Part shown: positions 1 to 64,000 of the stretch, one piece after another | How the letters are laid out: each line of letters opens with the position of its first letter | Numbering within the stretch: position 1 is the first letter of the stretch | NCBI RefSeq assembly: GCF_050320075.1 | Contig: NZ_CP190018.1 | Reading direction: 5' to 3' (one strand) | Length of the DNA stretch: 64,000 nucleotides | From: Escherichia coli | GTDB lineage: Bacteria; Pseudomonadota; Gammaproteobacteria; Enterobacterales; Enterobacteriaceae | Translations under genes and position numbers: made by a program | Notes under the pieces: generated by a model | Seen by the model: the letters and a program-made list of their open reading frames with translations, nothing else | Database searches by the model: none | What the model was told of the DNA's origin: nothing

Positions 1-15000: not shown

Positions 15001-16911
15001 CATCGCGGCGGCAGGTACCGTCAGACTCCAGGAGCCATCAGCCTGCACGGTAGTGGTAAAACTCTGTCCAGCCAGGGTTACTGTGACGGTTTGTCCTGTC
15101 TCGGCCTGTTGAGTGCTACCGGTAAGGGTCAGTGGCGCACCTTTTTCTGCGCCACTGATAATGTCATCGCCGGAGACGGTGTTAATGGTGATTAACGGAG
15201 AAACACCGACCAGCGTGATTGCTCGAGACGCCGCGCCGGTATTTCCTGCAGTATCTGTCACGGTGACGAAAATCGTATTGGCTCCGCGATCCAGCGTGCG
15301 GGTTACCGCTGGGTCCAGCGCCACATTCCAGCTGCCATCTGCCAGCACAATGCCCGTCAGGACATGAGTGCCCAATTTCACCGTTACCGTATCGCCAGGA
15401 GAAGCACCGCTGACTTGTCCGGAGATGATCTGCGCGACGGCCTGCTCAGCATTATTAAGAATATCGTCGCCCGCTACGGTATTAACACTGACCACGGGTG
15501 CTGAGGTATCTACCGTGAAATTCGCGCTGTGGCTGGTGCTGTTCCCTGCCCGATCGCTGACACTGGCATTGACAGCGTAATTACCCTCCGCCAGCGCCTG
15601 GACTTCCGTGGCAGGCAGCGTCACTTGCCAGGTTCCGTCGCTACCGACGGTTGCTGTATGGCTTTTCCCGTTGACGGTCAGTGTTACGGTTTGCCCCGCT
15701 TCTGCATTCGACGTGCCGCTCAGTACCAGCGCGACGTTATGTTCCGCAGCACTGATGATGTTGTCCTGAGCGATGGTGTTGATGGCAAGCGTTGGCGGTT
15801 GGGTATCGACCGTTAGCAGTTGCACGCCGGTGACGGTATTGCCTGTGGCGTCTTTCCCGCTGACCAGCACTGCCTGATTCCCTTCGCCTAACGCCTGCGC
15901 ATCGGCGGTCGGTACCTGCACGCTCCAGGCACCGTTAGCGCCTACGCTGGTGGTGTAGGTTTTGCCGTTTAGCGTAACGGTGAGTTCTGTTCCCTGTGCC
16001 AGATGACTACTGGTGCCAGAAAGCGTAAACCCGGCGGCCTGTTCGCTGGCGTTAATAATGTTATCGCCTGCGGTGGTGGCAACCTGCACGCTGGCCTGAC
16101 TATTGTCGATGGTTAACGTTATCGAACCGGCGTCAGTGATGGTACTGCCGACGATTTGCACCACTGACCAGGTATGTTCGCCCGCGCTTTGCGTGGGCAA
16201 ATCGACGCTCCAGCGTCCATCGCTACCGACCTGAGTACTGGCGATGGTGTCACCATTGCTGTCTTTAATCTGGATGGTCGCCCCCGCCTGCCCGCTGCCG
16301 CTAAAGGTTGGCGTAGTGTCATCGGTGGTATCGTTGGCGGAAAGAATACCGCGTTGATCGCCCTGATTATCGGTTACCAAAAACGATGGCGTGGCGTTGC
16401 CGGGTTCGGCTGGCGGTGGGTTGTTAACCACTTCAGTTTTTGAGTCATCATCGCCACCGCTTGCCAGTAAAGCGCCAAGCGCGCCGCCACCTACCGCCGC
16501 CCCCGCCAGCCATCCCCACGGGAAAGCCGTCGTCTGGCCGACGATATCAAGGTACGGCGCAATGCTTTCAATTGCGGTGGTCTGAGCGGTCAGCTCCACG
16601 GGCGCTAATCCACCTGCCGCGGTATCGGCAAATGTTACGTGGGTCAGTTGTTGACCATCGACAAACACCAGTTCGGATTGTTCGCTGGTATTTGCCGCTT
16701 GCAGGAAATAACCGTTGCAGCGGATCACCGTGCCGTCCTGCATATAGATCAACAAGTCATTTCCGTCACGAACATAACGCGCAACGGCAGATGCCTGAGC
16801 ATGAACCTGCACCACAGAGGGCTCATAAATGACAACCGTAACGTCGCCAGGATTGATCAGCGTTTGTTTGACGGATGTTTTTCGCGAAATAACATCAATA
16901 ATCAGGCTCAT
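1..16911 (-). CDS. Giant repetitive surface adhesin, probable type I secretion substrate (BapA/LapA-like, Ig-like tandem repeats); 5' end in window, 3' end beyond window start (partial, 5,637 codons in window)
   Basis: ATG at 16911-16909 with AGGAA about 8 nt upstream and an in-frame TAA 11 codons further upstream. Window positions 1-3 are in frame, and no minus-strand ORF ending inside 1-16911 is reported in this frame. My translation of the first ~600 codons gives an N-terminal module (MSLIIDVISRK...), a hydrophobic Gly/Ala stretch, then repeated ~100-aa units of the type VDTxxPxxxINTxAGDxIxxAxE...G.TVTxTLNG...DG.W. Plus-strand ORFs across the region are short low-complexity antisense shadows. 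Confidence 0.8.
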   Translation of the reverse strand, partial: MSLIIDVISRKTSVKQTLINPGDVTVVIYEPSVVQVHAQASAVARYVRDGNDLLIYMQDGTVIRCNGYFLQAANTSEQSELVFVDGQQLTHVTFADTAAGGLAPVELTAQTTAIESIAPYLDIVGQTTAFPWGWLAGAAVGGGALGALLASGGDDDSKTEVVNNPPPAEPGNATPSFLVTDNQGDQRGILSANDTTDDTTPTFSGSGQAGATIQIKDSNGDTIASTQVGSDGRWSVDLPTQSAGEHTWSVVQIVGSTITDAGSITLTIDNSQASVQVATTAGDNIINASEQAAGFTLSGTSSHLAQGTELTVTLNGKTYTTSVGANGAWSVQVPTADAQALGEGNQAVLVSGKDATGNTVTGVQLLTVDTQPPTLAINTIAQDNIISAAEHNVALVLSGTSNAEAGQTVTLTVNGKSHTATVGSDGTWQVTLPATEVQALAEGNYAVNASVSDRAGNSTSHSANFTVDTSAPVVSVNTVAGDDILNNAEQAVAQIISGQVSGASPGDTVTVKLGTHVLTGIVLADGSWNVALDPAVTRTLDRGANTIFVTVTDTAGNTGAASRAITLVGVSPLITINTVSGDDIISGAEKGAPLTLTGSTQQAETGQTVTVTLAGQSFTTTVQADGSWSLTVPAAAMGNLPDGAVAITASVTDLSGNTGNTSRTITVDSQAPALSIDPLTADNIINAAESGQDLPITGTTDAQPGQTVTVTLNGQTYQGVVQPDGTWSVTVPAANVGALADGNATVTASVNDIAGNPTSVSRVALVDATPPVVTINPVATDNVINTPEHTQAQIISGTVTGAQAGDIVTVTLNNVDYTTVVDGSGNWSLGVPASVVSGLVDGSYPINVSVTDRAGNTGSQSLTVTVNTAAPLIGINSIAGDDVINASEKGADLQITGTSDQPVNTAITVTLNGQNYTTTTDASGNWSVTVPASAVTALGQANYTVTAAVTSNIGNSNTASHNVLVDSALPGVTINPVATDDIINAAEAGVAQTISGQVTGAEDGDTVTITLGGNTYTATVGSNFTWSVSVPAADIQALGNGDLTVSASVTNQNGNTGSGTRDITIDANLPGLRVDTVAGDDVVNIIEHGQALVVTGSSSGLAEGTPLTVTINNVEYTTAVQADGSWSVGVTAAQVSTWPAGTVNIAVSGESSAGNSVSITHPVTVDLTPAAIAINTIATDDVINAAEKGADLTLSGTTTNVEPGQTVTVTFGGKNYTASVASDGSWTATLPAADLTALPEGSASAQASVSNINGNSASAVHNYSVDSSAPTIIINTVASDNIVNASEADAGVTVSGSTTAEAGQIVTVTLNSPTVQTYQATVQADGSWSINIPAADLEALTDGSHTLTATVNDKAGNPASTTHNLAVDLTVPVLTINTIAGDDIINAAEHGQALVISGSSTGGEAGDVVTVTLNSKTYTTTLDASGNWSVGVPAADVTALGSGPQTVMATVTDAAGNSDSETHTVTVNLTAPTIGINTIATDDIINATEKGADLQISGTSNQPAGTTITVTLNGQNYTATTDASGNWSTTVPASAVGALGEASYTVTANVTDSAGNSNSASHNVQVNTALPGVTINPVASDDIINAAESGVAQTISGQVTGATAGDTVTVTLGGKTYTATVQGNLSWSVDVPAADIQAIGNGDLTVNASVTNGVGNTGSGSRDITIDANLPGLRVDTVAGDDVVNSIEHGQALVITGSSSGLAAGAALTVVINNVTYGATVLADGTWSLGVPAADVGNWPAGTVNITVSGTNTAGTTTTITHPVTVDLAAVAISINTVSGDDVINAAEKSADLTLSGSTSGVEAGQTVTVTFGGKTYTATVAGDGSWTTTVPAADLSALRDGDATVQASVSTINGNTASATHAYSVDATAPTLAINTIATDDILNAAEAGNPLTISGSSNAEAGQTVTVTLNGVTYTGTVQADGSWSVSVPTADLSNLTASPYTVSASVNDKAGNPATATHGLAVDLTVPVLTINTVSGDDIINAAEHGQALVISGSSTGGEAGDVITVTLNSKTYTTTLDASGNWSVGVPAADVTALGSGPQTITATITDIAGNSDDASRTVTVNLTAPTIGINTIASDDVINATEKSADLQITGTSNQPAGTTITVTLNGQNYTATTDSSGNWSATVPASAVSALGEASYTVTANVTDSAGNSNSASHNVLVNSALPAVTINAVATDDIINAAESGNAQTISGQVTGAAAGDTVTVTLGGNTYTATVQANLSWSVSVPAADIQAIGNGSLTVNASVTNVVGNTGNGSRDITIDANLPGLRVDTVAGDDVINSIEHNQALVITGSSSGLTAGTALTVEINNVTYGATVLADGTWSLGIPAADVSNWPAGTVDITVSGTNSAGTTSTITHPVTVDLAGVAITINTLSGDDVINAVEKGETLVVSGSTSGVEAGQTVTVTFGGKNYTTTVESNGSWTVNVPPADLAALPDGAGNVQASVSNINGNSAQADRAYSVDATAPLVTINTIASDDILNVSEAGAGITISGTTTAQVGQTLTVTLNNNTYQTTVQADGTWSVNVPATDLSGLTASSYTVTATVSDKAGNPASADHALAVDVTAPDLTINTVAGDDIINAIEHGQALVVSGTSTGAAAGDVVTVTLNGKNYTTTLDASGNWTVGIPAADVTALATGSQTITASLSDRAGNSDSTTHNVTVDLSGPTLTISTVSDDDIINSTEKTQDLTISGGSSGLATGTTVTVMLNGLAYSATTDSSGNWSVTVPASAVGALGEAVYQISASATDSAGNNGSTTHTVNVESLLPGVIINTVAGDDIINAAEIAVAQTISGQVTGTAVAGNTVIVTIGGNQYTATVQPDLSWSVSVPANVLQALGNGELTISASVTNSANNTGTATHDIVIDANLPGLRVDTVAGDDVINSIEHTQALVITGSGSGLAAGAALTVVINSVTYGATVLADGTWSVGVPAADVTNWPAGTVNIAVSGTNTAGTTTSISHPVTVDLAAVAITINTLSTDDVINAAEKGSDLQLSGTTSDVEAGQTITVIFGGKSYTTTVAAGGTWGLTIPAADLATLPDGAANVQASVSNVAGNSAQATHAYSVDATAPSVTINTIASDDILNAAEAGSALTISGTSTAEAGQTVTVTLNGVNYSGNVQADGSWSVSVPTGDLANLTASPYTVSAAVSDKAGNPASATHNLTVDLAAPVVTINTVAGDDIINATEHAQAQIISGSATGATTGNTVSVTIGTTTYTTVLDANGNWSIGVPASVISALAQGDVTITATVTDSAGNSGTASHTVTVALGAPVLAINTIAVDDIINATEKGADLAISGSSNQPAGTQITVTLNGQNYTTTADASGNWSVTVPASRVSALGEATYTVTAAATDSDGNSGSASHNVQVNTALPGVTINVVATDDIINAAEAGVDQTISGQVTGATAGDTVTVTLGGATYTATVQANLSWSVDVPAAALQALGNGELTISASVTNSVGNTGNGTREITIDANLPGLRVDTVAGDDVVNIIEHGQALVITGSSSGLATDSNVTLTINGQTYVAAVLADGSWSVGVPAADVSAWPAGTVTITASGSTTAGNPVSVTHPVTVDLTAVAVSINAITADDVINAAEKGAALTLSGSTSGVEAGQTVTVTFGGKTYTASVAANGSWSTSVPAADMAALRNGDASAQASVSNVNGNNATTTHAYSVDASVPTVTINTIAGDDILNAAEAGAALTITGSSTAEAGQTVTVTLNGANYTGTVQTDGSWSISVPPADLSALTASNYTVSAAVSDKAGNPASVNHNLTVDTSVPVVTINTVAGDDVINATEHAQAQIISGSATGAATGSTVTVTIGTNTFTTVLDASGNWSVGVPASVVSALANGTVTINASVTDAAGNSGSATHQVTVNTGLPSITFNAISGDNVLNADEKGQPLTISGSSTGLATGAQVTVTLNGHNYSATTDAAGNWTLTVPVSDLAALGQANYIVSASATSAAGNTASSQANLLVDSGLPGVTINTVAGDDIINAAEAGAAQTISGVVTRAAAGDTVTVTLGGNTYTAQVQADLSWSVSVPAADLQALGNGDLTITASVTNANGNTGSGTRDITIDANLPGLRVDTVAGDDIVNSIEHGQALVITGGSSGLNAGVPLTITINGTAYSATVQADGSWSVGIPAANVSAWPAGALTVEVDGQSSAGNPVGVSHPFTVDLTAVAISISTVASDDVINAAEKGTNLTLSGSTSGIESGQTVTVTFGGKTYTASVAANGSWSVNVPAADLAILPDGAANVQASVSSASGNSASATHAYSVDASAPTLTINTIASDDILNATEAGSPLIISGTSTAETGQTVTVTLNGATYSGNVQADGSWSVSVPPSALGALSASNYTVSATVNDKAGNPGSASHNLAVDTTAPVLTINTVVGDDIINDAEHAQALVISGTSTGGEAGDVVSVVLNGKTYTTTLDASGNWSVGVPAADVAALGSGAQTITASVSDRAGNSDDASRTVTVSLTAPVISINTIAGDDVINATEKGSDLALSGISDQPAGTAITVTLNGQNYSATTDSSGNWSVTVPASAVSALGEASYSVTASVTNAQGNSSTASHNVQVNTALPGVTINPVTTDDIINAAEAGSAQTISGQVTGAAAGSTVTVELGGKTYTATVQADLSWNVSVPAADWQALGNGELTVNASVTNAVGNTGSGTRDITIDASLPGLRVDTVAGDDVVNIIEHSQAQVITGSSSGFAAGTALTVVINNQTYAATVLANGSWSVGVPATDVSNWPAGTLNITVSGANSAGTQTSITHPLTVDLTTVAVSINSITSDDVINAAEKGAALTLSGSTSGVEAGQTVTITFGGKTYTTTVAANGSWSTTVPAVDMATLRDGDASAQVRVTNVNGNSATATHEYSVDSAAPTVTINTIASDNIINASEAAAGVTVSGTSTAETGQTLTVTLNGTNYQTTVQADGSWSLTLPASDLTALANNGYTLTASVSDLAGNPGSASKGVTVDTTAPVISFNTVAGDDVINNVEHTQAQIISGTATGAVAGDRLVVTIAGQQYVTSTDASGNWSVGVPASVISGLADGTVTISATITDSAGNSSTQTHNVQVNTAAVSLSVSTISGDNIINAAEAGSALTLSGTGTNFAAGTVVTVLLNGKGYSATIQSNGSWSVNVPAADVAALSDGTSYTVSASAQDSAGNSATASRSVAVDLTAPVISINTVSTDDRLNAAEQQQPLTLNGSTSAEVGQTVTVTFGGKTYTATVAANGTWALNVPAADLAALGQGAQTITASVNDRAGNPGQTTHALTVDTVAPTVTIATVAGDDIINNAEQLAGQTISGTTTAEVGQTVTVTFNGQSWTATVGSGGSWSVFIPAQQFAGLSDGSYTISATVSDQAGNPGSASRGVTLNGDVPSVTINTFAGDDVVNAAEHGSSLVISGTTTAPVGQTLTLTLNGKTYTTTVQTGGSWSYTLGSVDVTALADGNAYVINASVSNAIGNTGSSNHTITVDLSAPAMGINIDSLQADTGLSSSDFITSVSPVVVNGSLTAALASNETAQISIDGGVTWTTLTVTGTTWRYNDSRTLTDGSYLYQVRVIDAAGNVGATDSQNVVIDTIAPDPAVKTIAINAITTDTGLITNDFVTSDTTLAVSGTLGAALSSGEFAQISIDGGTTWQNLSVSGLTWTYLDG
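300..16200 (-). repeat. Intragenic tandem repeat array: ~300-bp (about 100-aa) Ig-like units organised in ~1.8-kb super-repeats
   Basis: Recurring motifs at regular spacing: ctccagcttaaat near 3050, 4850, 6645, 8440, 10240, 12040 (and a variant near 13840); gttttgccgccaaaggtgacggtgac-like near 1291, 2489, 4276, 6076, 7871, 9671, 11471, 13271. Antisense shadow ORFs (MPPKVTVTVCP...) recur at 2489, 6080, 7874, 9674. Array bounds are approximate. Confidence 0.8.
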
Positions 16912-17019
16912 AATGGCATTCCTGATAAATGGCGCACATCCTTAGCGAGTCCATTTATCTAAATAAGACAAAGGTAATCACTCAACAACGATGCATACCT
17001 GATATTAATAATGGCAGGA

Positions 17020-18375
17020 TTATTTCAAGTCGGGTAAGTCGTTGTATAAGCCCTGTTTAATTCCCGCTAATGGAATAAGGTTATTAACCGCAGCGGCATA
17101 ATTCACTGCGGCGACCCAGCCATCATAATTGGCATTTATTTCAGCCGATTGCGCCTGAAAGACATCTTGCTCGACGGTTAATAGATCATTCAGGCTGCGT
17201 TTACCCAATTTATATTCATTTTGGTAGACATCTCGCGTTCTGTGCGCACTTTCAGATTGCGCTAACCCAGCCTCTTCACGACCCCGTGCGCCTGTCCAGT
17301 TGGCATATGCCACAGACGCTCGTTGCAGCACATCCAGTTTTGCCTGTTCGACCTGCGAGGCAGAGATTTTTTGTTGCCCTTCAGCCTGTTGCACCTGGGC
17401 AGAAACCGCGCCGCCCTGATACAGCGGCGCGTTAACGTTCAGTTGTAGCTGATCATCCCAATACGAGCGGTCGCTGGTCTGGTAGCGCGTTTTGCCCCCC
17501 TGAATACTCAGCGTTGGCCAGTATTGCGCTTTCGTTTTTTCCACGCCGTACTGTGCTGACTGGCGTAAGTTTTCTGCCGCCAGCACCAGCGGGATGGACT
17601 GGTAATCAATATTTTTCAGCGATACCGGCTGCTCGGCTAATTCAGCAGGTGGCGCGGCTATCGCCTCCGGCTGTACGCCAGTGAGCACCGCCAGTTGCGC
17701 TTTGGCGCTTGCCATCTGCGCCTGATATTGCTCCAGCGTTGAGCGCATTCCGGCAATGCGCGTCTGGGCCTGTAATTCATCCGACGACGAGTTCAGGCCA
17801 GCGTTAGCACGCAATGCTGCCATGTTGTAGACGTTTTCCAGCGAGTGAATATTGCGTTGAGCCGCATCGCACAAAGCCTGATAACGACTGACTTCCATAT
17901 AGGCAGTCGCCGTTTTCTCTGCAACATCGGTTAAGGTTGCCATCAATTTAAAGCGGTAGCTGTCACGGGCGGCAGTTTGCAGTTTGATATCGTTGTTAGT
18001 TTTACCAAAGTCATACACCAGCTGTGTCAGGGTTATGCCATACGAAACGTTGTTATCAAGCCTGCCACTGGAGTCCGTTTGTCGGGACGGTCCCGCATTG
18101 CCGGTTAATCCAACGTGCGGATACCAGGCACTTTTGGCTTCATCAATTTGCGCTTCGCCAATACCTATCTGCGCCGCCTGTTGAGTGACGTCGGGATTTC
18201 GCGCAAAGGCGCGTAATATACTTTCCTGTAAAGATAATTGGGCAACTGGCGTTACCGCTGGGGCGTTCGCCCATTGTGGCAGCGGTGCAGCAATTGTAGC
18301 TTCTCCCATCACCATAAAACTTATTAAAAAAATAAACCCATTATTTTTACGGCTTTTAAACTGGAATCGCGCCAT
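17020..18375 (-). CDS. TolC-family outer-membrane efflux/secretion protein (probable T1SS outer-membrane factor)
   Basis: 451-aa ORF with N-terminal signal-peptide-like segment (MARFQFKSRKNNGFIFLISFMVMGEATIA) and coiled-coil-rich Q/A/L composition typical of outer-membrane factor proteins; AGGAAG about 10 nt upstream; same strand and 108 bp upstream of the giant adhesin start. Confidence 0.7.
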   Translation of the reverse strand: MARFQFKSRKNNGFIFLISFMVMGEATIAAPLPQWANAPAVTPVAQLSLQESILRAFARNPDVTQQAAQIGIGEAQIDEAKSAWYPHVGLTGNAGPSRQTDSSGRLDNNVSYGITLTQLVYDFGKTNNDIKLQTAARDSYRFKLMATLTDVAEKTATAYMEVSRYQALCDAAQRNIHSLENVYNMAALRANAGLNSSSDELQAQTRIAGMRSTLEQYQAQMASAKAQLAVLTGVQPEAIAAPPAELAEQPVSLKNIDYQSIPLVLAAENLRQSAQYGVEKTKAQYWPTLSIQGGKTRYQTSDRSYWDDQLQLNVNAPLYQGGAVSAQVQQAEGQQKISASQVEQAKLDVLQRASVAYANWTGARGREEAGLAQSESAHRTRDVYQNEYKLGKRSLNDLLTVEQDVFQAQSAEINANYDGWVAAVNYAAAVNNLIPLAGIKQGLYNDLPDLK

Positions 18376-18680
18376 AGATAAGTCACTTCCTTCCAGGTCA
18401 TTATTTTAACTGGTTTTTATAACTAGTCTCATTTTATTAAGAAGGGTAATAACTTGTGCATCTCTTTTGTCGATCATTGATATTGGCAAAGAAATGCAGC
18501 TAAAAAGCTTATACGTTATTTATTTAGAATACACTACGACTTTTAGATTACCATCATACACATTAAGAATAATCCACGGCAATAAGTGATTAGCATCACA
18601 GATTTATCGCGTATATATCATTTTTTTGTGACTTATTTATTAAAGGAATAAGAAAGGTAATTTGAATTAAAGACAAAGGC

Positions 18681-18703
18681 GCAGTACAGGCTGTACTGCG
18701 CAC
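18681..18703 (-). terminator. Probable rho-independent terminator downstream of ybaT
   Basis: Perfect hairpin gcgcagtaca-ggc-tgtactgcgc followed on the minus strand by a T-rich run (CTTTGTCTTTAATT). Confidence 0.5.
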
Positions 18704-18712
18704 AGAGAGGTG

Positions 18713-20005
18713 TTATACGGTTTTATTGCGCTTCATGACCATTGCCACAATAAGGCTGAGTAAGATTGCACCAATAATCCATATCAACGCACGGCTGCCC
18801 TGGGACCACAGGCTGTAGATAAAGCCAATGATCACCAACAACATCACCAACGTACCAACGATAAGAATCGGCAACAAGGCGTGAATATCATGACGCAGGC
18901 GGATCGCCACCACAAACACCGCCAGATAGCAGATCAAAAAGGTGGCGCTGGCAACGCTGGCGAGTGAGCCTAAATTCAGCGCCGCCGTCATCAGCATAAT
19001 CAGCACCACGACAATGATGTTGCCCCAGGTACTCTGCCGCCACAGGGATTTATTCATTAGCTTCGGCAGTTCGCGTTCGCTGCCCATGTTGTCCATGATG
19101 TTAAACACGGCGAACAGGTTCGCGTTGATGGCTGAAGCCGTCGCCAGTAAAGCGCCGATGACGACGATCACATAACCCACATGCCCGAGCAGCGGAGAAG
19201 CTGCCTGCGCTACGGCGGTATCGGCATATTTTTCTAACTCTAAAGCCGATACATCGCTAAGCAAAACCAGCGCCAGCGAGATATAAAGCAACGTGGTAAC
19301 GCCAATCGCCACCAGAAACGCCCGTGGCATAATGACCTGCGGATCTTTCACTTTATCCGCCGCGTTCGCCATCATGCCAAAGCCCGCATAGGCAAGGAAG
19401 GTTATCCCGATACAGGAGAAGAACGCACCGGAGCTGGGGGGCGCAGAGACAGAAATATGCGCCGGTTGCAGCGACCAGACACCGGCAATAATCAGCAATA
19501 ACAGGATCATCATTTTAATGCCGACGAGGATCACTTCCAGCCGCCCTACCGCATGGTTGCTTAAGGAGTTGAAAAGCGTCATCACCGCAATGATCCCCAA
19601 CGCGTAGAGCAATATAAGGTGCTCCTCCTGGCTGCCTTCATGCAAAAACTGCACGGCATAAGCGCCAAAAGCACGGGCGACCATGGCGATGCTCACCGCC
19701 AGCGTCAACAGGTACAGTAACGAGAGCGCCAGCGAAAAGACGCCGTTGCCTAATCCGCGACGAAAGAAGTCGATAATACCGCCATTGCTGGGATAGCTCG
19801 CCCCCAGGCGCGCATAGGCATAACCGGAAAACATCGCCACAATACCGCCAAATGCAAAGGCGACCCAGGTCGAGGCTTCCATTAGCAACGCAGCCTGCCC
19901 CAGCAGCGCGAAGATCCCCGCCCCCACCATTGCCCCAATACCGATGGAAACGACGTTCCATAGACCGAGGGGTTTGTTACCGTTATTACCTTCCGTGTTC
20001 ATCAT
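18713..20005 (-). CDS. ybaT: APC-family amino acid permease YbaT
   Basis: 430-aa polytopic membrane protein ORF; start codon 2 nt from the glsA stop (operon with glsA). Confidence 0.9.
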   Translation of the reverse strand: MMNTEGNNGNKPLGLWNVVSIGIGAMVGAGIFALLGQAALLMEASTWVAFAFGGIVAMFSGYAYARLGASYPSNGGIIDFFRRGLGNGVFSLALSLLYLLTLAVSIAMVARAFGAYAVQFLHEGSQEEHLILLYALGIIAVMTLFNSLSNHAVGRLEVILVGIKMMILLLLIIAGVWSLQPAHISVSAPPSSGAFFSCIGITFLAYAGFGMMANAADKVKDPQVIMPRAFLVAIGVTTLLYISLALVLLSDVSALELEKYADTAVAQAASPLLGHVGYVIVVIGALLATASAINANLFAVFNIMDNMGSERELPKLMNKSLWRQSTWGNIIVVVLIMLMTAALNLGSLASVASATFLICYLAVFVVAIRLRHDIHALLPILIVGTLVMLLVIIGFIYSLWSQGSRALIWIIGAILLSLIVAMVMKRNKTV

Positions 20006-20007
20006 GA

Positions 20008-20940
20008 TCAGCCCTTAAACACGTTATAGCCGAGTTGCTTAGCGACCGATGCCACCATTTTTTGACCGCGAACACTGTTGCCTTCTTCGTCCAGCGGTGG
20101 TGAGAACGCGGCAATTCCCATCACGCCAGGGACGACCGCCAGAATACCGCCACCTACACCGCTTTTGCCCGGTAAACCAACGCGATACGCCCAGTCACCG
20201 GAGCGACCATACAGCCCTTCCATCATCATTTCAGCCAGAATGTACGGCACGTTGTCGGCCTGAAGAACGCGCTTATGAGTCAGCGGATTCACACCACCCG
20301 CCGCCAGCGTCGCGCCAAGCGTTGCCAGTTCAACAGTATTGATGAGCGTGGAGCACTGACGGGTGTACACGTCACAGGCTTCCATTGCATCACAATAGAG
20401 ATATCCGGCGGAGTACAGCAGCCAGGCAATGGCCCGGTTATGGAAGTTGGTTGTTTGTTCCGACTGGTTGACTTCGTCAGAGAGCGCTACCTGCTCACCA
20501 GCCAGTTGTTGTTGGATATGTAAAATTCGCTGCCAGCGTTGTTCGGCATTTTCAGCGTTAATCAGGCTGGTGGTGGCAATAGCGCCAGCATTTACCAGTG
20601 GCGACAGCGGTTTGCCGCCATGCAACTCTAAGGCGATAACTGAGTTAAAGGGCAATCCGGTCGGGTCAGCGCCAACTTTGTCCTGTACCGCCTGCGGGCC
20701 GACATCTTCTAACGCAAGGGCTAACGTACAGACTTTCGAGATGGATTCCAGCGCAAAACGGTAATCACTATCACCCGCGCGATAGATGTTGCCATCGCAG
20801 GTCACAATAGCCACTGCTGCCAGTTGACCAGGTACATTCGCCAGAAAGGGAATGTAGTCGGCATTTTGTCCGCCGTTAAGTGAGTGAAATTGGGTGTAAG
20901 CCTGATCCACTGCCTGCTGTAATTTGTTTGCATCTAACAT
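20008..20940 (-). CDS. glsA: Glutaminase 1
   Basis: 310-aa ORF, serine-dependent glutaminase family; sits upstream of ybaT on the same strand. Confidence 0.9.
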   Translation of the reverse strand: MLDANKLQQAVDQAYTQFHSLNGGQNADYIPFLANVPGQLAAVAIVTCDGNIYRAGDSDYRFALESISKVCTLALALEDVGPQAVQDKVGADPTGLPFNSVIALELHGGKPLSPLVNAGAIATTSLINAENAEQRWQRILHIQQQLAGEQVALSDEVNQSEQTTNFHNRAIAWLLYSAGYLYCDAMEACDVYTRQCSTLINTVELATLGATLAAGGVNPLTHKRVLQADNVPYILAEMMMEGLYGRSGDWAYRVGLPGKSGVGGGILAVVPGVMGIAAFSPPLDEEGNSVRGQKMVASVAKQLGYNVFKG

Positions 20941-21131
20941 CTTTTGTTAACTCCTTTTTATAGATGCGGGAGGTAATTCCTCACCCCGGTGCCGATTTTC
21001 AGGCATCCTGATTTAACTTAGCACCCGCAACTTAACTACAGGAAAACAAAGAGATAAATGTCTAATCCTGATGCAAATCGAGCCGATTTTTTAATCTTTA
21101 CGGACTTTTACCCGCCTGGTTTATTAATTTC

Positions 21132-21162
21132 TTGACCTTCCCCTTGCTGGAAGGTTTAACCT
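21132..21162 (+). promoter_or_regulatory. copA promoter with MerR-type 19-bp spacer and CueR operator dyad
   Basis: TTGACC (-35) followed by the dyad CCTTCCCCTTGCTGGAAGG (21136-21154) and a -10-like element about 19 bp downstream; located about 45 bp upstream of the copA ATG. Confidence 0.8.
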
Positions 21163-21202
21163 TTATCACAGCCAGTCAAAACTGTCTTAAAAGGAGTGTT
21201 TT

Positions 21203-23707
21203 ATGTCACAAACTATCGACCTGACCCTGGACGGCCTGTCCTGCGGTCACTGCGTTAAACGCGTGAAAGAAAGTCTCGAACAGCGCCCGGATGTTGAGCA
21301 GGCGGATGTGTCTGTCACTGAAGCGCACGTTACCGGGACTGCCAGTGCAGAACAGCTGATCGAAACCATCAAACAAGCGGGTTATGACGCATCTGTAAGC
21401 CACCCAAAGGCTAAACCGCTGGCGGAGTCATCAATCCCGTCGGAAGCACTGACAGCGGTTTCTGAGGCGCTTCCGGCAGCGACCGCCGATGACGATGACA
21501 GCCAGCAGTTGCTGCTGAGCGGCATGAGCTGCGCCAGCTGTGTCACCCGCGTACAAAATGCGTTGCAAAGCGTACCGGGCGTCACTCAGGCACGGGTAAA
21601 CCTGGCGGAGCGTACTGCGCTGGTGATGGGCAGTGCCTCCCCACAAGATTTAGTGCAGGCGGTGGAAAAAGCGGGCTACGGCGCGGAAGCGATTGAAGAT
21701 GACGCTAAACGCCGCGAGCGCCAGCAGGAAACCGCAGTCGCTACGATGAAGCGCTTCCGCTGGCAGGCAATTGTCGCACTGGCGGTGGGTATCCCGGTGA
21801 TGGTCTGGGGGATGCTCGGCGATAACATGATGGTCACCGCTGACAACCGCAGCTTGTGGTTAGTTATCGGCCTGATAACCCTGGCAGTGATGGTTTTCGC
21901 CGGCGGCCATTTTTACCGTAGTGCATGGAAAAGCCTGCTGAACGGTGCAGCGACGATGGATACGCTGGTGGCGCTAGGTACTGGCGTGGCGTGGCTCTAT
22001 TCGATGAGCGTCAACCTGTGGCCGCAGTGGTTCCCGATGGAAGCGCGACATCTTTATTACGAAGCCAGCGCGATGATTATCGGTCTGATCAATCTCGGCC
22101 ATATGCTGGAAGCGCGCGCGCGTCAGCGTTCTTCTAAGGCGCTGGAGAAATTACTCGATTTAACCCCACCGACGGCGCGCCTGGTCACCGACGAAGGTGA
22201 AAAAAACGTGCCGCTGGCAGATGTTCAGCCAGGTATGTTACTGCGCCTGACGACCGGCGACCGTGTGCCGGTAGATGGTGAGATTACCCAAGGCGAAGCG
22301 TGGCTGGATGAAGCGATGCTGACGGGCGAACCTATCCCGCAGCAAAAAGGCGAAGGCGATAGCGTCCATGCCGGGACAGTGGTACAGGACGGCAGTGTGC
22401 TGTTTCGTGCCAGTGCGGTCGGCAGCCATACTACGCTGTCACGGATCATTCGCATGGTGCGACAGGCCCAGAGCAGCAAGCCAGAAATCGGTCAACTGGC
22501 GGATAAAATCTCCGCCGTGTTTGTGCCGGTAGTGGTAGTCATTGCGCTGATCAGTGCGGCAATCTGGTATTTCTTTGGTCCGGCACCGCAGATTGTCTAT
22601 ACCCTGGTGATTGCCACCACGGTGCTGATTATCGCCTGTCCGTGTGCGCTGGGACTGGCGACGCCGATGTCGATTATTTCGGGCGTCGGGCGGGCGGCTG
22701 AGTTTGGTGTGCTGGTGCGGGACGCCGACGCGCTGCAACGCGCCAGTACGCTCGACACCGTGGTGTTCGATAAAACCGGGACGCTGACCGAAGGGAAGCC
22801 GCAGGTTGTCGCAGTAAAAACATTTGCTGATGTTGATGAAGCGCAGGCATTGCGTCTGGCGGCGGCGCTGGAGCAAGGTTCCAGCCACCCGCTGGCACGG
22901 GCGATCCTCGATAAAGCAGGTGATATGCAGCTACCGCAGGTCAACGGTTTCCGCACATTGCGCGGGCTGGGTGTGAGCGGTGAAGCTGAAGGTCATGCGG
23001 TATTGCTGGGCAATCAGGCGCTGTTAAATGACCAGCAAGTTGATACTAAAGCGATTGAGGCAGATATTTCAGCTCAGGCATCACAAGGGGCAACGCCTGT
23101 GCTGCTGGCGGTTGACGGGAAAGCGGTAGCCCTGCTGGCTGTACGCGATCCATTGCGTAGTGATAGCGTGGCGGCGCTGCAACGCCTGCATAAAGCGGGA
23201 TATCGTCTGGTGATGCTAACCGGGGATAACCCAACCACCGCCAATGCGATCGCCAAAGAAGCAGGGATTGATGAGGTGATAGCCGGGGTGCTACCGGACG
23301 GTAAAGCCGAAGCGATCAAACGTCTGCAAAGTGAAGGACGTCAGGTGGCAATGGTGGGCGACGGCATTAACGACGCGCCAGCGCTGGCTCAGGCGGATGT
23401 CGGTATTGCGATGGGTGGCGGCAGTGATGTTGCCATTGAAACCGCGGCGATTACCCTGATGCGCCATAGCCTGATGGGTGTTGCGGATGCGCTCGCGATT
23501 TCCCGCGCAACGCTGCGCAATATGAAGCAGAACCTGCTCGGCGCGTTTATCTACAACAGTATCGGTATTCCGGTCGCCGCCGGTATTTTGTGGCCGTTCA
23601 CTGGAACACTGCTTAACCCGGTGGTCGCCGGAGCGGCAATGGCGCTCTCGTCGATTACCGTAGTGAGTAACGCCAACCGGTTGCTGCGGTTTAAACCGAA
23701 GGAATGA
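21203..23707 (+). CDS. copA: Copper(I)-exporting P1B-type ATPase
   Basis: 834-aa ORF with two N-terminal GLSCGHC / GMSCASC metal-binding motifs, CPC transmembrane motif, DKTGT phosphorylation site and GDGIND motif; SD GGAG upstream. Confidence 0.95.
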
Positions 23708-23789
23708 TTGGTATTTACTTAATGCGTTTGTGAGATCCAGTTCTTGTTGCGCTCCTTTTATGAGTAATGCCATATAAAGTGACTGGCGC

Positions 23790-23990
23790 AGGGAGCGCGC
23801 AGGGGGCGGCCAATCGCCGCCGCCCCCTGCACCCCCGGGCTCTGGCGAACAAAATCTCCGCTGCGCGGTACCCTCAGCTTATCCCTTGCGGCTACCGGGT
23901 CGGGCGCGAGGTAACATCCCTGTAAAACGCGCCCTCAGCCCACATCCATGTGGGCTGCCCCGGCCTTCAGGGAACGCCTCGGCGATTTTG
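23790..23990. repeat. GC-rich palindromic non-coding element in the copA-ybaP spacer
   Basis: No ORF of 60 aa or more that is not attributable to overlap with copA or ybaP. Contains a 12-bp perfect inverted repeat gcagggggcggc / gccgccccctgc with an 8-nt loop and a second palindrome gcccacat-cc-atgtgggc; GC content well above the flanking sequence. Confidence 0.35.
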
Positions 23991-24135
23991 ACGCCACCAA
24001 CACCGGTGCAGTCTTTCGTTTCAAAGCAAAAACAATTTTTCGATCATATTTAAGCTACCACTGAACAAGCCTCATAACTCCATTTGCGCCATCCCTCCCC
24101 GCGCGCTAGCATGATATTTCACAAAGGGAGGTCGT

Positions 24136-24930
24136 ATGGATCTGTTGTACCGGGTAAAAACGCTTTGGGCCGCGCTGCGCGGTAATCATTACACCTGGCC
24201 TGCTATCGATATCTCTCTTCCCGGCAATCGCCATTTTCATCTGATTGGCAGTATTCATATGGGCAGCCACGATATGGCTCCCCTGCCCACCCGTTTGCTC
24301 AAAAAGCTCAAAAACGCCGATGCGCTGATCGTCGAGGCGGATGTTTCCACCAGCGATACGCCTTTTGCTAATTTGCCTGCCTGCGAGGCGCTGGAAGAGC
24401 GCATTAGCGAGGAGCAACTCCAAAACCTGCAGCACATTAGCCAGGAGATGGGCATTTCTACCTCACTCTTTTCTACCCAACCGCTGTGGCAAATCGCGAT
24501 GGTTCTTCAGGCGACGCAGGCACAAAAACTGGGGCTGCGGGCAGAATACGGTATCGATTACCAGCTATTGCAGGCGGCGAAGCAACAACATAAACCCGTG
24601 ATTGAACTGGAAGGGGCTGAAAACCAGATTGCCATGTTGCTCCAGCTCCCTGACAACGGACTGGCACTGCTGGACGATACGCTGACCCACTGGCACACCA
24701 ATGCACGGTTGCTGCAACAAATGATGAGCTGGTGGCTGAATGCGCCGCCGCAAAATAATGAAATAACGCTGCCTAATACGTTCAGTCAATCGCTGTACGA
24801 TGTGCTGATGCATCAGCGAAATCTCGCCTGGCGGGACAAATTATGCGCCATGCCGCCGGGGCGCTATGTGGTCGCAGTCGGTGCACTACACCTGTATGGA
24901 GAAGGGAATTTGTCGCAGATGTTGCGCTAA
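24136..24930 (+). CDS. ybaP: TraB/GumN-family protein YbaP
   Basis: 264-aa ORF, ATG at 24136 with GGAGG upstream. Confidence 0.85.
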   Translation: MDLLYRVKTLWAALRGNHYTWPAIDISLPGNRHFHLIGSIHMGSHDMAPLPTRLLKKLKNADALIVEADVSTSDTPFANLPACEALEERISEEQLQNLQHISQEMGISTSLFSTQPLWQIAMVLQATQAQKLGLRAEYGIDYQLLQAAKQQHKPVIELEGAENQIAMLLQLPDNGLALLDDTLTHWHTNARLLQQMMSWWLNAPPQNNEITLPNTFSQSLYDVLMHQRNLAWRDKLCAMPPGRYVVAVGALHLYGEGNLSQMLR

Positions 24931-25012
24931 AAAAATGGCCAATATCGCTATTGGCCCGTCAAAGAGGAATTTCATTTTTTTATTATTATGCCGTCACTTT
25001 AAGCGACGGTGT
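24929..25012 (-). ncRNA. chiX: ChiX (MicM/SroB) small regulatory RNA
   Basis: Minus-strand sequence ACACCGTCGCTTAAAGTGACGGCATAATAATAAAAAAATGAAATTCCTCTTTGACGGGCCAATAGCGATATTGGCCATTTTTT matches the ChiX sequence as I recall it, including the terminator hairpin (ggccaata/tattggcc) and U-run; lies between ybaP and ybaK. Confidence 0.85.
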
Positions 25013-25118
25013 AACTCGATTGTCGCTCAATCTCACCATCCTGCCAATACTCTTAGGCAAGATGACTCTTTTTTTTGGACCGCCATCAGGCGTATGCTTG
25101 CTTCGTTTTTTTGTTTAA

Positions 25119-25613
<495 letters not shown>

Positions 25614-25618
25614 GCATT

Positions 25619-25648
25619 GTGCCGGATGCAAATATCCGGCACTTTCGG
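25619..25648. terminator. Terminator hairpin shared by convergent ybaK and ushA
   Basis: gtgccggat-gcaaat-atccggcac stem-loop followed by TTTCGG on the plus strand, between the ybaK stop (25613) and the ushA stop (25650). Confidence 0.55.
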
Positions 25649-25649
25649 A

Positions 25650-27302
25650 TTACTGCCAGCTCACCTCACCTTTCGGTTCATAAACACTCACATCCAGCGG
25701 CGAGCTCTTCTGGATATACGCTTTCAGCACTTCGGCATCAATAAAGCCGGTATTCACATAGCCCGGTTTGTTATCAAGGCGCGGACAGCCATCACCGCCG
25801 GTGGCATTGAAGTTTAATGTCGCCATGCGGTAAGTTTTCGCCGGATCGACCGGTTCGCCGTTGATTTTCAGGTCGTTGAGTTTGCCGTCTTTCGCCACAA
25901 AGCTAACGTTAGCAAATTGCGGGTAGGCACCTGAATCTGGCTTCATTTGTGCGACGGCGGTCAGGTAATCAATCACCTCTTTCCCGGTCATGTCGGCATA
26001 CACCACCACATTGCCGAATGGCTGCACTTTCAGCACGTTTTTATAGCTGATATCGCCTGCTTCGATAGAATCACGAATTCCGCCTCCGCTCATCACCGCA
26101 AAGTCAGCACCAGTGCGATCCATTTGGGCTGCCAGAATTAACCGCCCCATATTGGTCTGTACAAAACGCACTTTGTCACGATCGCCTTCCAGACGACCAT
26201 TGGTTTCGCCTATTTTCACGTCCAGCTGCGCTTTGCCTTTGTTCTGGAACGGTGATAACAGCGAGATCATTTGCTGGTTTTCAGCGATTTCAGGAGTGTA
26301 AAGCACGCGCTCGCTTTTCCCGTCTTCCCAGGTCACTTTCTTCTTCAGGTTCACCGGAATCAGCTGGTAGTTAACCATTTTCATTTCGCCATTACGAAAC
26401 TCAAAATCAGCCCGTCCCACGTATTTGCCCCACTCATGCGCCTGCACAATCCAGATGCCGTTTTGTTGATCCGGTTTGCATGGCGTACCCGGCACGTAAT
26501 CGACCTGTTTTTTGTTTTCTGCCGCCATGCAGACCGGAGCTTGCGAGTGACCACCGACGATCATCGCCAGCGATCCGGCAGGCAGCGCGCGCGCCATCTC
26601 CACATCGCCCGGTGCGTTAGAGCCGTGCTCACCATTGTCGTAATGCCCCATATGGGTCGCCGCGATAATAATGTCTGGCTTTTCTGTCTGTTGCAGCTCC
26701 TGAATCACCAGCTTCGCTTCATCGGCGGGCTTACGGAACTCAATATCGGTGAAGTTTTCTGGGTTGCCTAACTTCGCTGTGTCATCCGTCGTCAGGCCAA
26801 TAACGGCAATTTTCAGATCCTGACGCTTAAACAGCGCCCATGGTTTAAACAGGCGCTCGCCGGTACTTTTCTGGTAGATATTGGCAGAAAGTAACGGGAA
26901 CTTTGCCCACTTTTCCTGCTGGCGTAATACGGTGAGCGGGTTATCAAATTCATGATTACCGATTGCCATCGCATCGTAGCCCACCAGATTCATGCCGCGA
27001 AAATCAGGTTCGGCATCCTGTAAGTCAGACTCGGGCACGCCAGTGTTAATGTCGCCACCGGAAAGTAGCAGCACGCTACCGCCTTCAGCCGCAACCTCTT
27101 TGCGGATACCATCCACCAGCGTTTTTTGCGCCGCCAGACCATATTCGCCATATTCATTGCGCCAAAAATGCCCATGATGATCATTGGTATGCAGAACTGT
27201 AATTTTGTAGGTTTTATCCTGCTCATACGCCAGAGCAGCTTCACTCGCCAGTGTAAATGTGGTTAACAGTGCTAACGCCACGCCCCGCTGCAATAATTTC
27301 AT
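25650..27302 (-). CDS. ushA: UDP-sugar hydrolase / 5'-nucleotidase (periplasmic)
   Basis: 550-aa ORF with signal peptide and NDHHGHF metallophosphoesterase motif. Confidence 0.95.
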   Translation of the reverse strand: MKLLQRGVALALLTTFTLASEAALAYEQDKTYKITVLHTNDHHGHFWRNEYGEYGLAAQKTLVDGIRKEVAAEGGSVLLLSGGDINTGVPESDLQDAEPDFRGMNLVGYDAMAIGNHEFDNPLTVLRQQEKWAKFPLLSANIYQKSTGERLFKPWALFKRQDLKIAVIGLTTDDTAKLGNPENFTDIEFRKPADEAKLVIQELQQTEKPDIIIAATHMGHYDNGEHGSNAPGDVEMARALPAGSLAMIVGGHSQAPVCMAAENKKQVDYVPGTPCKPDQQNGIWIVQAHEWGKYVGRADFEFRNGEMKMVNYQLIPVNLKKKVTWEDGKSERVLYTPEIAENQQMISLLSPFQNKGKAQLDVKIGETNGRLEGDRDKVRFVQTNMGRLILAAQMDRTGADFAVMSGGGIRDSIEAGDISYKNVLKVQPFGNVVVYADMTGKEVIDYLTAVAQMKPDSGAYPQFANVSFVAKDGKLNDLKINGEPVDPAKTYRMATLNFNATGGDGCPRLDNKPGYVNTGFIDAEVLKAYIQKSSPLDVSVYEPKGEVSWQ

Positions 27303-27519
27303 ACTTCTCTCCCTGACCTGATTTCAACGTGTTGAAAAATAGTATGACGCGACATCATAGACAAGTCTGCGTCCGGTGAAGATAAATCTGCATCCAGATT
27401 AGAAATTCTGTATTCGGCGTTGAGACTTCCTTCAGGCGACGCATACAGGTATGTTAGTCGGGTAATAATCACAAATAAGATCATTCTTTACATCGCAACC
27501 CTGAAAAAGTGACTTTCCT

Positions 27520-28740
27520 ATGGCAATGAGTGAACAAACCCAGCCTGTGGCGGGCGCGGCTGCGTCAACGACCAAGGCCCGAACATCGTTTGGTATTTTA
27601 GGTGCTATCAGCCTCTCACATCTGCTGAACGACATGATCCAATCCCTGATTCTGGCGATTTATCCGCTGCTTCAGTCAGAGTTTTCTCTGACATTTATGC
27701 AGATTGGCATGATAACCCTCACCTTCCAGCTCGCCTCTTCGCTACTGCAACCGGTGGTCGGTTACTGGACCGATAAATATCCGATGCCGTGGTCGTTGCC
27801 AATTGGCATGTGCTTTACCTTAAGTGGTCTGGTGCTGCTTGCGCTGGCGGGCAGTTTTGGCGCAGTTCTGCTGGCGGCGGCGCTGGTCGGTACCGGTTCA
27901 TCGGTCTTTCATCCGGAATCTTCTCGCGTGGCCCGTATGGCTTCTGGCGGGCGTCATGGCCTGGCGCAATCTATCTTTCAGGTCGGCGGCAACTTTGGCA
28001 GTTCCCTGGGGCCCTTGCTGGCAGCGGTAATTATCGCGCCTTATGGCAAAGGCAACGTAGCCTGGTTTGTACTTGCGGCACTGCTGGCGATCGTGGTGTT
28101 GGCGCAAATCAGCCGTTGGTACTCGGCACAGCACCGAATGAATAAAGGAAAACCAAAAGCGACGATTATCAATCCACTGCCGCGCAACAAAGTGGTACTG
28201 GCGGTCAGCATTCTGTTAATCCTCATTTTCTCGAAATATTTCTATATGGCGAGCATCAGCAGCTATTACACCTTTTATCTGATGCAAAAATTCGGATTAT
28301 CTATCCAGAATGCCCAGCTTCATCTGTTTGCCTTCCTGTTTGCCGTTGCGGCCGGTACGGTGATCGGCGGGCCTGTAGGGGATAAAATTGGGCGAAAATA
28401 TGTGATTTGGGGCTCTATCCTCGGCGTTGCGCCGTTTACGCTGATTTTACCCTACGCCAGCCTGCACTGGACGGGGGTTTTAACGGTGATTATTGGATTT
28501 ATCCTCGCTTCGGCATTCTCTGCCATTCTGGTCTACGCTCAGGAGCTGCTTCCGGGACGTATCGGTATGGTTTCTGGACTCTTTTTCGGTTTTGCTTTTG
28601 GCATGGGAGGTCTGGGAGCGGCAGTTCTGGGGCTTATCGCCGACCACACCAGCATCGAGTTAGTCTATAAAATCTGTGCTTTCCTGCCACTATTGGGGAT
28701 GTTGACCATATTCCTGCCTGATAACCGGCATAAAGAGTGA
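27520..28740 (+). CDS. fsr: MFS transporter, fosmidomycin resistance protein
   Basis: 406-aa 12-TM MFS ORF beginning MAMSEQ...; divergent from ushA. Confidence 0.9.
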   Translation: MAMSEQTQPVAGAAASTTKARTSFGILGAISLSHLLNDMIQSLILAIYPLLQSEFSLTFMQIGMITLTFQLASSLLQPVVGYWTDKYPMPWSLPIGMCFTLSGLVLLALAGSFGAVLLAAALVGTGSSVFHPESSRVARMASGGRHGLAQSIFQVGGNFGSSLGPLLAAVIIAPYGKGNVAWFVLAALLAIVVLAQISRWYSAQHRMNKGKPKATIINPLPRNKVVLAVSILLILIFSKYFYMASISSYYTFYLMQKFGLSIQNAQLHLFAFLFAVAAGTVIGGPVGDKIGRKYVIWGSILGVAPFTLILPYASLHWTGVLTVIIGFILASAFSAILVYAQELLPGRIGMVSGLFFGFAFGMGGLGAAVLGLIADHTSIELVYKICAFLPLLGMLTIFLPDNRHKE

Positions 28741-28977
28741 TTTCATTGCAGCCAAAGGCAAACTTTGGCTGCATCATTTTACAGTCGCCATAAGCCTTTC
28801 CTCTGTTAAACCGCCTTCAGTTTTCCGATCCGTGCTTTTTTTGCCGCTAATTCCATTTTTCTGCAAAATTCAACAATTATTCATAAACATCATCAATGAA
28901 ATTGTCATAAACTATTACCTGTAATTTTGGTTTTCCCGGCCAAAAATGGACAATAACCACCAGGAAAAGGAGACGGA

Positions 28978-30654
28978 ATGCATCACGCCACCCCGCTTAT
29001 CACCACCATTGTTGGCGGCCTTGTGCTCGCCTTTATCCTCGGCATGCTGGCCAATAAACTACGTATTTCTCCTCTGGTGGGATATCTGTTAGCGGGTGTG
29101 CTGGCAGGACCATTCACTCCGGGCTTTGTTGCCGATACCAAGCTTGCGCCGGAACTGGCTGAACTGGGCGTCATTCTGTTGATGTTTGGCGTCGGTTTGC
29201 ACTTTTCGCTGAAGGATTTGATGGCGGTAAAGGCCATCGCCATTCCCGGTGCGATCGCCCAGATAGCCGTGGCGACGCTGCTGGGTATGGCGCTCTCCGC
29301 CGTGCTGGGCTGGTCGTTAATGACCGGTATCGTGTTCGGCTTATGCCTTTCCACCGCCAGTACCGTGGTGTTACTGCGCGCACTTGAAGAACGGCAATTA
29401 ATAGACAGTCAGCGTGGGCAAATCGCCATCGGTTGGTTGATTGTGGAAGACCTGGTAATGGTTCTGACGCTGGTGTTGCTGCCCGCAGTGGCAGGAATGA
29501 TGGAACAAGGCGATGTGGGCTTTGCCACTCTTGCTGTCGATATGGGGATCACCATCGGCAAGGTGATCGCATTTATCGCCATTATGATGCTGGTAGGTCG
29601 CCGTCTGGTGCCGTGGATTATGGCACGCAGCGCAGCAACCGGTTCCCGTGAGCTGTTTACCCTGTCGGTGCTGGCGCTGGCGTTAGGGATTGCCTTTGGT
29701 GCGGTGGAGCTGTTTGATGTCTCCTTTGCACTCGGTGCGTTCTTTGCCGGGATGGTGCTGAACGAGTCTGAACTGAGTCACCGTGCCGCCCACGATACGC
29801 TGCCATTGCGCGACGCGTTTGCGGTGCTGTTTTTTGTCTCCGTCGGGATGTTGTTTGATCCGTTAATTCTGATTCAGCAACCGCTGGCAGTGCTGGCGAC
29901 GCTGGCGATTATTCTGTTTGGTAAATCGGTCGCGGCACTGTTCCTTGTGCGTCTGTTTGGTCACTCCCAGCGCACGGCGTTAACTATCGCCGCCAGCCTG
30001 GCGCAGATTGGTGAGTTCGCGTTTATCCTGGCGGGACTGGGAATGGCATTGAATTTACTGCCGCAGGCCGGACAAAACCTGGTACTGGCAGGGGCGATTT
30101 TGTCGATTATGCTCAACCCGGTCCTGTTTGCGCTGCTGGAGAAATATCTGGCGAAGACCGAAACGCTGGAAGAGCAGACGCTGGAAGAGGCTATCGAAGA
30201 AGAGAAGCAGATCCCAGTGGATATTTGCAACCATGCGCTACTGGTAGGTTACGGTCGTGTAGGCAGCCTGCTGGGGGAGAAATTGCTCGCCTCTGATATT
30301 CCTTTAGTGGTGATTGAGACGTCACGAACCCGTGTTGATGAACTGCGAGAGCGCGGGGTCCGCGCAGTATTGGGCAATGCGGCGAACGAAGAAATTATGC
30401 AACTGGCGCATCTGGAATGTGCAAAATGGCTGATCCTGACGATTCCCAACGGTTATGAAGCGGGTGAGATTGTGGCATCTGCCCGCGCGAAAAATCCGGA
30501 TATTGAGATTATTGCCCGCGCCCATTATGACGATGAAGTGGCGTATATCACCGAACGTGGTGCAAATCAGGTAGTGATGGGTGAGCGTGAAATCGCCCGT
30601 ACTATGCTGGAACTGCTTGAAACGCCACCGGCGGGTGAGGTGGTGACGGGGTAA
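28978..30654 (+). CDS. ybaL: CPA2-family cation/proton antiporter with C-terminal TrkA/RCK domain
   Basis: 558-aa ORF; membrane domain followed by LVGYGRVG Rossmann-type motif. Confidence 0.9.
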   Translation: MHHATPLITTIVGGLVLAFILGMLANKLRISPLVGYLLAGVLAGPFTPGFVADTKLAPELAELGVILLMFGVGLHFSLKDLMAVKAIAIPGAIAQIAVATLLGMALSAVLGWSLMTGIVFGLCLSTASTVVLLRALEERQLIDSQRGQIAIGWLIVEDLVMVLTLVLLPAVAGMMEQGDVGFATLAVDMGITIGKVIAFIAIMMLVGRRLVPWIMARSAATGSRELFTLSVLALALGIAFGAVELFDVSFALGAFFAGMVLNESELSHRAAHDTLPLRDAFAVLFFVSVGMLFDPLILIQQPLAVLATLAIILFGKSVAALFLVRLFGHSQRTALTIAASLAQIGEFAFILAGLGMALNLLPQAGQNLVLAGAILSIMLNPVLFALLEKYLAKTETLEEQTLEEAIEEEKQIPVDICNHALLVGYGRVGSLLGEKLLASDIPLVVIETSRTRVDELRERGVRAVLGNAANEEIMQLAHLECAKWLILTIPNGYEAGEIVASARAKNPDIEIIARAHYDDEVAYITERGANQVVMGEREIARTMLELLETPPAGEVVTG

Positions 30655-30689
30655 ACGGTGGTTGCCGGATAATAGGCGCGGATATGTAG

Positions 30690-30772
30690 GCCTGATAAGA
30701 CGCGCCAGCGTCGCATCAGGCATCGAGAGCCAAATGCCAGATGCGGCGTGAACGCCTTATCTGGCCTACGAA
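30690..30772. repeat. REP/BIME element (two inverted REP copies)
   Basis: gtaggcctgataagacgcgccagcgtcgcatcaggca and tgccagatgcggcgtgaacgccttatctggcctac, inverted relative to each other, in the ybaL-gsk convergent spacer. Confidence 0.7.
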
Positions 30773-30783
30773 CCGACGATAAC

Positions 30784-32088
30784 TTAACGATCCCAGTAAG
30801 ACTCTTCCAGGCTGTCTTCACGCTCCGGCAAGCCGCGCGTTAAACGAGGTGAATGCTGGTTCAGTACCTGATAGCTCACACGGTTAGCATATTTACACAC
30901 CTGCGCTAATGACGAATACGTCAACCAGGTGAATTTATGTTTGCTGGAGTTTGGTACGTTGCTACGGTGGTAGCTGTTGGCGGTAATGTCATGCAGCAAC
31001 GCTGCCAGTGCGCCATCCCCCGCTCCATTAGTGTTCATGATTTTTTCCGGCCCGCCCATATACGGCGCAATGTGCGAATAGACACGCAACGGATTCTGGC
31101 AATCCTTGTGGCGCATGGCGCGGCTAAACTCATACTGGTTAAATTCCGCTATAGCGCCCGGCAGCAGCGGATGCTGGGTTTTACGTTTCGCTTCGTCTTC
31201 AGTAAAGCCCGCCATATACAAGCCGATTGGCCCGGCGGTGCACAGCACCAGATCAACCCAGTCCAGCGCCTTGTCAGATGCCAACAACGGATCGCTTTCT
31301 CCGGTCAACGCTTCGGCTTCATCTTCGTTCATCGCAAGGATAGAAACGTGGTCTTTGAGGAATTGCTGCCACCACTGCGGATTCTCGGCAATGACAAACT
31401 TGGTGCCCAGCGTCAGCACCACCGGTACGTTATATTTCTTCGCGTACTCAATGGCTTTCATGGTTGCTTCCGGCATGGGTTCACCCGGCTTGCAACGCAC
31501 CAGATAAGAAGTGAGAACCAGTGCCGAGGCTCCGGCAATCACATCTTCCGGAATACTTTCAGCCCGCAGCTGGTTCATGTGGCCAGGGCTGATAGCAAAG
31601 GTACGTTCCCCGGACTCGCCAATCAGCGTAAAGCAACGACCAATCGGGCCATCCACGCCTTGTAGATAGTTAAGATCGGTACGGCTGGAGGTGTTACACA
31701 GGTAACGATAGGCATAGCTGCCAATTTCAATATTGCTACACATGACGCCCAGCAGCACCGAACGGTCGTCCGCGAGCACCGAGTAGTTGTGCATGGTGTT
31801 ACCAATAGTGCCACCCGCAAATTGATGGGTAATCAGGTTTTTCTGTTTTAGTTCCTGATAAAGCGCTTCGGCTACGTCATCCTCAATCACCAGTGAATGC
31901 CCGGCGCTTAATCCATAACGCTCAATGAATTCGTCATCCACTTTCGCTTCAATATCGACCAGCGTTTGATCGATACCCACTACCCAGGCGGCGCTGGTTT
32001 CGTTTTCTGGCTGGAATTGCTGAAGCAGCGGATCGCGTGCATTTACAGGGAAGTAATGTTTGGATTTACGTTTACCGGGAAATTTCAT
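30784..32088 (-). CDS. gsk: Inosine-guanosine kinase
   Basis: 434-aa ORF, PfkB-family sugar kinase fold with N-terminal extension; starts MKFPGKRKSKHYFPV. Confidence 0.95.
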   Translation of the reverse strand: MKFPGKRKSKHYFPVNARDPLLQQFQPENETSAAWVVGIDQTLVDIEAKVDDEFIERYGLSAGHSLVIEDDVAEALYQELKQKNLITHQFAGGTIGNTMHNYSVLADDRSVLLGVMCSNIEIGSYAYRYLCNTSSRTDLNYLQGVDGPIGRCFTLIGESGERTFAISPGHMNQLRAESIPEDVIAGASALVLTSYLVRCKPGEPMPEATMKAIEYAKKYNVPVVLTLGTKFVIAENPQWWQQFLKDHVSILAMNEDEAEALTGESDPLLASDKALDWVDLVLCTAGPIGLYMAGFTEDEAKRKTQHPLLPGAIAEFNQYEFSRAMRHKDCQNPLRVYSHIAPYMGGPEKIMNTNGAGDGALAALLHDITANSYHRSNVPNSSKHKFTWLTYSSLAQVCKYANRVSYQVLNQHSPRLTRGLPEREDSLEESYWDR

Positions 32089-32239
32089 GGTTGTTTTTAC
32101 GGGTGGTTAACTGAGCGGCGAATGTTAACACAATCTGACGGGAGCGCGCGAGACGCAGCCAGTTTCAATATCAGCAGGCGGGATCGCATTTTCATGGCAG
32201 TGGTTCCTTACAATGACGTAATTTGAAAGGAGTTTTTGC

Positions 32240-33199
32240 ATGAAGCTGGAAAACAAATTACCCGTTCTGGACCTTATTTCTGCTGAAATGAAGACCGTTG
32301 TGAATACTCTTCAGCCGGATTTACCGCCCTGGCCCGCAACGGGAACGATTGCTGAGCAACGACAGTATTACACGCTTGAGCGCCGATTCTGGAATGCGGG
32401 CGCTCCAGAAATGGCAACCAGAGCTTACATGGTTCCAACAAAATATGGGCAGGTGGAAACACGTCTCTTTTGTCCGCAGCCAGATAGCCCAGCGACGCTA
32501 TTTTATTTGCATGGAGGCGGTTTTATTCTCGGCAATCTCGATACCCACGATCGCATCATGCGCCTGCTGGCAAGCTACAGCCAATGTACGGTGATTGGTA
32601 TTGATTACACCCTTTCACCTGAAGCGCGTTTTCCGCAAGCGATAGAGGAAATTGTGGCTGCTTGTTGTTATTTCCACCAGCAGGCGGAGGATTATCAAAT
32701 CAATATGTCCCGCATTGGCTTTGCCGGTGATTCCGCAGGTGCCATGCTGGCGCTCGCCAGTGCGTTGTGGTTGCGTGATAAACAGATCGATTGCGGTAAA
32801 GTTGCGGGCGTTTTGCTGTGGTATGGGCTTTACGGATTACGGGATTCCGTGACTCGTCGTCTGTTGGGCGGTGTCTGGGATGGCTTAACGCAACAGGATT
32901 TACAGATGTATGAAGAGGCGTATTTAAGCAACGACGCGGACCGCGAGTCGCCGTATTACTGCCTGTTTAATAATGATCTCACTCGCGAAGTTCCGCCCTG
33001 TTTTATTGCCGGGGCGGAGTTCGATCCGCTGCTGGATGACAGCCGTCTGCTTTACCAGACGTTAGCGGCGCATCAGCAGCCCTGTGAGTTCAAACTCTAC
33101 CCAGGCACGCTGCACGCCTTTTTGCATTATTCACGGATGATGAAAACCGCCGACGAGGCTCTTCGCGACGGCGCTCAGTTCTTTACCGCTCAGCTTTAG
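32240..33199 (+). CDS. aes: Acetyl esterase
   Basis: 319-aa ORF with HGGGF oxyanion-hole motif and GDSAG nucleophile elbow (HSL-family alpha/beta hydrolase). Confidence 0.92.
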
Positions 33200-34158
33200 C
33201 GATACGCGGCAACAAGATTAGCCATCATCTCGATATGTTCCGGAGTGGCATTAAGCGCCGGAATATATTCATATTTTTTCCCGCCCGCACCGAGGAAGAC
33301 CTCACGGTTTTGCTCGGCAATCTCTTCCAGCGTCTCCAGACAATCCGCAGCAAAGCCCGGGCACATCACCTGAATATGACCTACGCCTTTTTCTCCGAGC
33401 ATTTTCAGCGTTTCGTCGGTATAAGGCATCAGCCAGGGTTCCCGCCCAAAGCGCGACTGAAAGGTCATCATCACTTTTTCCGGTGCCATCCCCAGTGCGG
33501 AAGCCAGTTCGCGAGTCGTTGTGCGGCAACGTTGCGGATAATCATCGCCTTCATCTGCATAACGCTGGGGAATGCCATGATAAGAGAGCAGCAGCAGATC
33601 CGGTTCGCCATGTTTAGCGAAAGAAGCACGTACGCTGTTCGCCAGTGCATTAATGTAATCGTGGTTATCGGCGTAATCACGAATAAACGATATCCCCGGA
33701 ATGCTACGTTTGCGCGCCAGAATGCGTGCCAGTTCATCCCATACCGCACCGACCGTTGAACAGGAGTATTGCGGATAAAGCGGCAGTACCACAATATGAT
33801 CTACATGCTCTGCCAGGAGTTCATCTACGGCGCTTTCCAGTGATGGCGAGCCGTAGCTCATTCCCAGCGCTACGGGCGTCTCCGGTAAACGTTGTGCCAG
33901 CGCCTGCTGTTGCTGGCGGCTGTAAACCATCAGCGGCGAGCCACCCTCCATCCAGACAGAGGCATACAGCTTCGCCACACGCGGCGAGCGCAGTGGCAAA
34001 ATCACGCCGCGCAGCAATGGCCACCATAACAACCGTGAGGTATCAACCACGCGTCTGTCGCTTAAAAATTGTTTCAGATAGCGTTTTACCGCTTCAGGTG
34101 TGGGGGCATCGGGCGTACCCAGGTTTGCTAGCAGGATACCGGTTTTAGTCTGACGCAT
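33196..34158 (-). CDS. hemH: Ferrochelatase
   Basis: 320-aa ORF, ferrochelatase family; its stop overlaps the aes stop by 4 nt (convergent). Confidence 0.95.
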
Positions 34159-34289
34159 TACCGCCTCTTATCGATTCAACTTGTTGATAATTGTAGCGGA
34201 AAAGTGAAGAAGAAGAACTAATTGCTGTGAGAGGTATTGCCTGAGGAGAATGAGCAGACCTGCCCGAAAGCAGATCTGCTGCGGCTTGA

Positions 34290-35006
<717 letters not shown>

Positions 35007-35114
35007 TCAAGAAAGGCACCTGGGGCTGAAACGGTTAATGGCGAGATAATTTGCGGAAAGTGCAGATAATGAAAAGAAAAATGCCGGATGACACGAAGGT
35101 CATCCGGCATGACA

Positions 35115-36989
35115 TCAGGAAACCAGCAGCTGGTTCATACGACGAATAAACAGGTTCGGATCTTCCAGCGTGCCGCGTTCTGCCAGCAGCGCCTGATCCA
35201 GCAGCAGTTCTACCCACTCGCTGAACTTCGCTTCATCTTCAGTATCTGCCGCACGTTTCACCAGTACGTGATCCGGGTTCAGTTCAAAGATGTATTTCAC
35301 TTCTGGCACTTTCTGGCCCGCCGCAGCGAACAGTTTCGCCATCTGGGTGCTCATTTCGTCCGCATCGGTAGAGACAATCGCTGGCGTATCGGTCAGACGG
35401 TGAGTCAGACGGACATCTTTCACACGCTCGCCGAGCAGGGCTTTCACACGGTCGATGAACGGAGTCAGTGCTTTCTCCGCTTCTTTCGCGCTCTCATCAA
35501 CTTCGTCAGCCAGTTTTTCCAGCGACTCGTCAACTTTAGACACCGACTGGAACGGTTTACCGTCGAACTCAGTCAGATAGTTCATCATCCACTCATCGAT
35601 GCGGTCGGAAAGCAGCAGAACTTCGATGCCTTTCTTACGCAGCAGTTCCAGGTGCGGGCTGCTCTTCGCTGCCGCATAGCTGTCTGCGGTAATGTAGTAG
35701 ATTTTCTCCTGCCCTTCTTTCATGCGGGAAACGTAGTCTTCCAGAGACACGGTCTGCGCAGAAGAATCGGTATGGGTAGAAGCAAAACGCAGCAGTTTGG
35801 CGATCGCTTCCTGGTTAGCGAAATCTTCCGCCGGACCTTCTTTCAGTACCAGGCCAAACTGTTGCCAGAAGGTCTGGTATTTTTCCGCGTCGTCTTTCGC
35901 CAGTTTTTCCAGCATTTGCAGCACACGCTTGGTCAGCGCATTGCGCAGGTTACGCGTTACCGTGCTGTCCTGGAGGATTTCACGGGAAACGTTCAGCGGC
36001 AGATCGCTGGAGTCAATCAGACCACGCACGAAGCGCAGATAGTTCGGCATGAACTGTTCTGCGTCGTCCATGATGAACACACGCTGAACATACAGTTTCA
36101 GACCGTGTTTATGATCGCGGTTCCACATATCCCACGGTGCCTGAGACGGAATGTACAGCAGGCTGGTGTACTCCTGCTTACCTTCAACGCGGTTGTGGCT
36201 CCAAGTCAGCGGATCGTTAAAGTCGTGGGCGATGTGTTTGTAGAACTCTTTGTACTCTTCATCGGTGATTTCCGACTTGTTACGAGTCCACAGCGCCTGC
36301 GCTTTGTTGATTTTTTCCCAAGAGATAACGGTTTCGCCGTCTTTCTCTTCGCGTTTTTCGATCTCTACCGGCAGCGCGATATGGTCGGAGTATTTGCTGA
36401 TGATGGAACGCACGCGCCAGTCATCGAGGAACTCGTCTTCGCCTTCACGCAGATGCAGGGTGATTTCAGTACCACGATCTTCTTTGGTGATGTCGGCAAC
36501 GGTGTATTCACCTTCACCAGCCGATTCCCAGAAAACACCGTTTTCTGGTTTTTCGCCTGCCGCGCGAGTACGCACGGTCACTTTGTCGGCCACGATAAAC
36601 GCAGAGTAGAAACCAACACCAAACTGACCGATCAGCTGGCTGTCTTTCGCCTGGTCAGAACCCAGGGATTCGAGGAATGATTTGGTGCCGGATTTAGCGA
36701 TAGTCCCCAGATGGTCAATCACTTCGTCGCGGGTCATCCCTACGCCGTTATCGGAGATGGTCAGCGTACGCTTGTCTTTATCGAAAGAGACACGAACGCG
36801 CAGTTCGCCATCACCTTCGTACAGGTCCGGGTTAGAGAGCGCGCGGAAACGCAGCTTGTCCGCCGCATCGGAGGCGTTAGAGATAAGCTCACGCAGGAAG
36901 ATTTCTTTATTGGAATAGAGAGAATGGATCATCAGGTGCAGAAGCTGTTTCACTTCTGACTGAAAACCACGAGTTTCTTGTCCTTTCAT
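35115..36989 (-). CDS. htpG: Hsp90-family molecular chaperone
   Basis: 624-aa ORF with N-terminal GHKL ATPase motifs ([14 protein letters not shown]). Confidence 0.97.
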
Positions 36990-37040
36990 GTAGGTCTACC
37001 TCAATAATGCCATTTTAAGGTTAAAAACAGGATGTGGGAG

Positions 37041-37070
37041 AGATGGGGACAAGGGAGAATAATTTCAAGC
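37041..37070 (-). promoter_or_regulatory. Sigma32 heat-shock promoter of htpG
   Basis: Minus strand reads CTTGAAA - 14 nt - CCCCATCT, matching the sigma32 -35/-10 consensus, about 50 bp upstream of the htpG ATG. Confidence 0.7.
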
Positions 37071-37098
37071 GAGAGCAGGTGATCCTGCTCTCGTTTGC

Positions 37099-37703
37099 TT
37101 AAAAACGAATCTTATGACGCCCGGCAAGGGAGTGTGACAGCGTGGTGCCATCGACCATTTCCAGTTCGCCGCCAACCGGTACGCCATGAGCGATTCGGCT
37201 GGCTTCCACGTCATATTGCGCGCAAAGCTCGGCAATGTAGTTAGCGGTAGCTTCACCTTCAACAGTGGGGTTGGTGGCGAGGATCACTTCAGTGATTTTT
37301 TCCTCTGCCAGACGCTGTTCCAGACGATCAAGGCCGATATCATCCGGACCGATGCCGTCCAGCGGTGACAGGTGCCCCATCAACACAAAATAACGGCCTG
37401 AAAACTGCCCCGTCTGCTCAATGGCGTAGATGTCCGCCGGACTCTCCACCACGCAGATTTGACCGTTTTCCTGACGACGCGGATTCGAACAGATGTTACA
37501 GACTTCCTGTTCGGTGAAGGTGCGGCAATCGGCGCAGTGGCCGATTTCCGACATCGCCCGGGTGAGCGCCTGCGCCAGACGCATCCCGCCGCTACGATCG
37601 CGCTGAAGCAGCGTGAACGCCATACGCTGCGCCGACTTCGGGCCAACGCCCGGCAGACAGCGCAGTGCTTCCATAAGCTGTGTTAACAGCGGGCTGGTTT
37701 GCA

Positions 37704-37704
<1 letters not shown>
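37099..37704 (-). CDS. recR: Recombination protein RecR
   Basis: 201-aa ORF with C4 zinc finger ([16 protein letters not shown]) and Toprim domain; start overlaps the ybaB stop. Confidence 0.95.
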
Positions 37705-38048
<344 letters not shown>

Positions 38049-38085
38049 TCACGTTAAGGATGACGAACGTAAGCTGTGCTTACGA

Positions 38086-40017
38086 TCAAATGGGGCGGAT
38101 ACTTTCTTCATCCAGCTCCGCATCGAAGAACCGACGCAGGGTCTGAATATTATTATCCGCAATAATGGACTCGCGCGCCTGCGCAAGTTTTTCTTCGTAT
38201 ATCGCCTGACGCCATTCCAGCGGCGTACGCACCGCGGGATTATCATCTTCAACGATAGTCAGTTCAACCGTTGAACCTTTTAACATGCTCAACGCTTCAG
38301 CCAGTTTTTGCTGTGCGCCGCGGTTGTTCAAATGCCGCTGAGAGGAGCGCAAATGCAGACATACTGCGTTGTCGCTCTCCTCTTTCCAGGCATTTAACGC
38401 CACCTGTTCGACCAGTTTTGGTAGCGAAAGTTGACTCACCTGAGCCGCCCACGGGTCGCGCTCAATGGCTTCTGCCGCCAGCTTCGCCGCCAGTTCCGGC
38501 GTTTTTTCATGTTCCAGCGCTTTTTTCAGCGCCTTCGGCGTAGCGACCACTTCTTTTTGCTGCATCACTGGAGTGGTGGCCTTCCAGCGATACGCTTCTT
38601 TTTTGGCTGGCGCTTTTTCCAGCGCCGATGGCACCGGACGCGCCTGAACGCGATCGGTGACCGAAGCCAGTCTTTCCAGCGCAGCGTTATTCACCGGCCG
38701 CGCGCGGGTAGCGGCTGCCGGTTCACTCTTTTTTGCTTTGGTTGCTCCCTGCACGCGCTGCAACTGCTGGCGCGCCGCCAGCACCTGGCTGGTGGTTTCC
38801 GGGAGCGGTACAGTCGGTGCCTGCTGCGGCGCTGATTGCGGTTGCGGCGGCACCTGGGTTGGCGTCATTACTGCCGTTGGCGCGACGGGCGCAAAGGACT
38901 GGCGTGGCACTTCTGGCTCAGGCAGCGGCATACGCGGATGGAACGCCAGCGCGCGCAACAGCGTCATCTCAACGCCCATACGGCGGTCTGGCGCATACGG
39001 TAATTCTTTGCGACCAATCAACAGCGTCTGATAGTAAAGCTGAATATCCGTCGGCGGTATGGTGCGCGCCAGTTCACGCATCCGCAGCTCGATAGCGGCC
39101 ATGTCGTTGCCAAGTGCAGCAGGCGAAAGTTGTACCATCGCAATACGATGCAACAGGCCGAGCATTTCCACCAGCAACGCTTCCCACTCGATACCACGGG
39201 CAGCGGCTTCATTAATCAGTGCCATTACGCGCTCGCCGTTGGCCTCGATCATCGCTTCAACCAGCGACAGCGCCTGATCGTCGTCAAGCGTACCCAGCAT
39301 CGCACTGACCGCCTGAGTTGAAACCTGGCCGTCACCGCTGGCAATCGCCTGGTCGGTCAGACTTAAGGCATCTCGCAGGCTGCCTTCAGCGGCGCGTGCC
39401 AGCAATTGCAGCGCCCGCGGCTCGTGAGCGATATGTTCTTCGTTGAGGATGTGCTCAAGCTGATGGCGAATTTGCTCGACATCCAGCGCCTTGAGATGAA
39501 ATTGCAGACAACGTGACAAAATCGTCACCGGCAATTTCTGCGGATCGGTCGTCGCCAGCAGAAACTTAACGTGCTCTGGCGGCTCTTCAAGGGTTTTTAA
39601 CAGTGCGTTAAAGCTGTGGCGCGACAGCATATGCACTTCGTCGATCAGATAAACTTTGAAACGACCACGCGCCGGAGCGTACTGGACGTTATCCAGCAGG
39701 TCGCGAGTGTCTTCAACTTTAGTGCGCGAGGCGGCATCGATTTCAATCAGATCGACAAAGCGCCCCTGCTCGATTTCACGACAGTTATCGCACACGCCGC
39801 ACGGCGTCGCGGTAATGCCGGTTTCGCAGTTTAGCCCCTTCGCCAGCAGTCGGGCGATAGAGGTTTTTCCGACGCCACGGGTGCCGGAAAAAAGATAAGC
39901 ATGATGAATACGCCCTAACGACAAGCCGTTCGCCAGTGCGGTCAGCACATGTTCCTGGCCGACGACGTCAGCAAAGGTTTGTGGGCGCCATTTTCGGGCT
40001 AAGACCTGATAACTCAT
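38086..40017 (-). CDS. dnaX: DNA polymerase III subunits tau and gamma
   Basis: 643-aa ORF with AAA+ Walker A (GTRGVGKT); contains the frameshift site listed separately. Confidence 0.97.
   Translation of the reverse strand: MSYQVLARKWRPQTFADVVGQEHVLTALANGLSLGRIHHAYLFSGTRGVGKTSIARLLAKGLNCETGITATPCGVCDNCREIEQGRFVDLIEIDAASRTKVEDTRDLLDNVQYAPARGRFKVYLIDEVHMLSRHSFNALLKTLEEPPEHVKFLLATTDPQKLPVTILSRCLQFHLKALDVEQIRHQLEHILNEEHIAHEPRALQLLARAAEGSLRDALSLTDQAIASGDGQVSTQAVSAMLGTLDDDQALSLVEAMIEANGERVMALINEAAARGIEWEALLVEMLGLLHRIAMVQLSPAALGNDMAAIELRMRELARTIPPTDIQLYYQTLLIGRKELPYAPDRRMGVEMTLLRALAFHPRMPLPEPEVPRQSFAPVAPTAVMTPTQVPPQPQSAPQQAPTVPLPETTSQVLAARQQLQRVQGATKAKKSEPAAATRARPVNNAALERLASVTDRVQARPVPSALEKAPAKKEAYRWKATTPVMQQKEVVATPKALKKALEHEKTPELAAKLAAEAIERDPWAAQVSQLSLPKLVEQVALNAWKEESDNAVCLHLRSSQRHLNNRGAQQKLAEALSMLKGSTVELTIVEDDNPAVRTPLEWRQAIYEEKLAQARESIIADNNIQTLRRFFDAELDEESIRPI
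38690..38734 (-). other. dnaX programmed -1 ribosomal frameshift site (A AAA AAG heptamer plus downstream stem-loop) generating gamma
   Basis: Minus strand GCAAAAAAGAGTGAACCGGCAGCCGCTACCCGCGCGCGGCCGG; slippery heptamer at 38734-38728, an in-frame-after-shift UGA two codons later, and a GC-rich stem-loop immediately 3'. Encodes the ...KAKKSEPAAATRARPVN... segment. Confidence 0.85.
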
Positions 40018-40145
40018 TGGCAGGCTCTGAAACGCTGGAAGGTGGATTCACGAAGGGGTAATGCTAACACAGCCCCGTCAGAACGGCGAGGCTGAATGCA
40101 CATCTTGTGCTGTCCGTAGCGTGGGCAGCACAAGACTGGCGATAA

Positions 40146-40697
40146 TTAATGGCCCGGGAACGGAACAAGGCTGTAGCTGGTAATGCCCTGTTTTTCGAGA
40201 CGCTGTTCGCCGCCGAGATCGAACAGATTGATAATGAACGCAGCATCAGCCACTTCACCACCCAGACGACGGATCAGTTTAACGGTCGCTTCGATAGTGC
40301 CGCCGGTTGCCAGCAGATCGTCCACCACCAGAACTTTGTCGCCCGGTTTGATGGCATCAACGTGGATTTCCAGCTGATCGGTGCCGTATTCCAGATCGTA
40401 AGTTTCACTGATGGTTTCACGCGGCAGTTTGCCCGGTTTACGGACCGGTACAAAGCCAACGCCCAGACCCAGAGCTACCGGAGCGCCAAACAAGAAGCCA
40501 CGCGCTTCGGTGCCGACAACTTTGGTAATGCCCGCATTTTTGTAACGCTCAACCAGCAAGTCGATGCTGAGAGCGTAAGCTTTCGGGTCTTCCAGTAAGC
40601 TGGTGACATCACGGAAAAGAATGCCGGGTTTTGGGTAGTCCTGAATGCTTTTGATGCTATTTTTGAGATACTCAAGCTGCTGTGCAGTCGCGGTCAT
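40146..40697 (-). CDS. apt: Adenine phosphoribosyltransferase
   Basis: 183-aa product starting [30 protein letters not shown]; internal ATG at 40697. Confidence 0.93.
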
Positions 40698-40849
40698 AAG
40701 TGTATGCCTGCTTGTTACGGTGGTACTCACGGCGCGTTTTAAACGTATCAAAAGTAACAGTTGTTTAACCTTTGACCGCCTGCGCCTGTGCTCGAAAACG
40801 CCAGAATGTACTGGCTGTACGCAATAATTGCAACTGCGATTGTTGTGCT

Positions 40850-41227
40850 TCAGTGCTTTTCTTGCTTTTCATCAATCACCGGAATTCGCCACATATAAAA
40901 AAGCAAACAGGCGAGAATTACCAGCAACATGATGCGCACCCATGGCATCTGGACGAACCACAGAGAAATTGCAAACGTGAGCAAAATAAGCAAAATCGCC
41001 CGCGGTTTGACGCCGCGCGGCATCGCATGATGTTTCTGCCAGAAACGTAGATAGCTGCCAAACCATGAGCGGTACAGCAACCAGGCGTGAAAGCGCGGGG
41101 AAGAACGGGCAAAGCACCAGGCCGCCAGCAGGATAAACGGCGTCGTCGGTAATACCGGTAATACCACGCCCAGCGTACCCAGCACTACCGCCAGCCAGCC
41201 AATGATGATTAAAATGATTCGTTGCAT
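40850..41227 (-). CDS. ybaN: Inner membrane protein YbaN (DUF454)
   Basis: 125-aa hydrophobic ORF. Confidence 0.85.
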
Positions 41228-41296
41228 ATTGAGTGTTGTCAGCTTACAGAGTGGCTACTTTAGCATAACAATTATCATTTTCATTGAGGTCTTATC

Positions 41297-41824
41297 ATGA
41301 AAACCGCCCTGCTGCTGGAAAAACTGGAAGGACAGCTCGCCACGCTGCGCCAGCGTTGTGCCCCGGTAGCGCAATTTGCCACGCTAAGTGCCCGCTTTGA
41401 CAGGCACCTTTTTCAGACCCGTGCGACAACACTGCAGGCTTGTCTCGATGAGGCGGGCGATAACATGGCTGCGCTTCGTCATGCGGTTGAGCAGCAACAG
41501 CTGCCGCAAGTGGCCTGGCTGGCAGAACATCTGGCGGCGCAACTGGAGGCTATAGCGCGTGAAGCCACAGCCTGGTCGCTACGCGAGTGGGACAGTGCGC
41601 CACCGAAAATTGCCCGCTGGCAGCGTAAACGTATTCAGCATCAGGATTTTGAGCGGCGGCTACGTGAGATGGTAGCCGAACGTCGAGCCCGCCTGGCGCG
41701 GGTGACCGATCTCGTGGAACAGCAAACGCTGCATCGTGAAGTGGAAGCCTATGAAGCGCGCCTGGCACGCTGCCGCCATGCGCTGGAAAAAATCGAAAAC
41801 AGGCTAGCGCGCTTAACCCGCTAG
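41297..41824 (+). CDS. priC: Primosomal replication protein N'' (PriC)
   Basis: 175-aa basic, Arg/Ala-rich ORF beginning [20 protein letters not shown]. Confidence 0.9.
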
Positions 41825-41837
41825 CAATGGAGAGAGT

Positions 41838-42002
41838 ATGTCACTGGAAAATGCCCCTGACGATGTCAAACTGGCTGTCGATTTGATTGTGCTGCTGGAA
41901 GAAAATCAGATCCCAGCCCGCACCGTGCTGCGCGCGCTGGATATTGTGAAGCGTGATTATGAAAAGAAGTTACAGAGCGATGAGGCTTCGCAAAGCGAGT
42001 AA
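41838..42002 (+). CDS. ybaM: Small protein YbaM (DUF2496), about 54 codons
   Basis: Below the ORF-track size cutoff; ATG at 41838 preceded by GGAGAG; my translation gives [54 protein letters not shown], stop TAA at 42000-42002, followed by a hairpin. Confidence 0.7.
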
Positions 42003-42040
42003 AAAATAAAGGGCGGCATCACTGTCGCCCTTTATTGTCC

Positions 42041-45000
42041 TTACCCTACCGCTGGTGTCGGATCGTCGCCTTTGTAGTCGCGTTTGACTTCCGTCACCTC
42101 ATCGCCCTTCTCGTTGTGCAGATGCACTTCAAGCTGGTTAAAGGCAATGTTGATATCGTTTTCACGGCACAGCTGATCGATAGTACGGTTCAGCTCATCG
42201 ACAGTACGGCTACGGTCACGCAGTTCACGCACATACAGACGCAGCTCATGATCCAACGTGCTGGCACCAAACGCCGTAAAGAAGACTTCCGGCATTGGTT
42301 CGTGCATCACCCTTGGGTGCTCAGTCGCCGCCTTCAGTAACACTTTACGCACTTTTTCCAGATCGGAGCCATAGGCCACGCCGAGACGGATCACCAGACG
42401 CGTAGTAGTGTCAGTCAACGACCAGTTGATCAGACGCTCGGTAACAAACGCTTTGTTCGGGATGATCACTTCTTTGCGATCGAAATCGGTAATCGTTGTC
42501 GCACGAATACGGATCTTACTTACCGTCCCCGAGAAGCTACCAATGGTTACCGTATCGCCAATGCGCACCGGACGTTCGAACAGAATGATCAAACCGGAGA
42601 CGAAGTTACCGAAGATCTCTTGTAAACCAAAACCAAGACCTACGGATAATGCTGCCGCCAGCCACTGGAGTTTATCCCACGAGACGCCCAGCGATCCGAA
42701 CACCGTCATCGCACCAACGGCAATAATGATGTAGTTAAGGATGGTAGTAATGGCATACGACGCGCCCTGCCGCATGTTCAGGCGCGAGAGCACCAACACT
42801 TCCAACAGACCAGGCAGGTTGCGAATCAACGCCCAGGCTACCATTGAGGCGATAATCGCAAACAACAGACTGCCCATGGTGACGTTTTTCACCACCGCAG
42901 CGCCAGCTTCAGTGCCGTTGTAATGCCAGAGCGTGATGCTGTCCAGATAGCTGAACACGGTGATCAAATCGGACCAAATTGCCCAGAACATGACACCGAA
43001 CAGCGCAAACATCAGCAACATGGTAATACGCAGCGTCTGCTGGTTAACCTGCTCCAGTGCAATGGTGGGTTCTTCCGGCGGTTCAGCACCTTCCGCGCCC
43101 TCTTTCACCAGATTCTGCCGACGCGCCAGCGCACGACGCCAGGCGATACGCCGCGCCGCTACGCTTAAGCCGCGCAATACCGTCTGGTACAGCAGGTTCC
43201 AGATGATCACCAAATAAACGGTTTCAATCCAACGCCCGGAGAGGCGCAGCGTGGTGTAGAAATAACCCGTGGCGGTCAGCACCATCAACGCAATCGGGAT
43301 AATCGACAGCACGGTAATGGTGACCAGTCGCATGGTGTGCGACTCTTTATCACGCCAGCTTTCGCGGCACATCGGCCATACCAGGAAGGCAATCAGCAGC
43401 AGGTTGAAGAAAATCATCGCCTGCCCCAGCACATCATCCATCAGATGCAGCGGGGAAAGTTCTGCCACCACAGACCAGAAATGGATAGGCAGCAATGCGA
43501 GACTGATGCGGACAATTTGCCGACGCCAGTGGCTGGTCTGCTGTTCCGGCATACCAAAGTGACGCACGGCAACGCCGTTTTTCTCCAGTACCTTCCAGCA
43601 CAGGCCAAACACCAGCCAGAAAATCGCCAGTTTTTTACTGAACGACCATAGCAGTTCGCTGATGTTGAGTTGCATGGTCAACAGAATCAGGCCAACCGCG
43701 AGAATAATCAGGCACACCGGCAGCGCACGGATCAGGTCGATAAGGATCGCTTTTGGTGTGTTGAGCTGGCTGTCGTTACGCAGGGAACCCACAGCGGAAG
43801 CCAGTTTCTGTTGATACGCTTTCAGCCAGCCCAGACGCCAGTGGATCAGCCCGGCAATCAACAGCAGCGGCAAACCGGCGAGGAAAGCGATAAAAACGGC
43901 AGGCCATGCTTTTTCCCAGTTCACTGTGATTTTCATCGACTTAAATTCATCTTTCAGGCTTTGCGGGAACGCTTTGATCCAGTCCCAGTCCATTGGACGG
44001 TTACTGTTCACCCAAAAGATTTGCTGAGTCAGGATGGATTTCAGGTTTTTCGACACACTCATTAACTGCTGCTGGTTGATTTGCAGGTTAATGGCCATCA
44101 TCAGCTGGTTACCCAACTGTTTGTTAAGCTGATCCAGCAATTCGCGACGCATATCAACTACTTGCAATAACGCATCGTGAACTTCGCTGTTGACTTCGTT
44201 GGTGTGACCTTCTTCCAGTTTGTTGACGAACGCATCGCTCTGGAAGAGTGCATCACGCTGCTGGTTAACTTCAAACTGTTCGAGACGCAAATCCGCGATG
44301 CGGTTGGTCATGTTTTCCAGCTCATCCGCCGAGGGCAGCGTTTGTTGTTGCTGGTAAAGGATACGAGACAACAGCAGGCTGCCCTTCAGGACGGCAATCT
44401 GCTCTTTAATATTGCGTTCCGATTGCAGCGCCCGCTCCAGCCAGTTTTTGACTTTAATGTTTTGCTGCATCAACTGATTACCGTTTTCAGTCGCGGTAAT
44501 CAGACGCTGACTTAACTGCTGGTTAATTTCCAGTTCCTGCTTCACCAGCGGATTAGCCTGAATACGCGCGGCTTCATCCGGGGAGACGGCTTCCTGCGCC
44601 GTTTTTTCGGTTAAAGTCAGGCGCTTGCTGTTTACTGCTTCTTGCAACAGCTGCAACTGGTGCTCCAGACGGGCGCTGTTCGCCGTCACGTAATCCCGTT
44701 GCTTTTGCAAGGTATCCTGTAAGACTGTGTTCCCTTCCAGGCTTTTACGCTGCTGGTCAATCTCGGCATTCAGCAAAGCCTGCTGAGCCTGCATTAACAC
44801 TTTCTGGCTGGGACGTAAGGCAGTCTCGCCGACATCAGTCCCATCCAGACGACTGCGAATTTGTTGCAGCTGCTGCGAAGCGTTATACATCGCATTTTGC
44901 ACGCGTTCGGGCTGCGTCTGTAACGAAACCAACTGGCTGTTATAAGACGCCAGATCGTTTTGTGCGTTCTGCAAATCGTCCAGCGCCTGGGCAACGCGAG

Positions 45001-45403
45001 TTTCCAGCTGGCGCAACGAAAGCGTACTCAGAATTTTGCGCGTTTCTTCGTCATTATCGACATCGCTAAGTGCAGTTAACGCCGCGGTCGCCTGGCGCAT
45101 TTTTTCCGGCGCTTCAGCGACTTTTTGCCGTAGCTGAACTGTCTCTTCTTTTACGCGATCGATTTTATCGAGGGTGGCTAATGTATCTGTCAGATCCTGC
45201 TGCACCAGTTTGTCCTGAGCAGAAAGATCTTTTTGTTTATTCAGTGAGTCAAGTTGTGCCTGCAGGTCCGCTTTTGTCGGCAGATCACCATTCGATGACG
45301 CCCGCGCAAACGCCGTGTTCTGGCATAACAAGACAAAAACAAAAGCAATAAATGCTGAAAAAACAAAATGCCGTGATCGTTTGTAATACTGGAACATAGT
45401 CAT
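42041..45403 (-). CDS. mscK: Potassium-dependent mechanosensitive channel MscK (KefA)
   Basis: 1120-aa ORF: signal peptide, long coiled-coil periplasmic region, multiple TM segments and C-terminal MscS-like domain. Confidence 0.95.
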   Translation of the reverse strand: MTMFQYYKRSRHFVFSAFIAFVFVLLCQNTAFARASSNGDLPTKADLQAQLDSLNKQKDLSAQDKLVQQDLTDTLATLDKIDRVKEETVQLRQKVAEAPEKMRQATAALTALSDVDNDEETRKILSTLSLRQLETRVAQALDDLQNAQNDLASYNSQLVSLQTQPERVQNAMYNASQQLQQIRSRLDGTDVGETALRPSQKVLMQAQQALLNAEIDQQRKSLEGNTVLQDTLQKQRDYVTANSARLEHQLQLLQEAVNSKRLTLTEKTAQEAVSPDEAARIQANPLVKQELEINQQLSQRLITATENGNQLMQQNIKVKNWLERALQSERNIKEQIAVLKGSLLLSRILYQQQQTLPSADELENMTNRIADLRLEQFEVNQQRDALFQSDAFVNKLEEGHTNEVNSEVHDALLQVVDMRRELLDQLNKQLGNQLMMAINLQINQQQLMSVSKNLKSILTQQIFWVNSNRPMDWDWIKAFPQSLKDEFKSMKITVNWEKAWPAVFIAFLAGLPLLLIAGLIHWRLGWLKAYQQKLASAVGSLRNDSQLNTPKAILIDLIRALPVCLIILAVGLILLTMQLNISELLWSFSKKLAIFWLVFGLCWKVLEKNGVAVRHFGMPEQQTSHWRRQIVRISLALLPIHFWSVVAELSPLHLMDDVLGQAMIFFNLLLIAFLVWPMCRESWRDKESHTMRLVTITVLSIIPIALMVLTATGYFYTTLRLSGRWIETVYLVIIWNLLYQTVLRGLSVAARRIAWRRALARRQNLVKEGAEGAEPPEEPTIALEQVNQQTLRITMLLMFALFGVMFWAIWSDLITVFSYLDSITLWHYNGTEAGAAVVKNVTMGSLLFAIIASMVAWALIRNLPGLLEVLVLSRLNMRQGASYAITTILNYIIIAVGAMTVFGSLGVSWDKLQWLAAALSVGLGFGLQEIFGNFVSGLIILFERPVRIGDTVTIGSFSGTVSKIRIRATTITDFDRKEVIIPNKAFVTERLINWSLTDTTTRLVIRLGVAYGSDLEKVRKVLLKAATEHPRVMHEPMPEVFFTAFGASTLDHELRLYVRELRDRSRTVDELNRTIDQLCRENDINIAFNQLEVHLHNEKGDEVTEVKRDYKGDDPTPAVG

Positions 45404-45530
45404 GATGAATGAAGGTTTCTGAACCTGAAGAACGACCTGAAAAAGTCAAACCGCAAGAATATCACGACGCAGTGAACCAGAATAGCAACGACGAAAATGT
45501 CCAGGAAAAATCCTGGAGTCAGATTCAGGG

Positions 45531-46178
45531 TTATTCGTTAGTGGCAGGATTACGAAGCGTGGGGCACAGGAGATACATCTCCAGTAAGATGGCGACGTAA
45601 TCGCGGGCTTCTTTTTTAAGATCAAAAGATTGCGGGGCAAAGAGCCAGTTTTCCATCAGGCCGGAAATATAGCCGCGCATAATAATTGCTGCCCGACGCG
45701 TCATTAAATCCGCAGGCAACATTTTCGCTTCAATACAATGTTTTAACGTTTGTTCTATACGGTCATAACTTTCCAGACAGAGATTACGTTGTGCCTGTTG
45801 CACAACAGCCATTTCTCCGACAAATTCGCATTTGTGGAATATAATCTCCATCAATAATCGACGCCGTTCTTCTGTCACCGTGGATTCAAGAACATGAATT
45901 AATATCTCTCTTAATACTGAGAGTGGATCGCCAGGGAATTTTGCCTGATACTCAAGCTCTAGTTCACCAATATTGGATTCTGACAGTTCCCAGATCTCAC
46001 TGAACAAATCCGACTTGTCTTTAAAATGCCAGTAGATTGCACCGCGCGTAACGCCAGCTGCTTTTGCAATCTCACCCAGCGAGGTGGATGATACCCCCTG
46101 CTGTGAGAAAAGACGTAGAGCCACATCGAGGATGTGTTGGCGCGTTTCTTGCGCTTCTTGTTTGGTTTTTCGTGCCAT
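45531..46178 (-). CDS. acrR: TetR-family repressor of acrAB
   Basis: 215-aa ORF with N-terminal TetR HTH ([21 protein letters not shown]); divergent from acrA. Confidence 0.95.
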
Positions 46179-46206
46179 ATGTTCGTGAATTTACAGGCGT
46201 TAGATT

Positions 46207-46230
46207 TACATACATTTGTGAATGTATGTA
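46207..46230. promoter_or_regulatory. AcrR operator (24-bp palindrome) in the acrR-acrA divergent promoter region
   Basis: tacatacatttgtgaatgtatgta, a perfect inverted repeat, sits between the acrR and acrA starts. Confidence 0.8.
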
Positions 46231-46319
46231 CCATAGCACGACGATAATATAAACGCAGCAATGGGTTTATTAACTTTTGACCATTGACCAATTTGAAATC
46301 GGACACTCGAGGTTTACAT

Positions 46320-47513
46320 ATGAACAAAAACAGAGGGTTTACGCCTCTGGCGGTCGTTCTGATGCTCTCAGGCAGCTTAGCCCTAACAGGATGTGACGAC
46401 AAACAGGCCCAACAAGGTGGCCAGCAGATGCCCGCCGTTGGCGTAGTAACAGTCAAAACTGAACCTCTGCAGATCACAACCGAGCTTCCGGGTCGCACCA
46501 GTGCCTACCGGATCGCAGAAGTTCGTCCTCAAGTTAGCGGGATTATCCTGAAGCGTAATTTCAAAGAAGGTAGCGACATCGAAGCAGGTGTCTCTCTCTA
46601 TCAGATTGATCCTGCGACCTATCAGGCGGCATATGACAGCGCGAAAGGCGATCTGGCGAAAGCCCAGGCTGCAGCCAATATCGCGCAATTGACGGTGAAT
46701 CGTTATCAGAAATTGCTCGGTACTCAGTACATCAGTAAGCAAGAGTACGATCAGGCTCTGGCTGATGCGCAACAGGCGAATGCTGCGGTAACTGCGGCGA
46801 AAGCTGCCGTTGAAACTGCGCGGATCAATCTGGCTTACACCAAAGTTACCTCTCCGATTAGCGGTCGCATTGGTAAGTCGAACGTGACGGAAGGCGCATT
46901 GGTACAGAACGGTCAGGCGACTGCGCTGGCAACCGTGCAGCAACTTGATCCGATCTACGTTGATGTGACCCAGTCCAGCAACGACTTCCTGCGCCTGAAA
47001 CAGGAACTGGCGAATGGCACGCTGAAACAAGAGAACGGCAAAGCCAAAGTGTCGCTGATCACCAGTGACGGCATTAAGTTCCCGCAGGACGGTACGCTGG
47101 AATTCTCTGACGTTACCGTTGATCAGACCACCGGGTCTATCACCCTACGCGCTATCTTCCCGAACCCGGATCACACTCTGCTGCCGGGTATGTTCGTGCG
47201 CGCACGTCTGGAAGAAGGGCTTAATCCAAACGCTATTTTAGTCCCGCAACAGGGCGTAACCCGTACGCCGCGTGGCGATGCCACCGTACTGGTGGTTGGC
47301 GCGGATGACAAAGTGGAAACCCGTCCGATCGTTGCAAGCCAGGCTATTGGCGATAAGTGGCTGGTGACAGAAGGTCTGAAAGCAGGCGATCGCGTAGTAA
47401 TAAGTGGGCTGCAGAAAGTGCGTCCTGGTGTCCAGGTAAAAGCACAAGAAGTTACCGCTGATAATAACCAGCAAGCCGCAAGCGGTGCTCAGCCTGAACA
47501 GTCCAAGTCTTAA
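46320..47513 (+). CDS. acrA: RND efflux periplasmic adaptor (membrane fusion protein) AcrA
   Basis: 397-aa product starting MNKNRGFTPLAVVLMLSGSLALTGC (lipoprotein signal with lipobox Cys); internal ATG at 46320. Confidence 0.95.
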   Translation: MNKNRGFTPLAVVLMLSGSLALTGCDDKQAQQGGQQMPAVGVVTVKTEPLQITTELPGRTSAYRIAEVRPQVSGIILKRNFKEGSDIEAGVSLYQIDPATYQAAYDSAKGDLAKAQAAANIAQLTVNRYQKLLGTQYISKQEYDQALADAQQANAAVTAAKAAVETARINLAYTKVTSPISGRIGKSNVTEGALVQNGQATALATVQQLDPIYVDVTQSSNDFLRLKQELANGTLKQENGKAKVSLITSDGIKFPQDGTLEFSDVTVDQTTGSITLRAIFPNPDHTLLPGMFVRARLEEGLNPNAILVPQQGVTRTPRGDATVLVVGADDKVETRPIVASQAIGDKWLVTEGLKAGDRVVISGLQKVRPGVQVKAQEVTADNNQQAASGAQPEQSKS

Positions 47514-47532
47514 CTTAAACAGGAGCCGTTAA

Positions 47533-50685
<3,153 letters not shown>

Positions 50686-50702
50686 TACAACGTGTAATCA
50701 CA

Positions 50703-50727
50703 AAGGCCGCGCAAGCGGCCTTTTTTA
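50703..50727 (+). terminator. Rho-independent terminator after acrB
   Basis: aggccgc-gcaa-gcggcct hairpin followed by TTTTTTA. Confidence 0.6.
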
Positions 50728-51230
50728 TGCATAACCGACGAACATTAAGGAGTCATTGAACCACCAACTCAGGATCTCATACGAAAACCAGTATTAACCT
50801 CGCATAAAATTCATAAAAAATACTGATTGTTAGTTAATTTATATTAAGTAGCGCTAATAAATTTAATAATCCATAATCATTTAGAGGCTATTCTTAATTA
50901 TTTGCGGTAATTCTTTATTCATTCCTCGGTTATTACGTCATATTCAGAGCAATCCTGGTATTAGTGTCACCAATTTCATCTGGCGATAATCCTGAAATGT
51001 TATGAATAGTTCGAGCAGACTGCTTTTACCTACTGCGGGTTAGTGCTAGTATGAAAAAATGAGTCCTGTCCCGATTCCTTCCTAATTGTAATTTTTCGTA
51101 ATAATGCGATGAAAACCTGCAAAGAGTGGCTTATAGTTAAGCTAACAAACGAGAGGGCAAGTCCAGGTCAGTAAGTTTTTTCCATCCCGAAAGGTGTCCG
51201 TTAGTTCAACCACTAAGAAGGGGACGCGTT

Positions 51231-51605
51231 ATGGATGAATACTCACCCAAAAGACATGATATCGCACAGCTTAAGTTTCTCTGTGAAACCCTGTATCATG
51301 ACTGTCTTGCAAACCTTGAAGAAAGCAATCATGGCTGGGTTAACGACCCAACCTCGGCGATCAACCTCCAGTTGAATGAACTGATTGAGCATATTGCGAC
51401 CTTCGCACTTAATTACAAAATTAAGTATAATGAAGACAATAAGCTCATTGAGCAGATCGACGAATATCTGGATGACACCTTTATGTTGTTCAGCAGTTAT
51501 GGTATTAATATGCAGGATCTTCAGAAATGGCGGAAGTCAGGTAATCGACTATTCCGTTGTTTTGTCAATGCGACGAAAGAGAATCCTGCGAGTTTATCTT
51601 GTTAG
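51231..51605 (+). CDS. tomB: Hha toxicity modulator TomB (YbaJ)
   Basis: 124-aa ORF immediately upstream of hha. Confidence 0.9.
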
Positions 51606-51630
51606 AATTATTACAACCATGGGTAGAAGT

Positions 51631-51849
51631 ATGTCCGAAAAACCTTTAACAAAAACCGATTATTTAATGCGTTTACGTCGTTGCCAGACAATTGACACGC
51701 TGGAGCGTGTTATCGAGAAAAATAAATACGAATTATCAGATAATGAACTGGCGGTATTTTACTCAGCCGCAGATCACCGCCTCGCCGAATTGACCATGAA
51801 TAAACTGTACGACAAGATCCCTTCCTCAGTATGGAAATTTATTCGCTAA
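51631..51849 (+). CDS. hha: Haemolysin expression modulator Hha
   Basis: 72-aa product [75 protein letters not shown] at 51631 inside a longer out-of-context ORF. Confidence 0.92.
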
Positions 51850-52020
51850 TAAATAATTCGCTTTCGGAGCTATAACCGGCTGTTTATTAAGAATTTTATA
51901 CTTTTTCGCCATGAAGACGTACCCTATGTGATCTTTATCACACAGATGTAATGGGAACGTTCTCTTCACTGACTTTTCGTCTTACTGTGTTGCCGCATTT
52001 TCAGCAACCGGAGGTCAGTA

Positions 52021-52572
52021 ATGAGCACAGAAAAAGAAAAGATGATTGCTGGTGAGTTGTATCGCTCGGCAGATGAGACGTTATCTCGCGATCGCCTGCG
52101 CGCTCGTCAGCTTATTCACCGATACAATCATTCCCTGGCGGAAGAGCACACATTACGCCAGCAAATTCTCGCTGATTTATTCGGTCAGGTGACAGAGGCT
52201 TATATTGAGCCAACGTTTCGCTGTGATTATGGCTATAACATTTTTCTCGGCAATAATTTTTTCGCCAACTTCGATTGCGTGATGCTTGATGTCTGCCCTA
52301 TTCGCATCGGTGATAACTGTATGTTGGCACCAGGCGTTCATATCTACACGGCAACACATCCCATCGACCCTGTAGCACGTAATAGCGGTGCTGAACTGGG
52401 GAAACCCGTCACCATCGGTAATAACGTCTGGATTGGCGGACGCGCGGTCATTAACCCTGGTGTGACCATTGGTGATAACGTCGTGGTAGCCTCAGGTGCA
52501 GTTGTCACAAAAGATGTCCCGGACAACGTTGTCGTGGGCGGTAATCCAGCCAGAATAATTAAAAAATTGTAA
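52021..52572 (+). CDS. maa: Maltose O-acetyltransferase (hexapeptide-repeat acyltransferase)
   Basis: 183-aa ORF with left-handed beta-helix hexapeptide repeats ([14 protein letters not shown]...[25 protein letters not shown]). Confidence 0.9.
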
Positions 52573-52687
52573 TAGGTTTTTCGCAACTGTTATGCAAAAT
52601 TGTGGTAAATCTGTTACTTTCCCTCTACTATTCCCACGTTAAAATAGGGTGTTCCCTGGAAAGTTGCAGATACCACGAAGGCAAACG

Positions 52688-53158
52688 ATGACCGAAATAC
52701 AACGCCTGCTGACCGAAACAATTGAGTCTCTAAATACCCGCGAAAAACGCGACAACAAACCCCGCTTTAGTATCAGTTTTATCCGTAAACATCCGGGGCT
52801 GTTTATCGGTATGTATGTTGCTTTTTTTGCCACCCTGGCGGTGATGTTGCAGTCCGAAACGCTTTCAGGCTCTGTCTGGCTACTGGTTGTATTATTTATC
52901 CTGCTTAATGGTTTCTTCTTTTTCGATGTCTACCCACGCTACCGCTATGAAGATATCGACGTGCTGGATTTCCGCGTTTGCTATAACGGCGAATGGTACA
53001 ACACGCGCTTTGTACCTGCCGCGCTGGTTGAAGCCATCTTGAACTCTCCGCGTGTCGCGGATGTTCATAAAGAACAACTGCAAAAAATGATCGTCCGTAA
53101 AGGTGAACTGTCTTTTTACGATATTTTTACCCTCGCTCGCGCCGAATCAACATCTTAA
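52688..53158 (+). CDS. ylaC: Inner membrane protein YlaC
   Basis: 156-aa product starting [31 protein letters not shown] at 52688 with GAAGG upstream. Confidence 0.8.
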
Positions 53159-53315
53159 GTTAGGGTTACATACCAGGCGTAAAGCTCTGCGCCTGGTCAA
53201 ATGACAACGTTCGTTTCCACCCATCCCTTCATGAAATCCCGGCTCTACCTCCTTATCTCCTGCAAGCCTTTTTCCACAATCAGATATACTTTCCCTACAC
53301 TGTGTTAATAAGGAT

Positions 53316-54872
53316 ATGGTGGTGAGAACACGACATCTGGTCGGCCTTATTTCGGGAGTACTGATTCTTTCAGTATTGCTGCCTGTCGGCTTAAGCATCT
53401 GGCTGGCCCATCAGCAGGTAGAAACATCATTTATTGAAGAGCTGAATACGTATTCCTCCCGCGTCGCTATTCGGGCCAATAAGGTGGCGACACAAGGGAA
53501 AGATGCGCTGCAAGAGCTGGAAAGATGGCAAGGCGCTGCCTGTAGCGAAGCCCATCTCATGGAAATGCGTCGGGTATCTTACAGTTATCGCTATATTCAG
53601 GAAGTGGTTTATATCGATAACAACGTTCCCCAGTGTTCGTCTCTGGAGCATGAAAGCCCGCCCGATACCTTCCCCGAGCCAGGTAAAATTTCGAAAGATG
53701 GTTATCGTGTCTGGTTAACATCGCATAACGATTTAGGCATTATCCGTTACATGGTTGCCATGGGAACGGCACATTATGTCGTCATGATCGACCCCGCTTC
53801 CTTTATTGATGTCATTCCCTATAGCTCATGGCAAATTGATGCCGCCATTATTGGCAATGCCCATAACGTTGTGATAACCAGCAGCGATGAAATTGCTCAG
53901 GGAATTATTACCAGACTACAAAAAACACCCGGTGAGCATATCGAAAATAATGGAATCATTTACGATATCCTGCCCTTCCCGGAAATGAATATTTCGATCA
54001 TCACCTGGGCTTCAACGAAAATGTTGCAGAAAGGCTGGCATCGGCAAGTCTTTATTTGGTTACCGCTCGGGTTGGTGATTGGCCTGCTGGCAGCGATGTT
54101 TGTGCTGCGTATTTTGCGCCGTATCCAGTCACCGCATCATCGGCTGCAGGATGCTATCGAAAATCGTGATATTTGCGTGCACTATCAGCCGATTGTCTCC
54201 TTAGCCAATGGCAAAATTGTCGGTGCTGAGGCACTGGCGCGCTGGCCGCAGACAGACGGTAGTTGGTTGTCACCAGATAGTTTTATTCCGCTGGCACAGC
54301 AAACGGGCCTTTCTGAGCCATTGACGCTACTGATTATAAGAAGCGTCTTTGAAGATATGGGCGACTGGCTGCGTCAGCATCCGCAGCAGCATATTTCGAT
54401 CAATCTTGAATCCACCGTGCTCACCTCGGAAAAAATCCCGCAATTGCTGCGTGAAATGATCAATCACTATCAGGTTAATCCCAGACAGATCGCGCTTGAA
54501 CTCACTGAACGCGAGTTTGCCGATCCGAAAACCAGCGCCCCGATAATTTCTCGCTACCGGGAGGCGGGCCATGAAATTTATCTTGATGATTTTGGTACGG
54601 GGTATTCAAGTTTAAGTTATTTACAGGATCTGGATGTCGACATTCTGAAGATCGATAAATCTTTCGTTGATGCGCTGGAATATAAAAATGTCACGCCGCA
54701 TATCATCGAAATGGCAAAAACACTGAAACTGAAAATGGTAGCGGAGGGAATCGAAACCAGTAAACAAGAAGAGTGGTTACGCCAGCATGGCGTGCACTAC
54801 GGTCAGGGCTGGCTCTACAGCAAGGCATTACCGAAAGAAGATTTCTTACGCTGGGCCGAGCAACATTTGTGA
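53316..54872 (+). CDS. pdeB: CSS-motif sensor / EAL-domain c-di-GMP phosphodiesterase (YlaB/PdeB)
   Basis: 518-aa ORF: N-terminal TM, periplasmic domain, second TM, then C-terminal EAL domain (EALARW..., DDFGTGYSSL). Confidence 0.85.
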   Translation: MVVRTRHLVGLISGVLILSVLLPVGLSIWLAHQQVETSFIEELNTYSSRVAIRANKVATQGKDALQELERWQGAACSEAHLMEMRRVSYSYRYIQEVVYIDNNVPQCSSLEHESPPDTFPEPGKISKDGYRVWLTSHNDLGIIRYMVAMGTAHYVVMIDPASFIDVIPYSSWQIDAAIIGNAHNVVITSSDEIAQGIITRLQKTPGEHIENNGIIYDILPFPEMNISIITWASTKMLQKGWHRQVFIWLPLGLVIGLLAAMFVLRILRRIQSPHHRLQDAIENRDICVHYQPIVSLANGKIVGAEALARWPQTDGSWLSPDSFIPLAQQTGLSEPLTLLIIRSVFEDMGDWLRQHPQQHISINLESTVLTSEKIPQLLREMINHYQVNPRQIALELTEREFADPKTSAPIISRYREAGHEIYLDDFGTGYSSLSYLQDLDVDILKIDKSFVDALEYKNVTPHIIEMAKTLKLKMVAEGIETSKQEEWLRQHGVHYGQGWLYSKALPKEDFLRWAEQHL

Positions 54873-54913
54873 ATTGTAGGGCTGACGGCACGCCGCACAG
54901 CCCATCACGCTAC

Positions 54914-55267
54914 CTATTCGTCGATGATTGACTCGAATCCGCCATAGATCATTCGCTTACCATCAAACGGCATGGACTCGCCGAACTCTTTCATCCGTGG
55001 GTCCGACATCATCTTTTGATTAGCAGCGTCGCGGACCTCTTTTGAAGGGTATTCAATCCAGCTAAAGACAACCTCTTCATTCTCTTCAGCTTTTACCGCC
55101 ATACGAAAATCGGTCACTTTGCCATCCGGTACATCGCTGGCCCAGCATTCGACAATACGAAGCGCGCCAAACTCTTTAAACAATGGCGCAGCCTTAGCAG
55201 CCATTTCCCGATAGGCATCCTTTTTATCGACAGGAACGGCAACCACAAAACCATCAACATACTTCAT
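54914..55267 (-). CDS. ybaA: DUF1428-family protein YbaA
   Basis: 117-aa ORF starting MKYVDGFVVAVPVDKKDAYREMAAKAAPLFKEFG. Confidence 0.85.
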   Translation of the reverse strand: MKYVDGFVVAVPVDKKDAYREMAAKAAPLFKEFGALRIVECWASDVPDGKVTDFRMAVKAEENEEVVFSWIEYPSKEVRDAANQKMMSDPRMKEFGESMPFDGKRMIYGGFESIIDE

Positions 55268-55377
55268 CAGACATACCTCCGAAGCGTACTGCGCAGCCAG
55301 ACAATTCTTGCGACGTCAGTTGTGGTTAAAGTTTAGCCATATTGGGATTTTTTGACGAAACGGGGGGAGGCAGAAAT

Positions 55378-55492
55378 GGGTGGGGGCCCTGCCAGCTACA
55401 TCCCGGCACACGCGTCATCTGCCTTGGCTGCTTCCTTCCGGACCTGACCTGGTAAACAGAGTAGCGTTGCGGGAGAACCAACAGAGCCCCCA
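55378..55492 (-). ncRNA. ffs: 4.5S RNA (signal recognition particle RNA)
   Basis: Minus strand reads GGGGGCTCTGTTGGTTCTCCCGCAACGCTACTCTGTTTACCAGGTCAGGTCCGGAAGGAAGCAGCCAAGGCAGATGACGCGTGTGCCGGGATGTAGCTGGCAGGGCCCCCACC, matching the 4.5S RNA including the conserved domain IV region; ends are +/- 2 nt. Confidence 0.9.
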
Positions 55493-55567
55493 TTGAGAGC
55501 GTTGAGAACCAACGCGCAGGCGCATTATCACTGCTGCCCCGGCTAATTGCAACCCATTGCGTGCCGG

Positions 55568-55957
55568 ATGCTGGTTTCTTGCGCAATGCGGCTTCACTCG
55601 GGCGTTTTTCCAGATTATGCTGAAAAATTACCTCAGGAAGAAAAGATGGAAAAAGAAGATTCATTTCCCCAACGCGTCTGGCAAATCGTCGCCGCTATTC
55701 CCGAAGGCTATGTCACCACTTACGGTGATGTGGCGAAACTGGCAGGATCGCCCCGCGCCGCGCGCCAGGTGGGCGGTGTGTTAAAGCGTCTCCCCGAAGG
55801 CAGCACCTTACCCTGGCACCGGGTGGTTAATCGCCACGGCACAATTTCGCTAACCGGACCGGATTTACAGCGTCAACGACAGGCATTACTGGCAGAAGGT
55901 GTGATGGTATCGGGAAGCGGGCAAATCGACTTGCAGCGTTATCGCTGGAACTACTAA
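55568..55957 (+). CDS. atl: Alkyltransferase-like DNA base-flipping protein Atl (YbaZ)
   Basis: 129-aa product starting MLVSCAMRLHSGVFPDYAEK, containing PWHRVVN; internal ATG at 55568. Confidence 0.85.
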   Translation: MLVSCAMRLHSGVFPDYAEKLPQEEKMEKEDSFPQRVWQIVAAIPEGYVTTYGDVAKLAGSPRAARQVGGVLKRLPEGSTLPWHRVVNRHGTISLTGPDLQRQRQALLAEGVMVSGSGQIDLQRYRWNY

Positions 55958-55987
55958 CCCTCTCCGGGCGGAGAGGGTTAACTGCGC
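55958..55987. terminator. Hairpin between convergent atl and ybaY (probable bidirectional terminator)
   Basis: aaccctctccg-ggc-ggagagggtt, a perfect 10-bp stem immediately after both stop codons. Confidence 0.5.
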
Positions 55988-56560
55988 TTAATATTGCGTA
56001 GGAGCTGGAACTGCCGAAGACGGATTCACCTGAGTTGGTGAAGTCGAAGGTACGGTAGTCGTTGCGCCACCGCTGGCCTGAACCGGCACGGCGGTTTGCT
56101 GCACCGGCACCAATGTCAGGTCGGCTTTAGTTCCGCCCTGGTTGATCACCGGCTGAACGGTATCGGTAATAAATACCAGTTTGTCATTCACGGTAATCGC
56201 CGCACTCAACAGAATACGCGCATTCGGCTGAACATCTGCCGGGTTAAATGGCAGAACAAAGCTGAATGGTGACTGTTTGCCTTCGGTACGCACCGCTTTC
56301 TGCGCCAGTACTTTTGACGGTGCATCGGCTAACGACGCGTCAGAAAGTGTCACGGTCAGCACAGCATCAGGCGGCAGTGCGACTTTCTGACGGATCCAGA
56401 CGGTACCGGAGACATTCGGTTGCTGGATAGCAGGTTGTTGTGTTGCTGAAATAGACGTATTTGCAGCCGGTGCTGGCGTCTGAATATCCGCGCTTTTATC
56501 TGCGCAAGCCGCCAACGCAATCGCAACCGCTAAACCACTGGCCATGTGCACGAGTTTCAT
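55988..56560 (-). CDS. ybaY: Lipoprotein YbaY
   Basis: 190-aa ORF with lipoprotein signal (MKLVHMASGLAVAIALAAC). Confidence 0.85.
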   Translation of the reverse strand: MKLVHMASGLAVAIALAACADKSADIQTPAPAANTSISATQQPAIQQPNVSGTVWIRQKVALPPDAVLTVTLSDASLADAPSKVLAQKAVRTEGKQSPFSFVLPFNPADVQPNARILLSAAITVNDKLVFITDTVQPVINQGGTKADLTLVPVQQTAVPVQASGGATTTVPSTSPTQVNPSSAVPAPTQY

Positions 56561-56777
56561 TCACTTCTCCTTATTATCAATGCACCAGCGGGCTAACTTT
56601 CCTCGCCGGAAGAGTGGTTAACAAAATAGTAACGTCAACAAGTGTGGCACACATCACGCATTTCTGCCTGTAATTAGCCCGTAATTCAGACCATTGCACC
56701 CATCGGACCAGTGGCAAATTTGCGTTATACTCAACTCACTTTGGCTTGCTGCGGCAGCTTTGTTACTGGAGAGTTAT

Positions 56778-57638
56778 ATGAGTCAGGCGCTAAAAAATTT
56801 ACTGACATTGTTAAATCTGGAAAAAATTGAGGAAGGACTCTTTCGCGGCCAGAGTGAAGATTTAGGTTTACGCCAGGTGTTTGGCGGCCAGGTCGTGGGT
56901 CAGGCCTTGTATGCTGCAAAAGAGACCGTCCCTGAAGAGCGGCTGGTACATTCGTTTCATAGCTACTTTCTTCGCCCTGGCGATAGTAAGAAGCCGATTA
57001 TTTATGATGTCGAAACGCTGCGTGACGGTAACAGCTTCAGCGCCCGCCGGGTTGCTGCTATTCAAAACGGCAAACCGATTTTTTATATGACTGCCTCTTT
57101 CCAGGCACCAGAAGCGGGTTTCGAACATCAAAAAACAATGCCGTCCGCGCCAGCGCCTGATGGCCTGCCTTCGGAAACGCAAATCGCCCAATCGCTGGCG
57201 CACCTGCTGCCGCCAGTGCTGAAAGATAAATTCATCTGCGATCGTCCGCTTGAAGTCCGTCCGGTGGAGTTTCATAACCCACTGAAAGGGCACGTCGCAG
57301 AACCGCATCGTCAGGTGTGGATCCGCGCAAATGGTAGCGTGCCGGATGATCTGCGCGTTCATCAGTATCTGCTCGGTTACGCTTCTGATCTTAACTTCCT
57401 GCCGGTAGCTCTACAGCCGCACGGCATCGGTTTTCTCGAACCAGGAATTCAGATAGCGACCATCGACCATTCCATGTGGTTCCATCGCCCGTTTAATTTG
57501 AATGAATGGCTGCTGTATAGCGTGGAGAGCACCTCGGCGTCCAGCGCACGCGGCTTTGTGCGCGGTGAGTTTTATACCCAGGACGGCGTGCTGGTTGCCT
57601 CGACCGTTCAGGAAGGAGTAATGCGTAATCACAATTAA
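56778..57638 (+). CDS. tesB: Acyl-CoA thioesterase II
   Basis: 286-aa product starting [44 protein letters not shown]; internal ATG at 56778. Confidence 0.93.
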
Positions 57639-57686
57639 AAAAATAGCCGGAGGTGAAAACCGTCCGGCTGTTTTTTGCAGTGCTTG

Positions 57687-58973
57687 TTACGCGTTATAGG
57701 CATTTTCGCCGTGGCTGTTGACGTCAAGCCCTTCTCGCTCCTGTTCTTCCGGCACACGCAGGCCAACCGTCAGATCCGCCAGTTTGTAGCCGATAAATGC
57801 CACCACACCGGACCAGACGATCGTAATGGCGATGCTTTCCAGCTGTACCAGCAACTGATGGCCCATCGTCACACCTTCAGCGAAGCCCACGCCGCCCAGC
57901 GAACTGGCGGCAAAAATCCCGGTCATGATACAGCCGACAATGCCACAAACGCCGTGCACACCGAAGACATCGCAGGGATCATCCACCCGCAGCAAGCGTT
58001 TGAGCATGGTAACGCCCCACAAGCCCGCCAGACCAGCTACCACGCCGATAATCAACGCGCCGCCAACACCAATGTAGCCACACGCTGGCGTCACGCCGAC
58101 CAGACCGGCAATCGCGCCAGAACACGCTCCCAGCAGTGAAGGCTTTCCGCGCAGCGCCCATTCACCGAAGATCCAGCCAAGAATTGCTGCCGCCGTTGCG
58201 ACCACAGTATTCACAAATGCCAGTGCCGCGATTTCATTCGCCGTGCCCGCTGACCCGGCGTTAAAGCCAAACCAACCGATATAGAGAATGGCAGTCCCGG
58301 TGAAGACCATCGGCAGGTTGTGCGGTTTAAACGCCTCTTTACCGAAGCCCACGCGTTTGCCTATCAGATATGCGCCCACCAGACCGGCGATTGCGGCGTT
58401 AATGTGCACCACCGTGCCACCCGCGAAATCCAGCGCACCGTGAGAAGCCAGCAAACCACCGCCCCAGACCATATGCGCAATCGGAATGTAGGAGAGCGTC
58501 AGCCATACCACCACGAAAATCAACACAGCTGAGAAGCGGATTCGTTCCGCCAGCGCCCCAACTATCAAGCCTACGGTAATGCAGGCAAACGATCCCTGAA
58601 ACGCTACGTGGATATACTGATAAATGCTGCCCATCACCGCCGTCAGTTCGATGTTTTTCAGCATCAACCAGTTAATGTTGCCGAAGAAGTTGTTTCCCTC
58701 ACCAAACGCCAGCGAGTAACCGTAAACCACCCAGAGAATACAGACCAGTGCAAACGTCACCGTCACCTGCGTCAGCATCGACAGCACGTTTTTGCCGCGA
58801 ATCAACCCACCGTAAAACAGGGCAATCCCCGGAATAGTCATAAACAGCACCAGCGCAGTACAAATCATCATAAACGCATTGTCGGCTTTATCGGCCACCG
58901 CAGGTGCAGCCATTACCAGTCCCGGCAGCATCGCCAGTGAAGCAAGCCCAGTTTTTATCGTCGCTATCTTCAT
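57687..58973 (-). CDS. amtB: Ammonium transporter AmtB
   Basis: 428-aa ORF with signal peptide and Amt/MEP/Rh family features; 30 bp downstream of glnK on the same strand. Confidence 0.95.
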   Translation of the reverse strand: MKIATIKTGLASLAMLPGLVMAAPAVADKADNAFMMICTALVLFMTIPGIALFYGGLIRGKNVLSMLTQVTVTFALVCILWVVYGYSLAFGEGNNFFGNINWLMLKNIELTAVMGSIYQYIHVAFQGSFACITVGLIVGALAERIRFSAVLIFVVVWLTLSYIPIAHMVWGGGLLASHGALDFAGGTVVHINAAIAGLVGAYLIGKRVGFGKEAFKPHNLPMVFTGTAILYIGWFGFNAGSAGTANEIAALAFVNTVVATAAAILGWIFGEWALRGKPSLLGACSGAIAGLVGVTPACGYIGVGGALIIGVVAGLAGLWGVTMLKRLLRVDDPCDVFGVHGVCGIVGCIMTGIFAASSLGGVGFAEGVTMGHQLLVQLESIAITIVWSGVVAFIGYKLADLTVGLRVPEEQEREGLDVNSHGENAYNA

Positions 58974-59002
58974 TTTTCGTTCCTGTTGCTGTGTGCCAGA
59001 GA

Positions 59003-59341
59003 TTACAGCGCCGATTCGTCGGCTTCGCCGGTACGAATACGAATGACGCGTTGCAATTCAGCGACGAAGATTTTGCCGTCGCCAATTTTTCCGGTGTAAG
59101 CCGCTTTGCTGACGATATCGATCACTTCATCGAGTTGGTCATCAGCAATCGCCACATCAATTTTTACTTTTGGCAGGAAATTGACGCTGTATTCCGCCCC
59201 CCGGTACAGCTCGGCATGTCCTTTCTGACGCCCGAAACCTTTCACTTCGGTGACGGTCAGGCCCTGAATACCAATGGAAGATAACGCTTCACGAACGTCT
59301 TCCAGCTTGAATGGTTTGATTATCACGGTCACCAGCTTCAT
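59003..59341 (-). CDS. glnK: PII nitrogen regulatory protein GlnK
   Basis: 112-aa product MKLVTVIIKPFKLEDVREALSSIGIQGLTVTEVKGFGRQKGH...; internal ATG at 59341. Confidence 0.95.
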   Translation of the reverse strand: MKLVTVIIKPFKLEDVREALSSIGIQGLTVTEVKGFGRQKGHAELYRGAEYSVNFLPKVKIDVAIADDQLDEVIDIVSKAAYTGKIGDGKIFVAELQRVIRIRTGEADESAL

Positions 59342-59393
59342 AGATCCCCTCCGGTCAGAATTCGGTAATGGTTCTGCTACACGAAGAAGGTAT

Positions 59394-59409
59394 TGCAAGC
59401 GGTGTGCCA
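59394..59409 (-). promoter_or_regulatory. Sigma54 (-24/-12) promoter of glnK-amtB
   Basis: Minus strand reads TGGCACaccgcTTGCA, a match to the sigma54 consensus, about 55 bp upstream of the glnK ATG; TGCACCA-like NtrC half-sites further upstream near 59495-59515 (weaker). Confidence 0.65.
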
Positions 59410-59521
59410 GAAATGAAAAACGAGAAGGAGAGCAGGAAGTTAAGAAGATTGAAAACAAAAACGCACTATGACAGTGCACAGTGCGTTACATTTTTGCACC
59501 AACGATGAAATATTGCGCTAT

Positions 59522-63068
<3,547 letters not shown>

Positions 63069-63097
63069 GCGTTGTGTCCTGACCTGATTCTGGATAT

Positions 63098-63556
63098 TTA
63101 TTCGATGGGTAAAGAAGTGGTGTATTTAATCTGTTCCATCGCGAAGCTGGAAGTGACGTCCGACAGCCCCGGCACGCTGTTTACCAGGCGCTTATAAAAC
63201 TCGTCGTAGCGTTTCATGTCGGCAACCTGGACGCGCATCAGATAATCGTATTCACCAGCCATGCGCCAGAACCCCAGCACTTCTGGCATTTCGGTAACCA
63301 CCGTGACAAAGCGGCAATACCATTCGCTGCTGTGATGTTGCGTTTTTATCAGCACAAAGGCGGTCAGGCCGAGGCCTATTTTTTCCGGATCCAGCAGGGC
63401 GACTTTGCCGATAAGAATACCGTCGTCCTCCAGCCGTTTCAGACGCTTCCAGCAGGGGGTAGTTGTCAGATTAACGGCTTCAGCCAGTGCCTGCAAAGAG
63501 AGGGTGCAATCCTGCTGTAGTAAGGCCAGCAGCTTACGGTCAATTTTATCTAACAT
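63098..63556 (-). CDS. decR: AsnC/Lrp-family transcriptional regulator (YbaO/DecR)
   Basis: 152-aa product starting [48 protein letters not shown]; internal ATG at 63556. Confidence 0.85.
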
Positions 63557-63677
63557 AGCCCTTCCACGGAGAATTTTTTTCTCTTTTAATTCTATTTTAA
63601 AGGTGAAATCGCGACAATTTATTCTGTGCGGTTTAAACACCACGGCACAAAATGACAAATTCAACGCAAATAAATAT

Positions 63678-64000
63678 CCTCCGGCATAGCCGGAGGTTTT
63701 TCAAATGCGCCTGTAAGGCTCTGTTACCAGCCGCGCCCTAACAGGCGCATACGATCTGACATTTGCATTCAACTTCGTTACTTACGGCCCGTAAACGGGC
63801 TGCCCGGATATGGAATCGATAACTGCTCCCCCATTTTATCCTCTTCAAGCTGGTGCTTTATGTAGTCCTGTATCTTCGCCGTGTTCTTACCCACCGTATC
63901 GACATAGTACCCTCGGCACCAGAACTCCCTGTTTCTGTATTTGAATTTCAAATCCCCAAACTGCTCGTAAAGCATCAGACTGCTTTTCCCTTTCAGATAT
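63678..64000 (-). mobile_element. Partial IS200-like insertion sequence (one end plus 3' part of tnpA)
   Basis: tnpA fragment plus flanking structured sequence: perfect hairpin cctccggc-ata-gccggagg with T-run (63678-63701) and an 8-bp inverted repeat gcgcctgt...acaggcgc (63706-63747). The exact IS terminus was not determined. Confidence 0.5.
63778..64000 (-). CDS. tnpA: IS200-family (Y1/HUH) transposase TnpA, C-terminal part only (5' end beyond window end)
   Basis: Reported ORF MLYEQFGDLKFKYRNREFWCRGYYVDTVGKNTAKIQDYIKHQLEEDKMGEQLSIPYPGSPFTGRK matches the C-terminal third of IS200 TnpA as I recall it; the reading frame continues upstream past position 64000. Confidence 0.75.
   Translation of the reverse strand, partial: YLKGKSSLMLYEQFGDLKFKYRNREFWCRGYYVDTVGKNTAKIQDYIKHQLEEDKMGEQLSIPYPGSPFTGRK

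Follow-up and report, generated by a model that had tools for sequence, protein, structure and literature searches.

An IS200C-like insertion sequence of the IS200 group in the terminator tail of cof, upstream of decR, in Escherichia coli

The window, as we call the whole stretch of 64,000 nucleotides that was analysed, ends with three genes on the minus strand, mdlB (59522-61417), mdlA (61296-63068) and decR (also ybaO or cyuR, 63098-63556), followed by 332 bp from the right-hand end of an insertion sequence of the IS200 group, an IS200C-like variant (63669-64000, minus strand), which was delimited by comparing the filled site with the empty site of K-12. The decR gene is downstream of the insertion; it encodes a 152-residue regulator of the AsnC/Lrp family (Pfam AsnC_trans_reg, 2e-21; HTH_24, 3.5e-17), which RefSeq names DecR (WP_000884589.1) in an identical genome. 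The part of the element inside the window contains the 3' part of tnpA (63778-64000, minus strand), namely residues 80-152 with the catalytic Tyr125 in DYIKHQ and the stop codon (63778-63780); the HUH motif lies beyond the window. The genome of CFSAN061763 is 100% identical to window 63000-64000. At this locus (L001; window coordinate equals L001 coordinate + 58999), the order is mdlA-decR-tnpA-cof, the element is of full length and tnpA is intact, with 459 nt. The element separates cof from decR, and all three point in the same direction.

Elsewhere in the window, positions 1-17000 are inside one giant gene, for which identical genomes have the annotation siiEA (BapA-related adhesin). Only 536 of 5,426 genomes contain 80% or more of this stretch, and 48 have it at 99% identity or more. 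Four Rfam matches score above gathering, all on the minus strand: the DnaX frameshift element (38689-38753), sroB (24929-25012), naRNA4 (30689-30766) and the SRP RNA (55387-55483). They fit a K-12-like acrAB-dnaX-ffs-amtB-mdlAB region.

The K-12 cof-decR spacer is free of the insertion. In cof sense, it reads ...caccgggcaattgcccgg-TTTTTTTT-gcgttgaatttg..., the cof intrinsic terminator being followed by eight T. At the empty site of K-12, ccgggcaattgcccgg-T8 is followed by gcgttgaa; at the filled site, T7 is followed by 709 bp, T3 and then gcgttgaa. The 709-bp core reads GTGCACAG...GGAGGATATTTA, and the net gain at cof-decR is 711 bp. The same pattern of 709 bp plus two T was observed relative to K-12 at yfeY-yfeX, araE-ygeA and ydcH-rimL, making four comparisons in total. 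The two extra T are assignable to either end; by analogy with IS608, we place them at the right end (...ATATTTATT), which would mean no target duplication. The gain fits a 711-bp element ending in TT that was inserted after a T-run; a 2-bp TT duplication is a formal alternative. On the decR side, the element ends at 63669 if its length is taken as 711 bp, and at 63671 if only the 709-bp core is counted. The preliminary description, which had proposed a comparison with strains lacking the insertion, correctly put the element end just upstream of decR, but its distance of 120-200 bp is replaced by 113-115 bp from the decR ATG at 63556. It had also proposed alignment to IS200 copies; with EC958 IS200C, two Salmonella plasmid copies and Y. 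pestis IS1541A, this defined the exact terminus, the conserved block running from about TTGTGCAC to exactly ...CCTCCGGCTATGCCGGAGGATATTTATT.

On the other side, it is the T-tail of the intrinsic terminator of cof that received the insertion, and the left end of the element abuts that tail. In identical genomes the full element measures 709-711 bp and runs to about position 64379, past the window. Reconstructed past 64000, the window sequence would reach the element end at ...CTGTGCAC, followed by A7-CCGGGCAATTGCCCGG and then by cof.

Two hairpins are located at the right end. The subterminal one (63678-63696) has an 8-bp stem with seven G-C pairs and a 3-nt loop; it reads CCTCCGGC-ATA-GCCGGAGG, followed by TTTTT (63697-63701), or CCTCCGGC-TAT-GCCGGAGG in tnpA sense, and is terminator-like in both directions. 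It lies 9 nt from the tip and has no matches in shuffles of the window. Its earlier description as an IS200 subterminal structure agrees with its lack of a counterpart at the K-12 empty site and with its invariance in five elements from E. coli, Salmonella and Yersinia. By analogy with IS608, it is presumed to be the hairpin bound by TnpA. An A5 run read from the tnpA-sense strand, directly 5' of this hairpin (63697-63701, minus strand), is a candidate 'guide'; its pairing partner could be the T-rich TTATT at the right-end tip, much as the IS608 guide pairs with its cleavage site. The inner hairpin (63705-63750), identified by DNA folding, has a perfect 10-bp stem (ATGCGCCTGT / ACAGGCGCAT) and a 26-nt loop; the fold of 63660-63780 gave z = -4.9 on either strand. 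No covariation was found for the right-end hairpins in the five diverged copies, in which the inner stem shows changes to G-T pairs only. No further IS200 ends were found within the 64-kb window.

For window 63669-63702 (plus strand), Rfam gives a match of 28 bits to the terminator stem at the 3' end of Ysr202 (Yersinia sRNA 202), versus a gathering score of 315; this suggests that the Yersinia Ysr202 transcript ends at the right end of IS1541. This partial match and a chance match to snoU36a (E 0.5) were both rejected as family members. In the IS200 copy of Salmonella plasmid CP054717.1, a 65-bp insertion is present in the loop of the inner hairpin, both stem arms being kept; the left-end tip of this copy is diverged, with GTCTATGG in place of GTGCACAG.

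The left end, beyond the window, contains the hairpin CCCCCAGC-TAG-GCTGGGGG, which is preceded by AAAA (GTGCACAG-AAAA-CCCCC...). It matches Rfam STnc490 over its full length (1-124) with 143.9 bits, versus a gathering score of 56; this match is the IS200 5'UTR/art200 region described in PMC4513863, which also describes a bidirectional terminator at the left end of IS200 and a weak tnpA promoter. There are subterminal hairpins at both ends of the element, and the end sequences, GTGCAC... and ...ATATTTATT, do not form an inverted repeat.

Three sites that may control decR are intact between the IS tip and the gene, and differ from K-12 by single-base polymorphisms only. The first is a predicted sigma-70 promoter, TTGTCG-17-TAGAAT (63589-63617, minus strand; L001 4618-4590), from a consensus scan that found 2 promoter-like sites where 1.1 are expected. 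Overlapping its predicted -35 is the second, a match to the motif GAAwAAATTGTxGxxATTTsyCC published upstream of cyuR (PMC11408624). This CyuR/DecR operator motif, GAATAAATTGTCGCGATTTCACC (63602-63624, minus strand), has 1 mismatch and is the sole match in the 64-kb window, where 0 would be expected by chance. The third is a marbox-like sequence, ACGGCACAAAATGACAAAT (63642-63660, plus strand), which is separated from the IS tip by 8-10 bp and is a candidate for SoxS/MarA binding. Compared with what we take to be the marbox consensus, AYnGCACnnWnnRYYAAAY, it has a single mismatch; no other match occurs in 9 kb, and at least one match occurred in 32 of 200 shuffles. PMC11408624 reports that SoxS and MarA bind upstream of cyuR. 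A further promoter-like site that spans the junction, ATGACA-17-TATCCT (63652-63680, plus strand), was rejected; it is at chance level (2 versus 1.1 expected) and runs into the right-end terminator.

The preliminary description had suggested that the insertion alters decR promoter activity, an idea that gains nothing from the sequence, which still contains the predicted -35 and -10, the operator motif and the marbox-like site between the IS tip and decR. Regulation of decR(cyuR)-mdlAB could be altered by displacement of upstream DNA near the SoxS/MarA site, by blocking of read-through from cof or by outward tnpA transcription. The IS tip is close to the marbox-like site and ~87 bp upstream of the predicted transcription start, tnpA points toward decR, and cyuR-mdlAB is reported to be SoxS-dependent and autorepressed (PMC11408624). 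However, the K-12 cof terminator already parts cof from decR, and the IS has a known left-end bidirectional terminator and a weak promoter (PMC4513863). Moreover, a scan flags the right-end hairpin and the following ATATTTATTT as terminator-like toward decR, and the A8 tract is replaced by similarly A/T-rich DNA. We therefore consider a regulatory effect unlikely. The insertion is probably near-neutral for decR-mdlAB, because the decR control sites are retained, as far as consensus predictions of the promoter and marbox-like site go, and because the cof terminator is already upstream in K-12. Between cof and decR, the insertion would add the left-end bidirectional terminator and the terminator-like right-end hairpin. 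Since decR(cyuR)-mdlAB is linked to cysteine-dependent antibiotic tolerance, an effect in a pandemic clone would matter; the sequence gives no cause to expect one.

The identity of the element is given by its transposase. Window 63781-63999 (minus strand) is translated into 73 residues that match Pfam Y1_Tnp (PF01797, E 5.3e-10) at profile positions 72-121 of 121. The full 152-residue TnpA scores 143.9 bits with NCBIfam transpos_IS200 (NF033573), versus a cut-off of 55, and contains HIH at residues 61-63 in addition to Tyr125; only the Tyr is inside the window. Solved Y1 transposases such as IS608 TnpA (2a6m, E 2.6e-19) are homologous to it. The fragment and the full protein thus both confirm the IS200 Y1 transposase that had been noticed on the minus strand. 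The gene content is that of the IS200 group, with tnpA alone, without tnpB, as the single 459-nt CDS in 709-711 bp. RefSeq already annotates tnpA in an identical genome, under the pipeline name 'IS200/IS605 family' and not 'IS200C family'.

Might this copy be a dead remnant, either a solo right end or an inactive element, and not an autonomous IS? The preliminary description had called it partial; the window shows only the right third of the element, isolated right-end fragments that cover 20% of the query occur on many E. coli plasmids, and IS200 has been described as largely dormant. However, the genomes identical to the window have the whole element, with an intact 152-residue ORF, the HUH motif and the catalytic Tyr, and copies that are 100% identical to it are present at other loci in the same lineage. 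We therefore regard a remnant as very improbable. The term 'partial' applies to the window edge only, since the extension past 64000 that had been recommended earlier, made here by means of the identical genomes, yields a complete element that is not truncated there. The window itself holds only 332 bp, and we infer completeness in the source genome from those identical genomes. Taken as a whole, the best explanation, which we hold with high confidence, is that the window ends within a complete, autonomous IS200-group element that is IS200C-like and has tnpA only.

We give practically no credence to the proposals that the gene encodes a REP-associated tyrosine transposase (RAYT) or that the hairpin at 63678 is the native cof terminator: the weak match to the RAYT model (NF047646, 28.6 bits versus a cut-off of 80) is ruled out by the score of the IS200 model, the element being multicopy with ends of IS200 type, and the hairpin with its T-run, in spite of its terminator look, is missing from the K-12 empty site, where the real cof terminator is another hairpin (ccgggcaattgcccgg), which is on the far side of the element.

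Among the closest known elements is IS200C (an ISfinder name, used in RefSeq annotation), here that of E. coli EC958, which has the same length and organisation, an identical right-end tip and a conserved left-end hairpin, and also sits behind terminators. The two elements are 95.9% identical in nucleotides and 147/152 (96.7%) in TnpA; they differ by ~4% nucleotide divergence, and the variant in the window is found at 99% identity or more in only about 230 records. By what we take to be the ISfinder isoform criterion (roughly at least 95% DNA and/or at least 98% protein identity), assignment as an isoform of IS200C is borderline, with EC958 IS200C, not the ISfinder entry, as the reference. Plasmid copies of IS200 from Salmonella enterica, another host, are 91-94% identical to the window's element (6-9% divergence). 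Salmonella IS200 is ~707 bp long with one gene; PMC4513863 describes a terminator hairpin at its left end (nt 12-34), a stem-loop in the 5'UTR and the antisense RNA art200/STnc490. These left-end features, including the antisense RNA region, are matched here through STnc490. IS1541 of Yersinia pestis is 86.4% identical over its full length and is more diverged. Its right-end hairpin and tip are identical, and it also sits behind a hairpin and T6. In Yersinia, IS1541 has a much higher copy number, ~40 per genome on average (PMC4513863).

Like the present element, IS608 and ISDra2 have a homologous Y1 HUH TnpA and subterminal hairpins that are not inverted repeats. They insert 3' of a short specific sequence, and by this comparison the two extra T seen here may be read as part of the element (PMC5027513, PMC2806898). 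Different from it, they carry tnpB and target TTAC or TTGAT, whereas the target here would be a T-run, usually the tail of a terminator. Overall, the element is known and its site catalogued, and nothing points to a new kind of element or a new mechanism.

The distribution of the insertion was analyzed in 5,426 complete E. coli genomes. The junction (70 bp) is present in 138 of them, 136 of the window type and two CFT073 records. The window-type genomes include 28Eco12 and 266917_2, both of which belong to ST38 according to PMC6963479. A table in that paper lists an IS200C at 3939865..3940573 of strain 28Eco12, which is the same copy as that in the window and has therefore already been catalogued. 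In CFT073 (L021 and L022), a different IS200C variant with an IS200C-type TnpA occupies the same nucleotide (equivalent to window 63669) in the same orientation; 33 of 711 nt differ (95.4% identical), and its flanks differ from those of the window by 2.2% and 0.9%. The site is empty in Nissle 1917 (H105), which we take to be a close relative of CFT073. We read the window-type and CFT073 insertions as two independent events and the site as a hot spot.

The preliminary description had called IS200 insertion sites useful strain markers. The insertion does mark a lineage of E. coli that includes the ST38 clone, provided that the sequence of the element is considered; the site by itself does not mark a lineage, since the same nucleotide in CFT073 has an IS200C from an independent insertion. 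IS200-type sequences were found in 2,641 of the 5,426 genomes, at roughly 10,000 places; genomes with any copy have a median of 2 places. The three window-type genomes among the matches listed have 9-13 IS200-type places each, and copies at other loci of the same lineage are 100% identical to the decR copy over 701 bp, which indicates recent transposition. The element is thus neither low copy nor long dormant in this lineage, different from the general statement that IS200 is low in copy and rarely transposes.

All 16 IS200/IS1541 copies that we inspected have their left end directly 3' of a GC-rich hairpin with a T-rich tail of 6-9 nt. They comprise 13 E. coli sites, two Salmonella plasmids and Y. 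pestis pFra (loci including L001 5380-5404, L003-L006 and L010-L020). For most of them, the hairpin and tail are just downstream of a co-oriented gene and resemble its terminator. A T-run alone does not account for 16/16, because such a hairpin precedes only 18 of the 184 runs of at least five T in the 64-kb window and, outside long ORFs, 9 of 58 (10-16%). The preference for terminators could partly reflect the survival of harmless insertions, and not targeting. In the literature, IS1541 is placed between pheL and pheA in Yersinia.

How such sites might be reached is suggested by the IS200/IS605 family, whose members are described in the literature as transposing by single-strand 'peel and paste'; homology to IS608 TnpA argues that IS200 would likewise move as single-stranded DNA. 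Insertion would take place 3' of a T-rich target, with no bases added beyond the element (709-bp core and two T), and terminator tails, each a hairpin with a T-run, would be habitual landing sites. Each hairpin of IS608 has a short 'guide' on its 5' side, which pairs with the cleavage or target site. By analogy, the A-run beside the left-end hairpin may recognise the T-rich target; the AAAA (left) and AAAAA (right) before the hairpins could pair with the T-run target and the TTATT tip, respectively. We tentatively raise the possibility, which we consider less probable than its opposite, that elements of the IS200 group home actively to T-tails of intrinsic terminators, where such an A-run 'guide' would pair with the T-run. 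On the lagging-strand template, a host hairpin with its T-tail may mimic the right end of the element (GC hairpin and ATATTTATT). Active homing, if true, would explain why two IS200 variants are at the same nucleotide behind cof in unrelated lineages, and would make terminators a safe-harbour niche for the element. No explicit description of active homing of IS200 to terminators was found in the accessible literature; a preprint (2025-26) reports that terminator-like sequences are enriched upstream of IS200/IS605 elements, and the homing idea may be partly known.

The orientation of the insertions relative to replication was also compared, for four sites with K-12 coordinates. With oriC at about 3.9 Mb and the replication terminus at about 1.6 Mb, the cof (+), ydcH (+), yfeY (-) and araE (-) sites are all co-oriented with replication (4/4), which is not significant at n=4 and is confounded with the orientation of the terminators. 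Such co-orientation would put the tnpA-sense strand on the lagging-strand template. In 28Eco12, copies behind pqqU (-) and fdnI (+) (L012 and L013; 2.44 and 2.48 Mb) are in opposite orientations, 40 kb apart and near the terminus; one or both may be exceptions to the lagging-strand-template rule, unless the region is inverted relative to K-12. At another locus of this strain (L015, 28Eco12 3058143-3061429), two IS200C copies are 1.6 kb apart, next to icd and near iraM. Each is behind a near-identical hairpin (acgggcgt...acgcccgt and TGTTTTT), and it looks as if a duplicated icd 3' end with its terminator had been hit twice, or had been duplicated along with the IS.
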